NCBI RefSeq assembly: GCF_964213995.1
Contig: NC_135801.1
Location: forward strand, 27,466,001 to 27,530,000
Reading direction: 5' to 3'
DNA length: 64,000 bases
Source: Mustelus asterias
Lineage: Eukaryota
Every line of letters starts with the position of its first letter. Positions within the stretch are counted from its first letter, which is position 1. Below the pieces are notes generated by a model, which worked only from the letters and a program-made list of their open reading frames with translations, was not told where the DNA came from and searched no databases. Shown piece by piece: positions 1-64,000 of the stretch. Position numbers and translations under genes: made by a program.

Positions 1-19
1 GTGTACTCTCAGTGCAGTT

Positions 20-2030
20 TGGGGGGGGGGGGGGGGGAAGAGTTCCAGAATTTCGACCTAGCAACAGTGAAGGAACAGCAATTTATTTCAAAGTTGGGTT
101 GTCGAGTGGTCGTGCTCCCATGTATCTGCTGTCCTTGTCTTTTAGATGATAGTGGCCGAGAGTTTGGAAGGTGCTGTTTAAAGTGGCCTGCAGTGCTACT
201 TGTCAATGGTACACACTGCTGCTATCATGTGCCGGTGGTGTAGGGAGTGAATGTTTGTGGACGGGATGCCAGTCAAGTGGGCGGCTTTCCTGGATGCTGT
301 TGAGCTGCCTGAGTGCTGTTGGAGCTGCACTCATCCAGGCAAGTGCAAAATATTCCATTGCACTCCTGACTTGTGCCTTGTAGCTGGAGGACAGGCTTTA
401 GGGAGTCAGGAGGTAAGTTAGTCACTGCAGGATTCCTAGATTCTCACCTGCTCTTGTAGCCAAAGCATTTATATAGCGGGTGCAATTCAGTTTCTGATCA
501 ATATTAACCCCCAGGATGTTGAAAGTGAGGGATTCAGTGATTCCAATGTCAAATGGCAAGAGTTAGATTCATTCTTGTTGGAGATGGTCATTGCCTAGCA
601 CTTGTGTGACACAAATGTTACTTGCCACTTGTCAGCCCAAGCCTGGATATTGTCCAAGTCTTTCTACATTTGGACATGGATTGCTTCAGTACCTAAAGAG
701 TTATGAATGCTGAACATTGCACAAACAACAAACATCCCCACTTCTGACTTTATGATTGAAGGAAGGTCACTAATGAACACTTCCCTTCTAACTCCTGCAG
801 TGATGTCATGGAACTGAAGTGATTGACCTCCAACAACCATCTTCCTTTGTCGTGGACATGACTCCATCCAGCAGAGAATTTTCATCCCAACTCCCACTGA
901 CTCCGGTTTTGCTGGGGCCCCTTGACGCTCAGTCAAATATTGCCTTGACGTGAAAGACGGTGACTCTCACCTCACCGTTAAAGTTCAGCTGTTTAGTCCA
1001 TGTTTGAACCAAGGCTGTGATGAGGTCAGGAGCTGAGTGACCCTGGCATAACCAAAACTGAACATCCGAGTAGGTTATTGCTAAGCAAGTGCTGCTTAGT
1101 AGCATTGTTGATGACCCCTTCCATTGTTTTACTCAGTGTAGACTGCTGAGGCAGCAATTGGCCAGGTTGCATTGGTCCTGTTTTGCGTGTACAGGATATA
1201 TCTGGGCAATTTTCCACATTGCCAGGTTGATGCCAGTGTTGAAGCTATACTGAAATAGCTTGGCTAGGGATACATTAAGTTCTGAAGCACTAGTCTTTTA
1301 GTCCTATCGTTGAAATATTGTCAGGGCCCAAATCCTTTGCAGTATCCAGTACCTTCTGATGTTTCTTGATATCATGTGGAGTGAATTAAATTGGCTGAAG
1401 ACTGGCATCCAAGGTGCTGGGAACCTCTGTAGTAGGCCGAAGTGGATCATCCACTTAGTACGCCTGGTTGAAGATTGTTGCAAATGCTTCAGCCTTATCT
1501 TTTGCATTGATGTGCTGGGCTCCCCCATCATTGAGGATGGGGATATTTATGGAGACTCCTTTGGTGAGTGGTTTAATTGTCCTCGACCATTCACAACTGG
1601 GTGTGGTAGGACTGCAGAGTTTAGATCTGATCTGGTGGTTGTGGAATCGCTTAGCTTTGTCTATCACTTGCCGTTTATGCTGCTTCGCATGCAAGTAGCC
1701 CAATGTTGTAGCTTCACTAGGTTGACACCTCATTTTTAGGTATGCCTGGTGCTGCTCCTGGCATGCTGTTCTGCACTTTCCGCGAAGCAGGGTTGATCCT
1801 CTGGCCTGGTGGTAATGGTAGAGTGGGGGATTTCCAGGTCATGGGGGAATATGCCACGCCATCAGGTTAGAGTGTGGTTGACTACTGCTGCCTCACAGTT
1901 TCCCAGTCGAGTTGCTAGATCTGTTCTAAATCAATCCCATTTAGCACAGTGGCAGTGCCACATAACACGATGAAGGGATTGTGAAGACGGGACTTTGCCT
2001 CCATAAGGACCATGCTTTGGTCACTCTGAC
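20..2030 (-). mobile_element. Degenerate non-LTR retrotransposon (RT-encoding; family distinct from the CR1 copies)
   Basis: Broken RT motifs in minus ORFs: HDITAGV...FISDLPSIIKSEVGMF (664-936), PGQLLPQ (1026-1217), IRSKLCSP...IPILNDGGAQHINAKDKAEAFATIF (1455-1733). Confidence 0.8.
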
Positions 2031-2443
2031 CGGATGTTTCATGAGGAAATGTTGAGCAGGTTGGACTTAAAGCCATTGGAATTTAGAAGAATGAGAGGCG
2101 ATTTTATTCAAACATATCAAATTCTAAGGGGGCTTGACAGGGGAGATGCTGAGAGGATGTTTTGCCTCACTGGGGAACCTAGAACTAGCTTCAGAATAAG
2201 GGGGCACCTATTCAAGACAGAGAGGAGGAATTCCTTCTCTGATGGTTGTGAATCTTTGGAATTCTTTAATCCCAGAGAACTATGGAGGTGGAATCTCCAC
2301 ATGTAGTCAAGGCTGAGCTGGACAGATGTTTGAACTATAGGGTCAGGAGTTTATGAAGAGCAGGCAGGAAAGTGGAGTTGAGGCTGGATATTGATTAGCA
2401 GAACACAGTTTTGAAGGGAGGGACTGCCTACTTCTTATGTTCA
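2030..2443 (+). mobile_element. CR1 LINE 3' fragment
   Basis: LEFRRMRGDFIQTYQILRGLDR ORF2 C-terminus, tail cttcttatgtt. Confidence 0.8.
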
Positions 2444-2974
2444 ACTGTGATGGGTGATATCATTTGTACAAATTGTAATTGAACCCGAGAGGAAAAAGCA
2501 CCCTTATAAATTAACGGCTTCATGTCTTTTCATTGTAGTGTTATACATGCTAAGACTACAGAAACTTAATGAAAAAACAATTACTGTTCCATTAGAGACT
2601 GTTTAGATGAATTTGTTGAGCTGAGCTACAAGAACCATGTGGCCTTTTAAACAGTTTAGTAGTTTGCATCTGGGCTCTGTCTGACTTCCATCTTTCCTTC
2701 CTTTCAATAGTTGCCCAGCTTGTATGTTCAAACTCACTTTAGATGGCAGCACGAGCCACATTGTTAGAAGTCAGATGAGACATTGTACCGAGACCTTTAC
2801 TCACAGGCTCTGTGCTCCATGCATAAACCATTTTGGTGCAAAAGAATCAGACATTAAACAAAGACTTTCACTGACAGGCTGTATGCAAAAACCATTTTAG
2901 TATAAAGAAACAGATGATAATATAGACCTTCGCTATACTTACCATTTCCAAATTAACTCACTGTAAAGTTTGTA

Positions 2975-3257
2975 AGTTTATTTTGTTTTTTATTAGTGTC
3001 ACAAGTAGGCTTATATTAATACTGCAATGAAGTTACTGTGAAAATCCCCCTAGTTGTCACGCTCTGGTGTCTGTTCGAGTACACCGAAGGAGAACTTAGC
3101 ATGGCCAAAGCACATAACAGCATGTCTTTCAGACTGTGGGAGAAAACCGGAGCACCCCCATGCAGACATGGGGAGAACGTGCAGACTCTGCACAGACAGT
3201 GACCCAAGCCAGGAGTTGAACACAGGTCCCTAGCGTTGTGAGGCAGCAGAGCTAACA
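2975..3257 (-). mobile_element. V-SINE, tail type B
   Basis: tRNA head plus V-domain; tail gggattttcacagtaacttcattgcagt...gtaagcctacttgtgacactaataaa. Confidence 0.85.
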
Positions 3258-3654
3258 GGTCCAGAGTTAGGGTTGTGTGCGATATTGGGAGCCTAAAGTT
3301 TCAATGATGGCAATGCTAAATATATACATACCTCACAATTTAAACAATGTTACTGGCAAGGTTAAAAACTCTATTTGCAATACAGACCACTGTCACAGCG
3401 AAACATCTCACCACATAAAAAATTTGAGGACTTATGTAGCCCAACAAGAACATCTTCCATGTCTCACAAGCCAACAATTAACTAAGTAACCCCCCGCCCA
3501 CCCTTTGTTATTAGGAACAACAGCCAGTGCAGACTCAATAGTGCCAGGGGATGAAACACATGTCATCAAATGTTTAATGTCTAGGTAATATCTTTTTTTT
3601 AAATCGTAAAAAGATAAAGGTAGACAGATAGATGTAAATAATAAAATAACCATT

Positions 3655-3962
3655 TACAGCACAGTGGTTAGTAATGTTGCTTCACAGCACCAGGGATCTG
3701 GGTTCAATTCCAGCCTCAGGTTACTGTCTGTGTGGAGTTTGCACATTCTCCGTGTGTCTCTGTGGGTTTCCTCCCGCAGTCCAAAGATGTGCGGGTTAGG
3801 TGGATTGACCATACTAAATTGCCCCTTAGTGTCAGGGGGATTAGCAGGGTAAATATGCGGGGTTACAGGAATAGGGCCTGGGTGCAATTGTTGTCAGTAC
3901 AGGCTCGATGGGCCAAATGGCCTCCTTCTGCCCTGTAGGAATTCTATAATTCTATTCTATGA
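3655..3962 (+). mobile_element. HE1-type V-SINE, CR1-derived tail A
   Basis: gcacagtggttag...gggttcaattcc...tcctcccgcagtccaaagatgtgcgggttagg...gggccaaatggcctccttctg...attctat. Confidence 0.9.
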
Positions 3963-4039
3963 TATGTTGCATTGGACTGCTCGATGCAAAGTATTTAGAA
4001 ACGTGGAGTGATTTCTGGACAGCGTCAACTGTTTATAAA

Positions 4040-4210
4040 TCATAGAATCCCTACAGTGCAGAAGGAAGGCATTTGGCCCATCGAATCTGCACTGACAACA
4101 ATCCCACCCAGGCACCATCCCTGTAAACCCACAAATTTACCCTACTAATCACCCTTGACACTAAGGGGCAATTTATTATGGCCAATTCACCTAACCTACA
4201 TCTTTGGACA
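4040..4210 (-). mobile_element. 5'-truncated HE1-type V-SINE
   Basis: Reverse complement of the tail A half; forms an inverted pair with 3655-3962. Confidence 0.85.
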
Positions 4211-4399
4211 TCATTTGGCTATTTACTACAGAACCTCCTACCACAAAATGATTCAACTTGCTGTTTTTAATCCACTCTGTCACCACCAGATTCCTAAGTG
4301 TAAATAAAGGGGGCGGGAGGCATTGAGACTTTTAATTACTGGATGTTATTTGTTCTTCTCCAGAGACTTCTGGATGTTGTTATTTGTCCTCCAGTCAGG

Positions 4400-5050
4400 C
4401 ATAAAATTGCAGTAAAAAAAAACAGCCTTGGGACGGTCACCACCTCAAATTTTCAATTTTAAAAAAGTATCCCAAGAAACAAATCCTGATTCATGCCTCT
4501 CTCTCTCTCTCTCTCAAAGCCTGGCCCTGCCTCACCCACAATCCAATCCCTGTGAATCCTGGACTCTTACCCCGGGGAGCGCGCGCCTTTCCTCCTCCTC
4601 CTTCCCCCCCAAATAAACACACACACACATCTGGAACAAAGAAAGCTCGCCTCAAAAAAACGTCCAGGTCCAACACTTTCCCAAACCCACCTCCCCGGTA
4701 CAGCCCCGAGGAACAAACCGCTACCTTCACTCCCCTGTATCAAAAAGTAAGTAGCAAGACAACGAGCGCGGGCTGACTTACCACATTTTCAACAATTCCT
4801 TCCTAATTTCATCAAGTTTGTTTCTAATTGTTTTTTAAAAAATAAGCAAATTGTCTGCTCCCCTCAGAAAAGCCGAAGAACTTTTGCTGTTCTCTTGTGT
4901 GGCGGCACCAAATGTGTCTCTCTCAGCCATTAAGTCGACTCTCTGGACTCCATTGTCAAGCTCTCACTCACAGGTGTAACCGGCTCAACAGGAACACCTC
5001 AGCTCATTAACCCTGCCCAGCCCACCAAGCAACTTAATCTGCCTCCCACT
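4400..5050 (-). promoter_or_regulatory. Putative promoter and first exon of a second minus-strand gene (donor at 4781)
   Basis: Region without recognisable transposons, locally CpG-rich. Minus strand GAAAATGTG|GTAAGTCAG is a consensus donor followed by CpG-rich sequence. E-box CAGGTG at 4971 and TAAT-type motifs at 5003-5040. Confidence 0.45.
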
Positions 5051-5309
5051 TCTTTCATTCTCTCATTTCTGCGTTGTTCCCTTAGTTAATTTGATTTAGT
5101 TTATTTGGTTGGTCAAAAGATTAATTTCTGGGTTACATTTCTACCTTTTTTTTCTTTTGGGAGGTGAGTAGAAATAACCTGTTACCAATACATTAGCTTT
5201 AAAAGTGAATTGTGATTTGTCCCAGCCATTTCTCACCCTTGTTGGTAGTACCGCTGTTTCGTATTGAACTCAATTAAAGTTTTAAAGTTTGCCTAAAGTA
5301 AAAGTTTTG

Positions 5310-5806
5310 AAGTTCATTTATTATTCTCACAAATAGGTTTACATCAACACTGCAATGGGAAATTTCACAATGATTTCATTGCAGTGTAATGTAAGCCTTA
5401 CTGATGACTAATAAATAAACTTTAACCTTAACAATGAAGTCACTGTGAAAATCCCCGAGTTGCCACACTCATAGAATCATAGAATAGAATCTCTGCAGTG
5501 CAGAAGGAGGCCATTCAGCCCATCGAGTCTGCACCGACCACAATCCCACCCAGGACCCATTTCCATAAACCTGCATATTTACTCTGCTAATCCCCTGACA
5601 CTAGGGTTGATTTAGCATGACCAATCAACCTAACCCCACATCTTTGGACTGTGGGAGGAAACCGGAGTACCCGGAGGAAACCCACGCAGACACAGGGAGA
5701 ATGAGCAAACTCCACGGGCAGTGACCCAAGGCCGGAATTGAACCCGGGTCCCTGGCGGTGAGGCAGCAGTGCGGGTACACGGAGGGAGAATTTAGCATAG
5801 CCAATG
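5310..5806 (-). mobile_element. Nested V-SINE cluster: tail B host containing a tail A SINE (5471-5772) and an inverted tail B piece (5358-5425)
   Basis: Direct recognition of both tails and the V-domain. Confidence 0.8.
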
Positions 5807-6179
5807 TAGATTCTCACAGATTATCTGAAATTGAGTCCTTCAAATTAATGAAGTAATAAGAGTTTTGTAAAAGTTATTTTTATTTGTTTTTAGATAAGTT
5901 CATTCCCTCCTTTTAATTCTTATGAATGAAATACCATTCCTGGGTGGAGTAAACTTCCTTCAGGGCCTCTGCAAACCACGCACTGTTGCTCGTCTAGGAA
6001 GGATACTGGATATTTCTTCACGCTACTGCGGATGGGTAATTTAATATTGCGGTCTGCCAATGTTAGGAAGGGGAAGCACAGGCTCAAACTCTTGTCCCAG
6101 TACCTCATTGTGAATATTAAGGCTGTTTTAAATTTGATACTGTTTTGGACATCACTGACCATTGGGGATCTGGGGTGGT

Positions 6180-6980
6180 CAGATACAGCATAAGCAGAAA
6201 TCGTCTTGAGTTAAATATGAGGAAGACCAGGGCCAACGCTGTCCCCCACTACAAACTCCACCCTCTATCTACAGCTTCTTCTCTCTGGCAACTGTCAGAG
6301 GCTGAATCAGATTGTTTGCAACATTGGTGCCATATTTGGCCATGAGATGAGCTTTATCTATGCCACCTCGAAGACCATCTATTTCTACCACTGTGAAATC
6401 ACATATCTCCACTCTTGCTTCAATTCATCTGCTGCTGAAACCCTCCTTCATGCCTTCGTTACCTCTGCAGTTGACCATTCCAACCCATGACTGGCAATCC
6501 TCCAACATTCTACCCTCTGTCAACCTGAGGCGTTCTAAAGTTCTTTTGCCTGTGTCCTTCAGTGCACAGAATCCTTTTCACCCATAACCCATGTGCTCGC
6601 TGACCTGTATTGGCTCCCAGTCAAGCAATGCCTCAATTTGAAATTTCTCATCTCTATTTTCAAATACTTTCATGGCCATGTCCATTCTACCTCTGTATTA
6701 TCTTCAAATCCCACAACTCTCGGGTATATATATTCTGGCCTCAAGTACCTCTGATTTTAAATATTCCATGAGGGGTGACCATGTCTGCAGTTGCCTGCAC
6801 CCTAAGCTTCAGAATTCTCTCCTTAAATTTCTTTCTCTTTCCTCCTTTAAGACGCTCCTTAGCTCTTTGAGCGAGGTTTTGGCCATGATATCACCTAACG
6901 TGGCTTTATAATGCTCCAATGAAGCACCTTGGAGTATTTACAAAACACGAACGGCATTATATAAATACAAGTTGTTGAGT
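6180..6980 (+). mobile_element. L2-like LINE 3' fragment
   Basis: Degenerate AAETLLHAFVTS...PITHVLADLYWLPVKQ C-terminal L2 ORF2 motifs; tail ...ggcattatataaatacaagttgttg. Confidence 0.7.
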
Positions 6981-7339
6981 GTCATCTGGAGTAGTTCCAT
7001 CAAGAAGTCATTTCATGGACTCCCAGACTGGGGAAGTGCCCAGGATCTCCATAATTGATTAAAAACAGGAAATCATAATAGTAAATTATATTCATTGTGG
7101 AAACACAATTTGTCATGACAAATCAACATTTAATTCAACACTATCATTAAATTATTTTGTTTTGTCGTATCCAAATGTAGAATTAAAGGCTAAACCTTCA
7201 TTGCAAATCCTTATTCTGTTCTACATTTACATTTCTTTGAGCTCCCTTTTTTATATAGGAGTTTTCAGTAAGTTTCTCCAGGAATCATTCGTAGGAGTGT
7301 TGCTAACAAAATAAATTAATTTCTAGTCTTAACCTAACA

Positions 7340-8480
7340 TCAACTTGTTTTTATAAAGCATCTTTTACATGGTAAAACAATGTGCCAAGGTACCTCACAG
7401 AAGCCACGTGAGGAGATATTACAGCATCTTAAAGGTGGAAAGGGAGGTAGAGAGGCTGAGGTAAGGAATTCCTGAACTCAGGGCCTTGGCAACCTGAAAC
7501 ATGGCCACCATGGTGGAGCAATTAAAATCGGGGTTGCTCAAGGCTCCAGAATTATCGAAGAATACAGAATGCAGGAGCAAGACCATGGATAATTTGGAAA
7601 GAAGGATGAACACTTTGAAATCAAGGGTTTTTTTAACCTGGAGCCAGAGTAGGTCAGGAAGCACAGCAGTAATGGGTGAATGGGACTTGGTGAGAGTTAG
7701 AGCACGAGCAGCAGAATATTGGAAGACCTTAAGTTTACAGAGGGTAAAACGTGGGAGGCCAAGCATGAGCTGTTTTAAATAGTCAAGTCTAGAGGTAGCA
7801 AACAGAGCAAATGAACTGTGGAAGGCACAAGGGCATGTTGCAGAGCCAAAAGTAGGCAGTTTTAGTGATGTCGTGGATCTGTGTTCATGTTGGGGTCAAA
7901 TATGACCCCAAGGTTGCGAATTGGTCCCGCCTGAGAATTTCCAGAAAGAGGGACAGAGGCAAGCGAATGGAATTTGTGACGATAACCGAAGACAATGGCT
8001 GCAATCGTCCCAATATTTAACCAGAGGAAATTTCTGCTTGCCTGGATGTCAGACACAGCAGCAAGACAATTTAGAAACGGGTGGTGCTGAAATATAGCTG
8101 AGTGTTGTCAGCATATATGAAGAAATGGACACTGTGTTTTTGTCCATCACCAAGGGCAGCACATAGATAAGAAATAAGAGAGGGGAGCCAAGGACAGAAC
8201 CTTGTGGGATACCAGAGTTAAGTGGAGGAATGTGAAGAAAAGCATTGAAGGTGATTCCCTGGCTTTGCCTGGGTATATGAGTGCAGTCCCACCCAGCTGC
8301 ACAACAGTGGACAGGCTTTTGAAGAAGATGTTGTGGTCAACCACAACAGCTGCAGACAGATCAAAAAGGACAAAGTTAGATTATCTTTGTCACAGTCCTA
8401 TAGAACGTTATTTGTAACTTTGATAGGAGCCAGTTCAATACTGTGGCAAGAGCGAAAACCTGATTGGAGGGAACCTGACG
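7340..8480 (-). mobile_element. L2-like LINE fragment, tail-to-tail with 6180-6980
   Basis: ORF 7419-7766 GLPRFTLCKLKVFQYSAARALTLTKSHSPITAVLPDLLWLQVKKTLDFK; RNLGVIFDP in 7862-8056; VDHNIFF in 8147-8344. Confidence 0.8.
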
Positions 8481-9261
8481 GTGAACTCAGGAAAAGATGT
8501 CAGGACTGAGAATTTAGAAGAACTTAAATCTTCAAAAATCGCAGATATAAAAAAAATTAAAACTGTTTATACCAATTTGATTAATATGAATGAATAAAAA
8601 GCCAATATGAATTAGATTGAAGGAGAAAAGGACGATAGGACTAACTTTTCAACTGATGGACATGATGGTTCCTGTTCCTGTGTTTTCAGTTACAGCCTCA
8701 GCAAAAATTGTGTGGTGAGAATAATGTGGATGGATATCTCAGCAGCTCATCTGATCACTTTGGTTGTGTGCTGACGTTCCACAGAATGTATTCAAAATTT
8801 TACCCATGGTTATTTACTTCCTTACAGAGATTAGGCAAGACATAATTTCAGTGTGAGTCATACAGTATATTGGAAGATACTAGTTGCAAGATAACCTTTA
8901 CTTGTTCAGTAGTTTGTTATAACAATTGACTAAGTCATAAACTCAAGCAGATTTATATATCTTTATCTGGGTATACTTTATACTTTATCTGGGTTTAGGC
9001 TATAGTTCAAGTTCGCCTTGGCTTTTTAGATAATTTTATTTTTTTCACATTATGTAGATCGCCCTTAGCACTTCATTCAATTAAATTTATCTTTGGATGA
9101 GTCAGGTAACCATCCCCCTTTCGCATTACTGCCCATCTTTATTTAACTCCTTACGTTAAGGAGATCTAAAACATTTAATTTCAAATAGATTTCTTGACAA
9201 TTATTCATGATGGTAGAATATTAACCACATTGAATATGCCAGAACTAAGAAGGACAGGGAA

Positions 9262-10075
9262 AACATAGAAAACAGGTGCAGGAGTAGGCCATTCGGCCTT
9301 CGAGCCTGCACCACCATTCAATATGATCATGGCTGATCCTACACTTTCAGCATCCCACTTCTGCTTTCTCTCCATACCGCTTGATCCCTTTAGCCACAAG
9401 GTCCACGTCCAACTCCCTCTTGAACATATCTAACAAACTGGCCCCAACAGCCTTCTGTGATAGAGAATTCCATAGGTTCACAACTCTCTGAGTGAAGAAG
9501 TTCTTCCTCTCATTCTTCTAAATTCAAGTGAGTTCAAGCCCAGTCAATCCAGTTTTCTTCATATGTCAATCCTGCCATTCCAGGAATGAGTCTGGTGAAC
9601 CTTCGCTGGAATCACTCAACAGCAAGAATATCCTTCCTCAGCCTAGGAGATTAAAGCTGCATACAATACTCAAGGTGTGGCCTCACCAAGGCACTGTATA
9701 ACTGCAGCAAGGTGTCTCTATTCCTATACTCAAATCCTCTTGCTATGAAGGCTGGCATGCCATTAGCTTTCCTCACCACCTGCTGTACCTGCATGCCACC
9801 TTCAGCGACTGTTCCACCAGGTCACATGGCACTCCCCCTTTTCCTAAATTGCCACAATTCAATAATCTTCCTTCCTGTTTTTGCCATCAAAGTGGATAAC
9901 CTCACATTTATCCACATTATATTGCATTTGCCAAGAATTTGCCCGCTCAGTTAGACTGTCCAAGTCACCCTGCAGTCTCTTAGCATTCTCCTCACAGCAC
10001 ACACTACCACCGAGCTTAGTGTTGTCTGGAAATTTGAAGATATTGCATTTAATTCCTATGTCCAAATCATTGTAT
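9262..10075 (-). mobile_element. CR1 LINE fragment (internally deleted)
   Basis: KFPDNTKLGG...WQMQYNVDKCEVIHF; CR1 tail AMIILNGGAGSKAEWPTPAP region. Confidence 0.85.
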
Positions 10076-10436
10076 ATTGAACATTGACTTTTCACCTCTA
10101 TGAGCTACGTTTAAAATTGTAGATGAGCTGAAAAATACCTTGTTCACTGTCGGCACAACAGTATAACTTGCCATAATTCAAGATTTTGCAATCAATTTTC
10201 AGGCAGCTTAAAAGAGGGTGCAGGAATGGCTTGTTACTAGTGTATGCAGTTGACGTATTCCAATGTTCATAGCACGTTGGACATTAGGAACTGTTTCTTG
10301 TTCTGTAGATTTGAGCACATAATTTAGGCTGGCAGTTATATAGAATGATAGAATCCCTACATTGCAGAAGGAGGCCAATTCAGCCCATCGAGCCTGCACC
10401 CCCAACAACAATCCCACCCGGGCCCTATCCCCATTA

Positions 10437-12218
10437 CATAAGAACATAAGAAATAGGAGCAGGAGTAGGCCATCTGGCCCTTCGAGCCTGCCCCGCCATT
10501 CAACAAGATCATGGCTGATCTGAAGCGAATCAGTTCCACTTACCCGCCTGCTCCCCATATCCCCTAATTCCCTTATCGATCAGAAAACTATCTACCCGTG
10601 ATTTAAACATATTCAACGAGGAAGCCTCCACCACTTCAATGGGCAGAGAATTCCAGAGATTCACTACCCTCAGAGAAGAAGTTCCCCCTCAACTCTGTTC
10701 TGAACCGGCCCCCCCTTATTTTGAGGCTGTGCCCTCTAGTTCTGGTTTCCCTTCTAAGTGGAAAGAATCTCTCCACCTCTACCCTATCCAGCCCCTTCAT
10801 TATCTTATATGTCTCTTATATGTCTCTATAAGATCACCCCTCATCCTTCTAAACTCCAACGAGTACAGACCCAATCTGTTTAATCTCTCCTCATAAGCTA
10901 CACCCCTCATCTCCGGTATCAACCTGGTGAACCTTCTCTGCACTCCCTCCAAGGCCAATATATCCTTTCGCAAATAAGGGGACCAAAACTGCACACAGTA
11001 CTCCAGTTGCGGCCTCACCAGTGCCTTGTACAGTTGCAGCAAGACCTCCCTGCTTTTATATTCTATCCCCCTCGCGATAAAGGCCAACATTCCATTCGCC
11101 TTCTTGATCACCTGCTGCACCTGCAGACTGAGTTTTTGCAATTCGTGCACAAGGACCCCCAGGTCCCTCTGCACAGTCGCACGATGTAATTTTTCTCCAT
11201 TTAAATAATACTCCAATTTACTATTATTTCTTCCAAAGTGGATAACCTCACATTTGCTAACGTTATATTCCATCTGCCAGATCCTCGCCCACTCGCTCAC
11301 CCTATCCAAATCTCTCTGCAGACTTTCCGCGTCCTCCACGCAATTCGCTTTCCCACTCACCTTCGTGTCATCAGCAAACTTGAATACCCTAGATTCAGTC
11401 CCCTCCTCCAGATCATCTATGTAAATGGTAAACAATTGAGGCCCCAGCACCGATCCCTGCGGCACGCCACTGGTCACCAACTGCCAACCAGAAAAGCACC
11501 CATTTATCCCAACTCTCTGCTTCCTGTTAGATAGCCAATCCCCAATCCACGCCAACACCTTACCCCTAACTCCGTGTACCCCAATCTTCTGCAGCAACCT
11601 TTTGTGAGGCACCTTATCGAACGCCTTCTGGAAATCTAAAAACACCACATCCACCGGTTCCCCTCTGTCAACCGCACTAGTGACATCTTCATAAAAGTCC
11701 AGTAGATTCGTCAAACACGACTTTCCCTTCATGAATCCATGCTGCGTCTGCTTGATCGAACCATTCTTATTCAGGTGCTCTGTTATTTCCTCTTTAATAA
11801 TGGACTCTAGCATCTTCCCAACTACGGACGTTAAGCTAACCGGCCTGTAGTTACCCGCCTTTTGTCTACTTCCTTTTTTAAACAGCGGCGTAACAGTAGC
11901 TGTTTTCCAGTCAGCCGGCACTACCCCAGAGTCCAGCGAATTTTGATAAATTACTACTAACGCATCTGCTATTACCTCAGCCATTTCTTTCAGTACCCTG
12001 GGATGCATTCCATCCGGGCCCGGGGACTTGTCTACCTTCAGTCCTATTAGTCTACCAAGCACCACCTCCTTAGTAACAGTAATTGTATTAAGGACCTCCC
12101 CTCCCACCAACTCTCGATCTCTAATATTCGGCAAACTATTTGTGTCTTCCACCGTGAAGACCGACACAAAGAACTTATTTAAAGTCTCAGCCATTTCCTC
12201 GTTTTCCACTATTAAATC
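10437..12218 (-). mobile_element. Young 5'-truncated CR1 (HER1-like) LINE, ORF2 RT domain
   Basis: ORF 10800-12422 carries KSPGPDG, NYRPVSLTS, QHGF, DFQKAFD, GVPQGSVLGP and KFADD; (cttatgtt)n tail; an 11-bp tandem duplication at 10804-10825 shifts the frame. Confidence 0.95.
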
Positions 12219-12445
12219 CCCACACATTAACCTGCTAGTCCCCCTGACAGTAAGGGGCAAGTTAGCATGGCCAATCAACCTAACCTGCACATCTTTGGGC
12301 TGTGGGAGGAACCAGAGCATCCAGAGGAACCCCACACAGACACAGGGAGAATGTGCAAACTCCACATGGACAGTCACCCGAGGCTGGAATCGAACCCTGG
12401 GGTCCCCGGCGCTGTGAGGCAACAGTGCTAACCACTGTGCCGGCG
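12214..12445 (-). mobile_element. HE1-type V-SINE 5' half; its 3' half is at 10341-10436, split by the CR1 insertion
   Basis: The halves rejoin as ...ccctatccccatta|ccccacacattaacctgctag... Confidence 0.85.
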
Positions 12446-12454
12446 TGAGGAGAT

Positions 12455-12835
12455 AAAACTAGACTTTCAGAGTTGCAATTAAACTGAGGCCCTGTCTTCC
12501 TTTCAGCTGATCTGCAAGTAAAAGATTCCACTGTGTAATCCGAAGAATGAAGCTGTTGGACTTTAACCTGGTGTTGTGAGACTTCTTACTGTGTTCACCC
12601 CAGTCCAACGCCGGCATCTCCACATCATAATCCGAAGAAGGGCAAAGGAATTCCATAGGTGCCTTGGCCAACATTTATCTCTTGACCAATATCTAAAATA
12701 GATGATCTGGTCATTTATTTACTTTTGTCACTGTTTATGGGAGCGTACTGTTTAAAAAGAATGCAATTAGGGATGGGCAATAATAATGTAGGCCTAGCCA
12801 ATGACATCCCCCGTCCCCATGAATGATTTAAAAAA
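12455..12835 (+). mobile_element. Deu-SINE fragment ending in a LINE-like tail
   Basis: ttaaactgaggccctgtct...gtaaaagattccact...cttggccaacatttat; ends gcaattagggatgggcaataa...ccatgaatgattt, the same tail as at 14995-15058 on the minus strand. Confidence 0.55.
12548..12627 (+). mobile_element. Penelope-like family A 3' fragment with 12-bp target site duplication
   Basis: Same sequence as 35352-35426 (ctgttggactttaacctggtgttgtgagacttcttactgtg...). Flanked by TAATCCGAAGAA at 12536-12547 and 12628-12639. Confidence 0.75.
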
Positions 12836-12914
12836 TTGACATTTCTGATTTTGCCATTCTCTAGGGAAGACAAGAAGCATCATAAAAAAAGTCGAGATTT
12901 CTTTAAAGTTATAA

Positions 12915-13900
12915 TGTTTCCAGCCTCCTCTAGTTCCCAGGCAGTGCATTCCAGGTTCCCACCACCTCCAAGTGATTTTTTTTCTCCAATCCCCTCTGAA
13001 TCTCCTGCCCCTTACCCTAAAACTATGCCCCCTTGTGATTGACCCCTCAACCAAGGGGAACAGCTGCTTCCTATTCACCCTGTCCATACACCTCAATCAT
13101 GTCCCCCCCTTAGCCTTCTCTGTCCTAAAAAATGTTTTAAGTCTATCCAGTCTCTCCCTATAGCTCAAATGCTCCATCCCAGCCAACCTCCTGGTGAACC
13201 TCCTCTGCACCCCCTCTAGTGCAAGCACATCCTTCCTATAGTGAGATGCCCAGAACTACACACAACACTCCAGCTGTGGCCTAACCAACACTCTGTACAA
13301 CTCCAACATTACCTCCTTTCTCTTACACTCTATGTCACAACTGATAAGAAGGCATATGAGGCATTTGCTTTTAACTATCCTATTCATGTGCTCTCCCGAT
13401 TTCAGGGATCTATGAATAAGTACGCCAAGATCCACCTGTTCCTCTGTCTTGTTACTTCTTCCAGGTGTATCAGCTCGCACTTAACAGGGTTAAATGCCAT
13501 CTGCCACTGCTCTGGCAAACTATCTAGATCTTCCTGGAATCTACAACCACCTTCTTCACTATTAACCACCCTACCAACCTTGGTGTCATCTGCAAACTTG
13601 CTCATCATTCCCCCCCCACATTTTCATCTATATCATTTATGTATATAACAAACAATAAGAGTCCCAGTACTAATCGTCGTGGCACACCGCCGGACACCAG
13701 CCTCCAGCCACTCGAACAGCATTCTACCACTACCCTTTATGTCCTATTACGAAGCCAGTTTCTGATCCATCTTGCCATGTTTCCCTGAATTGCATGTGCT
13801 TTAACCTTCTCAATCAGTCTCCCATGTTGGACTTGTCAAAAGCTTTGCTAAAATCTATATAAACTACATCAAATGAACTTTCCTCATTCACATCTTGATC
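12915..13900 (-). mobile_element. Degenerate CR1 LINE
   Basis: SKFADDTKVG...WQMAFNPVKCE, LYRVLVRPQLECCV, TRGHSFRVRG. Confidence 0.85.
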
Positions 13901-14430
13901 AAATTCTAACATAAGATAGTACAAGTATCATTCCAGGTACAATAATTATGCAAGAGATAAACTGTCTTCCTCTGCCCCTTACCAGTCCTTCTCAAATTGC
14001 TAGCTGGATAGGCAGAGCTTTATACTCATTAGAAACATATAGTAAAAAAGTGGACCATTCAGCCCATCACGGCTCTTTGAAAGAACTAATTTAATCTTTC
14101 CCCCATTCCATAACCCAGCAAATTAGTTTTCTTCAAATATCTGTCCAATTACCTTTTGATAGTTCCTATGAAATCTTATTCCACCATCCTTTCAGTTAAT
14201 GCTTTCCAGACCATCACAACCCTCTGTCCGAAATAATTTCTCTTCACTTACCTTCATTTTAATCAACCAGTTTGCCTAATGAATAATTTTTCTCTACTTT
14301 CTCTTGTGAATTTAAATAGCTTTTAATATCTCCAAGTCACCTTATGCTTACTTCTATGCTCCAAGGAGAACAATCCCACTTCTCCAATCTCCCCACATGA
14401 CTAAAGATCCACATTCCTAATATCATCGAA

Positions 14431-14645
14431 TCAAGGACAGCTTCTTCCCTGCTGCCATCAGACTTTTGAATGAACATACTTCGCACTAAGTTGATCTTTC
14501 TCTACACCCGAGCTATGACTGTAACATTGCATTCTGCACTCTCTCCTTTCCTTCCATGTACGGTATGCTTTACCTGTATAGCACGCAAGAAACAATACTT
14601 TTCACTGTATACTAATACATGTGACAATAATAAATCAAATCAAAA
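14431..14645 (+). mobile_element. Rex1/Babar-like LINE 3' end
   Basis: FKDSFFPAAIRLLN-type C-terminus and tail acatgtgacaataataaatcaaatcaaa; second copy inverted at 55707-55936. Clade assignment is tentative. Confidence 0.6.
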
Positions 14646-15169
14646 TCTTGATAGGCCTATAAAAGGTATTGAGGTGGTTTAAGTTTGGTGCCCGGAATTA
14701 TACATGATACTTCACCTGAGGCCTAACCATACGACAGTCGATATATGCGTTAGCAGTGATGTAATGTGAAGTGGACAGTAATGTTGTTTTCTTCGACTTG
14801 CAGGCTGATCTTGCCATTTGTGATGAAGCACATGGTTTCTGCTAGATCCGCTGCCCCCCCACCCCTCCCCCCAAAATCTCCCACTGTTGAGCTTGAAAGT
14901 ATCAACGTGAGAAAATCAAAAGATATAGTTCCATGTTTATAGCATCCTCAAATTCCACCCCTTCCCCTTTCTACTGAAGGTACCAATTTACGAATTAAAA
15001 TCATTCATGGGGATGTGGGCATCGCTGGTTCCACCAACATTTATTGCCCATCCCTAAGGAATTCATGCAGTGATGACCTGGAACTGAAATAAATTACCAA
15101 CAACCACAACCATCATCCTTTGTGCCAGGTATGACTCCAACCAGCAGGGAGATTTCCCCCCAACTCCTG

Positions 15170-15897
15170 TATAAAGGGAAAGACTCTTAGTACTGTAGAG
15201 GATCAGAAGGACCTTGGGGTCCGGGTCCATAGGACTCTAAAATTGGCCCCGCAGGTGGAGGAGGTGGTTAAGAAGGCATATGGTGTGCTGGCCTTTATCA
15301 ATCGAGGGATTGAGTTTAGGAGTCCGGGGATAATAATGCAGCTATATAAGACCCTCGTCAGACCCCACTTGGAGTACTGTGCTCAGTCCTGGTCGCCTCA
15401 TTACAGGAAGGATGTGGAAAAGATTGAAAGGGTGCAGAGGAGATTTACAAGGATGTTGCCTGGATTGAGTGGCATGCCTTATGAGGATAGGCTGAAGGAG
15501 CTCGGTCTTTTCTCCTTGGAGAGACGTATGATGAGAGGAGATCTAATAGAAGTATATAAGATGTTGAGAGGCATAGATCGGGTGGACTCTCAGAGGTTTT
15601 TCCCAGTGTGGAAATGGCTGCTACGAGAGGACACAGGTTTAAGGTGCTGGGGGGTAGGTACAGGGGAAATGTTCGGGGGAAGTTTTTCACACAGAGGGTG
15701 GTGGGCGAGTGGAATCGGCTGCCGTCAGTGGTGGTGGAGGCAAACTCAATAGGGTCTTTTAAGAGACTCCTGGATGAGTACATGGGACTTAATAGGATGG
15801 AGGGTTATAGGTAGGCCTAGAAGGTAGGGATATGTTCGGCACAACTTGTGGGGCTGAAGGGCCTGTTTTGTGCTGTAGTTTTTCTCTGTTCTATGTT
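15170..15897 (+). mobile_element. CR1 LINE 3' fragment nested in an older LINE
   Basis: ORF 15243-15752 VKKAYGVLAFINRGIEFRS...LVRPHLEYCAQ...MRGDLIEVYK; tail ttctatgtt. Confidence 0.9.
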
Positions 15898-17180
15898 CCA
15901 GTTTTGCTAGGGCCCCTCGATGCTACAAATGGTCAAATGCTGTCTTGATGTCAAGGACATCATCTCACCCCTGGAGTTCAGCTCTTTTGTTCATGTTTGA
16001 ACCAAAGCTGTAAGATCAGGAGCCGAGTGGCCCTGCGAGAACCCGAACAGTGAGCATGTTGTTGCTAAGTAAGTGCTGCTCGATAGCACTGATGACCCAT
16101 TTCATCACTTTACTGATGACTGAGAGTATTCTGATGGGGCAGTTATTGGCAAAGTTTCATTTTGTCCATTGTGTGTACAGGACATACCCGGGAAACTTTG
16201 CACATTGTAAATGTCATTGTTGTAGCTGTACAAATGCAGCTTGGTGAGGGACATGTGGAGCACAAGTCTTCAGTTCCGTTGCTTGCTTGTGGTGCTACCG
16301 AGCTACTCATGGTGATGGACATTGAAGACTCCACCCAGAGTAGACGCAACATTTCCACCCCCAGTGCTTCCTCCAAGTGGTGTTCAACATGGAGGAGCAC
16401 TAGTTCATCATGTGGGGGAAGGACACAGTACGTGGTAATCAGCAGGTAGTTTCCTTGCCAATGTTTGACCTGATGCCTTAAGCCTTCATGGGGTCCAGAT
16501 GTTGAGGACTCTCAGGGCAACTCCCTCCTAGGCCCATACATTTGCTGTACCCACTGCTTTCAGCCATTTCTTGACAAAGCATGGAGTGAATCGAATTGGC
16601 TGAAGACTGGCATCTGTAATGTTGGGGACTTTGAGAGGAGGCACCAATGGATCATCCATACAGCACTTCTAGCTGAAGATTGCGAATGTTTCTGCCTTCT
16701 CTTTTGCACTAATGTGCTGGGCTCTTCCATCGAGGATGGGAATATTTGTGGAGCCTCCTCCTCCAGTGAGTTGTGTGATTGTCTACCACCCTTCACCACT
16801 GGATGTGGCAAGACTGCAGAGCTTAGATCTGATCTGTTGGGTTGTGGAATTACTTAGCTCTGTCCATCACTGGCTTTATGTTGTAGCTTCACCAGATTGG
16901 CACTTTATCTTTAGGTATGCCCACCTGCATTCTTCATTGAACAAGGGTTGATCCTCTGGTTTGGTGGTAATGGTAGAGTGGGGGGATATGCTAAAGTTTG
17001 AGGTCAGAGATTGTGATGGAGTACAGTTCCGCTGTTGCTGATGGTCTATAGCACCTCATGGTTGCCCAGTCTGGTGTGCGAGATCTGTTTCGAAATCTAT
17101 CCTATTTAGCACGGTGGTAGTGCCACACAATACAATGGGACTTAATCTCCACAAGGACTGTACAGTGGTCACTCCTACCA

Positions 17181-17219
17181 AGCTTTGACAAAGGGTCATC
17201 TGGACTCGAAACGTCAGCT
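17181..17219 (+). ncRNA. Minimal hammerhead motif with U3:A8 core variant (Penelope-like family B)
   Basis: agcu-UUGACAA-a-GGGUC-aucug-GACUC-GAAA-cg-UC-agcu; GUC cleavage triplet, ACGU palindromic stem III. Confidence 0.6.
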
Positions 17220-17281
17220 CTTTTCTCTCCTTACAGATGCTGCCAGTCCTGCTGAGATTTTCCAACATTTTCTCTTTTGGT
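17181..17281 (+). mobile_element. Penelope-like family B fragment with about 16-bp target site duplication
   Basis: Flanked by TGGTCACTCCTACCAA (17166-17181 and 17278-17293); homologous to 46535-46643 on the opposite strand. Confidence 0.7.
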
Positions 17282-18729
17282 CACTCCTACCAATGCTGTC
17301 ATGGATGACGCACCTGCGGCAGGCAGGTTGGTGAAGATGAAATCAGGCATGTTTTTCCCACTTGTTGGTTCCCTCGCCACCTGCCGCAGGCCCAACCTAG
17401 CAGCTATGCCCTTTAGGACTCAGCCAGCTCGGTTTGTGGTGCTACTGAGCTACTCACGGTGATGGACATTGCAGACCCCCACCAGGAGTACATGCAACAT
17501 TGCCACCCTCAGTGCTTCCTCCAAGTGGTGTTCAACATGGAGCAGTATTGGTTCATCATGTGGGGGAAGGGAAGTACATGGTAATCAGCATGTTTGACCC
17601 GATGCCATGAGACTTCAAGGGGTCCAGATGTTGAGGATTCTCAGGGCAACTTCCTCCCGACTGTATACCATTATGCCACTATCTCTGCTGGGTCTGTCAT
17701 GCGGGTGGGACAGGACATACCTAGGAATGGTGACACTGGTATCTGGGACATCGTCACACTCACTGAATCATACCTTACAGACCATGTCAGGCTGTTGCCC
17801 GACTAGTCTGTGAGACGGCTCTCCCAGCGTTGGCACTGTCCCCAAGAACTTTGCAGGGTTGACAGGGCTGAGTTTGCCACTGCTGTTTCCGGTGCCTAGG
17901 TCAATGCAGGTGGTCTGCCTGGTTCTATTCATTTTAGACTTTTAACGGTAGCCTCCATGGGCACTGATAACTTTCTTGTAGCAAATGGTAGCAGGCTATT
18001 TGAAGATCAAGAGTGGACTTTGTAGATAGACCCACTCATGACCTTGCCTAACCTCCACAGTAGGAGATAAAGTACTGTAGCTGAGTTTCCTTTTCCTCCT
18101 CCTCAGGACAGGGATGTTAAAACTAATTGTGCCACTTCCATTTCTGCTATATCGGAGATCAACTAACTTGGCACAGAACAGAGATTGAACTCCTGGATCT
18201 TTGGCTTGTGTAGCTCAATATCACAGCCACGTGATTTATATATCCAGTAAATTAACAGCTGATAATCCACCCTTTGTAACTGAAAAAAAAAAGCAGATCA
18301 TAGGATCAAAGTTACAGGAAGTGGGAAAATAGTGAACAGTCCAGTCAGTTGTAAGCTTGGAGCATTTATTGCCATGGACAACCTACTGCTCTAATGTGAA
18401 TTAATTCAGCAATGCAGAACTTCTACACTAGGTTTTGATGTTCAATATGTTGACAAATCCACAAAGGCCATTAATAATGGATACAGTGCTACAATGCTGT
18501 AGAAAGATTGAAATGTACATTAACTCTGAAATACTGTAACCCTTTCTCATTTTGAATCAATAAAAAAAGACAGACTTAAAGCAGAAGGGTGACCAACACA
18601 AGATGAGGTTTAAAATGAACAGGTATTTCATGTTTGAAAACAAACCATGCACAGTCAGAATCATTGAAATATTGACACATATATTACAGTTTTAAAATCA
18701 ATTAGATCCATAATTTGTTCTTTCCACAT

Positions 18730-20215
18730 GTTTCTATCTTCACGGTAAAAATCCATTTATTCACAATTTACCACTTTTTTCTTTAACGACCATTAGAAAA
18801 ACAAATTCTCTTGTTCTATATCAAGTTATTAACTTCATATATTGATCACAGCATAATTCATTTTGTCAAAACCAAAACATATTACAAATGTTTTCCCATC
18901 CCCGGCAACCAAAACAATTCTCACACTCACCCAGACACTCTTATAAAATGCACACGTTTTTCATTTAATACACCGAGGATTCACACCACGCGAGGGATAT
19001 CTGTAAACTTTTGGAATAATTCCATTCTCTCGTACTCGCACCCGTTAAGCTTTTATCCCCTGTCACGTTAACAAAACGATGTAATTTTAGTAAGGCTGCA
19101 AACAGCAGTTACAAAATGCAGAGCTTAACTAGTCAAGCTTTCAGGGAAAAAAAAGCACTGTACTGAAACAGAAGTTTAGATTGTGCTACTGTTCTTTAGA
19201 AAAAAATTGCTTGCATGTGGCCAAGATTATAGCTTTACACCTGAAGCAAGATTAAATGTTACTTGATTTGAAATAATGTTGTCACATTAACACAAGAATA
19301 CTCTATTTGGATAACGCTTCAGTTGCTGGCTTTGATTAGTCAGTGGAGTGAAATGAACAGAAAATGGAAAAATGATATCTCACACTTTATCAACAAGGTC
19401 AGACCATTCACTGAGTTAAGCTACTATATCTGAATGCCAGAGAGTGCAACATTATTGTCAATCGCTGTATTTAATACATTAGTATTAAATACTACATAAC
19501 TAGGGCCAGGGGAGAAATCATATGCAAGCTAATGCACTTGAACATTATTCAAAAAATTCTTAACTCATCACTTAACTAGCAGGAAAAGACCTATAAATAA
19601 CAGTACGTCATCCTAGTGATATGGATATGCAACTCAAGATGCTTTCGCCAGACACAGGCTAACTTTTGGAGAACAAACGTTATCTGATTGTGCCAAGTGT
19701 TATTCACAATTTAAAGTGGACAGGGTACACAAATTGCACAAGTGTTAGCTTTCACTGAAACCCCATTGAAAATATTGAATGACGCCGTATTCACGATCAG
19801 ATTAACTAAAAATTTAACAGCTGCTACTGATAGTATCTCAAGAAAGTTTAGAGGTGAGCACCATAAACCCATAAATAGTGCGTGTAGTTACATTTGGCTA
19901 AAAACCCATCTTAATTTGAAACAGTGAAAATGGCCAAGACTACCAAGTAGGACAAGCTACACTGCACAATTAGTAGGTTAGTAGTGTTTACTGCTACATA
20001 ACAAACTTTCATATGCTAAAGGCAAATGTATATTTACTTGCTCAGGTGCCTTATGTATTTTGCAAAAGTTAATCCTTGACTAATTTAAATACAAGGTGAA
20101 TGATAATTCAAAGAACAGAGCATTTTAAAAGGTCCTGATCTGGCAGTTCCATGTAGCTTTAGTGCATAGCTTCTTCTGCTTTTGCTAGTTGCTTAAAGAG
20201 AAAGCTGCATAAATT
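18730..20215 (-). other. SETD7: Probable SETD7 3' UTR with candidate polyadenylation signal AATAAA at 18756-18761
   Basis: About 1.5 kb of AT-rich sequence without recognisable repeats directly after the stop. Plus-strand tttatt at 18756-18761. The true 3' end is not established. Confidence 0.5.
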
Positions 20216-20396
20216 TCATTTCCGCTGAACAGGTTGGATGGCCTGCAGTTCAAGCTTGTACCAGTCAGGAGCTTCTGGGCCACCCTTGCCTGCAGAATAG
20301 TGATCGTATCCATAAGCCACGGTAAGCTCTTCATCCTCCTGTACCATCCGGATGGTGCGGATGCTTTTAATAGGTCCGAACCGAGGATGAATGAAC
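20216..20396 (-). CDS. SETD7: SETD7 exon 8 (terminal coding exon, ELxxxY motif, post-SET)
   Basis: tgtcaag|..., 181 nt to TGA; (T)FIHPRFGPIKSIRTIRMVQEDEELTVAYGYDHYSAGKGGPEAPDWYKLELQAIQPVQRK*. Confidence 0.97.
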
Positions 20397-21926
20397 CTTG
20401 ACAGAAAAATTTACAATGATGTATACCAAGGCAATTTCGTTTTTTAAAAAGTGGCTTAATTCAAGTATGTTGCACAGTGAAGCAAGAAGCTCTCTTGGAC
20501 AAATGAATTGGAAGGAAAGTAAGAATAATTTGTTGCATTTCTTAGCATCAGAATAGTAGTATTAGTGCCAAATGCCAGGAAGACCCACACCCAATAAACA
20601 TCAGCTAAATGGGCATTATACAAGTTAAAATTAAGAAGTAGGTTTACTGAGGAGATTTAAAAATTGTTTTTTTTTACACTACTGGTAGTACCATATATTA
20701 ATTATTCATTACCAAGACCTATTCTAAAAACATATGAGAAAACACTATGGTTTCATTATTCATAGTAGGTGTCAAATCTGCTCTTAGTTCATTTTGTGCT
20801 CCTACAGTTTCTAGAGCTCAAGTATATCCACAGCTCAGTAAACAATAATTTGCCTTTTGAAGATGATTGAGGAGACAACACATTGATGCCTTACATCCTA
20901 AACAGAGGGAGAAGTTTACTGATTTCTGGCATGAGATTGATGGTGTGATTGCAATGTGCACTTGAAGATGTGAGCCTAAGGCCTCATCAAAATTGGAACT
21001 CATATGCAGCCCTCCACCCAGGGCCTTAGAAAATTTAGCTATCTTGCAGCCCAAGCTTTTCTGAAGACGGGGAGGCAAGATGTGGGGTGGATGGGCCGAG
21101 ACCAGCATGAATCCCGTGGAGCCAAGGGAAGAAGTCCTGTTCCTCCAAAAATTAAAATTTAAAAAGTTCTTTCCTACATTTTTTTGTGAGTGATCATTAA
21201 CAGTCCCTTTTGTGGACCACTGCTTAGGCCATAAACCTGAAACAACTGGAGGGAGGATGCGTGTCCTCAGTTGATGACTACTTTCAATCAATAGGGCCCC
21301 TATTTGAGTAGTCAGGGCACCCAAAGCCCATTTCAGGTGGGTGCTTTGTACAGCTAAAAGTCAGAGGCTTCTAATTTGCCAACCAAGGCCCATTCAGGGG
21401 AGATCTTGCACAAGAGACAATGACCCAAAACTTTTCCCTCCAACATCAATTTTTCACCCCCAAAAAAAGAACAAATTTCTCCTCAGAGTTTAGAATCTTA
21501 GCTGTGGTATTTGGCAAAAATGCACTAGTTGGAAGAACTAAAAAGAAGCAGATAACATTTACACCACACCATCTCCAAATCCAACAAGAATGACATCTAA
21601 CTAAGGTTCCCTGACTTTCAACAGCATTATCACTGCTGAGTCTCCCACAACAATGATTTGACCATAACCAAAGTTACAAACTTTGTTTCTTATCCTTTCT
21701 ATAGCTTTGGACATTATGGGAATACTTGTTGAGTTCTTTTGCAAAAATAGGCCCAGGCTAAAATCTATTCCAATCCAAAGATTGTATAGTTACTTAAAAC
21801 TAAAGTAAATGATCACTCTTCTATCATTACCTTCTCTCCTCAAAGCGATTACCCATTATAAAAACGTGTACATGTAAATAAAGTTAGAGTATTGTTTGCA
21901 GCTGTAAAACAATAGCAACTACTTAC

Positions 21927-22084
21927 GTCGCATAACTGCAATTGGGAGTAAAGGAGTGATTTGCTTTGTGCCCCAATGATGCACAGTAGCGTTTTGTACT
22001 GATGTAAGGCTCAGGAACATCTAGCACAGTATCACCATCCAATGATATAGTATTCCCATTGAGAGACCAGTCTCTAGAATCTAC
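21927..22084 (-). CDS. SETD7: SETD7 exon 7 (SET domain, NHS motif)
   Basis: ttccag|...|GTAAGT, 158 nt; VDSRDWSLNGNTISLDGDTVLDVPEPYISTKRYCASLGHKANHSFTPNCSYA(T). Confidence 0.97.
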
Positions 22085-22187
22085 CTGGAAAGACAAGTGA
22101 TTTTCTATGAAACAACTAGACTTTTCTGCATTCTGTTTGACTGGTAAATTCTACCTTCATTAGAAACCTTGGGATGGTGCCTCTCAC

Positions 22188-22305
22188 CTCTTCATGAGTC
22201 AGTCGCATTCCATTGTAGAAAGCCATGACTGTGTCAGGTTCTGCTGCTACTTTTGCAAATAAACCTTCCCCAGCATCAGGAATAAGAGACTCAGCAACAT
22301 ACACC
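22188..22305 (-). CDS. SETD7: SETD7 exon 6 (start of SET domain)
   Basis: attag|...|GTGAG, 118 nt; (R)VYVAESLIPDAGEGLFAKVAAEPDTVMAFYNGMRLTHEE, with the AGEGLF SAM-binding motif and FYNG. Confidence 0.97.
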
Positions 22306-23264
22306 CTAATTTAGGAGAAGTAAGAAACAACATTTATGAAAGTCCTTTGATAAAAATGTGCAATCCCTTCAATATATTAAAATTATAACTCAGCATTTGC
22401 TTTGTACAATGAAAGGAGGTAGTTGGTTAATCTTGACCAGTGGATAGATAAGCTTGCCTTTGCAACTGCATCTGAACCACACTTGGACAAACACGTTGCA
22501 GTGGTAACTTAAAGTTAAGCTCAGCTCAACTCATTTTAAAAACTTTAATTTTCTATACTCGTCCTTTGGTGAAATACTTTTCAGCAAGATGGAGAGAAGA
22601 TCCATCTCTCCTGGGTTCAGTGGTCCAAAGCTATGCTTACCAATGGACTTCATGGAAACAATCTTTCTACATCAAAGTCCATAATACCCATTTTCCAGAG
22701 AGATAGGTCCAGGCCATCGGTCATCAGGTACATTCTCTTGCTTGGTGTTCTAAATTCTAGGTCTCATGTCATTATCAATTAATGTAAATTTGAACGCCTT
22801 CCCAACTCTTTAATAATTGAAGTCACAAAGCTGTAGAATATCTATTAACAAAGAATCCATGACATCTCAATTTATTCACTTTTAGTAACAAAGTGTTACT
22901 TCATGTTCATTTATTCATCACATGGGTTCAGTGTTCATTCTGGAATTGATGGGGTAGGTTTTTGTCTTTACTGACAGGCCATTAAGCATCACTTGAGAAA
23001 CGGGGAGCATTTCTTCCTCCCTGTATGATGCTCCTTTTTGCAATCCGCCTGACGCCCAGGTGGTGAAGAAAAATATCGACCTCAATCACTTTTCTCAGCA
23101 CGAGTCAGCTCATGAAGATGAATTAAATAAAGCATTCGAGACTCTCCAGAATGCACTCAGGAATCCATAAATTTAGATCCCCTTTTGACAATTACTCTCG
23201 CTTCAAGCAGAGTGGTCTTAGAGGATACCAATGCAGTAAATTGTTACAATTTGCAAACATGCTA

Positions 23265-23540
23265 GGGGGCAGCACAATGGCGAGCACTGCTGCCTCACAG
23301 CGCCAGCGGGTTCAATTCCCGGCTCAGGTCACTGTCTGTGCGGGGTCTGCGCGTTCTCCCGGTATCTGCGTGGGTTTGCTCCGGTTTCCTCCCACAGTCC
23401 GAAAGGTGTGCTGATTAGGTGCATTGGCCTTGCTAAATTCTCCCTCAATGTAGCCGAACAGGTGCCGACTAGGGGATTTTCACAGTAACTTCACTGCAGT
23501 GTTAATGTAAGCCTACTTGTGACACTAATAAATAAACTTA
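23265..23540 (+). mobile_element. V-SINE, tail type B
   Basis: Head, V-domain and tail B ending aataaataaactt. Confidence 0.88.
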
Positions 23541-24184
23541 AAATACTAATTTAAATGAGAACGATCTATTAAAAACTAGTAAACCACAATTAAGCAACTT
23601 TTACATGAAAGTGGGTGTTACTCCAGATCACTGATTGAAAATAATTTTTATAAATAAAACTGATTTATCATGAAATCTGAGTCAGGAATTTCAATATATT
23701 TTAGTGATAAGCCGAATGAGCTCCACCTGAAACACAATGTAGAGCGGAGCTGACAGAGCAAAGGGGAGCCAAGCTAACCCAATACTTGCAGCAGACAAAC
23801 AAGACATTAAAGGGATTAGGCCTCAAAGAAAACCACAGACAAGACATTTGAAAAAGAACCCACTAGAAAACAGCCTGGGAAAGACTAAGGCTGACCAAAG
23901 GAGGAAAGAAGCCCGCCCCCTTCCCCACCCACAAAAACAGTCCCCAAAGACACAAATACATTCAGAAAGAAAGCAGAATGCTGGATTTCTGAAATAAAAT
24001 CAAAAAGAGCTGGAAATATACAGTGTCCATTTACATCTGAAAATGTTAAAAAGTCTACTTAATGATTGGTGCAAGACCCCTCCACCTTTCTCTTTTCAGA
24101 TGTGTATTTCCAATGTTTGGGGGGTAGATATTGTTTCTCGTTGCGCCCATCTTAAAACTCACACAACAAAGGCCAATTTTGAGA

Positions 24185-24552
24185 ATCATAAGATCATAGA
24201 ATCCCCCACAGTGCAGAAGGAGGCCATTCGGCCCATCGAGCCTGCACCGACAATCACACCCAGGCTCTATTAGTGTCACAAGTAGGCTTACATTAACACT
24301 GCAATCAAGTTACTGTGAAAATCCCCTCGTCGCCACGCTCCGGCGCCTGTTTGGGTCACGGAGGGAGAATTTAGCATGACTAATGCACCTAACCAGCACG
24401 TCTTTCGGACAGTGGGAGCAAACTGGAGCACCCGGAGGAAACCCACGCAGGGAGAGGGAGAACTTGCGAACTTCACACAGACAGTGACCCAAGGCCGGAA
24501 TTGAACTTGGGTTCCTGGCTCTGTGGGGCAGCAGTGCTAACTACTGTGCCTG
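24185..24552 (-). mobile_element. V-SINE tail B followed directly by a tail A segment
   Basis: Tail B element 24268-24552 abuts tail A 3' piece 24185-24267 in the same orientation. Confidence 0.8.
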
Positions 24553-25309
24553 ACACCTCATCCCCACAAAGACCTAGAAAAAGACATCTATCCCAAAATT
24601 GGAGCTGGCCTTTTTGTTTTAAAAAAAATAGGGCATCTGGGGGGCGACTACCCGAAACAGACATTAGGCCTTTAGCATGTGCTGATGAAGGGATCAATGC
24701 AGATTTTAGGATTCCTATGGAAATCAGGACAGCCCTGAGCAAGGGAAACGTTGGGCTTGGTCTGCTCAGGTTTTCCAGGCATGGACTCATTCTACTAAGA
24801 GGCTAGCTACAATAAGGCAAACTTTGTTTTAAATTTGACGTGGAGTCAGGAGCAGGAATGCTCCAGAGCAGTTACTGCACACGTGAACAATTTGGGATTA
24901 GCCCACTTTCTGTTCTGTTCCCTCAGTGCTTAGCTTTGGACTGCTGCTAGAGAGACCAGTGGCCTGATCTTTAGTAAATGAATGAGCTGTCTGTGATGGT
25001 GTAACAGTCACCAGCAGCTTACTCAGACAAAGTTGATCAGGCCCAATTCTGGGCCAACCTTGCGGTTCCTTGCCCTTCAGGTTGGGATGCATGCTCCCAT
25101 TTCAAGCTCAAAAATGGGCACTTCCTTGCCCTTGCTGTTTTTAAATCTTATGAATACGGTATACTTCTATTTTCACAATCCGAGCAACTATTTCATACCG
25201 ACAGCACCACCACTCACAAGGCGGCAAAACATGATTCTTTTTCTGACTATAAATAATTGTAACATTTAAAAATAAAAGCTGGTTTATGAAGGGAAGAAAT
25301 TTGAATAAC

Positions 25310-25391
25310 CTCTCATTTTCATAAGGGTCAGGAAGGAGACAATCTGTAGAAATGCAGAAAGAGGTGGACTTGTCGAAGGTGTAAACTGGAC
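25310..25391 (-). CDS. SETD7: SETD7 exon 5
   Basis: aacag|...AG|GTTATT, 82 nt; (G)PVYTFDKSTSFCISTDCLLPDPYENE(R). Confidence 0.94.
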
Positions 25392-25519
25392 CTGTTGTAG
25401 AGAAAGAAGGATATTAAATATCAACAGTTGATCAGATTTGCAGGCAACATTGCTTAAATTGTCTATACATGTCTTTCAAAACAATCATCAGTTTTAATGG
25501 ACATCTTAACTAAATGCCA

Positions 25520-25960
25520 TGCCTTTGTTAACCTACCTCCAGAATCGACAATTCCAATATTTTCATGGTTGCCCCCCCCCCCGCCCCGCCAACTTTCACT
25601 GTCTGTAAACTTAACCTCATTTAAAACTCTGCCGCCCATTTCCTAATTCATAGCAAGTTCTGTTCACCATTACCCTTTTCCTTGCTGACTCCCATTGGAT
25701 CCCAGTTCAGCAAAGCCTCGATTTTGGTTTTCAAATCCCCCCCCCAACTCTGTAACCTCGTCCAGTACTATAATTCTCAGCTATCAGCATTCCACTGACC
25801 TCACCTGGCCCACCATTTGCAGCCAAGCCTTCAGCTGCCTGAGTCTCAAGGTTCCTTCTCTCAATTTGCCTTCCTTTAAGACACTCCTTAAAACCTACAT
25901 CTTAGAAAGATAAAGTATTTGGTCGTCTGTCCTTATGTGGCTCAATGTCAGTTTGTTTTA
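25520..25960 (+). mobile_element. Degenerate L2-like 3' fragment
   Basis: Similar to 6430-6910 (ttcaccattacccttttccttgctgactcccattgg...cctttaagacactccttaaaacctac). Confidence 0.55.
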
Positions 25961-25984
25961 GGAGACTTAATACATTCTGCTGCC

Positions 25985-27815
25985 AGATGCAAAACTATGT
26001 AGCAAACTAGTCACTGTCTGCCACTTCAAAAAAGACCCATTAATTCCGACTCTGTTTCCTGTCTACTAACTATCAATCCATGCCAATATATCACCCTCAA
26101 TCCCATGCACTTTAATTTTACACACTACCCTCTTAAGTGGGACTTTGTCAAAAGCTTTCTGAACATCCAAATACACCACATCCCCTGGTTCGCCCTCATC
26201 TATTCTACTAGTTACATCTTCAAAAACCTCAGTAAGTTTTGCAAACATGATTTCCCTTTCATAAATCCATGTTTGTTTCGTCTAATCCTGTTGATATTTT
26301 CGAAGTGTCCTGTTATCTTATAGATCCTAGCATTTTCCCTACTACTGATGTTAGGTGAACCAGTCTGTAATTCTGTTTACTCCTTCCCTCCTTTTTTTAA
26401 ATGGGGGGGGGGGGTTACATTTCCCACTCCACAATGTGCTGAAAATGTTTCAGAATCTACAGAATTTTGGAAGATGAAAATCAATACATCCACTATTTCC
26501 ATGGCTATCTCCTTTAGTACCCTGGGGTGTAGATTATCAGGCCCTGGAGATTTATTGCTTTTCAGTCCCATCAATTTGTCCAGCACTATTTTCTAGTGAT
26601 ACTAATTTCATCCAATTCCTCCTTCTGACTAGACCACGCTTGTTCTAAGTATGGCACAGGGGCCAAATGCCTGCAAAGCCCACCAGTTTTCAAAATGCTG
26701 GTCAAAGAGTTTCAATGGAAGAATCTTCTTGGAGCTGCTCCTCCAATCACGGTAAAATCTCCTGCTTTTGCTTCTGATAGGTGGGCTAGTGAGCCTATCA
26801 GCAGCAAATGTAGGAGAGAAACATTCTTTGATTGGAGGAGCAACGAACGCCGGCATTGGCAAGTATGCTGAGGGCTGCCGGGCCAAGGGAAGCAAAGCAA
26901 TGGCAAGGATACTGCCCGAGGAGCCAAGTAAATCTGACCTGAAGCCCAGGGAGGACAAAATTTTGCCAGGCCCCAGGAGGGCATTTGGCGGGCCCCGGGA
27001 AGAGAAGGTGCCATGGCTGAGCGAGTGGCTGAGTGTGAGTCTGTCTCATGCCCTGTCTCAGGTTTCTTCCTCACTCTTACCACCACACACACATGCAACC
27101 ACTCACTGACCCTCTCGCACACTGGTTATTTTTATTACTTTTTTAAAACTCTTTATTGCTATGACATTGCTGTACTATTGCTGCTTTCCTTAAAAGCTCA
27201 ACTTCAGTTTATTCTTGTGCCAATGCCAATCCACACTTTGAAATTTGTTCATCGGTCCATTGAGTGAAAAATATGCAAATGTAGCCCCCTGAGCAAAAAG
27301 ACTGGGCAATCCTACACTTGACCTCCTTCGCTCTTTGGGGAAGTTGTGACTTCCTCCATGAAGACAGAACTAAAGTAGTTGTTTAAATGTTCTGCCATTT
27401 CCTTGTTCTCTATTATAATTTTTTCAGTTTAAGAGTGTAAGGGTCTTCACTAATCTTTTTCTTTTTACATACTTCTAGAAGCTTTTACAGTCCACTTTTA
27501 TGTTACTTGCAAGTTTACTCTCATACTCTATTTTCCCCTTTTAATCTTTGTCCACCTTTGCTGAATACCGAACATAGCCCAATCCTCAGGTTCGCTACTT
27601 TTTCTAACAACTTTATAGGGCTCCTCTTTGCATCTAATACTATCCTTAATTTATTTTGTAAGCTATGATTGCGCGAGAAAGCAATGTACACCTGTTGCAA
27701 TGCACACATTTGTTCCTTATTACTCATTGTTTATCCACCGTCATGGATGAATGAAGTTCCCAAATCTATCTTAGCCAACACGTGACTCATACTTTCGTAG
27801 TTTCTTTTGTTAGAT
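25985..27815 (-). mobile_element. Degenerate CR1 LINE, split by a hAT-like element
   Basis: VYLDVQKAFDKVP (26066-26248), LKSNKSPGPDNLHPRVLKE (26377-26586); resumes after 27315. Confidence 0.8.
26635..27314. mobile_element. Non-autonomous hAT (Charlie-like) element
   Basis: Degenerate termini (cacgcttgttctaagtatggcacaggggccaaatg ... atgtagccccctgagcaaaaagactgggcaatccta). Approximate 8-bp target site duplication gactagac/cacttgac. Cleanly interrupts a CR1. Confidence 0.55.
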
Positions 27816-27964
27816 GCTTTTTTGGAGAGTCAGTGCAGACCCAATGGGCCAAATGGCCTCCTTCTGCACTGTAGACATTCTATAGAAACTCTGCAAAGCC
27901 TTTAAATCCTTCCTAAAATGTGGTCACCGGAATTGAACATAATACTCCAACTGACGTCAGACCT

Positions 27965-28268
27965 CAGCACGGTGGCACAGTGGTTAGCACTGCTGCCTCA
28001 CAACGCTAGGGACGTAGGTTCAATTCTGGCCTTGGGTCACTGTCTGTGTGGAGTTTGCATTCTCCCCGTGTGCTCCAGTTTCCTCCCACGGTCCAAAGAT
28101 GTGTGGGTTAGGTTGATTGGACATGCTAAATTAACTATAGGGTCAGGCCGATTAGCAGGGTAAATATGAGGGGTTATAGGAATAGGACCTGTGTGGGATT
28201 GTGGTCGGTGCAGACTCGATGGGCCGAATGGCTTCCTTCTGCATTGTAGGGATTGTAAGATTCTATGA
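27965..28268 (+). mobile_element. HE1-type V-SINE, tail A
   Basis: Full head, V-domain and tail. Confidence 0.88.
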
Positions 28269-29063
28269 ACCAGTGTTTTATAATTGTTTAGCATAACTTC
28301 CTTTCTTTTGTACCCTATGGATCTAATTATAAAGGCTAGGATCCTATATGCTTTTTTTCAAAAAAGCCTTCTCAACTTGTCCTGCACGCTTCAAAGATTT
28401 GTATATCTACACAATGGCTTGGATTGTGTGGTCAGTGATGAAGGTGACGTTGCTCACCAATGAGCTTGAAGAAAGCTGCCCACAAAGATCTGGTAATCTC
28501 CAGATTTCCCTTTTCCCAGTGTTTGTTTGAATCTGGCACCAAGTCAAGGGGATCTCCAAGTGTCCAGCCAAGTCATGTCATCAAGCAGGGTAAGCAGCCA
28601 ATCACATTGAAGGAGACTCACAGACATCAAACCAGGAAGTTCAATGAACATATTATCCTTCGGTTTTAATTAAAAATTTAGAGTTCAAAATAAATGCTCG
28701 GGACATATACATGGGTTTAATATAGAAACTGAGATGTGAACAAACTTTTAAAACATTAGTTTACAAATGTGGAACTGATGATGAAATTTTAATATTCTGT
28801 AAATATAAAATTAGTTTTTCAGGGCCAGAGAGATATCTCAGCAACAATTATGAACTTTTGTGCAACATTGAAAACCCAGTTATACCTCAATCAACAATAT
28901 GTAACATTTTCAAGACTGTTACACTGATATTAATCGTATAAAAGAGGAAGTTCTCATCAATTGTAGACTGCAGGGTCTTCAACAGTGCACTCTATATAGA
29001 GAAGCATAACACTGACTGCAACTTCTGGATTTCTGCATTTAACTGCACATATGCAGACTCCAG

Positions 29064-29190
29064 GGGCGGGATTTTCCAGCCGCACTCGCCCCAAGACCGG
29101 GAAATCCCACTCAGCATCAACGGACCTTTGTATGGTCCGTGTCCCACCCGCTACAATTCCCGGGGTGGGCGGCTTGGTAAAATTCCATCC
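29064..29190. mobile_element. PIF/Harbinger-like MITE (127 bp)
   Basis: Terminal inverted repeats GGGCGGGATTTT/AAAATTCCATCC, 3-bp duplication CAG; homologous to 52334-52459. Confidence 0.7.
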
Positions 29191-29559
29191 CAGAAGTTGC
29201 TTTCAGTTTCAGCAGAACAATGATGGTGAACCCTGACTGTTTCGCCATCATTCTCCCCCTCTAGCATCCTCATTGTGCAGGGGTTAGCTTATACCATGAT
29301 ATCACTACTGGGCAAGGAAAGAAAATAGGTTCCGAAAGCTAACTCAGCCTATACGGGGATTGAGTCCATGATAGTCAATATTCTGCACCAACCTCTAGTC
29401 ATCTAGCCAACTGAGCTAACCAATCCTTTTCCATCTAACATAGAAGGGAATTTGAATCAAATTTTTTTCATGGATTATCTAAGTCCAATGGTGTGGAGAA
29501 GAGACAGGTACACATTACAACCTTTTTTGAACCAGGGTGTAAGTAAGCCCAGCAATTGT

Positions 29560-30833
29560 TGGATTTTTATGAAGATGTGACTAGTGCGGTTGATGGAAGG
29601 TGGATGTGGTGGATGCAGGTGGATGCGGTGTTTTTGGATTTCCAAAAGGCGTTTGATAAGGTGCCTCACAAAAGGTTGCTGAAGAAGATTGGGTCACACT
29701 GAGTTGGGGGTAGGGTGTTAGCGTGGATTGGGGATTGGTTATCCGACAGGAAGCAGAGAGTCGGAATAAATGGGTGCTTTTCTGGTTGGCAGATGGTAAC
29801 TAGTGGCGTGCCGCAGGGATCGGTACTGGGGCCTCAACTATTTACCATTTATATAGACGATTTGGAGGAGGGGACTGAGTGTAGGGTAACAAAGTTTGCA
29901 GACGACACAAAGATAAGTGGAAAAGTGAATCGTGTGGCGGGCGTAGAAGGTCTGCAGAGAGATTTGGACAAGCTGAGTGAATGGGCGAGGATCTGGCAGA
30001 TGGAGTATAACGTTGACAAATGCGAGGTTATTCACTTTGGAGGAAATAATAGCAAATTGGATTATTATCTAAATGGAAAAAAATTACAACATGCTACTGT
30101 GCAAAGGGACCTGGGGTTCCTTGTGCATGAGACGCAAAAACCCAGTCTGCAGGTGCAACAGGTGATCAAGAAGGCAAAAGGGATGTTGGCCTATATCGCA
30201 AGGGGGATAGAATATAAAAGCAGAGACGTCTTGCTGCATCTGTACAGGGCATTGGTGAGGCCGCAGCTGGAATACTGTGTGCAGTATTGGTCCCCTTATT
30301 TGTGGAAGGATATATTGGCCTTGGAGGGAGTGCAGAGAAGGTGCACCAGGTTGATACCAGAGATGAGGGGTGTTGATTATGAGGAGAGACTGAGCAGATT
30401 GGGTTTGTACTCGTTGGAATTTAGAAGGCTGAGGGGGGATCTTATAGAGACCTATAAGATAATGAAGGGGCTGGATAGGGTAGAAGTGGAGAGATTCTTT
30501 CCACTTAGAAAGGAAGCTAGAATTAGAGGGCACAGCCTCAAAATAAAGGGGGGTCAGTTTAGGACAGAGTTGAGGAGGAACTTCTTCTCTCAGAGGGTGG
30601 TGAATCTCTGGAATTCTCTGCCCACTGAAGTGGTGGAGGCTACCTCGTTGAATACGTTTAAATCACGGATAGATGGATTCCTGATCGGTAAGGGAATTAG
30701 GGGTTATAGGGATCAGACGGGTAAGTGGAACTGATCCACTTCAGATCAGCCATGATCTTATTGAACGGCGGGGCAGACTCGAGGGGCTGGATGGCCTACT
30801 CCTGCTCCTATTTCTTATGTTCTTATGTTCTTA
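29560..30833 (+). mobile_element. Young 5'-truncated CR1 LINE
   Basis: 339-aa ORF 29715-30734 with GVPQGSVLGP and KFADDTK and a complete ORF2 C-terminus; (cttatgtt)n tail. Confidence 0.95.
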
Positions 30834-30849
30834 ATTACAGACCGAAATC

Positions 30850-32108
30850 AGTTTAACTTTGATCAGGGCGGTAAGCTACTACAAATAATTATTCAGAATA
30901 GAGTTAATAGTCACATGGATACAGGGAAGATAGTATTTAACTAACTTGGCAGAGTTTTTGCAGAGGTAACAGAAAGGTCAATTATGGTATTACTGTTGAA
31001 GTGGGGTACATGGACTTCCAAGAAGCATTTAATATAGTGCCAAACAACAGATTGGAGAAAGGTTATGGCTCATGGAATAAAAAGGACAGTAGGAACATTG
31101 ATACACAATTGGCTGAGTAAATGAAACACAGCAATGGTCAGGTTGGAAGAAGGTTTGTAGTGGAGTTCCCCAAGGCTAGGTATTGGGGCCCTTGCTTTTC
31201 CTCATATTAATGATCAAGATCTTGGTGTGCAGGGGACAATCTCAAAGTTTGCAGATGATACAAACCTTGGAAGCATTGTAAACTGTGAAGAGGACAGTGT
31301 GGAACTTCAAAAGGATATAGAAAGTTTGGTGGAGTGGACAGATAGGCGGCAGATGAAGTTCTATGCAGAGAAGTGAGAGGCAATTCATTTTGGATAAAAG
31401 AACATGGAGAGGCAGTATAAAATAAGAGGTGCAAGAGCTGTATATGTGCATAAGTCATTAAAGGTGACAGGACAGGTGGAGAGCAATTAATAAAACATAC
31501 ATTATCCTAGGCTTTATTAATAGGGACATAAGAGTGCAAGAGCAAGGAGATTATGCTGAATTTGTAGAGGATACTTATTAGGCCTCAACTGGAGTGTTGC
31601 ATACATTTCTGGGTGCCACACTTTAGGATTGATGTGAATGCATTGGAGAGTTTAGAAGAGGTTTACAAGAATGGTTAACTTCAGTTATGAGGATAGATTG
31701 GAAGGTTGAGACTGTTCTCCTTGGAGAGGAGAAAGAGGAGATTTGATAAAAATGTTCAAAATCATGAGGGGGCTGGACAGAGTAGATAGGGACAAACTGT
31801 TTCCCCTCCTTAAAGGATTGAGAACAAAGTGGGCACAGATTTAAAGTGATAAGAAGCAAATGTGATGTGAGAAAAAAAATTTTCACACAAGTATTTTGGG
31901 TCTGGAATGAACTGCCTTGAAGTGTGGTGGAGGCAGATTCCTTTGAGGTATTCAAGAGGACATTGGATGATTATTGAAATAGAAACAATGTGCAGGATTA
32001 CGGAGAAAAGGCAGGTGAATGGCACTAAGTCATAATGTTCATTTGGAAAGCCAGTGCAGACACAATGAGCTGTATAGCCTCCTTCTGAACTATAACAATT
32101 CTGTGATA
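30850..32108 (+). mobile_element. Old degenerate CR1 LINE
   Basis: Frameshifted motifs: gacttccaagaagcattt (DFQKAF), aagtttgcagatgatacaaa (KFADDTK), aggcctcaactggagtg (RPQLE). Confidence 0.8.
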
Positions 32109-32839
32109 TGGCGTTTTTTAAAAAAACAAAGCAAGCTCAAAGGGCTTTGTTACAGACTCCTGCTTCTGATTCTTATGTTCTTAAACTTGAAGTCAACCTC
32201 TTCCTCTGTGATGGGCTCTTTGTTTGGTCTTACCTACGGAAGAGTTATTTGTCCACCATGATTGCCACAACCTGAGCAATTGCATTAGCGGGCAGGTTAA
32301 ACTGGTTAGATAAACCTCTTGGGAGGATGTACGCAAGTGACAAGGAGACAACCAGTGTTTGCCTTGAGCCCAAAGTTCAAGATAAGTGTGGATTCACCGG
32401 GAACTGTACTGGAAACTGAAAACCCAAAGTGCACATAGGTGGCTTAGGGCTAGGATCATTCCCTTGTGGGTGCAAGCAGGAGTAGAGCTTGGCAAGCCCA
32501 TATGGAATCACACTGCTCATTTCCACAGTAGGAGGGAGAGATCTGAAACAGGGGTCCTAAACAGTGTCGGTCCCACTAGCAGAGTGGTCAGTTCCAATTG
32601 GAATCCTACATCAGAGACTGAATCAATAAGGGAAACTAAAATATTTAAAATTAGCAGCTTGGAATTTGAATACTCCAAGACTTGGTCAATAAGTAGTCTC
32701 GAAAAGAGAAACATCTGTGTCAGTAGAGAATAAGACAATTAATCAAGGAAAAAGTAGCCCATGTGTTGTTTTTCCACACATACTACATGCATCATGAAAT
32801 TAACTTTGCAGTCTTACGAGAGCCCACAACTTAAAATAT

Positions 32840-34900
32840 TACTACACATTTGTAGCACAGAAACAGCTTAATAGTTCCTTGCACATGTCTATGCTTCACA
32901 TGAGCTCCCTCTCACCTCTCTTCATCTAACTCCATCAACATATGAAATCTATTTCTTTCTTCCTCCCTCATATGCATATCTAGTTTTCCCTTGATAATAT
33001 CCATGCTATTCACCTCATCGGCTCCATATTCTAACCACCGTGGGTAAATAGGTTTCTTCTCAATTTCCTTTTGGATTTATTAATGACTATCGCATCTTCT
33101 CTACATCTACCCGATCAAATCCTTCCTTAACCTTGAAGAGCTCTATCTGGCCTTTCCTCAATCTTCTCTTTTCTACAGAAAAGAGCTCCGGTTCAACCTT
33201 GCTGATGGGTGTAACTTTTAAATCCGGCATCATTCTCGTAAATCTTTCTTGAACTTGCTCTACCATCTCTATATCCTTTTTGGGGTATATCAGTTGTTCA
33301 CAGTACTCCCAAGTGTGGTCTAACCAAGATTCTAGATATACTTAACTGGTCCGCTTTTCAGTTCTATTAATCTATAAAGTAACCCCAGTGCTTTCTTTGT
33401 TTTAAATTGCCTTATTAATCTGCCTCATTAGTTTTAGATTTCTCACTTTGATCCTGTCCAATGATAATGTGGTCTCTTTATTCTTCATAACAAAATGTAC
33501 CCCATCACATTTATCTATATTGAAGTTAATTTGCCAATTAAATGGCCATTTTTCATGTTTATTAATATCTTCCAGTATTTTGTCGCAGTTCTCTTCTGTA
33601 TCAACTGTACCCACTAATTTGATATCAGCAGCTCATTTTGAAACTTTACTTCCGATCCCAAACCTCTAATTGTTTACGTGAGTGATGAACAGCAGTGGTC
33701 CCAGCATCAATCCCTGTGGAACGTACACCGTGTCAATTTTTACTAAGTCTCTTATCCTCTACTATTGGTTTTCTGTTTAACATACAGCCTGCTATCCATT
33801 CTGCTACTTCTCCCCTGACTCGACATGCTCTGACTTTCATCAGGGTTTACTGTGCAATATGTTTTCAAAGACCGTTCCAAGATCCAAATACATTACGTCA
33901 CAGAATGGTTACGGCACAGAAGGGGGACATTTAGCCCACAATGTCTGTACTGGCTCTCCAAATGAGCATTATGACTTTGTGCCATTCCCCTGCCTGCAAT
34001 GCCCTCTCGAATGCTTTGATTGAACTACCTTCATCTACCCTGTTATTTCAATATTTTTCAAATAATTTAGAAGCAGGATAGGTCAAGCATGACCTTCCCC
34101 TTTTGGAATCTGTACTGACTATTCTTATATTTTCAGTTTCTAGATGTTCCTCTATCACATATTTCATGAGATTCCATTATCTTTCTTAGACAGCTAATGT
34201 GTCTATATTTCTCTGGACTTACTGTATTGCCCAGGACTGACGTATACAGGAATCACTTTAGCTGTCCACCGGTCCTCTGACACTGTTCCCTTTCCTCATG
34301 AATTTTCTATCGGTTGTAATAGTGCCTCTGGTATCTCTTTTCTAAATACGCGCAGATACAATCCATTCGACCCAGAGGTTTAATCAGTTCATCAATTATT
34401 CCTCCCCCCCCTTTTCTATCTTAAATGTCTTTACATCCTTTTCTATCTTCTAATGTCATGTCCAGTGTTAGTTTCCCTGGTAAATACAGAGATAAAATAA
34501 CTATCTTATTATTTCTGCAATAAAAGCAAAATACTGCAGATGCTGAAAAATCTGAACTAAAAACAGAAAATGCTGGATGAAGTCAGAAGATCTGGTTGCA
34601 TCTGTGGAGAGAGTACAAGAGTTAATGTTCTGGATCTTAATGACCCTTCTGCAGAACCATTGTAGCATCTGTAGATGGATCTAAATGATCTGTCTACAGA
34701 TTCTACGAAATGTTAACTCTTTCTCGCCACAGACGCTGCCAGACCTGCTGAGTTAATATTTCTGGCATTTCAGTGTTATTACCGGTTGAATTTATCACAA
34801 GTATTTTAGTGGGCCTATCACTATTCTCACCTTTCCTTTGATGTTTAAGTATGTGTAGAATATTTTACTAGTTATTTTTATTGTTCCTCCTTACCGTCCT
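32840..34900 (-). mobile_element. Old degenerate CR1 LINE
   Basis: NWQINFNIDKCDGVHF in ORF 33402-33614 plus other decayed RT motifs. Confidence 0.65.
34519..34775. mobile_element. Older palindromic family-B-related Penelope-like remnant
   Basis: aataaaagcaaaatactgcagatgctg...gcatctgtggagag...gagttaatgtt, then the inverted atgttaactctttctcgccacagacgctgccagacctgctgag. Similar degenerate fold-backs at about 35680-35857, 45330-45450 and 23970-24110. Confidence 0.55.
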
Positions 34901-34978
34901 AATTTCCTTGTGTTAATTGACAAGCACAGTAAGAAGTCTCACAACACCAGGTTAAAGTCCAACAGGTTTATTTGGCAG

Positions 34979-35015
34979 CACTAGCTTTCGGAGTCTCAGG
35001 CTCCTTCATCAGGTG
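34979..35015 (-). ncRNA. Minimal type I hammerhead ribozyme motif (Penelope-like family A), sense to SETD7 intron 4
   Basis: cac-CUGAUGA-a-GGAG-ccugaga-CUCC-GAAA-gc-UA-gug: canonical core, 4-bp stem II, palindromic AGCU stem III, 3-bp stem I. Confidence 0.7.
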
Positions 35016-35301
35016 AGTGAGGACTTGTGTTCTCAAACAGATCATATACAGACACAAAATCAATTTACAAGATAATGGTTGGAATGCGAGTCTTTACAGG
35101 TAATCAAGTCTTAAAGGTACAATGTGAGTGGAGAGAGGGCCAAGCACAGGTTAAAGAGATGTGTATCGTCTCCAGCCAGGACAGTTAGTGAGATTTTGCA
35201 AGCCCAGGCAAGTCGTGGGGGTTACAGATAGCGTGGCTCCAAGTGGAGAGGATCTCCAAGAAGATCACACATATTGACACACACTATCTGTAACCCTCAC
35301 T

Positions 35302-35338
35302 CACCTGATGAAGGAGCCTGAGACTCTGAAAGCTAGTG
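35302..35338 (+). ncRNA. Minimal type I hammerhead ribozyme motif (family A, inverted copy)
   Basis: cac-CUGAUGA-a-GGAG-ccugaga-CUCU-GAAA-gc-UA-gug; G.U closes stem II. Confidence 0.62.
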
Positions 35339-36369
35339 CTGCCAAATAAACCTGTTGGACTTTAACCTGGTGTTGTGAGACTTCTTACTGTGCTTACCCC
35401 ATTCCAACGCCAGCACTTCCACATCATGGCTTAATTGACAAGGTCAGAACATCATAGATCATTATCTTTGACAATGAAGGACAAGTCATCCGCCATTCCC
35501 CGCACCTCCAGCATGCCACACACAACTCCATCCTTCCCCCCGCCACTCCCCACTTGGCTACCAACACAGGGGACCCAGAATTAACCCATTTCCCCCCCTC
35601 TTCTGTGATTTTACACCATCCAACCTTAAAATGCTTATAATCGATGATGTATGATGTAGGGAGAGAGTAAGGGAATTTTAAAGAGCAAAGTATCCGAGAT
35701 GCTGGAATTCTGAAATGCTGGAACTACTCACCAGGCCTGGCAGCATCTGAGAGTTCGAAGCAAGATTTAATGCTTCAGGATGATCTTTTATCAGAACCCA
35801 CATGAAAGGTCATTAATCTGATACATTTACTTTGTTTCTCTCCACAGATGCTGCCAAAGGAATAAAACATTATCTAGCCTATCCTATTGGCCCATAACTT
35901 TCTCAGACTGGCATCAGCAGTGGATTGACTTACCTGCGCTTAAATTGTAAAGTGCCTTTCTCACCCAACCTTCCTGACTTAGGCCAGTTGATTCTGAAAA
36001 AGCGAAGCATGTCCATGGCTCCAGGGGCGAAGTGCAAAAGGAGCAGAGTGAAGGGGGCACCCCCCACTTTTTACAACACTATCTGCCATAGAGCAGGTGA
36101 GTTTCAAGGTCCCATTGAATGGGAGAAGACAAGTTCCTAAGGTAACTGAATGGGATGTTGGGCTGGAGATTTAGACGTTTAGAGTCAGATACTGGGACAG
36201 CTCCAATGGCAGGGCTCTGTCTGGGTCTTTAAAGTAGTGAAGTTAGAAGTGATTTTTTTCCCCCTTTCAGAGTAACTATGAGAGTGTAAAACTGGCAGAA
36301 ACATTCAGCATTAGCGATTTAAATCACTTTGTCAGATGGTTCTCAGAGCAACCCAATTGTCCAGGGGAT

Positions 36370-37225
36370 ACATAGAAAATCGGTACAGAAGGCGGCCATT
36401 TGGCCCTTCGAGCCTGCCATTCAATATGATCATGGCTGATCATGCACTTTCAGTATCCCACTCTCACTTTCTCTCCATACCCCTTGATTCCTTTAGCCAC
36501 AAGGGCCACGTCCAGCTCCCACTTGAACATATGTAATGAACTGGCCCCAACAGCTTTCTGTGGTAGAGAATTCCACAGATTCACAAGTCAGTGAAGAAGT
36601 TCTTCCTCATCTCAGTCCTGAGTGGCTTACCCCTTATTCTTAGACTGTGACCCCTAGTTCTGCACTTCCCCAAGATCGGGAACATTCTTCTCACATCTAG
36701 CCTGTCCAGTCCCATCAGGATTTTATATGTTTCTATGAGATCCCCTCTCATTAGAACCATAGAACCCCTACAGTGCAGAAAGAGGCCAATTTGCCCATCG
36801 AGTCTGCACCAACAACAATCCCACCCAGGCTCTATCCCCATATCCCTCTAACCCTCATATTTACCCGCTAATCCCTCTAATCTACGCATCACAGGACACT
36901 AAGGGGCAATTTAGCTTGGCCAATCAACCTAACCTGCACATCTTTGGACTGTGGGAGGAAACCGGAGCACCCGGAGGAAACCCACGCAAACACAGGGAGA
37001 ATGTGCAAACTCCGCACAGACAGTGACCCGAGCCGGGAATCGAACCCAGGTCCTTGGAGTTGTGAAGCAGCAGTGCTAACCACTGTGCTACCGTGCCGCC
37101 CCATTCTTCTAAATTCTAGTGAGTACAAACCCAGTCAATCCAGTCTCCATATATCAGTCCTGCCATTCTGGGAATCAGTCTGGTGAACCTTCCTCAACAG
37201 CAAGAATGTCCTTTCTCAGACTAGG
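36370..37225 (-). mobile_element. CR1 3' fragment with nested V-SINE
   Basis: YSLEFRRM|RGDLIETYKILMGLDRLD is split by the SINE at 36752-37100. Confidence 0.85.
36752..37100 (-). mobile_element. HE1-type V-SINE, tail A (long subfamily)
   Basis: Full length; nested in a CR1. Confidence 0.9.
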
Positions 37226-37536
37226 AAGTTAGCCCTTCTAGTAACTTACTAGCTAAACATTTACCTGGGAACTTCCCCAATGCTTTCCCCAATGCTTCCT
37301 TGGGGTACGCCCCCCAAAAACCGACGCTGGGGAGCCAGGAAGTGAGATCCCATTGTCACATCCACCAATATTTTTCAAATGTATAATTTAAAATATGTTC
37401 AAATTGACACATCTTTTTAAATGTAGCATAAACAAAGTCATAAATTCCTAAAAATGTTTTAAAAATATTGAAAACATGTGTGTGCATTATTAGATTATGT
37501 GATGAAACAGTGTAATGATAAATCAATACTTCTCAC

Positions 37537-37726
37537 CAGCTGGAGACAGCTCGAACTGGGGTTTCCCCTCTGTTACACCTTTAAGAGTTGCCAGGTGTCC
37601 TTCGATTATTTCCCCATCAACAAATTTTCCAAGCAGAGCTATCTTGCCCTCAGGATAAACATAAGCTATTTTATCACCAGTCATCTCCCCATCTTCATTC
37701 ACCTCTCCGACAATGCCGCCTCCATC
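37537..37726 (-). CDS. SETD7: SETD7 exon 4
   Basis: gacag|...|GTGAG, 190 nt; [63 protein letters not shown](G). Confidence 0.96.
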
Positions 37727-38129
37727 CTGTCACACAAGATAAGATGACACATGATTCATAAAACACAATGTTCACAGGTGTAATGACATATGTATTTTCT
37801 TCGAAGAAAAATCTGGGGAAACAGACGGAGAACCTCCTCAGAACTGTTTACACGTCGCCACCATAATTTCATGAGACGTGCAGACAAAAACAACTATTAC
37901 CATGCATAAAAAGAGTTTCTGCTGCAATTCTAGTAAAGTTATGGCCACAGCTCGCAGACACATCTGACCAGAGTAGAAAACAGAGTTTTTAAAAAATGTT
38001 TTACTCCATCCTTAATGTTACAAAGTCAATGCTCAGAATGGACTGGGCAAACCCAAATCCATTCCTTGCTTGCTCCAAAAACCAAATTCAAAATCCAATT
38101 GAAACCAATTCAAGGTCTCCACAAGAGAG

Positions 38130-40575
38130 ACAAGAACAAAGAACAATACAGCACAGGAACAGACCCTTCGGCCCTCCAAGCCCGCGCCACTCCCTGGTCC
38201 AAACTAGACCATTCTTTTGTATCCCTCCATTCCCACTCCGTTCATGTGGCTATCTAGATAAGTTTTAAACGTTCCCAGTGTGTCCGCCTCCACCACCTTG
38301 CCCGGCAGCGCATTCCAGGCCCCCACCACCCTCTGTGTAAAATACGTCCTTCTGATGTCCGTGTCAAACCTCCCCCCCCTCACCTTGAACCTATGACCCC
38401 TCGTGAACCACCGACCTGGGAAAAAGCTTCCCACCGTTCACCCTATCTATATCTTTCATAATTTTATACACCTCTATTAGGTCTCCCCTCATCCTCCGTC
38501 TTTCCAGTGAGAACAACCCCAGTTTACCCAATCTCTCCTCATAACTAAGCCCCTCCATACCAGGCAACATCCTAGTAAACCTCCTCTGCACTCTCTCTAA
38601 AGTCTCCACGTCCTTCTGGTAGTGTGGCGACCAGAACTGGGCGCAGTATTCCAAATGCAGCCGAACCAACGTTCTATACATCTGCAACATCAGACCCCAA
38701 CTTTTATACTCTATGCCCCGTCCTATAAAGGCAAGCATGCCATATGCCTTCTTCACCACCTTCTCCACCTGTGATGTCACCTTCAAGGATCTGTGGACTT
38801 GCACACCCAGGTCCCTCTGCATATCTACACCCTTTATGGTTCTGCCATTTATCGTATAGCTCCCCCGTCCGTTAGTTCTACCAAAATGCATCACTTCGCA
38901 TTTATCTGGATTGAACTCCATCTGCCATTTCTTTGCCCAACTTTCCAGCCTATCTATATCCTTCTGTAGCCTCTGACAATGTTCCTCACTATCTGCAAGT
39001 CCAGCCAATTTCATGTCGTCCGCAAACTTACTGATCACCCCAGTTACACCTTCTTCTAGATTGTTTATATAAATCACAAACAGCAGAGGTCCCAAAGCTT
39101 GTGTGGCTTTTGCTACCAAATAAACCTGTTGGACTTTAACCTGGTGTTGTTAAACTTCTTACTGTGAACACCACTAGTCACAGGCCTCCAGCCGGAAAAA
39201 GATCCTTCCACTACCACCCTCTGTCTTCTGTGACCAAGCCAGTTCTCCACCCATCTAGCCACCTCCCCCTTTATCCCATGAGATCCAACCTTTTGCACCA
39301 ACCTACCAAGAGGGACTTTGTCAAACGCTTTACTAAAGTCCATACAGATGACATCCACGGCCCTTCCCTCGTCAACCATTCTAGTTACTTCTTCAAAAAA
39401 CTCCACCAGGTTAGTGAGGCATGACCTCCCTCTCACAAAACCATGCTGACTATCGTTAATGAGTTTATTCCTTTCTAAATGCGCATACATCCTATCTCTA
39501 AGAATCCTCTCCAACAACTTCCCTACCACGGACGTCAAGCTCACCGGCCTATAATTACCCGGGTTATCCTTCCTACCCTTCTTAAATAACGGGACCGCAT
39601 TAGCTATCCTCCAATCCTCTGGGACCTCACCTATGTCCAGTGACGAGACAAAGATTTGTGTCAGAGGCCCAGCGATTTCATCTCTCGTCTCCCTGAGCAG
39701 CCTCGGATAGATTCCATCAGGCCCTGGGGATTTGTCAGTCTTTATATTCTCTAAAAAACCTAACACTTCCTCCCTTGTAATGGAGATTTTCTCTAACGGT
39801 TCAACATTGCCCTCCGAGATACTCCCAGTCAACACATCCCTCTCCTTTGTGAATACCGACGCAAAGTATTCATTTAGGATCTCCCCTACTTCTTTGGGCT
39901 CTAAGCATAATTCCCCACTTTTGTCCCCGAGAGGTCCGATTTTTTCCCTGACAACCCTTTTGTTAACATATGAATAAAATGCCATGGGATTTTCCTTAAT
40001 CCTGTCTGCCAAGGACATTTCATGTCCCCTTTTTGCCCTTCTAATTCCTTGTTTGAGTTCTTTCCTACTTTCTTTGTATTCCTCCAGAGCTCCCTCCGTT
40101 TTTAGCTGCCTGGACCTAACGTACCCCTCTCTTTTCTTTTTGACCAGTCCCTCAATTTCCCTGGTTATCCACGGTTCTCGAATCCTACCCTTCCTATCCT
40201 TTTTTACAGGCACATGCCTGTCCTGTAGCCCTAACAACTGTTCCTTAAAAGACTCCCACATGCCAGATGTGGATTTACCCTTAAACAGCCTCTCCCAATC
40301 AACAGCTGCCAATTTCTGCCTAATCCCACTAAAGTTAGCCTTCCCCCAATCCAACACCTTACCCTTGGGACACCACTCATCCTTTCCATCGCTATCCTAA
40401 AGCTAACAGAATTGTGGTCACTATTTGCCACATGTTCCCCTACTGAAACTTTGAAGACCTGACCGGGCTCATTCTCCAGTACTAGGTCCAGTATAGCCCC
40501 CTCTCTAGTTGGGCTATCTACATATTGTTCCAAAGAACCTTCCTGTACGCATTTTACAAATTCCTCCCCATTCAG
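38130..40575 (-). mobile_element. Young CR1 LINE (2.4 kb; end of endonuclease plus RT), disrupted by a Penelope-like insert
   Basis: ORFs 40231-40671 (PTREGAILDLVL...SDHN), 39113-40357 (KSPGPDG, NYRPVSLTS, DFSKAFD), 38391-39119 (KFADD, LEYCAQFWSP); tail (ttctttg)n. Confidence 0.95.
39094..39166 (+). mobile_element. Penelope-like family A fragment inserted in CR1 ORF2
   Basis: aaagcttgtg...ccaaataaacctgttggactttaacctggtgttg...cttcttactgtg replaces part of the GVPQGSVLGP motif of the CR1 reverse transcriptase. Confidence 0.7.
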
Positions 40576-41034
40576 AGTCCCAGACAAGCTGATAAAATGA
40601 AGCATTGCACCCCATTTTGGGCTTGACCTTAGCCAAAAGGCCGAGTTAAGGCCATGAAAACACGAAAGCAAAATATATATTTTTTTAAATCATTAACTTT
40701 GTTTGCCAGTTTTCTCCAAAAACTTTCAGTCAGCTGTTGCTCTGTTGGTAGCACTCTCGTATGAGACAGAAGGTTGTGGTAATCCCAAGAGTGAGTTTTT
40801 CTTCCTCCTGACCTGCCATCATTTTCTGATGTAATGCACATTTTTTTCTGCTAAAAATCTATCTAGAAGTTAGGGTACATTATACATGTGTAACAATACA
40901 GGTTGTTTTGCTGTCAGTATTTCTAAACTTACAAACAGTGCTTACCAAATGTTTTCCCACTGTGGCACCATTTTAATGCTCGAAAATTGATCCGACCCCA
41001 GAGAGATGGAGGGTGCGGGGAGAGAACGGGCAAG

Positions 41035-41340
41035 GGGGTGGCACAGTGGTTAACACTGCTGCCTCACAGCACCAGGGACCTGGGTTTGATTCCCAACTTG
41101 GGTCACTGTCTGAGTGGAGTCTGCACGTTCTCCCCGTGTTTGCGTGGGTTTCCTCCGGGTGCTTCGGTTTTCTCTCACAGTCCGACAGACGTGCTGGTTA
41201 GGTGCATTGGCCATGCAAATTTCTCCCTCAGTGTACCCGAGCAGGTGCCGGAGTGTGGTGACTAAGGGATTTTCACAGTAACTTCATTGCAGTGTTAATG
41301 TAAGCCTACTTGCGACACTAATAAATAAACTTTAAGTTTT
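41035..41340 (+). mobile_element. V-SINE, tail type B
   Basis: Full length. Confidence 0.9.
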
Positions 41341-41351
41341 AAGTGTTGGAT

Positions 41352-41697
41352 AGGGCGGCACGGTAGCACAGTGGTTAGCACTGCTGCTTCACAGCTCCAG
41401 GGTCCCGGGTTCGATTCCCGGCTCGGGTCACTGTCTGTGTGGAGTTTGCACATTCTCCTCGTGTCTGCGTGGGTTTCCTCCGGGTGCTCCGGTTTCCTCC
41501 CACAGTCCAAAGATGTGCGGGTTAGGTTGATTGGCCAGGTTAAAAACTTGCCCCTTAGAGTCCTGGGATGTGTAGGTTAGAGGGATTAGCGGGTAAAATA
41601 TGTGGGGGTAGGGCCTGGGTGGGATTGTGGTCGGTGCAGACACGATGGGCCGAATGGCCTCCTTCTGCACTGTAGGGTTTCTATGATTTCTATGATA
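41352..41697 (+). mobile_element. HE1-type V-SINE, tail A (long subfamily)
   Basis: Full length, CpG-rich and therefore probably young. Confidence 0.9.
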
Positions 41698-42435
41698 GCG
41701 TTGAAAGGAAAGGTACGGTTGCGTGCGGGCATGTGGTTTTGTCAACAACTGATTTGAAGGCTCTGGCATGCCTCAGTAGCTACACATTTTGCCACAGTGC
41801 ACAAAGTGTCCCCTCGAACTACAAGCAGATCAATGGAAGTCACTGATCAGCCAGTCAGAGTGTTGAACCGAATGACCAATCAGGACAAGAAAGAACCACC
41901 AATCAGGGCACTGAAAAGTTGCCCTGTGGATGAACTGTGGGGGTGGGGTGAAATTTGCACCCTTACCAGAGTGTGCGTTTTACAGTCATCATGGCTGCCT
42001 CAGAGCTCGTGGCCAAAAATGATCATCCGGTGGCCGTAACCCATGGTTTTGGAACCCCTGTTTATGAAGCATTCTACATTATGGTGTCACGTGCTATTTT
42101 CAATTGATCAGTCAATAAATGTGGGGGGGTTGGCCACTCAATACACTTGGGTGTGAATGGGTCCCTTATGTAACAGCTGCAGCTTTACATATTCATATTT
42201 CAATTTAGCATAAAGTTTTATTAAGGAGGCAATTCTTTCTAGTCTAGACACAGCTGGATTGGCCATTTTGGCAGACGCACTCTGCTCGGAATTATTTTAA
42301 AACAGGAGGATAAATAAAACAAACAAAGAGAAAGTGAAAGATATAAAGGTGAGGACAGTTTTGACTCAAAAAACTGTGTTAAGCCACGGTGTTTTACATT
42401 TTAAAAAAAACTCTAATGTTAGCCAAAATGAATAG

Positions 42436-42742
42436 GAGGCATGGTGGCAAGCACTGCTGCCTCACAGCGCCAGTGACATGGGTTCGATTCCAGCCTCGGG
42501 TCACTGTCTCTGTGTGGAGTTTGAACATTCTCTCCGTGTCATCCTCTGGGTGCTCCTGTTTCCTCCCACAGTCCAAAGATGTGCAGGTTACGTGGATTGG
42601 CCATGCTATATTGCCCCTTAGTGTCAGGGAGACTAGCAGGGTAAATACATGGAGTTAAAGGGATGGGGCCTGGGTGGGATTGTCATCGGTGCAGGCTTGA
42701 TGGGCCAAATGGCCGCCTCCTGTACTGTAGGGATTCTATGAG
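42436..42742 (+). mobile_element. HE1-type V-SINE, tail A
   Basis: Full length. Confidence 0.88.
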
Positions 42743-43050
42743 GTTCAATTCTAATTTGGGAATCAAATCCTGCAGCTTGATGGGGTCTGCTCACTTTGAC
42801 CACAGCTTTGCAAAAATCTAGCTGCATGTTGTACACGGTGTTCAGGCAAATTTGACCCTTTGTTCATGAAAGCCCAGGTGCATTTTATATTTGAACAATA
42901 TTTGTTGAGCCCAATTAAAGCCAACCAACTACGGATTTGGATAAGGTCAAATAATTTAACAGGGGCTGTGGAAGGAAAACTGCAGCCCTCTGGTCTCTGT
43001 GCAAGTTAGCCACAATTTTTAATGCCTTTCACCATTTAACTGAAGCTTAC

Positions 43051-43252
43051 CGAAAAGTACATCCAGCAAACACCCCATCGAACATTATCCCTGTATTGAC
43101 CCCTGAAGGACAACTGTCCCTCTGAATCATATTCCTCAGCTATGCCATTCAATTCTCCATCAATGTAGGTACCATGGAGGGTACTCCCGTCCTCATAGAT
43201 GTAAACAGCTTGTCCTTGTAAAGCATCGTCAATGCAGTTCCCTTCCAGTGTG
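43051..43252 (-). CDS. SETD7: SETD7 exon 3 (MORN repeats)
   Basis: tttag|...|GTAAG, 202 nt; (S)TLEGNCIDDALQGQAVYIYEDGSTLHGTYIDGELNGIAEEYDSEGQLSFRGQYRDNVRWGVCWMYFS. Confidence 0.96.
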
Positions 43253-43499
43253 CTAAATGATAAAAAGGGATATATGATGTTACTTAATTTTTTTAAGTCC
43301 TTTGCTGGTTTTGACTACAAGAACAATTGATAAATTCACATCAAATATTCATTTGGGTTATGAATAATTTTGTTAGACTGTAGATTTTCAAAATGACTGA
43401 ATTATGTTCCGTGCTGGCTGCGCTTGATTTTACAAAGCTAGATGCAACCAATTTCACATGATCTCAGTTCTAACTTAGAAATCAGGAGGGAGGTGCCTG

Positions 43500-43504
<5 letters not shown>

Positions 43505-43542
<38 letters not shown>
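43505..43542. repeat. (AC)19 microsatellite
   Basis: Perfect dinucleotide run. Confidence 0.97.
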
Positions 43543-43545
<3 letters not shown>

Positions 43546-45861
43546 TACAATAATTCATTAATAATTAGAATCCTAATTAAGCAGTTGTTTCACTCTAAGT
43601 TGCACACTGGATTAGATTTGCTGAATACAGGAATGATTGGGGCAATTAATTTGATTTTGAGATAAAGAATGCTTTATCTGACCTCCAACCCTCCCTTGCC
43701 ACTTTCAATTTTCTTAATTTGGCCTATTTATTTTCAGGTAAGTTAGAACAGCAGAGGCAGGACTCTTCAACGTTATGGTTCATAATATACAGCAAATCTG
43801 CAAAACCAGGAGAGATGCAATTTTTTCCCCCCACCCGAGAACTAGATGTGGGTATTTTACCAGCAAATAAATATTGCGCACATCCATTACATTCATTCAG
43901 TTTTGCTCTGTGTCAGTCTTACGGATGACAAAGATCATATCCAAAATGGGGCGACTTATTCCTCCAAGCAGCTGACGTAACATGTTGCAACAAAATGCTA
44001 CTCATCACACAAGAAGATACTGCTCTTGACTGGGCCTCAACAGGGAAAGGAGAGGGAGGTGCTTTCCAATGGGATGAAAAGAGTCATTTGTAAGTATTTC
44101 TAGACCTCTGACCTATTGCAATGGCTGGGTAACGTTCGTGAGGTTAAACAAATGAGACACATCACTGGCCTGTAGAAGTGTGCTGTCTGACTGCCATCAG
44201 TATTATAAAATCTCTTCATCCAGTGACAGTTCTTATATTTGGTGCCACGGGCAAAATAAAACCCTCAAGATGGACCTTTGCACTTCATTTGTGTTAAAAG
44301 AGTGCAGCAAAGTTACTGCAAAACAAGGTGGAAATTAGAGGGGTTGAAGTTACTAGCTTTTCCCCATCACCCCAGGAACATTTTTTGACTCCAGACCATG
44401 GTCACACTAACAGTCTAGATCCAGTTTGACAATATGCAGGAAATTTGTTTGCAATTGCCAGGTCGCAGAACGTGCTGCGCCTTTGAAAAAGAGGGATATG
44501 TATTCTGTTTTCTAGAAAGCGTAGATTCCAAGGATAATTTTATGTGCCATAACGCATGGTACTACAGCTGGTTAGAAACAAGACAAACACTTGAAGTAGC
44601 TATTCCACATTTTCACACATCCTTTGCCCTCCCCTCCTAAAAGAACAATTTCACAAGTGATACGTGAGTACCTTGCCAAAGTGCCTCATGTTTGAGCTTA
44701 GAATATCAGGTTATTCCAGCAAAGAGACTGTCATGGTGTATCCTCTTATCTGATACACTTATTAATTGACCCCCTGATGGAAAGCATAAGCAACTCAGAT
44801 TTTCCCCTCCTAACCCAATGTAAAAGTTACTCAATTTTTACAGTAGAGAAACAGACCATTCAAATAGATCTTTGCTTATGAAGGGTTATGGGGAGAAAGC
44901 AGGAAAATGGAGATGAGGATTATATCAGCCATGATTGAATGACGGAGCGGACTCAGTTGGCCGAATGGCCTAATTCTGCTCCTATATCATATGAACTTGC
45001 TGATTCGCAAATGATTTGGAGAACCCACGCGTTGCACATTTTAATATATTCAAAGAATGCCCTGTTTTAAACTATGTGGAGGTAAACTGGCTGAGGCCCT
45101 TTCTCCTGTCCAGTGACCCCTGTTGGAAATGCACATGGGAATATTGGGCATAGACAGGATGGGATTAAACTGTGACAACTTACACAGTTAAATAGCAGAA
45201 TACTGATGACATAATGTCCCACATAGAAAGGACCGGAGGATCACTGGCTTCTGTGGTACTATACCCGACTTCTAGTCAAACTTACTCACGAGATAAGAGA
45301 AGGAATAAAGAGTCAGGAAATGTCTGCAACAGTGAAAACAGAAACTGCTGCAAGCACTCAGCAAACTACACAGCAACTGTGGAAAGAGAAACTGCTCCGC
45401 TCTCCACAGACACTGTCAGACTTGCTCAGTATTTCCAGCATTTGCTGTTTTTAAATTTTAGACAAATAATATGCTCTGCCAAAGCACCAGGATCCCAAAT
45501 GGTGTAGATCTTCACCCCATAAGGTGGCACTGGAGAGCAAAGAACTCAGATGGGCAGAATGTTTTAAATTAAGTCACCCAGGAAGTTTTCAGCCAGGATA
45601 TGAGTATAGGGAAAGAGTACCAACAATGATGGTCACATTTTCTTTGCTAAAACTTGTATAACATGAACTAAAAAAACCACCTGCTTGGTACCAACCTCTT
45701 CAACATCAGGATGGCACGCAATGTGACAAGCTGCCCTCAAACTCTGCCACCTACTTGTAGCAATCAACACTTACAGGTTCAATAGAGCTTGCGGCTTCCC
45801 ATACGAGAGTAAAACATAACAAATGGGTTGTAAGAATATAGGGGTAGGGGAAGCTCAACTA

Positions 45862-46205
45862 AGGGGTGGCAAGGTGGCACAGTGGTCAGCACTGCTGCCT
45901 CACAGTTCCAGGGACCTGGGTTCGATTCCCGGTTTGGGTCACTGTCTGTGTGGAGTTTGCACATTCTCCCTCGTGTCTGCGTGGGTTTCCTCCGGGTACT
46001 CCGGTTTCCTCCCACACTCCAGAGATGTGCGGGATAGGTTAATTAGCCATGCTAAATTGGCCCTTAGTGTCCTGGGATGCATAGGTTAGGGAGATTAGCG
46101 GGGTAAATATGTGGGGTGACGGGGATAGGGCCTGGGTGGGATTGTGGTTGGTGCAGACTTGATGGGCCGAATGGCCTCCTTCTGCACTGTAGGGATTCTA
46201 TGATT
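45862..46205 (+). mobile_element. HE1-type V-SINE, tail A (long subfamily)
   Basis: Full length. Confidence 0.9.
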
Positions 46206-46506
46206 CATTCACCACTCAATTAGGTCATAGGTTATCCAAATCCTAAACTTCATCAAACCCGTTTGGTTTCTAACCCTTAATAATCTTTTTTAACAAAACA
46301 AAATTCAATCTCAGTTGATTTTTTTCCCAAATCTAGCCTCAACAGTTTTTTGGACAACAGAGCTCCAGGTTTTCATCACCCACCCTCTATTCGGGAAATT
46401 TCTTCTGGACATCAACCTGGAATGACTTAGCGTTTTTTTTTAATGGTTATGCACCTTCATTCTGGACTAAGAAATATTTTCTTTCTGCCAAGCCTATTTC
46501 CTCCTT

Positions 46507-46795
46507 AATAAAAGCAAATTACTGCAGATGCTGGAATCTGAAACCAAAAGAGAAAATGCTGGAAAATCTCAGCAGGTCTGGCAGCATCTGTAAAGAGAGA
46601 AAAGAGCTGACGTTTCGAGTCCAGATGGCCCTTTGTCAAAGCTAAAAGGGATGGAAAATGGGAGATATTTATACTGCAGGGTGAGGGAATGAAAGATGAG
46701 TCATAGCCACAGAAACCAGGGTAAAGGGCTGTTAGTGTCAGTCCCTAGAGAGAATAAAGGGTGTGAATGGCCAAACGCCAGAGAAGCTAAAATTA
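46507..46795 (-). mobile_element. Penelope-like family B fragment
   Basis: aataaaagcaaattactgcagatgctggaatctgaaacc...ctttgtcaaagct, reverse-complement homologue of 17181-17281; short CCTCCT direct repeat at the flanks. Confidence 0.65.
46605..46643 (-). ncRNA. Minimal hammerhead motif with U3:A8 core variant (family B), sense to SETD7 intron 2
   Basis: agcu-UUGACAA-a-GGGCC-aucug-GACUC-GAAA-cg-UC-agcu; one stem II mismatch relative to the 17181 copy. Confidence 0.55.
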
Positions 46796-46979
46796 CCTCC
46801 TCGATCATTTTCTATAGCTCAATTACACTATCCTTAAATATTCTACATTAAAGGGAATGGAAGCCCAGACTATATAACCTATCCTCATAATTTAACCCTT
46901 TCGGGCTTGTGGTCTCTTGCCTAGAGCAGTGAGGCTGGGGGGTGGTGGTGCAAGGGAACTATCATTTTATACAAGTACT

Positions 46980-47305
46980 AGGGTGGCATGGTGGCACAAT
47001 GGTTAGCACTGCTGCCTCACAGTGCCAGGGACCCAGGTTCGATCCCGGCTTGGGTCACTGTCTGTGTGGAGTTTGCACGTTCTTCCTGTGTCTGCGTGGG
47101 TTTCTTCTGGGTGCTCCGGTTTCCTTCCACAGTCCAAAGATGTGCGGGTTAGATGGATTGGCCATGCTAAATTGCCCCTAGTGTCAGGGGACTAGCTAGG
47201 GTAGATGCATGGGGTTATGGGGATAGGGCCTGGGTGGGATTGTGGTTGGTGCAGACTCGATGAGCTGAATGGCCTCCTTCTGCACTGTAGGGTTCTATTC
47301 TATGA
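46980..47305 (+). mobile_element. HE1-type V-SINE, tail A
   Basis: Full length. Confidence 0.9.
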
Positions 47306-48067
47306 TACTACTTACTTCTTGGCTAATAAGAGCTGAACATTAACATCTTGATCTTCCAGCAGTGGAGATGAGGCTTGCTGGAGCAACTGCATTTTCTTTC
47401 ATGGATCATACAATGTGGGCCATTGCCAAGCATTGAAGATCACTCAGAAAAAAATAAAGCTAATACGACCCCAGAGCTGAAGGAGAATCAGGAACCACAA
47501 ATAATAAAGCAGGGACCTGAGCTTTAGGAGTTTAGCTGCACTCGATAATGATACAGGCAAGCAGCGAGTAGGTAAACTTTGATTAGTCAGGCATTCCTAT
47601 TGCCTTTTAACTCTGTTTTAAGTTACTTTTGGGATTCAACCACCTGCTAATTAAACTTGGTCATTGACAATGACACCCGTAGGATCTGGGCAGCCAAAGA
47701 CATCCATTTGACTTCTCTCTCCTTACACCCCCAAAACCAGTAACATGGTGTTACCACATCACTCATGCAGTCAGTGCTTTCCGAACCTTTGAGGTTCACA
47801 GTTTTAAAAAATATATATTTTTTGATCACATTTTTGGTTTTAAATTTTAAAATGGGAGAACCAGGTCAGAACTCGCCTCCAAAATCCACTGTGGAAATCT
47901 TTTTAAAAATGACAGTAACAAACAAAATGATGCAGTCAATTTATACTTCCATAAACTGGGTGTAGGGGAAGAGCATTTTGTACCCCAATTATACTGTCTA
48001 TTTGGCATTGTGACAAACATTTGTGCCATATTGAGGATTCCAACAAGCATTAAGGTACTCTTTATTT

Positions 48068-48375
48068 CACATAGAATCCTCACAGTGCAAAAGGAGGCCA
48101 TTCGACCCATTAAGTCTACACCTATCCTCTGAAAGGGCACTCTACCTAGGCCCACTCCTCCATATTGGCCCTATCACCATCTTGCGCATTGATCATGGCC
48201 AATCCACGCAACCTGCACAACTTTGGACTGTGGGAGGAAACCGGAGCACCCGGAGGAAACCCACGCAAACATGGGGAGAACGTGCAAACTCCACACCGAC
48301 ACCCAAGACTGGAATCGAACCTGGGTCCCTGACGCAGTGCGGCAAAAGGCAGCAGTGCTAACACCTGTGCCACCC
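48068..48375 (-). mobile_element. HE1-type V-SINE, variant tail A
   Basis: Head and V-domain with a divergent central segment. Confidence 0.85.
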
Positions 48376-49541
48376 TTTTTTTCTCTCTCCCTGCCCTCGT
48401 CCTCCTAACATATTTACTTTGCAAACTGGGAAAAAATATTCACAATAAATTGGCTAATTGCACAGTAATATTATTGATGAGATACTTGTCCTGAAAAAGT
48501 GAGAGGATAACAAGAATTATTTTGTTCCTATTTGGGAGGGGTAGGTATGACGTATGCCACTGTTTATTTTCCCTGAAACCATCACTGAGTGGCAACTGGA
48601 AATGTCACTCTGACTTTGGATGGATAAAAGTAAATTTAACAGCATGGAAAACACAATACTCAAAGGGTTAGCAGTGTACAGCAACAATTGGAATAAATTA
48701 ATTGTATTAATCACAAAAGCCAGTCTCAACATTTTAAGTATTTGACCTTCATGATCAGTTTATGTAATTCACTGGAACAAACAAACAAGCACTGCAGTCC
48801 TGTTTATTTCACTGTTCCAAACACTAAATGGCACCACATCATCTTATTTACATAGTGCCAGCAGGGTACAAAATATCACACTGGACAGACTTGTAACGTC
48901 ACAAGGTAGCTGCAACTGCAGTATTAAAACAATTACAAGAGTGTTGTTTCATTACCTTTCCTCCTCCATCCCTATCAGCAGTGACCATATAACTAACTCT
49001 CTTATATCTTAACACGCACACTAATGGGTTTGCCTCGCCACATTACAAACATAGGAGCCCATTGTCGTCAGTCCTATAACTGCCGTTTCACTGTCCTCCT
49101 CACTCACACAGAACAACATGGCTGGCTCATTGGGCAGTTTACCGGTGAGGTGGCGTAAAGCATCAAGTCTCCCACTTATGTTGGGTCATTTCATGGCCTT
49201 GCAATGTATCTAGCTGCTCAAAGAGTTTTACACTCCTGAGAAACTAACTAAACTCTTTATTGATATGGAGCTGTGTCCAGAAATCTGCCTCTTAGTACAA
49301 AATGACAAAGATCTTCATGTGTTGGCATTTCTTGAAATGGAAAGGAGTGAATCTGTGCTGGGGGGGGGGGGGGGAAGAAAGAGCGACAGTTTGGTGTGGT
49401 CTGGACTCTTGAATGTCAACCTAATTTACTTCTGCTTGATTCCCAGGCTACTGCAGCATTTAAATTGTTGGTTTTGCATGCCTCCCGTTCTATTTACTTG
49501 TCTCGGTGTAGCTCTTCTTGCACTCATATCTTGTACATCAG

Positions 49542-50300
49542 CCATGGGTGAGTTGGTAGCATTCTCGGAGTCAGAAGATTGCAGCTTCCAATCCCACTCC
49601 AGAGACCTCGGCACAAACTCCAGGCTAACATTCCAATCGAATACCGAGGGATTACTGTATTGTCAAAGGCACTGCCTTTCAGATGAGACATTAAACTAAT
49701 GCCCCGTCTTCACTGTGAGGTGAACAGAAAAGATCCCATGACTATTTCAACAGCAAGGGTTTTCTCCTCAGTCTCCAGGCCAATATATTATACACACACA
49801 CATAACCTCACTACAAACAGCGTGTCGTAGACTGGCCATTTTAAGGTCTTAGGACTATGTGCCGAGAGCCACACTAAAGCTCAGTGCAGCTGCTACAAAG
49901 TCTCAATGGTGAAAGGCCACTTTCTAAGCAGCAGCCCCCTCCCCTCACCCACCTCCTGAGATGCTTCAAACTGTAACTACCAGAAAATGGTTTGACATGA
50001 AATGCAAATGTACATTATAAGTATAACCTGTAATTAGGCAGCTCATGTATATAGTGAAAGAAACTGATCTGCACCACACTTTATGCAACGTCAAATTTGA
50101 ATAGTCAATGTAATGTACTTTTACATTTTGTGAATAAAGTATATTTATGGAAATAAAAATAAAATCAACTAAAAAAAAGATTATTTTGTCATTGCCTCAT
50201 TGCTGTTTGTGGGAGCTTGTTTTGTGAAAACTGACTGCTGTATTTCCTACATTACAGCAGTGAACCACACTTCAAATCACTTTGAGAAACTCTGAGGTGA
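49542..50300 (+). mobile_element. Deu-SINE (SacSINE1/AmnSINE-like), interrupted by an A-tailed insert (about 49820-50165)
   Basis: tRNA-like head; Deu-like core cctttcagatgagacattaaact...aaaagatcccatgactatttc; tail cattgctgtttgtgggagcttg...tttcctacattacagcagtga. Confidence 0.7.
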
Positions 50301-51295
50301 GGAATGTATGTGCCTTATTTCCTTGATTAATCTCATCTCTTTTTTGACTCCTATACATAATTGCTTCTACATTTTAACCATTTCCTGATCCTATTGTAGC
50401 ACTCTGTAAATCATTCTATGTCTTTCTTACATGTATTTTTCCTCCTTACCATTGTTTTGTTCTCATTTAACCAGTGGGTTACACCCGAAAAGTCAACTGA
50501 GCTGTTTTCTCAACTTATGCTGCTGACTTGCTGGGTGTCAAGTGTTCTACATTTTTGTTTAAAACTAACAGCTGCATGATTTAACTTTTGGTTCAAAGAC
50601 CTTCATAGTCGGTAATGCCCCTAATTTCAAAATTATTTCTGCCACTCCAAGTTGAATAATCATTGCTCAAAGTGTCAAGAAGATGTCAGTTTAGTAAATT
50701 TATTCCTGCACATATTATAAAAGACCCGAGAATCGTATCAAAAATATCTTTGTCCATTCCATCAACAGGACAGACGAGATAACAGCACGTGCTTTTCTGC
50801 CTAGTAAGTAGTATTGCAAGTCAGCTAGCTCATTTATTTATGTCCCAGTTTTGAGTGACTAACAATGGAAATATCTGGATATCATCAATATTATCCCACA
50901 CTTTATCATTTGGAATAAAATCCAATTTCATAGAAATGGTGAATCTAAAACCACCAATTGACCCCAATTACCAGACTCATTATGGACACACATTTCTTTG
51001 CCAGTTCAAGAGGGTGCCAACCCTCATCTCCAGCCTCAAATTTCAACAGTTCCAACTGGAACACCAGGACATATTATTAACCTAGCCTCCTGGTGGGAAA
51101 TGGATAGAATAGAATCAACTGCTCATTTTCCAGCCCATTCAATTTTAGTTCCTCTTGGCCTTGCCAGCTTTCCACCTCTTTCACTTAAACTGCCATTGCA
51201 TTAGGTTCATTACTTCTACTGCCCTGCCCCCAGAAGTAGGTGCAAAGAGGCTCCCCTTGCTCAATCTGTTTCCGTCTTCTTCTGCTTCCCCTGCC

Positions 51296-51608
51296 AGGTG
51301 GCACAGTGGTTAACACTGCTGCCTCACAAGGGACCCAGATTCAATTCCCGGCTTGGGTCACTGTTTGTGTGAGCTTGCACGTTCTCCCCTTGTTTGCGTG
51401 GGTTTCCTCCAGGTGCGCCGGTTTCTTCCCACACTCCAAAGGTTTGCAGATTAGGTGGATTGGCCATGCTAAATTGTCCCGTAGTATCAGGGCGACTAGC
51501 TAGGGTAAATGCATGGGATTATGGGGATAGGGCCTGGGTGGGATTGTGGTTGGAGCAGACTCGATGGGCCGAGTGGCCTCCTTCTGCACTGTAGGATTCT
51601 ATTCTATG
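51296..51608 (+). mobile_element. HE1-type V-SINE, tail A
   Basis: Full length. Confidence 0.88.
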
Positions 51609-52333
51609 CTTTCTTCCCTCCCAGTTTCCAAAGGTTTTGTTTTGCTCTCATTTTATTTAAAAATAAAACTGAAAAGGGAAACTGCCCACCTTTCTCTAAT
51701 TATTTTATTCTTCCTCTGTCTCACTCTCTCAACTCATGCAGGCTTTTCTCCCTATTTGTCTTGTTGGTATTAGAAACTGTCTCAGATGCAAGTGGCTAGA
51801 CTGACTTTAAAAAAAAAACTGTAACCATCGCATAGATGAGATAATTAATTGACATTAGTGTTCAGATTCTTTTTTGAATGAAGAAAGACTCAAGTTCAAC
51901 TTCTGCAAGAGTTTTTTGGAACACAAACTGACATGCAGCTCATACAATATAATTTTTTTATATCTCATTTATAATTCTGATCAATACACACGCATTTCCC
52001 TCAATAAAAATTTTTGGAAGCTGCAGAAAAATACTCCATCAGTGTGGTTGATGGAGAGACCTCCCTCGGCAGCTGAAAAGATTTAGAACTCAACTCTTTT
52101 GAACTGGGAGGTCTTATGGCACTTGTGGGAAATTAGGTACACGGCACAGGCTCAAACTGCACAACTAAACTGAAAAAGAGTTAAAAACTCAGAGCTTTCG
52201 GGAAAGACTGAGGCTTTTAAATTTAACATTTCTTGGAATTTTTATTTTTTATAAAAATCCTCAACTTGGGGATTTAAACTTTGAATTGCCGAGAGTAAAA
52301 AATTTCAGATGGAGAAACTCCAGAAAATATTTG

Positions 52334-52459
52334 GGGCGGGATTTTATGGCCTCGCTCATCCTGAAATCATAAAATCCCACCCGAGATCAATGGACCTTCC
52401 CATTGTCCACCTTCGCCCGCTCCGATGCCCATGGCGGGCAGTGCGGTAAAATTCTGGCC
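52334..52459. mobile_element. PIF/Harbinger-like MITE (126 bp)
   Basis: Terminal inverted repeats GGGCGGGATTTT/AAAATTCTGGCC, 3-bp duplication TTG. Confidence 0.7.
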
Positions 52460-52807
52460 TTGGAGTGATTTGTAGGCATGCGGTGGCCAAACCTATTACA
52501 ATGTAGTAACAAGATAATACAACCTAGGTATATCCAATTATAAATGGTGATTTAGGAATTTATAATGTGAAAAATAAAAATCATAGCAAGTTAAGTTTTG
52601 CTTGCAGAAAATAAGTACAGATATAAACATATTAAATGTGATTTCATTAGCCCACCATTTTGTCCTCAAACCAAAAGATTTATTAAAATGTAATAATGCA
52701 ATATAGTATTTTGGTCACTTGGATCATACAACATTTTTCTTCCATGTACTCAGCTTTAAAGACTTGTCTTCCTCCCTACCTCACAACTCCATAAATAATT
52801 ACTGAGG

Positions 52808-53020
52808 TCATTCTCTTCTCTTGCATGCAATGCATTTTGTCTTAATACACCCAAGATTACTACACGATTCTGCTGTGCACACATTAGGAGACAAGGACCT
52901 CAATGCGCTCTTCGTGATACAAACAAAGCTTCTGCTCAGCAAGGCAGCACTCACACCATTCTTGGAAATGTCCATCCTTCCTTTCATGAAGACCGACACC
53001 ATTGAATAAAGAGAAAATGG
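52808..53020 (-). mobile_element. Possible degenerate hAT dimerisation-domain fragment
   Basis: ITKSALRSLSPNVCTAESCSNLGCIKTK resembles the hATC consensus (AL..L..P.STA..ERSFS.L..IKT). Confidence 0.35.
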
Positions 53021-53082
53021 GAAAGAAGAGACCTCCCTCGGCAGCTGAAAAGATTTAGAACTCAACTCTTTTGAACTGGGAG

Positions 53083-53380
53083 GTCTTATGGCACTGTGGG
53101 TAGTGTCCCTACCTCTAGGCCAGAGGCTCTGGGTTCAAGTCCCACTTCAGGACTGAGCCAAGGAAGGTGAATTCATAACATGGCCAAACAGGTTGATCAT
53201 CAGCCTGTAAATCCTTCCAATACACCTGATGGCAGGTGTGTTGGAAGAAGAGAAAAGTTTCACACTGCAGGAGGCAATGGCAAATCACTGCAGTACTTTG
53301 CCAAGCACAATCATGGACTAGCTCAATGCTAAGTCCATGGTTGCCAACACCCTCTTAGGGCATGGTACCTGGAGAAGGAT
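53083..53380 (+). mobile_element. tRNA-headed SINE with RTE/BovB-like tail
   Basis: A-box-like tggcactgtggg and B-box gggttcaagtccc; 3' part ggcaatggcaaatcactgcagtactttgcc...catggac...agtccatgg. Confidence 0.5.
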
Positions 53381-53765
53381 CATTAACTGTCATCATAGAG
53401 GTGTGTCAAAACATAAAATACATTATTTTCAATTTTGCAAAGCAGAAATTTGTTGAGGTTACACTACAGCAAGCACACACTATCAAATGTCTATAACAGT
53501 CAATTTAAATAAAACATCCATTACAGAATGTGAACCTCCTGCATTCACAGACTATAAATGCAAAATTTTGCTGGCACCAAGTCCAACAGCAAGTGGCTGA
53601 ACAGAAGGTGACCATCCCCCACGCAAATGTACACAATCCAAACCACAGACAACAAACAAAAATCCTGCTAAATTAAGTTAGGAGAAAAACCTCTCCGATG
53701 GATCAAATATATCTAAAACAACAAGTAATAAGTTTCAAATTGATGGACTTGTGATTTTTTTTTAC

Positions 53766-53895
53766 CTGCCATCAAAAAAATAGAACTTCCCGCGACCATT
53801 CTTCTCACCATGTACAAAATGCCCTTCAAATCTGTCACTAGAGGCATAGGTAACTTTACAGAACCCATGTGGCTGGTTATCTTCATCCAAGGGAC
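53766..53895 (-). CDS. SETD7: SETD7 exon 2 (MORN repeats)
   Basis: ttgtag|...|GTAAA, 130 nt; translates (G)PLDEDNQPHGFCKVTYASSDRFEGHFVHGEKNGRGKFYFFDG(S). Confidence 0.96.
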
Positions 53896-54779
53896 CTACA
53901 ATAGGAACATTTTAAACTTACTGAACCTCGGACAAACACACAAAAAATAAAATGCATAATTTTAACCCCCCCCCCCCCCAAAAAGATTGCACGTTACTGC
54001 AACATTAAAGCACTAAGTATCTGCTACTGACTATAAATACCACCAAGATCCTGTTCACTTGTTCGGGAGAAAGGCTCAAGAATGGTTTTCTTATCCAGGT
54101 GAGATCCAGTTTGGAGGTGGTGACTTTTCTTTCCGGGTTATTTGTCACGAGTGAAATCAACACGCAATGACAAGGGGGGGGGGGTGGGGGAAGAGAGATT
54201 TGTTTCCCCCCCCCCCCCCCCCTTTTTGCTCTCTCGGTTGCTGGTAACATTTAAAATTAAAATGGGGAAACTTTGATCTTATCAATTGGCCTGAAATACT
54301 GATGGAGGCAGAGAATCGCATGATCAAATTGGTAACAATAGTGGCAATTACCCCCCACCCCAACCCCCTGGGGAACAGAGGCAAAGATTACATTGTGGAG
54401 CGAGTCTAGGGAATAAAAGGTTTCCCAGATCTCTTTCCCTGACGGTGAATTTTGGTTCGCAGCAAATTATCACCCTGTAGTTTCCCCGCACCAGAACACT
54501 GGTGTTTTCACTCTGCACGGCTGACTCGAAACGCCTGCATCACAATAATCCAGATTACATAACTGTTAAAGTAGCCCAACACATTCATTTTTTAAACCAG
54601 TTACTTTTTCTTTAAATAAAATGAAATATCCATTTAATTCCAGGAAATTATGACGTTTCTTTTCGGGAAGAATTTAAGATTTTTGTTGGTTCTTATTGTT
54701 GGCACCTTTAGTCGATTGCAAAAAAAAATCCTGCAAGATCTGCCCCAAGATAAACTTTTTTTTTGGAACATTTATTTTA

Positions 54780-55180
54780 TTTAGGGAAAGTAAAATCGCG
54801 CTGGTTATGGGTCGTTGCGAATGGTTTTCTCTCGCCAGCGCACGTTTGCGATGCTTTGTTCGATTACCATAAAATAAAAGAGTCGCTTTTAAAAGGCGTG
54901 ATTTGGGGGGCCGGGTATCTCTTGCACCGCACTGTCCCTCCCTCCTGCTCGGCTTCTTTCAGGGGGGAGGTTAGGGGGCTGTGTGGGACAAACCCGCACA
55001 CATTCCCACTACTCACCTTCCACTGTCTCCTCCACATTATCATCGTCACTGTCCATCATGCTGCCTCTTCTCGGTGCCCCGGAGACGAGAGCTGCTCTCA
55101 GGCCGGGGGACTGCCTCTAAACTCTGCCTCCCCACACTGCCTGCTGCCTGAACCGGAATCAGCGTTCAGACGCTGACATC
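54780..55180 (-). promoter_or_regulatory. SETD7: CpG-enriched promoter/5' UTR region of SETD7
   Basis: CpG-rich sequence around exon 1. ETS-like ACCGGAA at 55152, a 7-bp inverted repeat TCAGCGT-tcag-ACGCTGA (55159-55176), and CRE-like TGACATCA just upstream. Confidence 0.6.
55017..55059 (-). CDS. SETD7: SETD7 coding exon 1, (M)MDSDDDNVEETVE-G
   Basis: Minus strand reads agcATG ATG GAC AGT GAC GAT GAT AAT GTG GAG GAG ACA GTG GAA G|GTGAGT. This matches the SETD7 N-terminus (human MDSDDEMVEEAVEG). Tandem ATGs at 55059 and 55056; 40 nt from the second. Confidence 0.93.
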
Positions 55181-55184
55181 ATCC

Positions 55185-56220
55185 CCAGCTGCTGCTGTGA
55201 CTGACAGCTTCAGTCCATTCCCCCCCCCCCCACCTCCCCTTGGCACCCATATCCAAATGTTCCCTGGACGGACAGCTGCACTCCCTTTTTATCCACCCCC
55301 TCTCCCCCTGACACCCATATCCAACCTCCACACCCACATCCACCCCACCCCCACACATCCATATGCTGCTGTAACTGACAGCTTCAACCACTTCCCCCTC
55401 TACCCAACACCCATATCCAACTGTTCCCTTGACTGGCAGCTGCTCTCCCTTTTTTATCCACCTTTTTATCTCCCCTAACATCCATATCCAATCCCCCACC
55501 ACACACCCCCATATCCAGCTGCTGCTGTAACTGACAGCTTCAGCCACTTCCCTCTTCCCCTGACACCCATATCCAACTGTTCCCTTGACTGGCAGCTGCA
55601 CTCCCTTTTTATCCACCCCCTCTCTCCTGATACCCATATCCCATATCCAAGCCCCGGCCACACACACCCATATCCAACTGCTGCTGTCACTGACAGCTTC
55701 AGCCACTTTTTTTGATTGGATTTATTATTGTCACATGTATTAGTATTCAAAGAAAAGTATTGTTTCTTGCACACTGTACATGCAAAGCATACCGTTCATA
55801 GAGAAGGAAAGGAGAGTGCAGAATGTAGTGTTACAGTCATAGCTAGGGTGCAGAGAAAGATGTGAGGTAGGCCCATTCAAAAGTCTGATGGCAGCAGGGA
55901 AGAAGCTGTTCTTAAGTCGGTTGGTACATGTACTCAGAAGGAGAAAGACTTCCCCTTTCCCCTAACACCTATATCCAAACCCCCTTCACACACTGCAATT
56001 GCTGCTGTAACTGGCAGCTTCAGCCACTTCCCCTTCCCCATATCCAGCGTTCCCTTGACTAACAGCTCTCCCTTTTTATTTCCCTGTTCCCCGACACCTA
56101 TATCCAACCCCCCTCCACACACACCTATATCCAAATGTTCCTTTGACTGACAACTGCTCTCTCTTTTTATTCCCCCTCCCTTGACATGCATATCTAACTG
56201 CTCCTTTGATTGGCAGCTGG
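55185..56220. repeat. Complex C-rich tandem repeat (about 155-175 bp units) immediately upstream of SETD7
   Basis: Recurring unit CTGCTGTRACTGACAGCTTCAGCCACTTCCC...CCCATATCCAA. TGACAG cores at 55202, 55376, 55532 and 55691, with a variant at 56012. Interrupted by a LINE tail at 55707-55936. Confidence 0.85.
55707..55936 (-). mobile_element. Rex1/Babar-like LINE 3' end inserted into the SETD7 upstream tandem array
   Basis: Reverse-complement homologue of 14431-14645; interrupts the array at cagccac|ttccc. Confidence 0.65.
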
Positions 56221-57899
56221 CAACCTCTCTCCTCCCTCAGATATCATCACACTCTGTAATGAAACAAAGAACAGTCATTAACCCCACCCCAAAATCCCCC
56301 ACTTGGTGTAGTCAGAATGAGGGTCACTTGCACCCACAAGCCTAAATGCCCCAACCCCACCCGCTATCCCATTCATTCCTGATGCTCCCAATGTACATTG
56401 TATTCCCCTTTGCTGTGTTTTAGTATTGCCCCTGTCCACTCCACTCCCAACTTTGCCAACAGCCCTTCTGTAATTCAGAGAAAATCAACAGAATTGTGGC
56501 CCCACGGTATCCAGCTACCAGCAGCTTTGAATTGGCACCCAGCCCCACACACATTCCATCAAGAGCCCTGGCTCATTCTTTTATTTTTGCCCTTCGCCAG
56601 CTAAAGGACGCTGGGTTCAGTGGTTGTGTCTCCAATGCAGGTCCAGCTAAGATCAGTTAATTCAGCACACACCAGGAATTGCTGGGCAGAAGCCAAGCCT
56701 GGTCTCTTTGTCTCAGTTATTCATCGGCCATTTCAGCTACTGAACCACCATTGGATTCCTTCCAGGAAGTTTTTGATAGGGGTAATTTTCCAACTTCACG
56801 CTCTTGGGCAGGGATGAAGACTCCATAATTAAAGATTCAGGGACACTACAAATGATTTTCACCAAACAGGAATACGGAATATTATTCAAATAATAAAAAA
56901 TGTAAATGGATGAGCCAGGATCTAGTTTCAGTATTTTTCATGGCAAAATCCCTCTATCCCTTTAACTCTCTTGTTTCTTCCAGCCCCTTCCCCCAACACC
57001 CTCTCTTTTTGCACCACCTTCTCACACCCTGCATCATTATAAACTCTTACATGTTTTGTCACCTAATATTACATTCTGTCACTTATCTTGCATCACCTAC
57101 CACCCCACTATCTATTCCCTCTTACTCAACCCCATTCTCTGCACTCCTCCTTCCTCTCCATACCCTGTGCTCACGGTTTTCTTCTCACCTCCCACCAACT
57201 TTATCCGCCAATCTTTATTCCTTTCTTGTCATCATCTCCCCATTAGCAAGGTTCCATTCTTATGGCACCACCCCACCCAAGTCTTTATTCTTTTAACTGA
57301 TCAGTTCCTACATATATCCCAGCAAACCCTTCAGTCTACAACACCCCCAAACTGTCCCTCACCATCAGCCCCCTATTCCTTTATAACCCATCCCAATCGC
57401 GCTCAACAGTGCATTTTAGAAAGTCCTATCCTCCATCTCATTATAAGCTTTGCTGGTTTCCCAGAAGTGAAAATTCAGCAATTTGTCTTTTTAAAATTCA
57501 AAAAGCATTCTAGAAAGAACACCATGCTACGTTCCTTTCATAATGATATAAACACTAAAAATTGTTTCCCAGAGCCAGGAAATTGTCAACGGAGCAGTTA
57601 GAATGGAGATATGGACCTGGAGAACGGACAAGGAGGTTAGGTAGATTACAAACCAGGAAGGAATGGCATGAGTCATGAGTCCATTGATCGATATACCTGG
57701 GCTGTTAGGAACAGGATAGGGGGATTGGCTGTGCTAAAATGCCCCTTTAGTGTCCTAAGATGTCTAGGTTAGATGGATGTGTAGGTTAGGGGGATTAGCA
57801 GGGTAAATACATGGGGTTATGGGTACAGGGGGGAAAAGAGGGCCTGGGTAAGTTACTCTGTCAGAGAACCAGTACATCACCAGTACACCAGTACAGTGC

Positions 57900-58499
57900 T
57901 GCATCTGTAGAGGGCATTGGTGAGGCCGCAGCTGGAATACTGTGTGCAGTATTGGTCCCCTTATTTGCGGAAGGATATATTGGCCTTGGAGGGAGTGCAG
58001 AGAAGGTTCACCAGGTTGATACCAGAGATGAGGGGGTATTGATTATGAGGAGAGACTGAGCAGATTGGGTTTGTACTCGTTGGAATTTAGAAGGCTGAGG
58101 GGGGATCTTATAGAGACCTATAAGATAATGAAGGGGCTGGATAGGGTAGAGGTGGAGAGATTCTTTCCACTTAGAAAGGAAGCTAGAACTAGAGGGCACA
58201 GCCTCAAAATAAAGGGGGGTCAGTTTAGGACAGAGTTGAGGAGGAACTTCTTCTCTCAGAGGGTGGTGAATCTCTGGAATTCTCTGCCCACTGAAGTGGT
58301 GGAGGCTACCTCGTTGAATATGTTTAAATCACGGATAGATGGATTCCTGATCGGTAAGGGAACTAGGGGTTACAGGGATCAGGCGGGTAAGTGGAACTGA
58401 TCCACTTCAGATCAGCCATGATATTATTGAATGGCGGGGCAGGCTCGAGGGGCTAGATGGCCTACTCCTGCTCCTATTGTTTATGTTCTTATGTTCTTA
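57900..58499 (+). mobile_element. CR1 3' fragment, near-identical to 30235-30833, nested in a V-SINE tail
   Basis: GLYSLEFRRLRGDLIETYKIMKGLDRVEVERFFPLRKEA...; host SINE halves at about 57720-57872 and 58500-58550. Confidence 0.92.
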
Positions 58500-59400
58500 C
58501 AGACTTGATGGACCAAATGGCCTCCTTCTGCACTGTAGGGATTCTATGAGGATAGATAAATGTCCCAAATTTGGCGCCAAGTCTCATTGTGGGGTGGGTG
58601 AAGGTGTGGGGGTGGAAGTGGGAGAAGGTCCGACAGCCTGAGTCCAGAGGCTCGACAAATGGGAGGACAGGGGTAAGTCTATGAAGTTGGCTGAAAGCAT
58701 GAGTAAAAGAAATGAGCTAAATGAAACAACAAGAAAAATATTAGAAAAGACAATTGATGCATTAAATTAAATTAAAACTTGATAGAAAATGGAAGGTTAA
58801 TAAATCTAAAGGAAAAATGTACCTGCTGCATCACTCAGGCAAACAGGGCTGGGAAACACAGCTTGGAGCAGCAGCAGTACCACCTACTGTTGGAAGGCCT
58901 GAAAGATAAGTAGAGGCAAGCGCAGAAAGCAATTCTCAGTTTCGTAGCATTCATTCCAGTTAAGCTGTCGCCTAGATGATCAAAACAATCATTGCAAGGT
59001 TTTGTCTGTCCTTATTGCAAGAATAACTAGGCTGGGGCGGGAGGATTTCAAGACTTACCGGAGTTTGGAAACTCATATATCAATGAAAAAAAGGCTTGCT
59101 TGTTGAACTTCTTAGTGATACTGATACATTTTAATAAACATGGGTTAATGTTGGGACTGTGAATTTGCATTGGAATTAACATTAAAAATCTGGAGAAGAC
59201 ACTATATAATACTGTGCAAAACAAAAAAAGCCTTTTTTGGAACAGTAAACAACTAGGGTGACCAACTAGGCTAACCAATATATTTGTCCCATTATAGATT
59301 AACTCCACCTACCAGCTTCCAAACATATTCCTCAATTCCTTTGCTGTTCGAAAATACACTTAATTGTTTCTTGAACTCAGTTATACTACACACTTCAATA

Positions 59401-59668
59401 GGGGGTGGCACGGTGGTTAGCACTGCTGTCTTACAGTGCCAGGGATGCGGGTTTGATTCCTGGCTTGGGTCACTGGCTGTGCAGAGTCTACACGTTCTTC
59501 CTGCGTCTGCGTGGGTTTCCTCCCACAGTCTGAAAGACGTGCTGGTTAAGTGCATTCCTCAGTGTCCTTGAACAGGCGCCGGAGTGTGTGGCGACGAGGG
59601 GATTTTCACAGTAACACAACTGCAGTGTTAATGTAAGCCTACTTGTAACACTAATAAATAAAATAAAA
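59401..59668 (+). mobile_element. V-SINE, tail type B
   Basis: Head and tail B with small internal deletions. Confidence 0.85.
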
Positions 59669-60124
59669 TGAACATTTCCCAGGCAGCTGAATCCAAAACT
59701 TAGTGACCTTGGAATTCTGCAGGAGTTTTCCAGGTCTTCCCAAGTTCCGGCAAAAATGATTGAAAGTAGCCATTTATGTAATGATCTCTGGAAGGTTACA
59801 GGAGGAGATCAGGAGAATTCCCATTAAAACTTCAGGGTCTAACATGCTTTGGAGGTGAAGAATTTAAATATGCTACCCACCTTTCCAGTTAATATAACGT
59901 ATTGACCAGAGTTTAAAATGCTGAAACGGGTTGTCTACAGTGAGTTCCAGCCAACCTGCCAAGAGCGGTTGCTGAGATAACTTGGAGCATAAATGATGTA
60001 TAGTCTTACATATAGTGATAATGAAATTGTTTTGGACCAAAGTTTTTACAGGTTGCCTCTGGCCAAACCTGCTACTCGTGGCAAGCTAGACACCAGCAGC
60101 GCTGATCTATCAGAAAGAGAGAGT

Positions 60125-60512
60125 TGAATTTATATACAATATTCACAACTACCAGATGTCTCAAAGCACTTTGCAGTCAAGTAAGTATTTTTTGAAGTGT
60201 AGTCACCACTCCCATAAACAACAAATGATAATGATCTGCTTTTTGCGATGTTGATTGAGGAAGAAATATTGGCAAGAACACTGGGGATAATTCCCTTGCT
60301 CCTCTTCAGAATAATGGGATCTTTAATATCCATCCAAGCAATCAAATGGGACCTCATCTGATCTGAAAGACAGCACCTCCAACAATGGCACTCTTCCTCA
60401 AAACTGCACTAAGGCATCAGCATAGACTTTTGTATTCAAATCCTCTATTGGGATTGAATCTAGGACTTTGTGACTCAGAGTCAAGACTGGTACAACTGAG
60501 CCACAGCTGACA
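60125..60512 (-). mobile_element. Deu-SINE (SacSINE1-like)
   Basis: Reverse complement of the same head/core/tail arrangement (atctgaaagacagcacctccaaca, tgggatctttaa, actgagccacagctgac). Confidence 0.7.
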
Positions 60513-61344
60513 CTCGATTCAGAAATGTACATTTAACATTTCTGGTCCTTGCTAACCATCCCACCCTTCCACGTACATACATTATGAAAATCCCCCCGAC
60601 TGTAAAGTAGAAATAAAGTCTTGTTAATGACTATGGATCACCACGGAGATTGTCAATAGATCTCTCTGTGGGCCTTGTAAAATATGAGCTCCCCTATTAA
60701 GCATGTGGATGGTCACCCAAAAGGGAAGGAGCACTGGGAGAGGGTTTAAAACCAGCTGACTCCACTCAGGCCAGCAGTCGAAGAGCTTGACCTGTACACT
60801 GTGGCCGCAGAAGCAGTACCTTCTGCGTGTTGTAAATAAATGGTGTTGGAATTGGAACACTGGCCTTAGCGAGATCATTACAAAGAAACTGTAGGGGTGC
60901 ACTATTGACTCCAACCTCATATGAAATAGGAAACATTTGGCACAATGAAACACAATAACATGAAAGGAATTTGAAAAAGGGATGGATAAGACAAGGAAAG
61001 AAGCAGATACAGGAAGAAAAAACAACCGAACGTGAATGGCAGGAAGTCAAAAGACATTTAAGGTTGATGCCAAATGGGCTGGAGAGTCTTTAAAGGAAGA
61101 CGCGATATTAACTGTGAAATAATTTGGTCTGGCAGCTGGGGAGACAATTAAAATGACCCAGGGGATGTAACCGCTGATTCAATCCCTTCTTACAACCATT
61201 CATTTTAATCTGCTCTGCAGAATGGTGAAAACACCCACTAGAAAGTAGCGTAGTCATTCTTTATACATGCAAACCTGGCACCTGGCCAATTACTTTATCT
61301 TTATTTTAGCAAGTGGGTGAGCAGGAGATGCTTTGGCCGCTTTC

Positions 61345-61638
61345 CATTCGGCCCATCGAGTCTGCACCGACTACAATCCCACCCAGGCCCTATCCCCATA
61401 ACTCCATGCATTTGCCCTAGCTAATCTCCCTCACACTAAGGGGCAATTTAGCATGGCCAATCCATCTAACCCGCACCTCTTTGGACTGTGGGAGGAAACC
61501 GGAGCATCCGGAGGAAACCCACACAGACACGGGGAGAAAGTACAAACTCCATACAGACAGTGACCCAACCCAGGAATCGAACCCAGGTCCCTGGCGCTGT
61601 GAGGCAACGGTGCTAACCACTGTGCTACCGTGCCGCCC
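61345..61638 (-). mobile_element. HE1-type V-SINE, tail A (3' end clipped)
   Basis: Head, V-domain and most of tail A. Confidence 0.88.
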
Positions 61639-61649
61639 TATCAATATCA

Positions 61650-62385
61650 ACACTGATCATAAGACCAAGAATCCTTAAATTCTGGATGTGGCAAAGAAAT
61701 TGACCCAGTTCTTCTTTCTGATAATACAATCGAACAACGTATTGACAAAACGTCAGTTGATATTGAACAGGTACTTCAATGGCAGGTACGTTGACAGGGA
61801 TTCCACCAAAGAAAATTTCTTCTTTTGCAAAGAACTGTCCAGTCACGTGACTGGAGAGGACATCTTTTGTATCACAACTGCTTATCTGGAGGAAAACAAT
61901 CTTAACTGGATGGATCATCTTCCATAGTGGGTAAAGTCAAAGGATTCATAAGTAAGGTAAAAGAACAGAATCCGGATATGCAAGTCAGCCACCGTATCCT
62001 GCACTGTGAAACCGTTGTTGCCTCGACCACCTGATTTTACTGAATTATTAAACCAAACAGCAAAAATGGTGAATTATGTAAAATCACGCCCTTCGACATT
62101 GAGCTTGTTTACTATTTTGTGGGAACAACTGAAAACTTTGATGGAAAGCGCTTTTAAATTGTATACATTTTTCATAAAAAGTATTGTATTTGACACTGGT
62201 GATAGGGCATTCACTGTAAACTGCTTAAATTAATGGAAACTATATTAGATGGCAGCATGGCTTGTTTTTAGGAGGTTTTCGAGATGGAAGGCTTTTGTTA
62301 GAGGGTAGTTCAGTTGAAGAAAATTGGAGTTGCGCCTCAGTTATTTTGAGGTCTGCCATGACACACAAAATGTTGGGAACTACTG
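61650..62385 (+). mobile_element. hAT Charlie/Buster (ZBED5/FAM200-like) transposase remnant with right terminal repeat
   Basis: ENFFFCKELSSHVTGEDIF...LEENNLNW, GKVKGFISKVKEQNPDMQVSHRILHCE, KMVNYVKSRP across frames; terminus gttgggaactactg. Confidence 0.8.
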
Positions 62386-63435
62386 GTCGAGATGTTGTTC
62401 TCAAGTCTCCGGAGCAAGACCTCAATCCACAAGCTTCTGCCTCAGCGGCCAAGGTGGTACCACTGGACCCCAGCTGGCAATGTCACCCCAGTGCCCATTC
62501 TCCTTGTGCGGGCCTACAAATTGGTGACATTCAACAGTTGAGAAAAATCACAAGTCACCCTGATTCTGAAATTACCCGATAGCCGCAAATGCACCAAATA
62601 AGTTTTGCTGTGGTCTTATCTGGTGAGATCCAGTCTTATTTATCTTTCCTAAGCCAGGGGCACGGAGGGTAAAGGTCAGCTGACATTAGACCTTTCGAAA
62701 CCTCAATGTAGAACGTGGATCTTGGTGGGTACCCTGCAGCCATAGCATAATTTAAATTAAAAGAACAATTAGTGACCATCTAAAGAGGCAAACCATTGCT
62801 GCAGAAATCTGTGACCCTATTAAGATCATAGTGATGGAAAATACAATAATGAACTTTGAAAACATATCCCCAATGGTACATAATTATTTCATAGTGTGAT
62901 GTTACATGATAAAGCAGCTAGACTTAGAATGGTGAAGTTGTGTTTAATTTCCATACTGTGTAGTTTTAAATTATTTGTTTGCTGCTTAATTAAGCTGCGA
63001 ATCTGACAATACATCCAGTTCACACCTGATAGCATTCCAAAGACAGAAATTACTACAATACCCCAATGATTCAATTGAATCACAGAGGCCCCAAGTTGAA
63101 TCTCTGATCTGTGCCGTCTGCTGATGTCAGTCAGGGTGATAGTAGGGACTTCAAACTTAGCCTCAGTGTCAATTAAAGTTAGCAGCGCTGCCCACTTCTG
63201 ATTGCAAGTCCCACGTTACATACAGTTTAAACAGAAATGTGAACTCCAGACCGACAATTTATTTAGAAAGCTTGATCATTTATCAAACCAGCTCTTCAGG
63301 CATTTACTTCAAACTAATGCTATTTTGATTTCACAATTTATAGATTGTTTTATCTAAAAATATGACATGAGGGTTTATCCATATTTAACAGACACACAAG
63401 ATCAATGTTGTCCAATATGTTTGCCACTAGCCACA

Positions 63436-63864
63436 TGGGGGCAGCATTGTGGCACCGTGGTTAGCAGTGCTGCCTCACTGGGGCCTGGGTTCAATTCCGG
63501 TTTCGGGTCACTGTCTGTGTGGAGTCTGCACGTTCTCCCCATGTCTGCATGGGTTTCCTTTGGGTACTCTGGTTTCCTCCTACACTCCAAAGATGAGCAG
63601 ATTAGGTTAATTGGCTATGCTAAATAATTTTCTTTGTTCTTTGAAGGGTAGGGGGTTTTAGTTCAGTCGGGCAGCATAGTTGGGGCAGGCTTGGAGGGCC
63701 GAAGGGCCTGTTCCTGTGCTATAATTTTCTTTGTTCTAAATTGCCCCTTAGTGTCAGGGGGATTAGCAGGGTAAATACATATGGTTATAGTGATAGGGTT
63801 GGATTATTGTCGGTGCAGGCTCGATGGTTCAAATGGCCTCCTTCTGCATTCTAGGGATTCTATG
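63436..63864 (+). mobile_element. HE1-type V-SINE with a CR1 tail fragment inserted at 63624-63737
   Basis: SINE is split at gctaa|attgcccc; the insert ends gggccgaagggcctgttcctgtgctataattttctttgttct. Confidence 0.85.
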
Positions 63865-64000
63865 TGGCTATTTGCATATTCATGTGTACTTTAAGCTGTT
63901 AGCAGTTGTTGGTTTGAGGGAAGATGACAATCTGAGAGTGCGAGTGGTTTTTGGTCAGTGTGTGTGCTTTACTTCCCTGTTTACTGCCAATGGGTCATTT

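Follow-up and report, generated by a model that had tools for sequence, protein, structure and literature searches.

Hammerhead ribozymes that carry a U3-A8 pair in place of C3-G8 are already published, including in a Penelope element, and have been known since 2011 and 2014. More specifically, natural hammerheads showing this covariation in several examples were reported to be active in vitro (Perreault et al. 2011, PMC3088659), and U3-A8 occurs in the minimal hammerhead of the Cercyon element of Schistosoma mansoni, with ~1300 matches (Cervera and De la Pena 2014, PMC4209133); minimal hammerheads are described there as having low activity in vitro. For the green anole Poseidon element PAc, the tail of Penelope-like elements (PLEs) was traced to two internal RT start sites, and the hammerhead was found to be protein-assisted and dispensable for insertion in vitro (Frangieh et al. 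2024, PMC11167929). As to promoters, a TATA box is noted in a rotifer pseudo-LTR (pLTR) (PMC3846280), and the D. virilis promoter is TATA-less (PMC2377424). The role of the hammerhead in Penelope elements is called unclear by the papers cited here. A retrozyme preprint of 2026 includes one chondrichthyan, and the word "covariation" does not occur in its main text; the available text of PMC6155905 holds nothing on U3-A8, and the terms "shark", "Callorhinchus" and "Leucoraja" are absent from the searched supplement of PMC4209133. Our literature search, run on a collection with few subscription papers, returned no paper on shark Penelope hammerheads, of which an example may sit in supplements, and none that ties the TATA start of a PLE to inserts ending at one fixed position.

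The window analysed here, a 64,000-nt stretch of the genome of Mustelus asterias, contains two U3-A8 hammerhead motifs, one on each strand (Table 1). The plus-strand motif reads AGCT-TTGACAA-A-GGGTC/ATCTG/GACTC-GAAA-CG-TC-AGCT, and the minus-strand motif (46643 to 46605) is the same save for one U>C at 46628, by which a pair of stem II is lost; identity between the copies is 96% across 100 nt. The preliminary description had reported one motif in two insertions: both are indeed present, but the substitution in the minus-strand copy had gone unmentioned. The structural features of a type I hammerhead that we examined are found (stems I and II, an extra base after A9, G10.1-C11.1, and a palindromic, loopless helix III), and both window copies have the core N3-U-G-A-N-N8-A plus GAAA with a Watson-Crick 3-8 pair. 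The assignment to the minimal type I hammerheads that Penelope-like elements carry, with U3 and A8 changed together in both copies, is borne out by the core, the stems, helix III and the location in the pLTR. An Rfam scan gave 30 matches at E<=10, none of them to a hammerhead model, and a PDB sequence search gave 0 matches. The window copies are likely to be short, inert insertions of a Penelope-like end module.

Table 1. Positions of the two U3-A8 hammerhead copies, their parts and their surroundings in the window
Feature	Position	Strand	Remarks
Minimal type I hammerhead motif, U3-A8 core	17181..17219	+	Anatomy as described in PMC4209133
Parts of the 17181 motif: core and stem II			U3 17185; A8 17190; extra A 17192; stem II 17193-17207; GAAA 17208-17211
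Parts of the 17181 motif: helix III and stem I			Palindromic loopless ACGU 17211-17214; stem I 17181-17184/17216-17219
Predicted cut of the 17181 motif	3' of C17 = 17215		
Short insert, Penelope-like pLTR module on its own	17181..17281	+	From the family 5' hotspot (-4) to the shorter 3' end (~+96, no tail)
Left copy of the 16-bp target duplication	17166..17181	+	Last base common to the insert
Right copy of the 16-bp target duplication	17278..17293	+	First 4 bases fit the element end too
Host: decayed repeat	16944..17590	-	Intact copies read ...DASVHDSIGRSDH...; insert lies within the GRSDH codons
Second U3-A8 hammerhead motif	46605..46643	-	One stem II mismatch at 46628
TATAAA box, predicted pLTR promoter	46668..46673	-	First base exactly 30 nt 5' of the first base of stem I
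Other copy of the element end, longer and 5'-truncated	46508..46795	-	With 30-40 nt tail, ending ~+131

The closest described counterpart is the Cercyon minimal hammerhead (PMC4209133), with which our motif shares the type I architecture, the lack of a loop III, palindromic positions 15.2-16.2, the extra base between 9 and 10.1, the G10.1-C11.1 pair, a 4-bp stem I, the U3-A8 core, and an occurrence mostly as single dispersed copies. It differs from Cercyon in having a stem II of 5 bp, in its cartilaginous-fish host, and in the existence of a C3-G8 sister subfamily of similar size that permits direct comparison. The U3-A8 hammerheads of PMC3088659, in the available text of that paper, are not presented as a Penelope pLTR motif, unlike the motif described here. 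Because the same U-A swap has already been published, our finding is in this respect an ordinary one, and it adds a shark example to a known variant.

The exact 30-nt U3-A8 pattern has 2908 matches in the genome and its reversed control has 0, so the motif is not a chance occurrence. These make up 2908 of the 3166 matches in the exact frame. Position 3 is not U in 195 exact-frame matches, and a hand count among the first 100 of these listed gave 50 C3-A8, 14 C3-G8, 15 A3-A8, 16 G3-A8 and 5 other states; a further 63 have U3 with a base other than A at position 8 (G in 38). Two samples were chosen independently of the core state. Thirty loci were picked by endonuclease DNA alone, and the motif was present in 24, with U3 in 24/24 and A8 in 23/24, the sole exception being the query locus. 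The other sample was anchored downstream and comprised 94 copies from the first 90 listed of 8647 matches; among the matches listed, 50 copies were collinear across the motif, with U3 in 49/50 and A8 in 47/50. Mixed core states in the 40 loci that we read were point changes, junction artefacts or members of the sister subfamily. U3-A8 is the consensus of the subfamily, not decay. A consensus and a tabulation of core states had been set beforehand as the check on the preliminary description, with a CUGACGA consensus and many unpaired copies as one outcome that would speak against it; since U3-A8 is the consensus and CUGACGA is not, that outcome was not observed.

The sister subfamily is similar in size to the U3-A8 subfamily (10978 matches) and retains C3-G8; it is set apart by its own loop II, by a GUU triplet and by a G-U pair within stem I. 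Thirty sister copies were fetched and 19 were collinear, with C3 in 15/19 and positions 7-8 reading CG in 7, TG in 4 and CA in 4. Likewise, a second sample obtained with a narrower pattern (52 matches) had C3 in 48/52, with CG in 16, TG in 19 and CA in 13. The C3-A8 copies of the sister subfamily look like CpG decay. With CA and TG counts near-equal, as CpG decay gives, a C3-A8 intermediate source lineage is not indicated.

The remaining hammerhead families among the fetched loci carry C3-G8, and the direction of change, from C3-G8 to U3-A8, was assumed from these families and from the canonical consensus. On this assumption, a single source lineage would have passed from a C3-G8 ancestor to U3-A8, perhaps by CpG decay at C7-G8 together with a compensating C3>U. 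The covariation is real between the subfamilies, but it goes back to one founder event that thousands of copies have since inherited, so the number of copies does not count as independent support for selection. Among the matches listed, the catalytic G12 is changed in 9/50 copies, as freely as other CpG sites, so genomic copies are decaying neutrally, without selection. Of the proposal that a family-level covariation is kept under selection rather than being decay, the family-level part thus stands as a subfamily consensus, but the selection part draws no independent support from copy number. Selection on the 3-8 pair in the source lineage is nevertheless plausible. The paired U3-A8 and C3-G8 sister subfamilies form a natural test of what the 3-8 pair is kept for.

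The motif follows a Penelope-like RT-endonuclease ORF of Neptune type, ~370-420 nt 3' of its GIY-YIG end, and at the endonuclease-picked loci 22 of the 24 motifs are 367-418 or ~620-720 nt downstream. Longer copies contain RT and a CX4CxxC linker, with CNRRRCNTC in the copies L102 and L070. The RT piece matches 230 proteins at E<=1e-20, many with RVT_1 and PF26215 and some with GIY-YIG, and its closest named relatives, at 60-72% identity, come from rays and sharks. The Pfam matches to GIY-YIG have E values of 0.0012-0.01, below the curated cut-off, and Pfam on the degenerate ORF pieces gave no RT domain, with 1/5 proteins matched; every ORF copy read is broken by stops or frameshifts. One near full-length copy of ~3.4 kb, L242, carries the module at both ends and is arranged in the order module, ORF start, RT, linker, GIY-YIG, TATA box and U3-A8 motif. 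Linkage to a GIY-YIG/RT ORF, which the preliminary description had named as a check, is thus established by the motif at the endonuclease-picked loci and by this copy.

The features of EN+ Penelope-like elements that we found comprise a single ORF with a PLE-type RT plus GIY-YIG at its C-terminus, a pLTR, partial tandems, inverted 5' copies and a 30-40-bp tail. They agree with what is described for Neptune and Nematis EN+ elements, namely RT, a CX2-5CxxC linker and GIY-YIG at the C-terminus, along with partial tandems, inverted 5' copies, an optional 30-40-bp tail and a TATA-like box in the pLTR (10.1101/2021.04.23.441226; PMC3846280). The label Neptune is a putative one, resting on the CX2-5CxxC linker motif, which is common to Nematis. 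As in PAc, the hammerhead is near the ORF start, and the two internal RT start sites and the uncleaved template RNA of PAc probably have counterparts here; unlike PAc, which is C3-G8 and has its ATG inside the ribozyme, the element described here has its likely ATG ~215 nt downstream of U3 (PMC11167929).

Between the module and the ORF start of L242 there are pyrimidine-tract-AG sites that resemble splice acceptors, located before the hammerhead, at ~+51, ~+103 and ~+136, and immediately ahead of the likely ATG. Two of four contig sets, from different organisms, one possibly the source species, contain pieces that end at 46641-46643 and 46508-46510, which may be taken as a weak hint that the element family is shared between species.

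The ends of the copies fall into a restricted set of positions. Among the matches listed of the anchor-picked sample, 3' ends form two groups, +86..+111 (50/94) and +124..+133 (44/94), a pattern that fits the tail and both RT start sites reported in PMC11167929. On the 5' side, 54/94 of these listed copies end within -9..+2 of U3, 27 of them at -4, and a single copy (1/94) ends at the predicted cut, +31. The C3-G8 sister subfamily has the same 5' start. The TATA box is at exactly -30 in 20/23 matches in U3-A8 copies and in 2/2 sister copies with a diverged spacer, and another hammerhead family has TATA-like boxes 31-35 nt 5' of its motif. Thirty copies continue into the ORF: 10 start at -4..+6, 8 further upstream and 10 further downstream, and the remaining 2 (+29 and +33) are L242, at its element start, and L248, long ORF-bearing copies beginning beside the predicted cut but too scarce to amount to a footprint. 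A second, downstream module is present in 11 of the 30, and in 10/11 it begins at -4/-3, joined to scattered ORF positions; one extra G is seen at the joint in 3/10 of these compound inserts. When 5' joints were scored for a cap-derived G, the first 100 matches listed of 598 gave 41 G, 47 T and 12 C.

The 10 compound inserts (L252, L253, L256, L261-L264, L267, L268 and L271) consist of a module, 400-1400 nt of the ORF 5' region, and a second module at -4/-3; they resemble short two-hammerhead "retrozyme-like" units, but their breakpoints are scattered. Three copies with different flanks (L015, L016 and L183) have an identical 18-nt spacer between an inverted arm and the hammerhead at their 5' joints, pointing to a hairpin derivative mobilized in one piece.

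The 5' hotspot lies 30 nt 3' of the TATA box and is joined to scattered ORF sites in the 10 compound inserts, and it is for these reasons likely to be the 5' end of an uncleaved template RNA. Neither feature, a fixed 5' end 30 nt after TATA or scattered ORF joints to it, was found for Neptune or Nematis elements in the available text of their descriptions (10.1101/2021.04.23.441226; PMC3846280). Transcription would start at stem I, ~30 nt 3' of the TATA box; the RT of the element would prime within the RNA at ~+96 or ~+131 and would run off the 5' end of uncleaved RNA, giving 100-135-bp solo inserts such as 17181-17281. Such inserts could thereby represent a strong-stop step of Penelope replication, in which a TATA start at the first base of the hammerhead, internal priming and run-off at a capped, uncleaved 5' end are followed by integration, fold-back or a jump to a different RNA position that builds the pseudo-LTR, a reading that we put forward tentatively, as possible rather than probable. 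If it is true, the hammerhead is a conserved 5'-terminal switch and not the maker of the template end. Alternatively, the hotspot might not be an RNA start at all, with RT stalling or switching template at stem I or at an AG|CT splice-acceptor-like site, and with the palindromic AGCT driving fold-back joints. Such a mechanism would explain the inverted arm upstream in 38/54 hotspot copies among the matches listed, often centred on AGCT, and it is in keeping with the pyrimidine tract ending in AG that precedes the motif, with a D. virilis intron that ends at helix I (PMC4209133), and with the self-priming invoked for such palindromes (PMC3846280). However, 16/54 hotspot copies among the matches listed have no inverted arm, this one position is linked in the compound inserts with numerous unrelated ORF sites, in most cases lacking AGCT homology, a shared upstream exon was not seen, and the TATA spacing stays at 30 nt despite the diverged spacer; we regard this explanation as rather unlikely. 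As we read them, the copy ends point to a template RNA that carries an intact ribozyme at its start and for the most part is copied without being cut, and this bears on what hammerheads do in Penelope elements.

Whether the ribozyme cuts is addressed by its predicted folding and by breakpoints near the cut site. In ViennaRNA, which leaves out tertiary and protein effects, an inactive monomer fold (-9.8 kcal/mol) is favored over the hammerhead (-8.3 kcal/mol) by 1.5 kcal/mol, and a double hammerhead is possible for the dimer at -14.9 kcal/mol, against -23.2 kcal/mol for the best dimer. Among U3-A8 copies broken near the cut site (first 100 matches listed of 342), 15 start at +31; by hand count, 12 of these are mirror-arm joints over an AGCT microhomology, versus 6 and 6 at two neighboring microhomologies, and the remaining 3 resemble internal deletions. 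There is accordingly no clean excess of starts at +31 in the U3-A8 subfamily, either in the 94-copy sample or among those 100 matches, and the sister subfamily has 1 such start among the first 100 matches listed. As breakpoints, the +31 starts would neither show nor exclude rare cleavage.

We consider it probable that the inserts are short, likely inert stubs of an abundant Neptune-type Penelope pseudo-LTR, and that U3-A8 is one inherited change that likely keeps the 3-8 pair and hence a weak self-cleaving fold, probably assisted by protein or dimerization. The opposite case, that the U3-A8 ribozyme is catalytically dead or dispensable, its pair having survived by the luck of one successful source element and transposition needing only uncleaved RNA, draws on the rarity of starts at the cut site in the 94 copies among the matches listed, on the microhomology and deletion-like character of the +31 starts among the 100 matches listed, and on the anole element, in which insertion in vitro was unaffected by ribozyme mutants and RNA-seq reads with an end at the cut site were absent (PMC11167929). 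We think it unlikely, though with a real chance of being right, in that a Watson-Crick 3-8 pair, the pairing of stem II and stem I itself are preserved in both of the large subfamilies although loop II, position 17 and stem I position 1.1 have changed, no abundant mismatched source lineage was seen, and U3-A8 ribozymes are reported to be active in vitro (PMC3088659). An independent, non-autonomous retrozyme or SINE, excised by the ribozyme and replicating as a unit of its own, might be suspected from the 100-135-bp copies that lack an ORF, number in the thousands and have target duplications of their own, but the insert ends do not match the cut site, on either side the short-insert sequence runs collinearly with that of the ORF-bearing element, and tandem arrays of the short unit are absent from the loci read; this origin, already disfavored, is very improbable. 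A non-LTR retrozyme, defined by tandem ORF-less units with cleavage-set ends, was rejected, as the copies are solo or fold-back and their ends lie off the cut site.

The insertion at 17181 is ~100 nt long and sits in a decayed repeat that is presumably an AP-endonuclease-like LINE segment. Its 16-bp target duplication, as claimed in the preliminary description, is exact (17166-17181 = 17278-17293), and 5/5 other copies of the host repeat that we examined have an insert-free single site. Of the duplicated bases, up to 5 agree with the termini of the element as well (one at the 5' joint and four at the 3' joint), which leaves 11-16 bp that derive from the host. The copy shows 2 differences from the family majority in 99 nt and, outside the anchor, 0/63 differences, versus a mean of 4.3 in 81 copies among the matches listed, which would fit a copy on the young side; 99 nt dates poorly. 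The start at stem I had also been taken as a sign of recent mobility. By divergence the copy is fairly young, but its stem I start is a family-wide hotspot, found in the C3-G8 sister too, and because more than half of the 94 copies among the matches listed begin there, it is no sign of youth.

Several other repeats are present in the window. At 34990-35360, a fold-back pair of another Penelope-like family carries two C3-G8 hammerheads (CUGAUGA...GAAA-GCUA) at 35012(-) and 35305(+); the minus-strand motif at 35012 has a TATA-like box 32 nt to its 5' side. Older, decayed relatives of the U3-A8 end module, some in inverted pairs and with eroded cores, occur at 34519-34752, 35680-35856 and 45335-45451. 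A near-identical (99%) pair of 300-nt repeats lies at 30367-30666 and 58033-58332, longer inverted copies (88-91%) of another young repeat lie at 10436-11655 and 29618-30828, and an irregular tandem array of C-rich units of ~50-100 nt spans 55180-56240.
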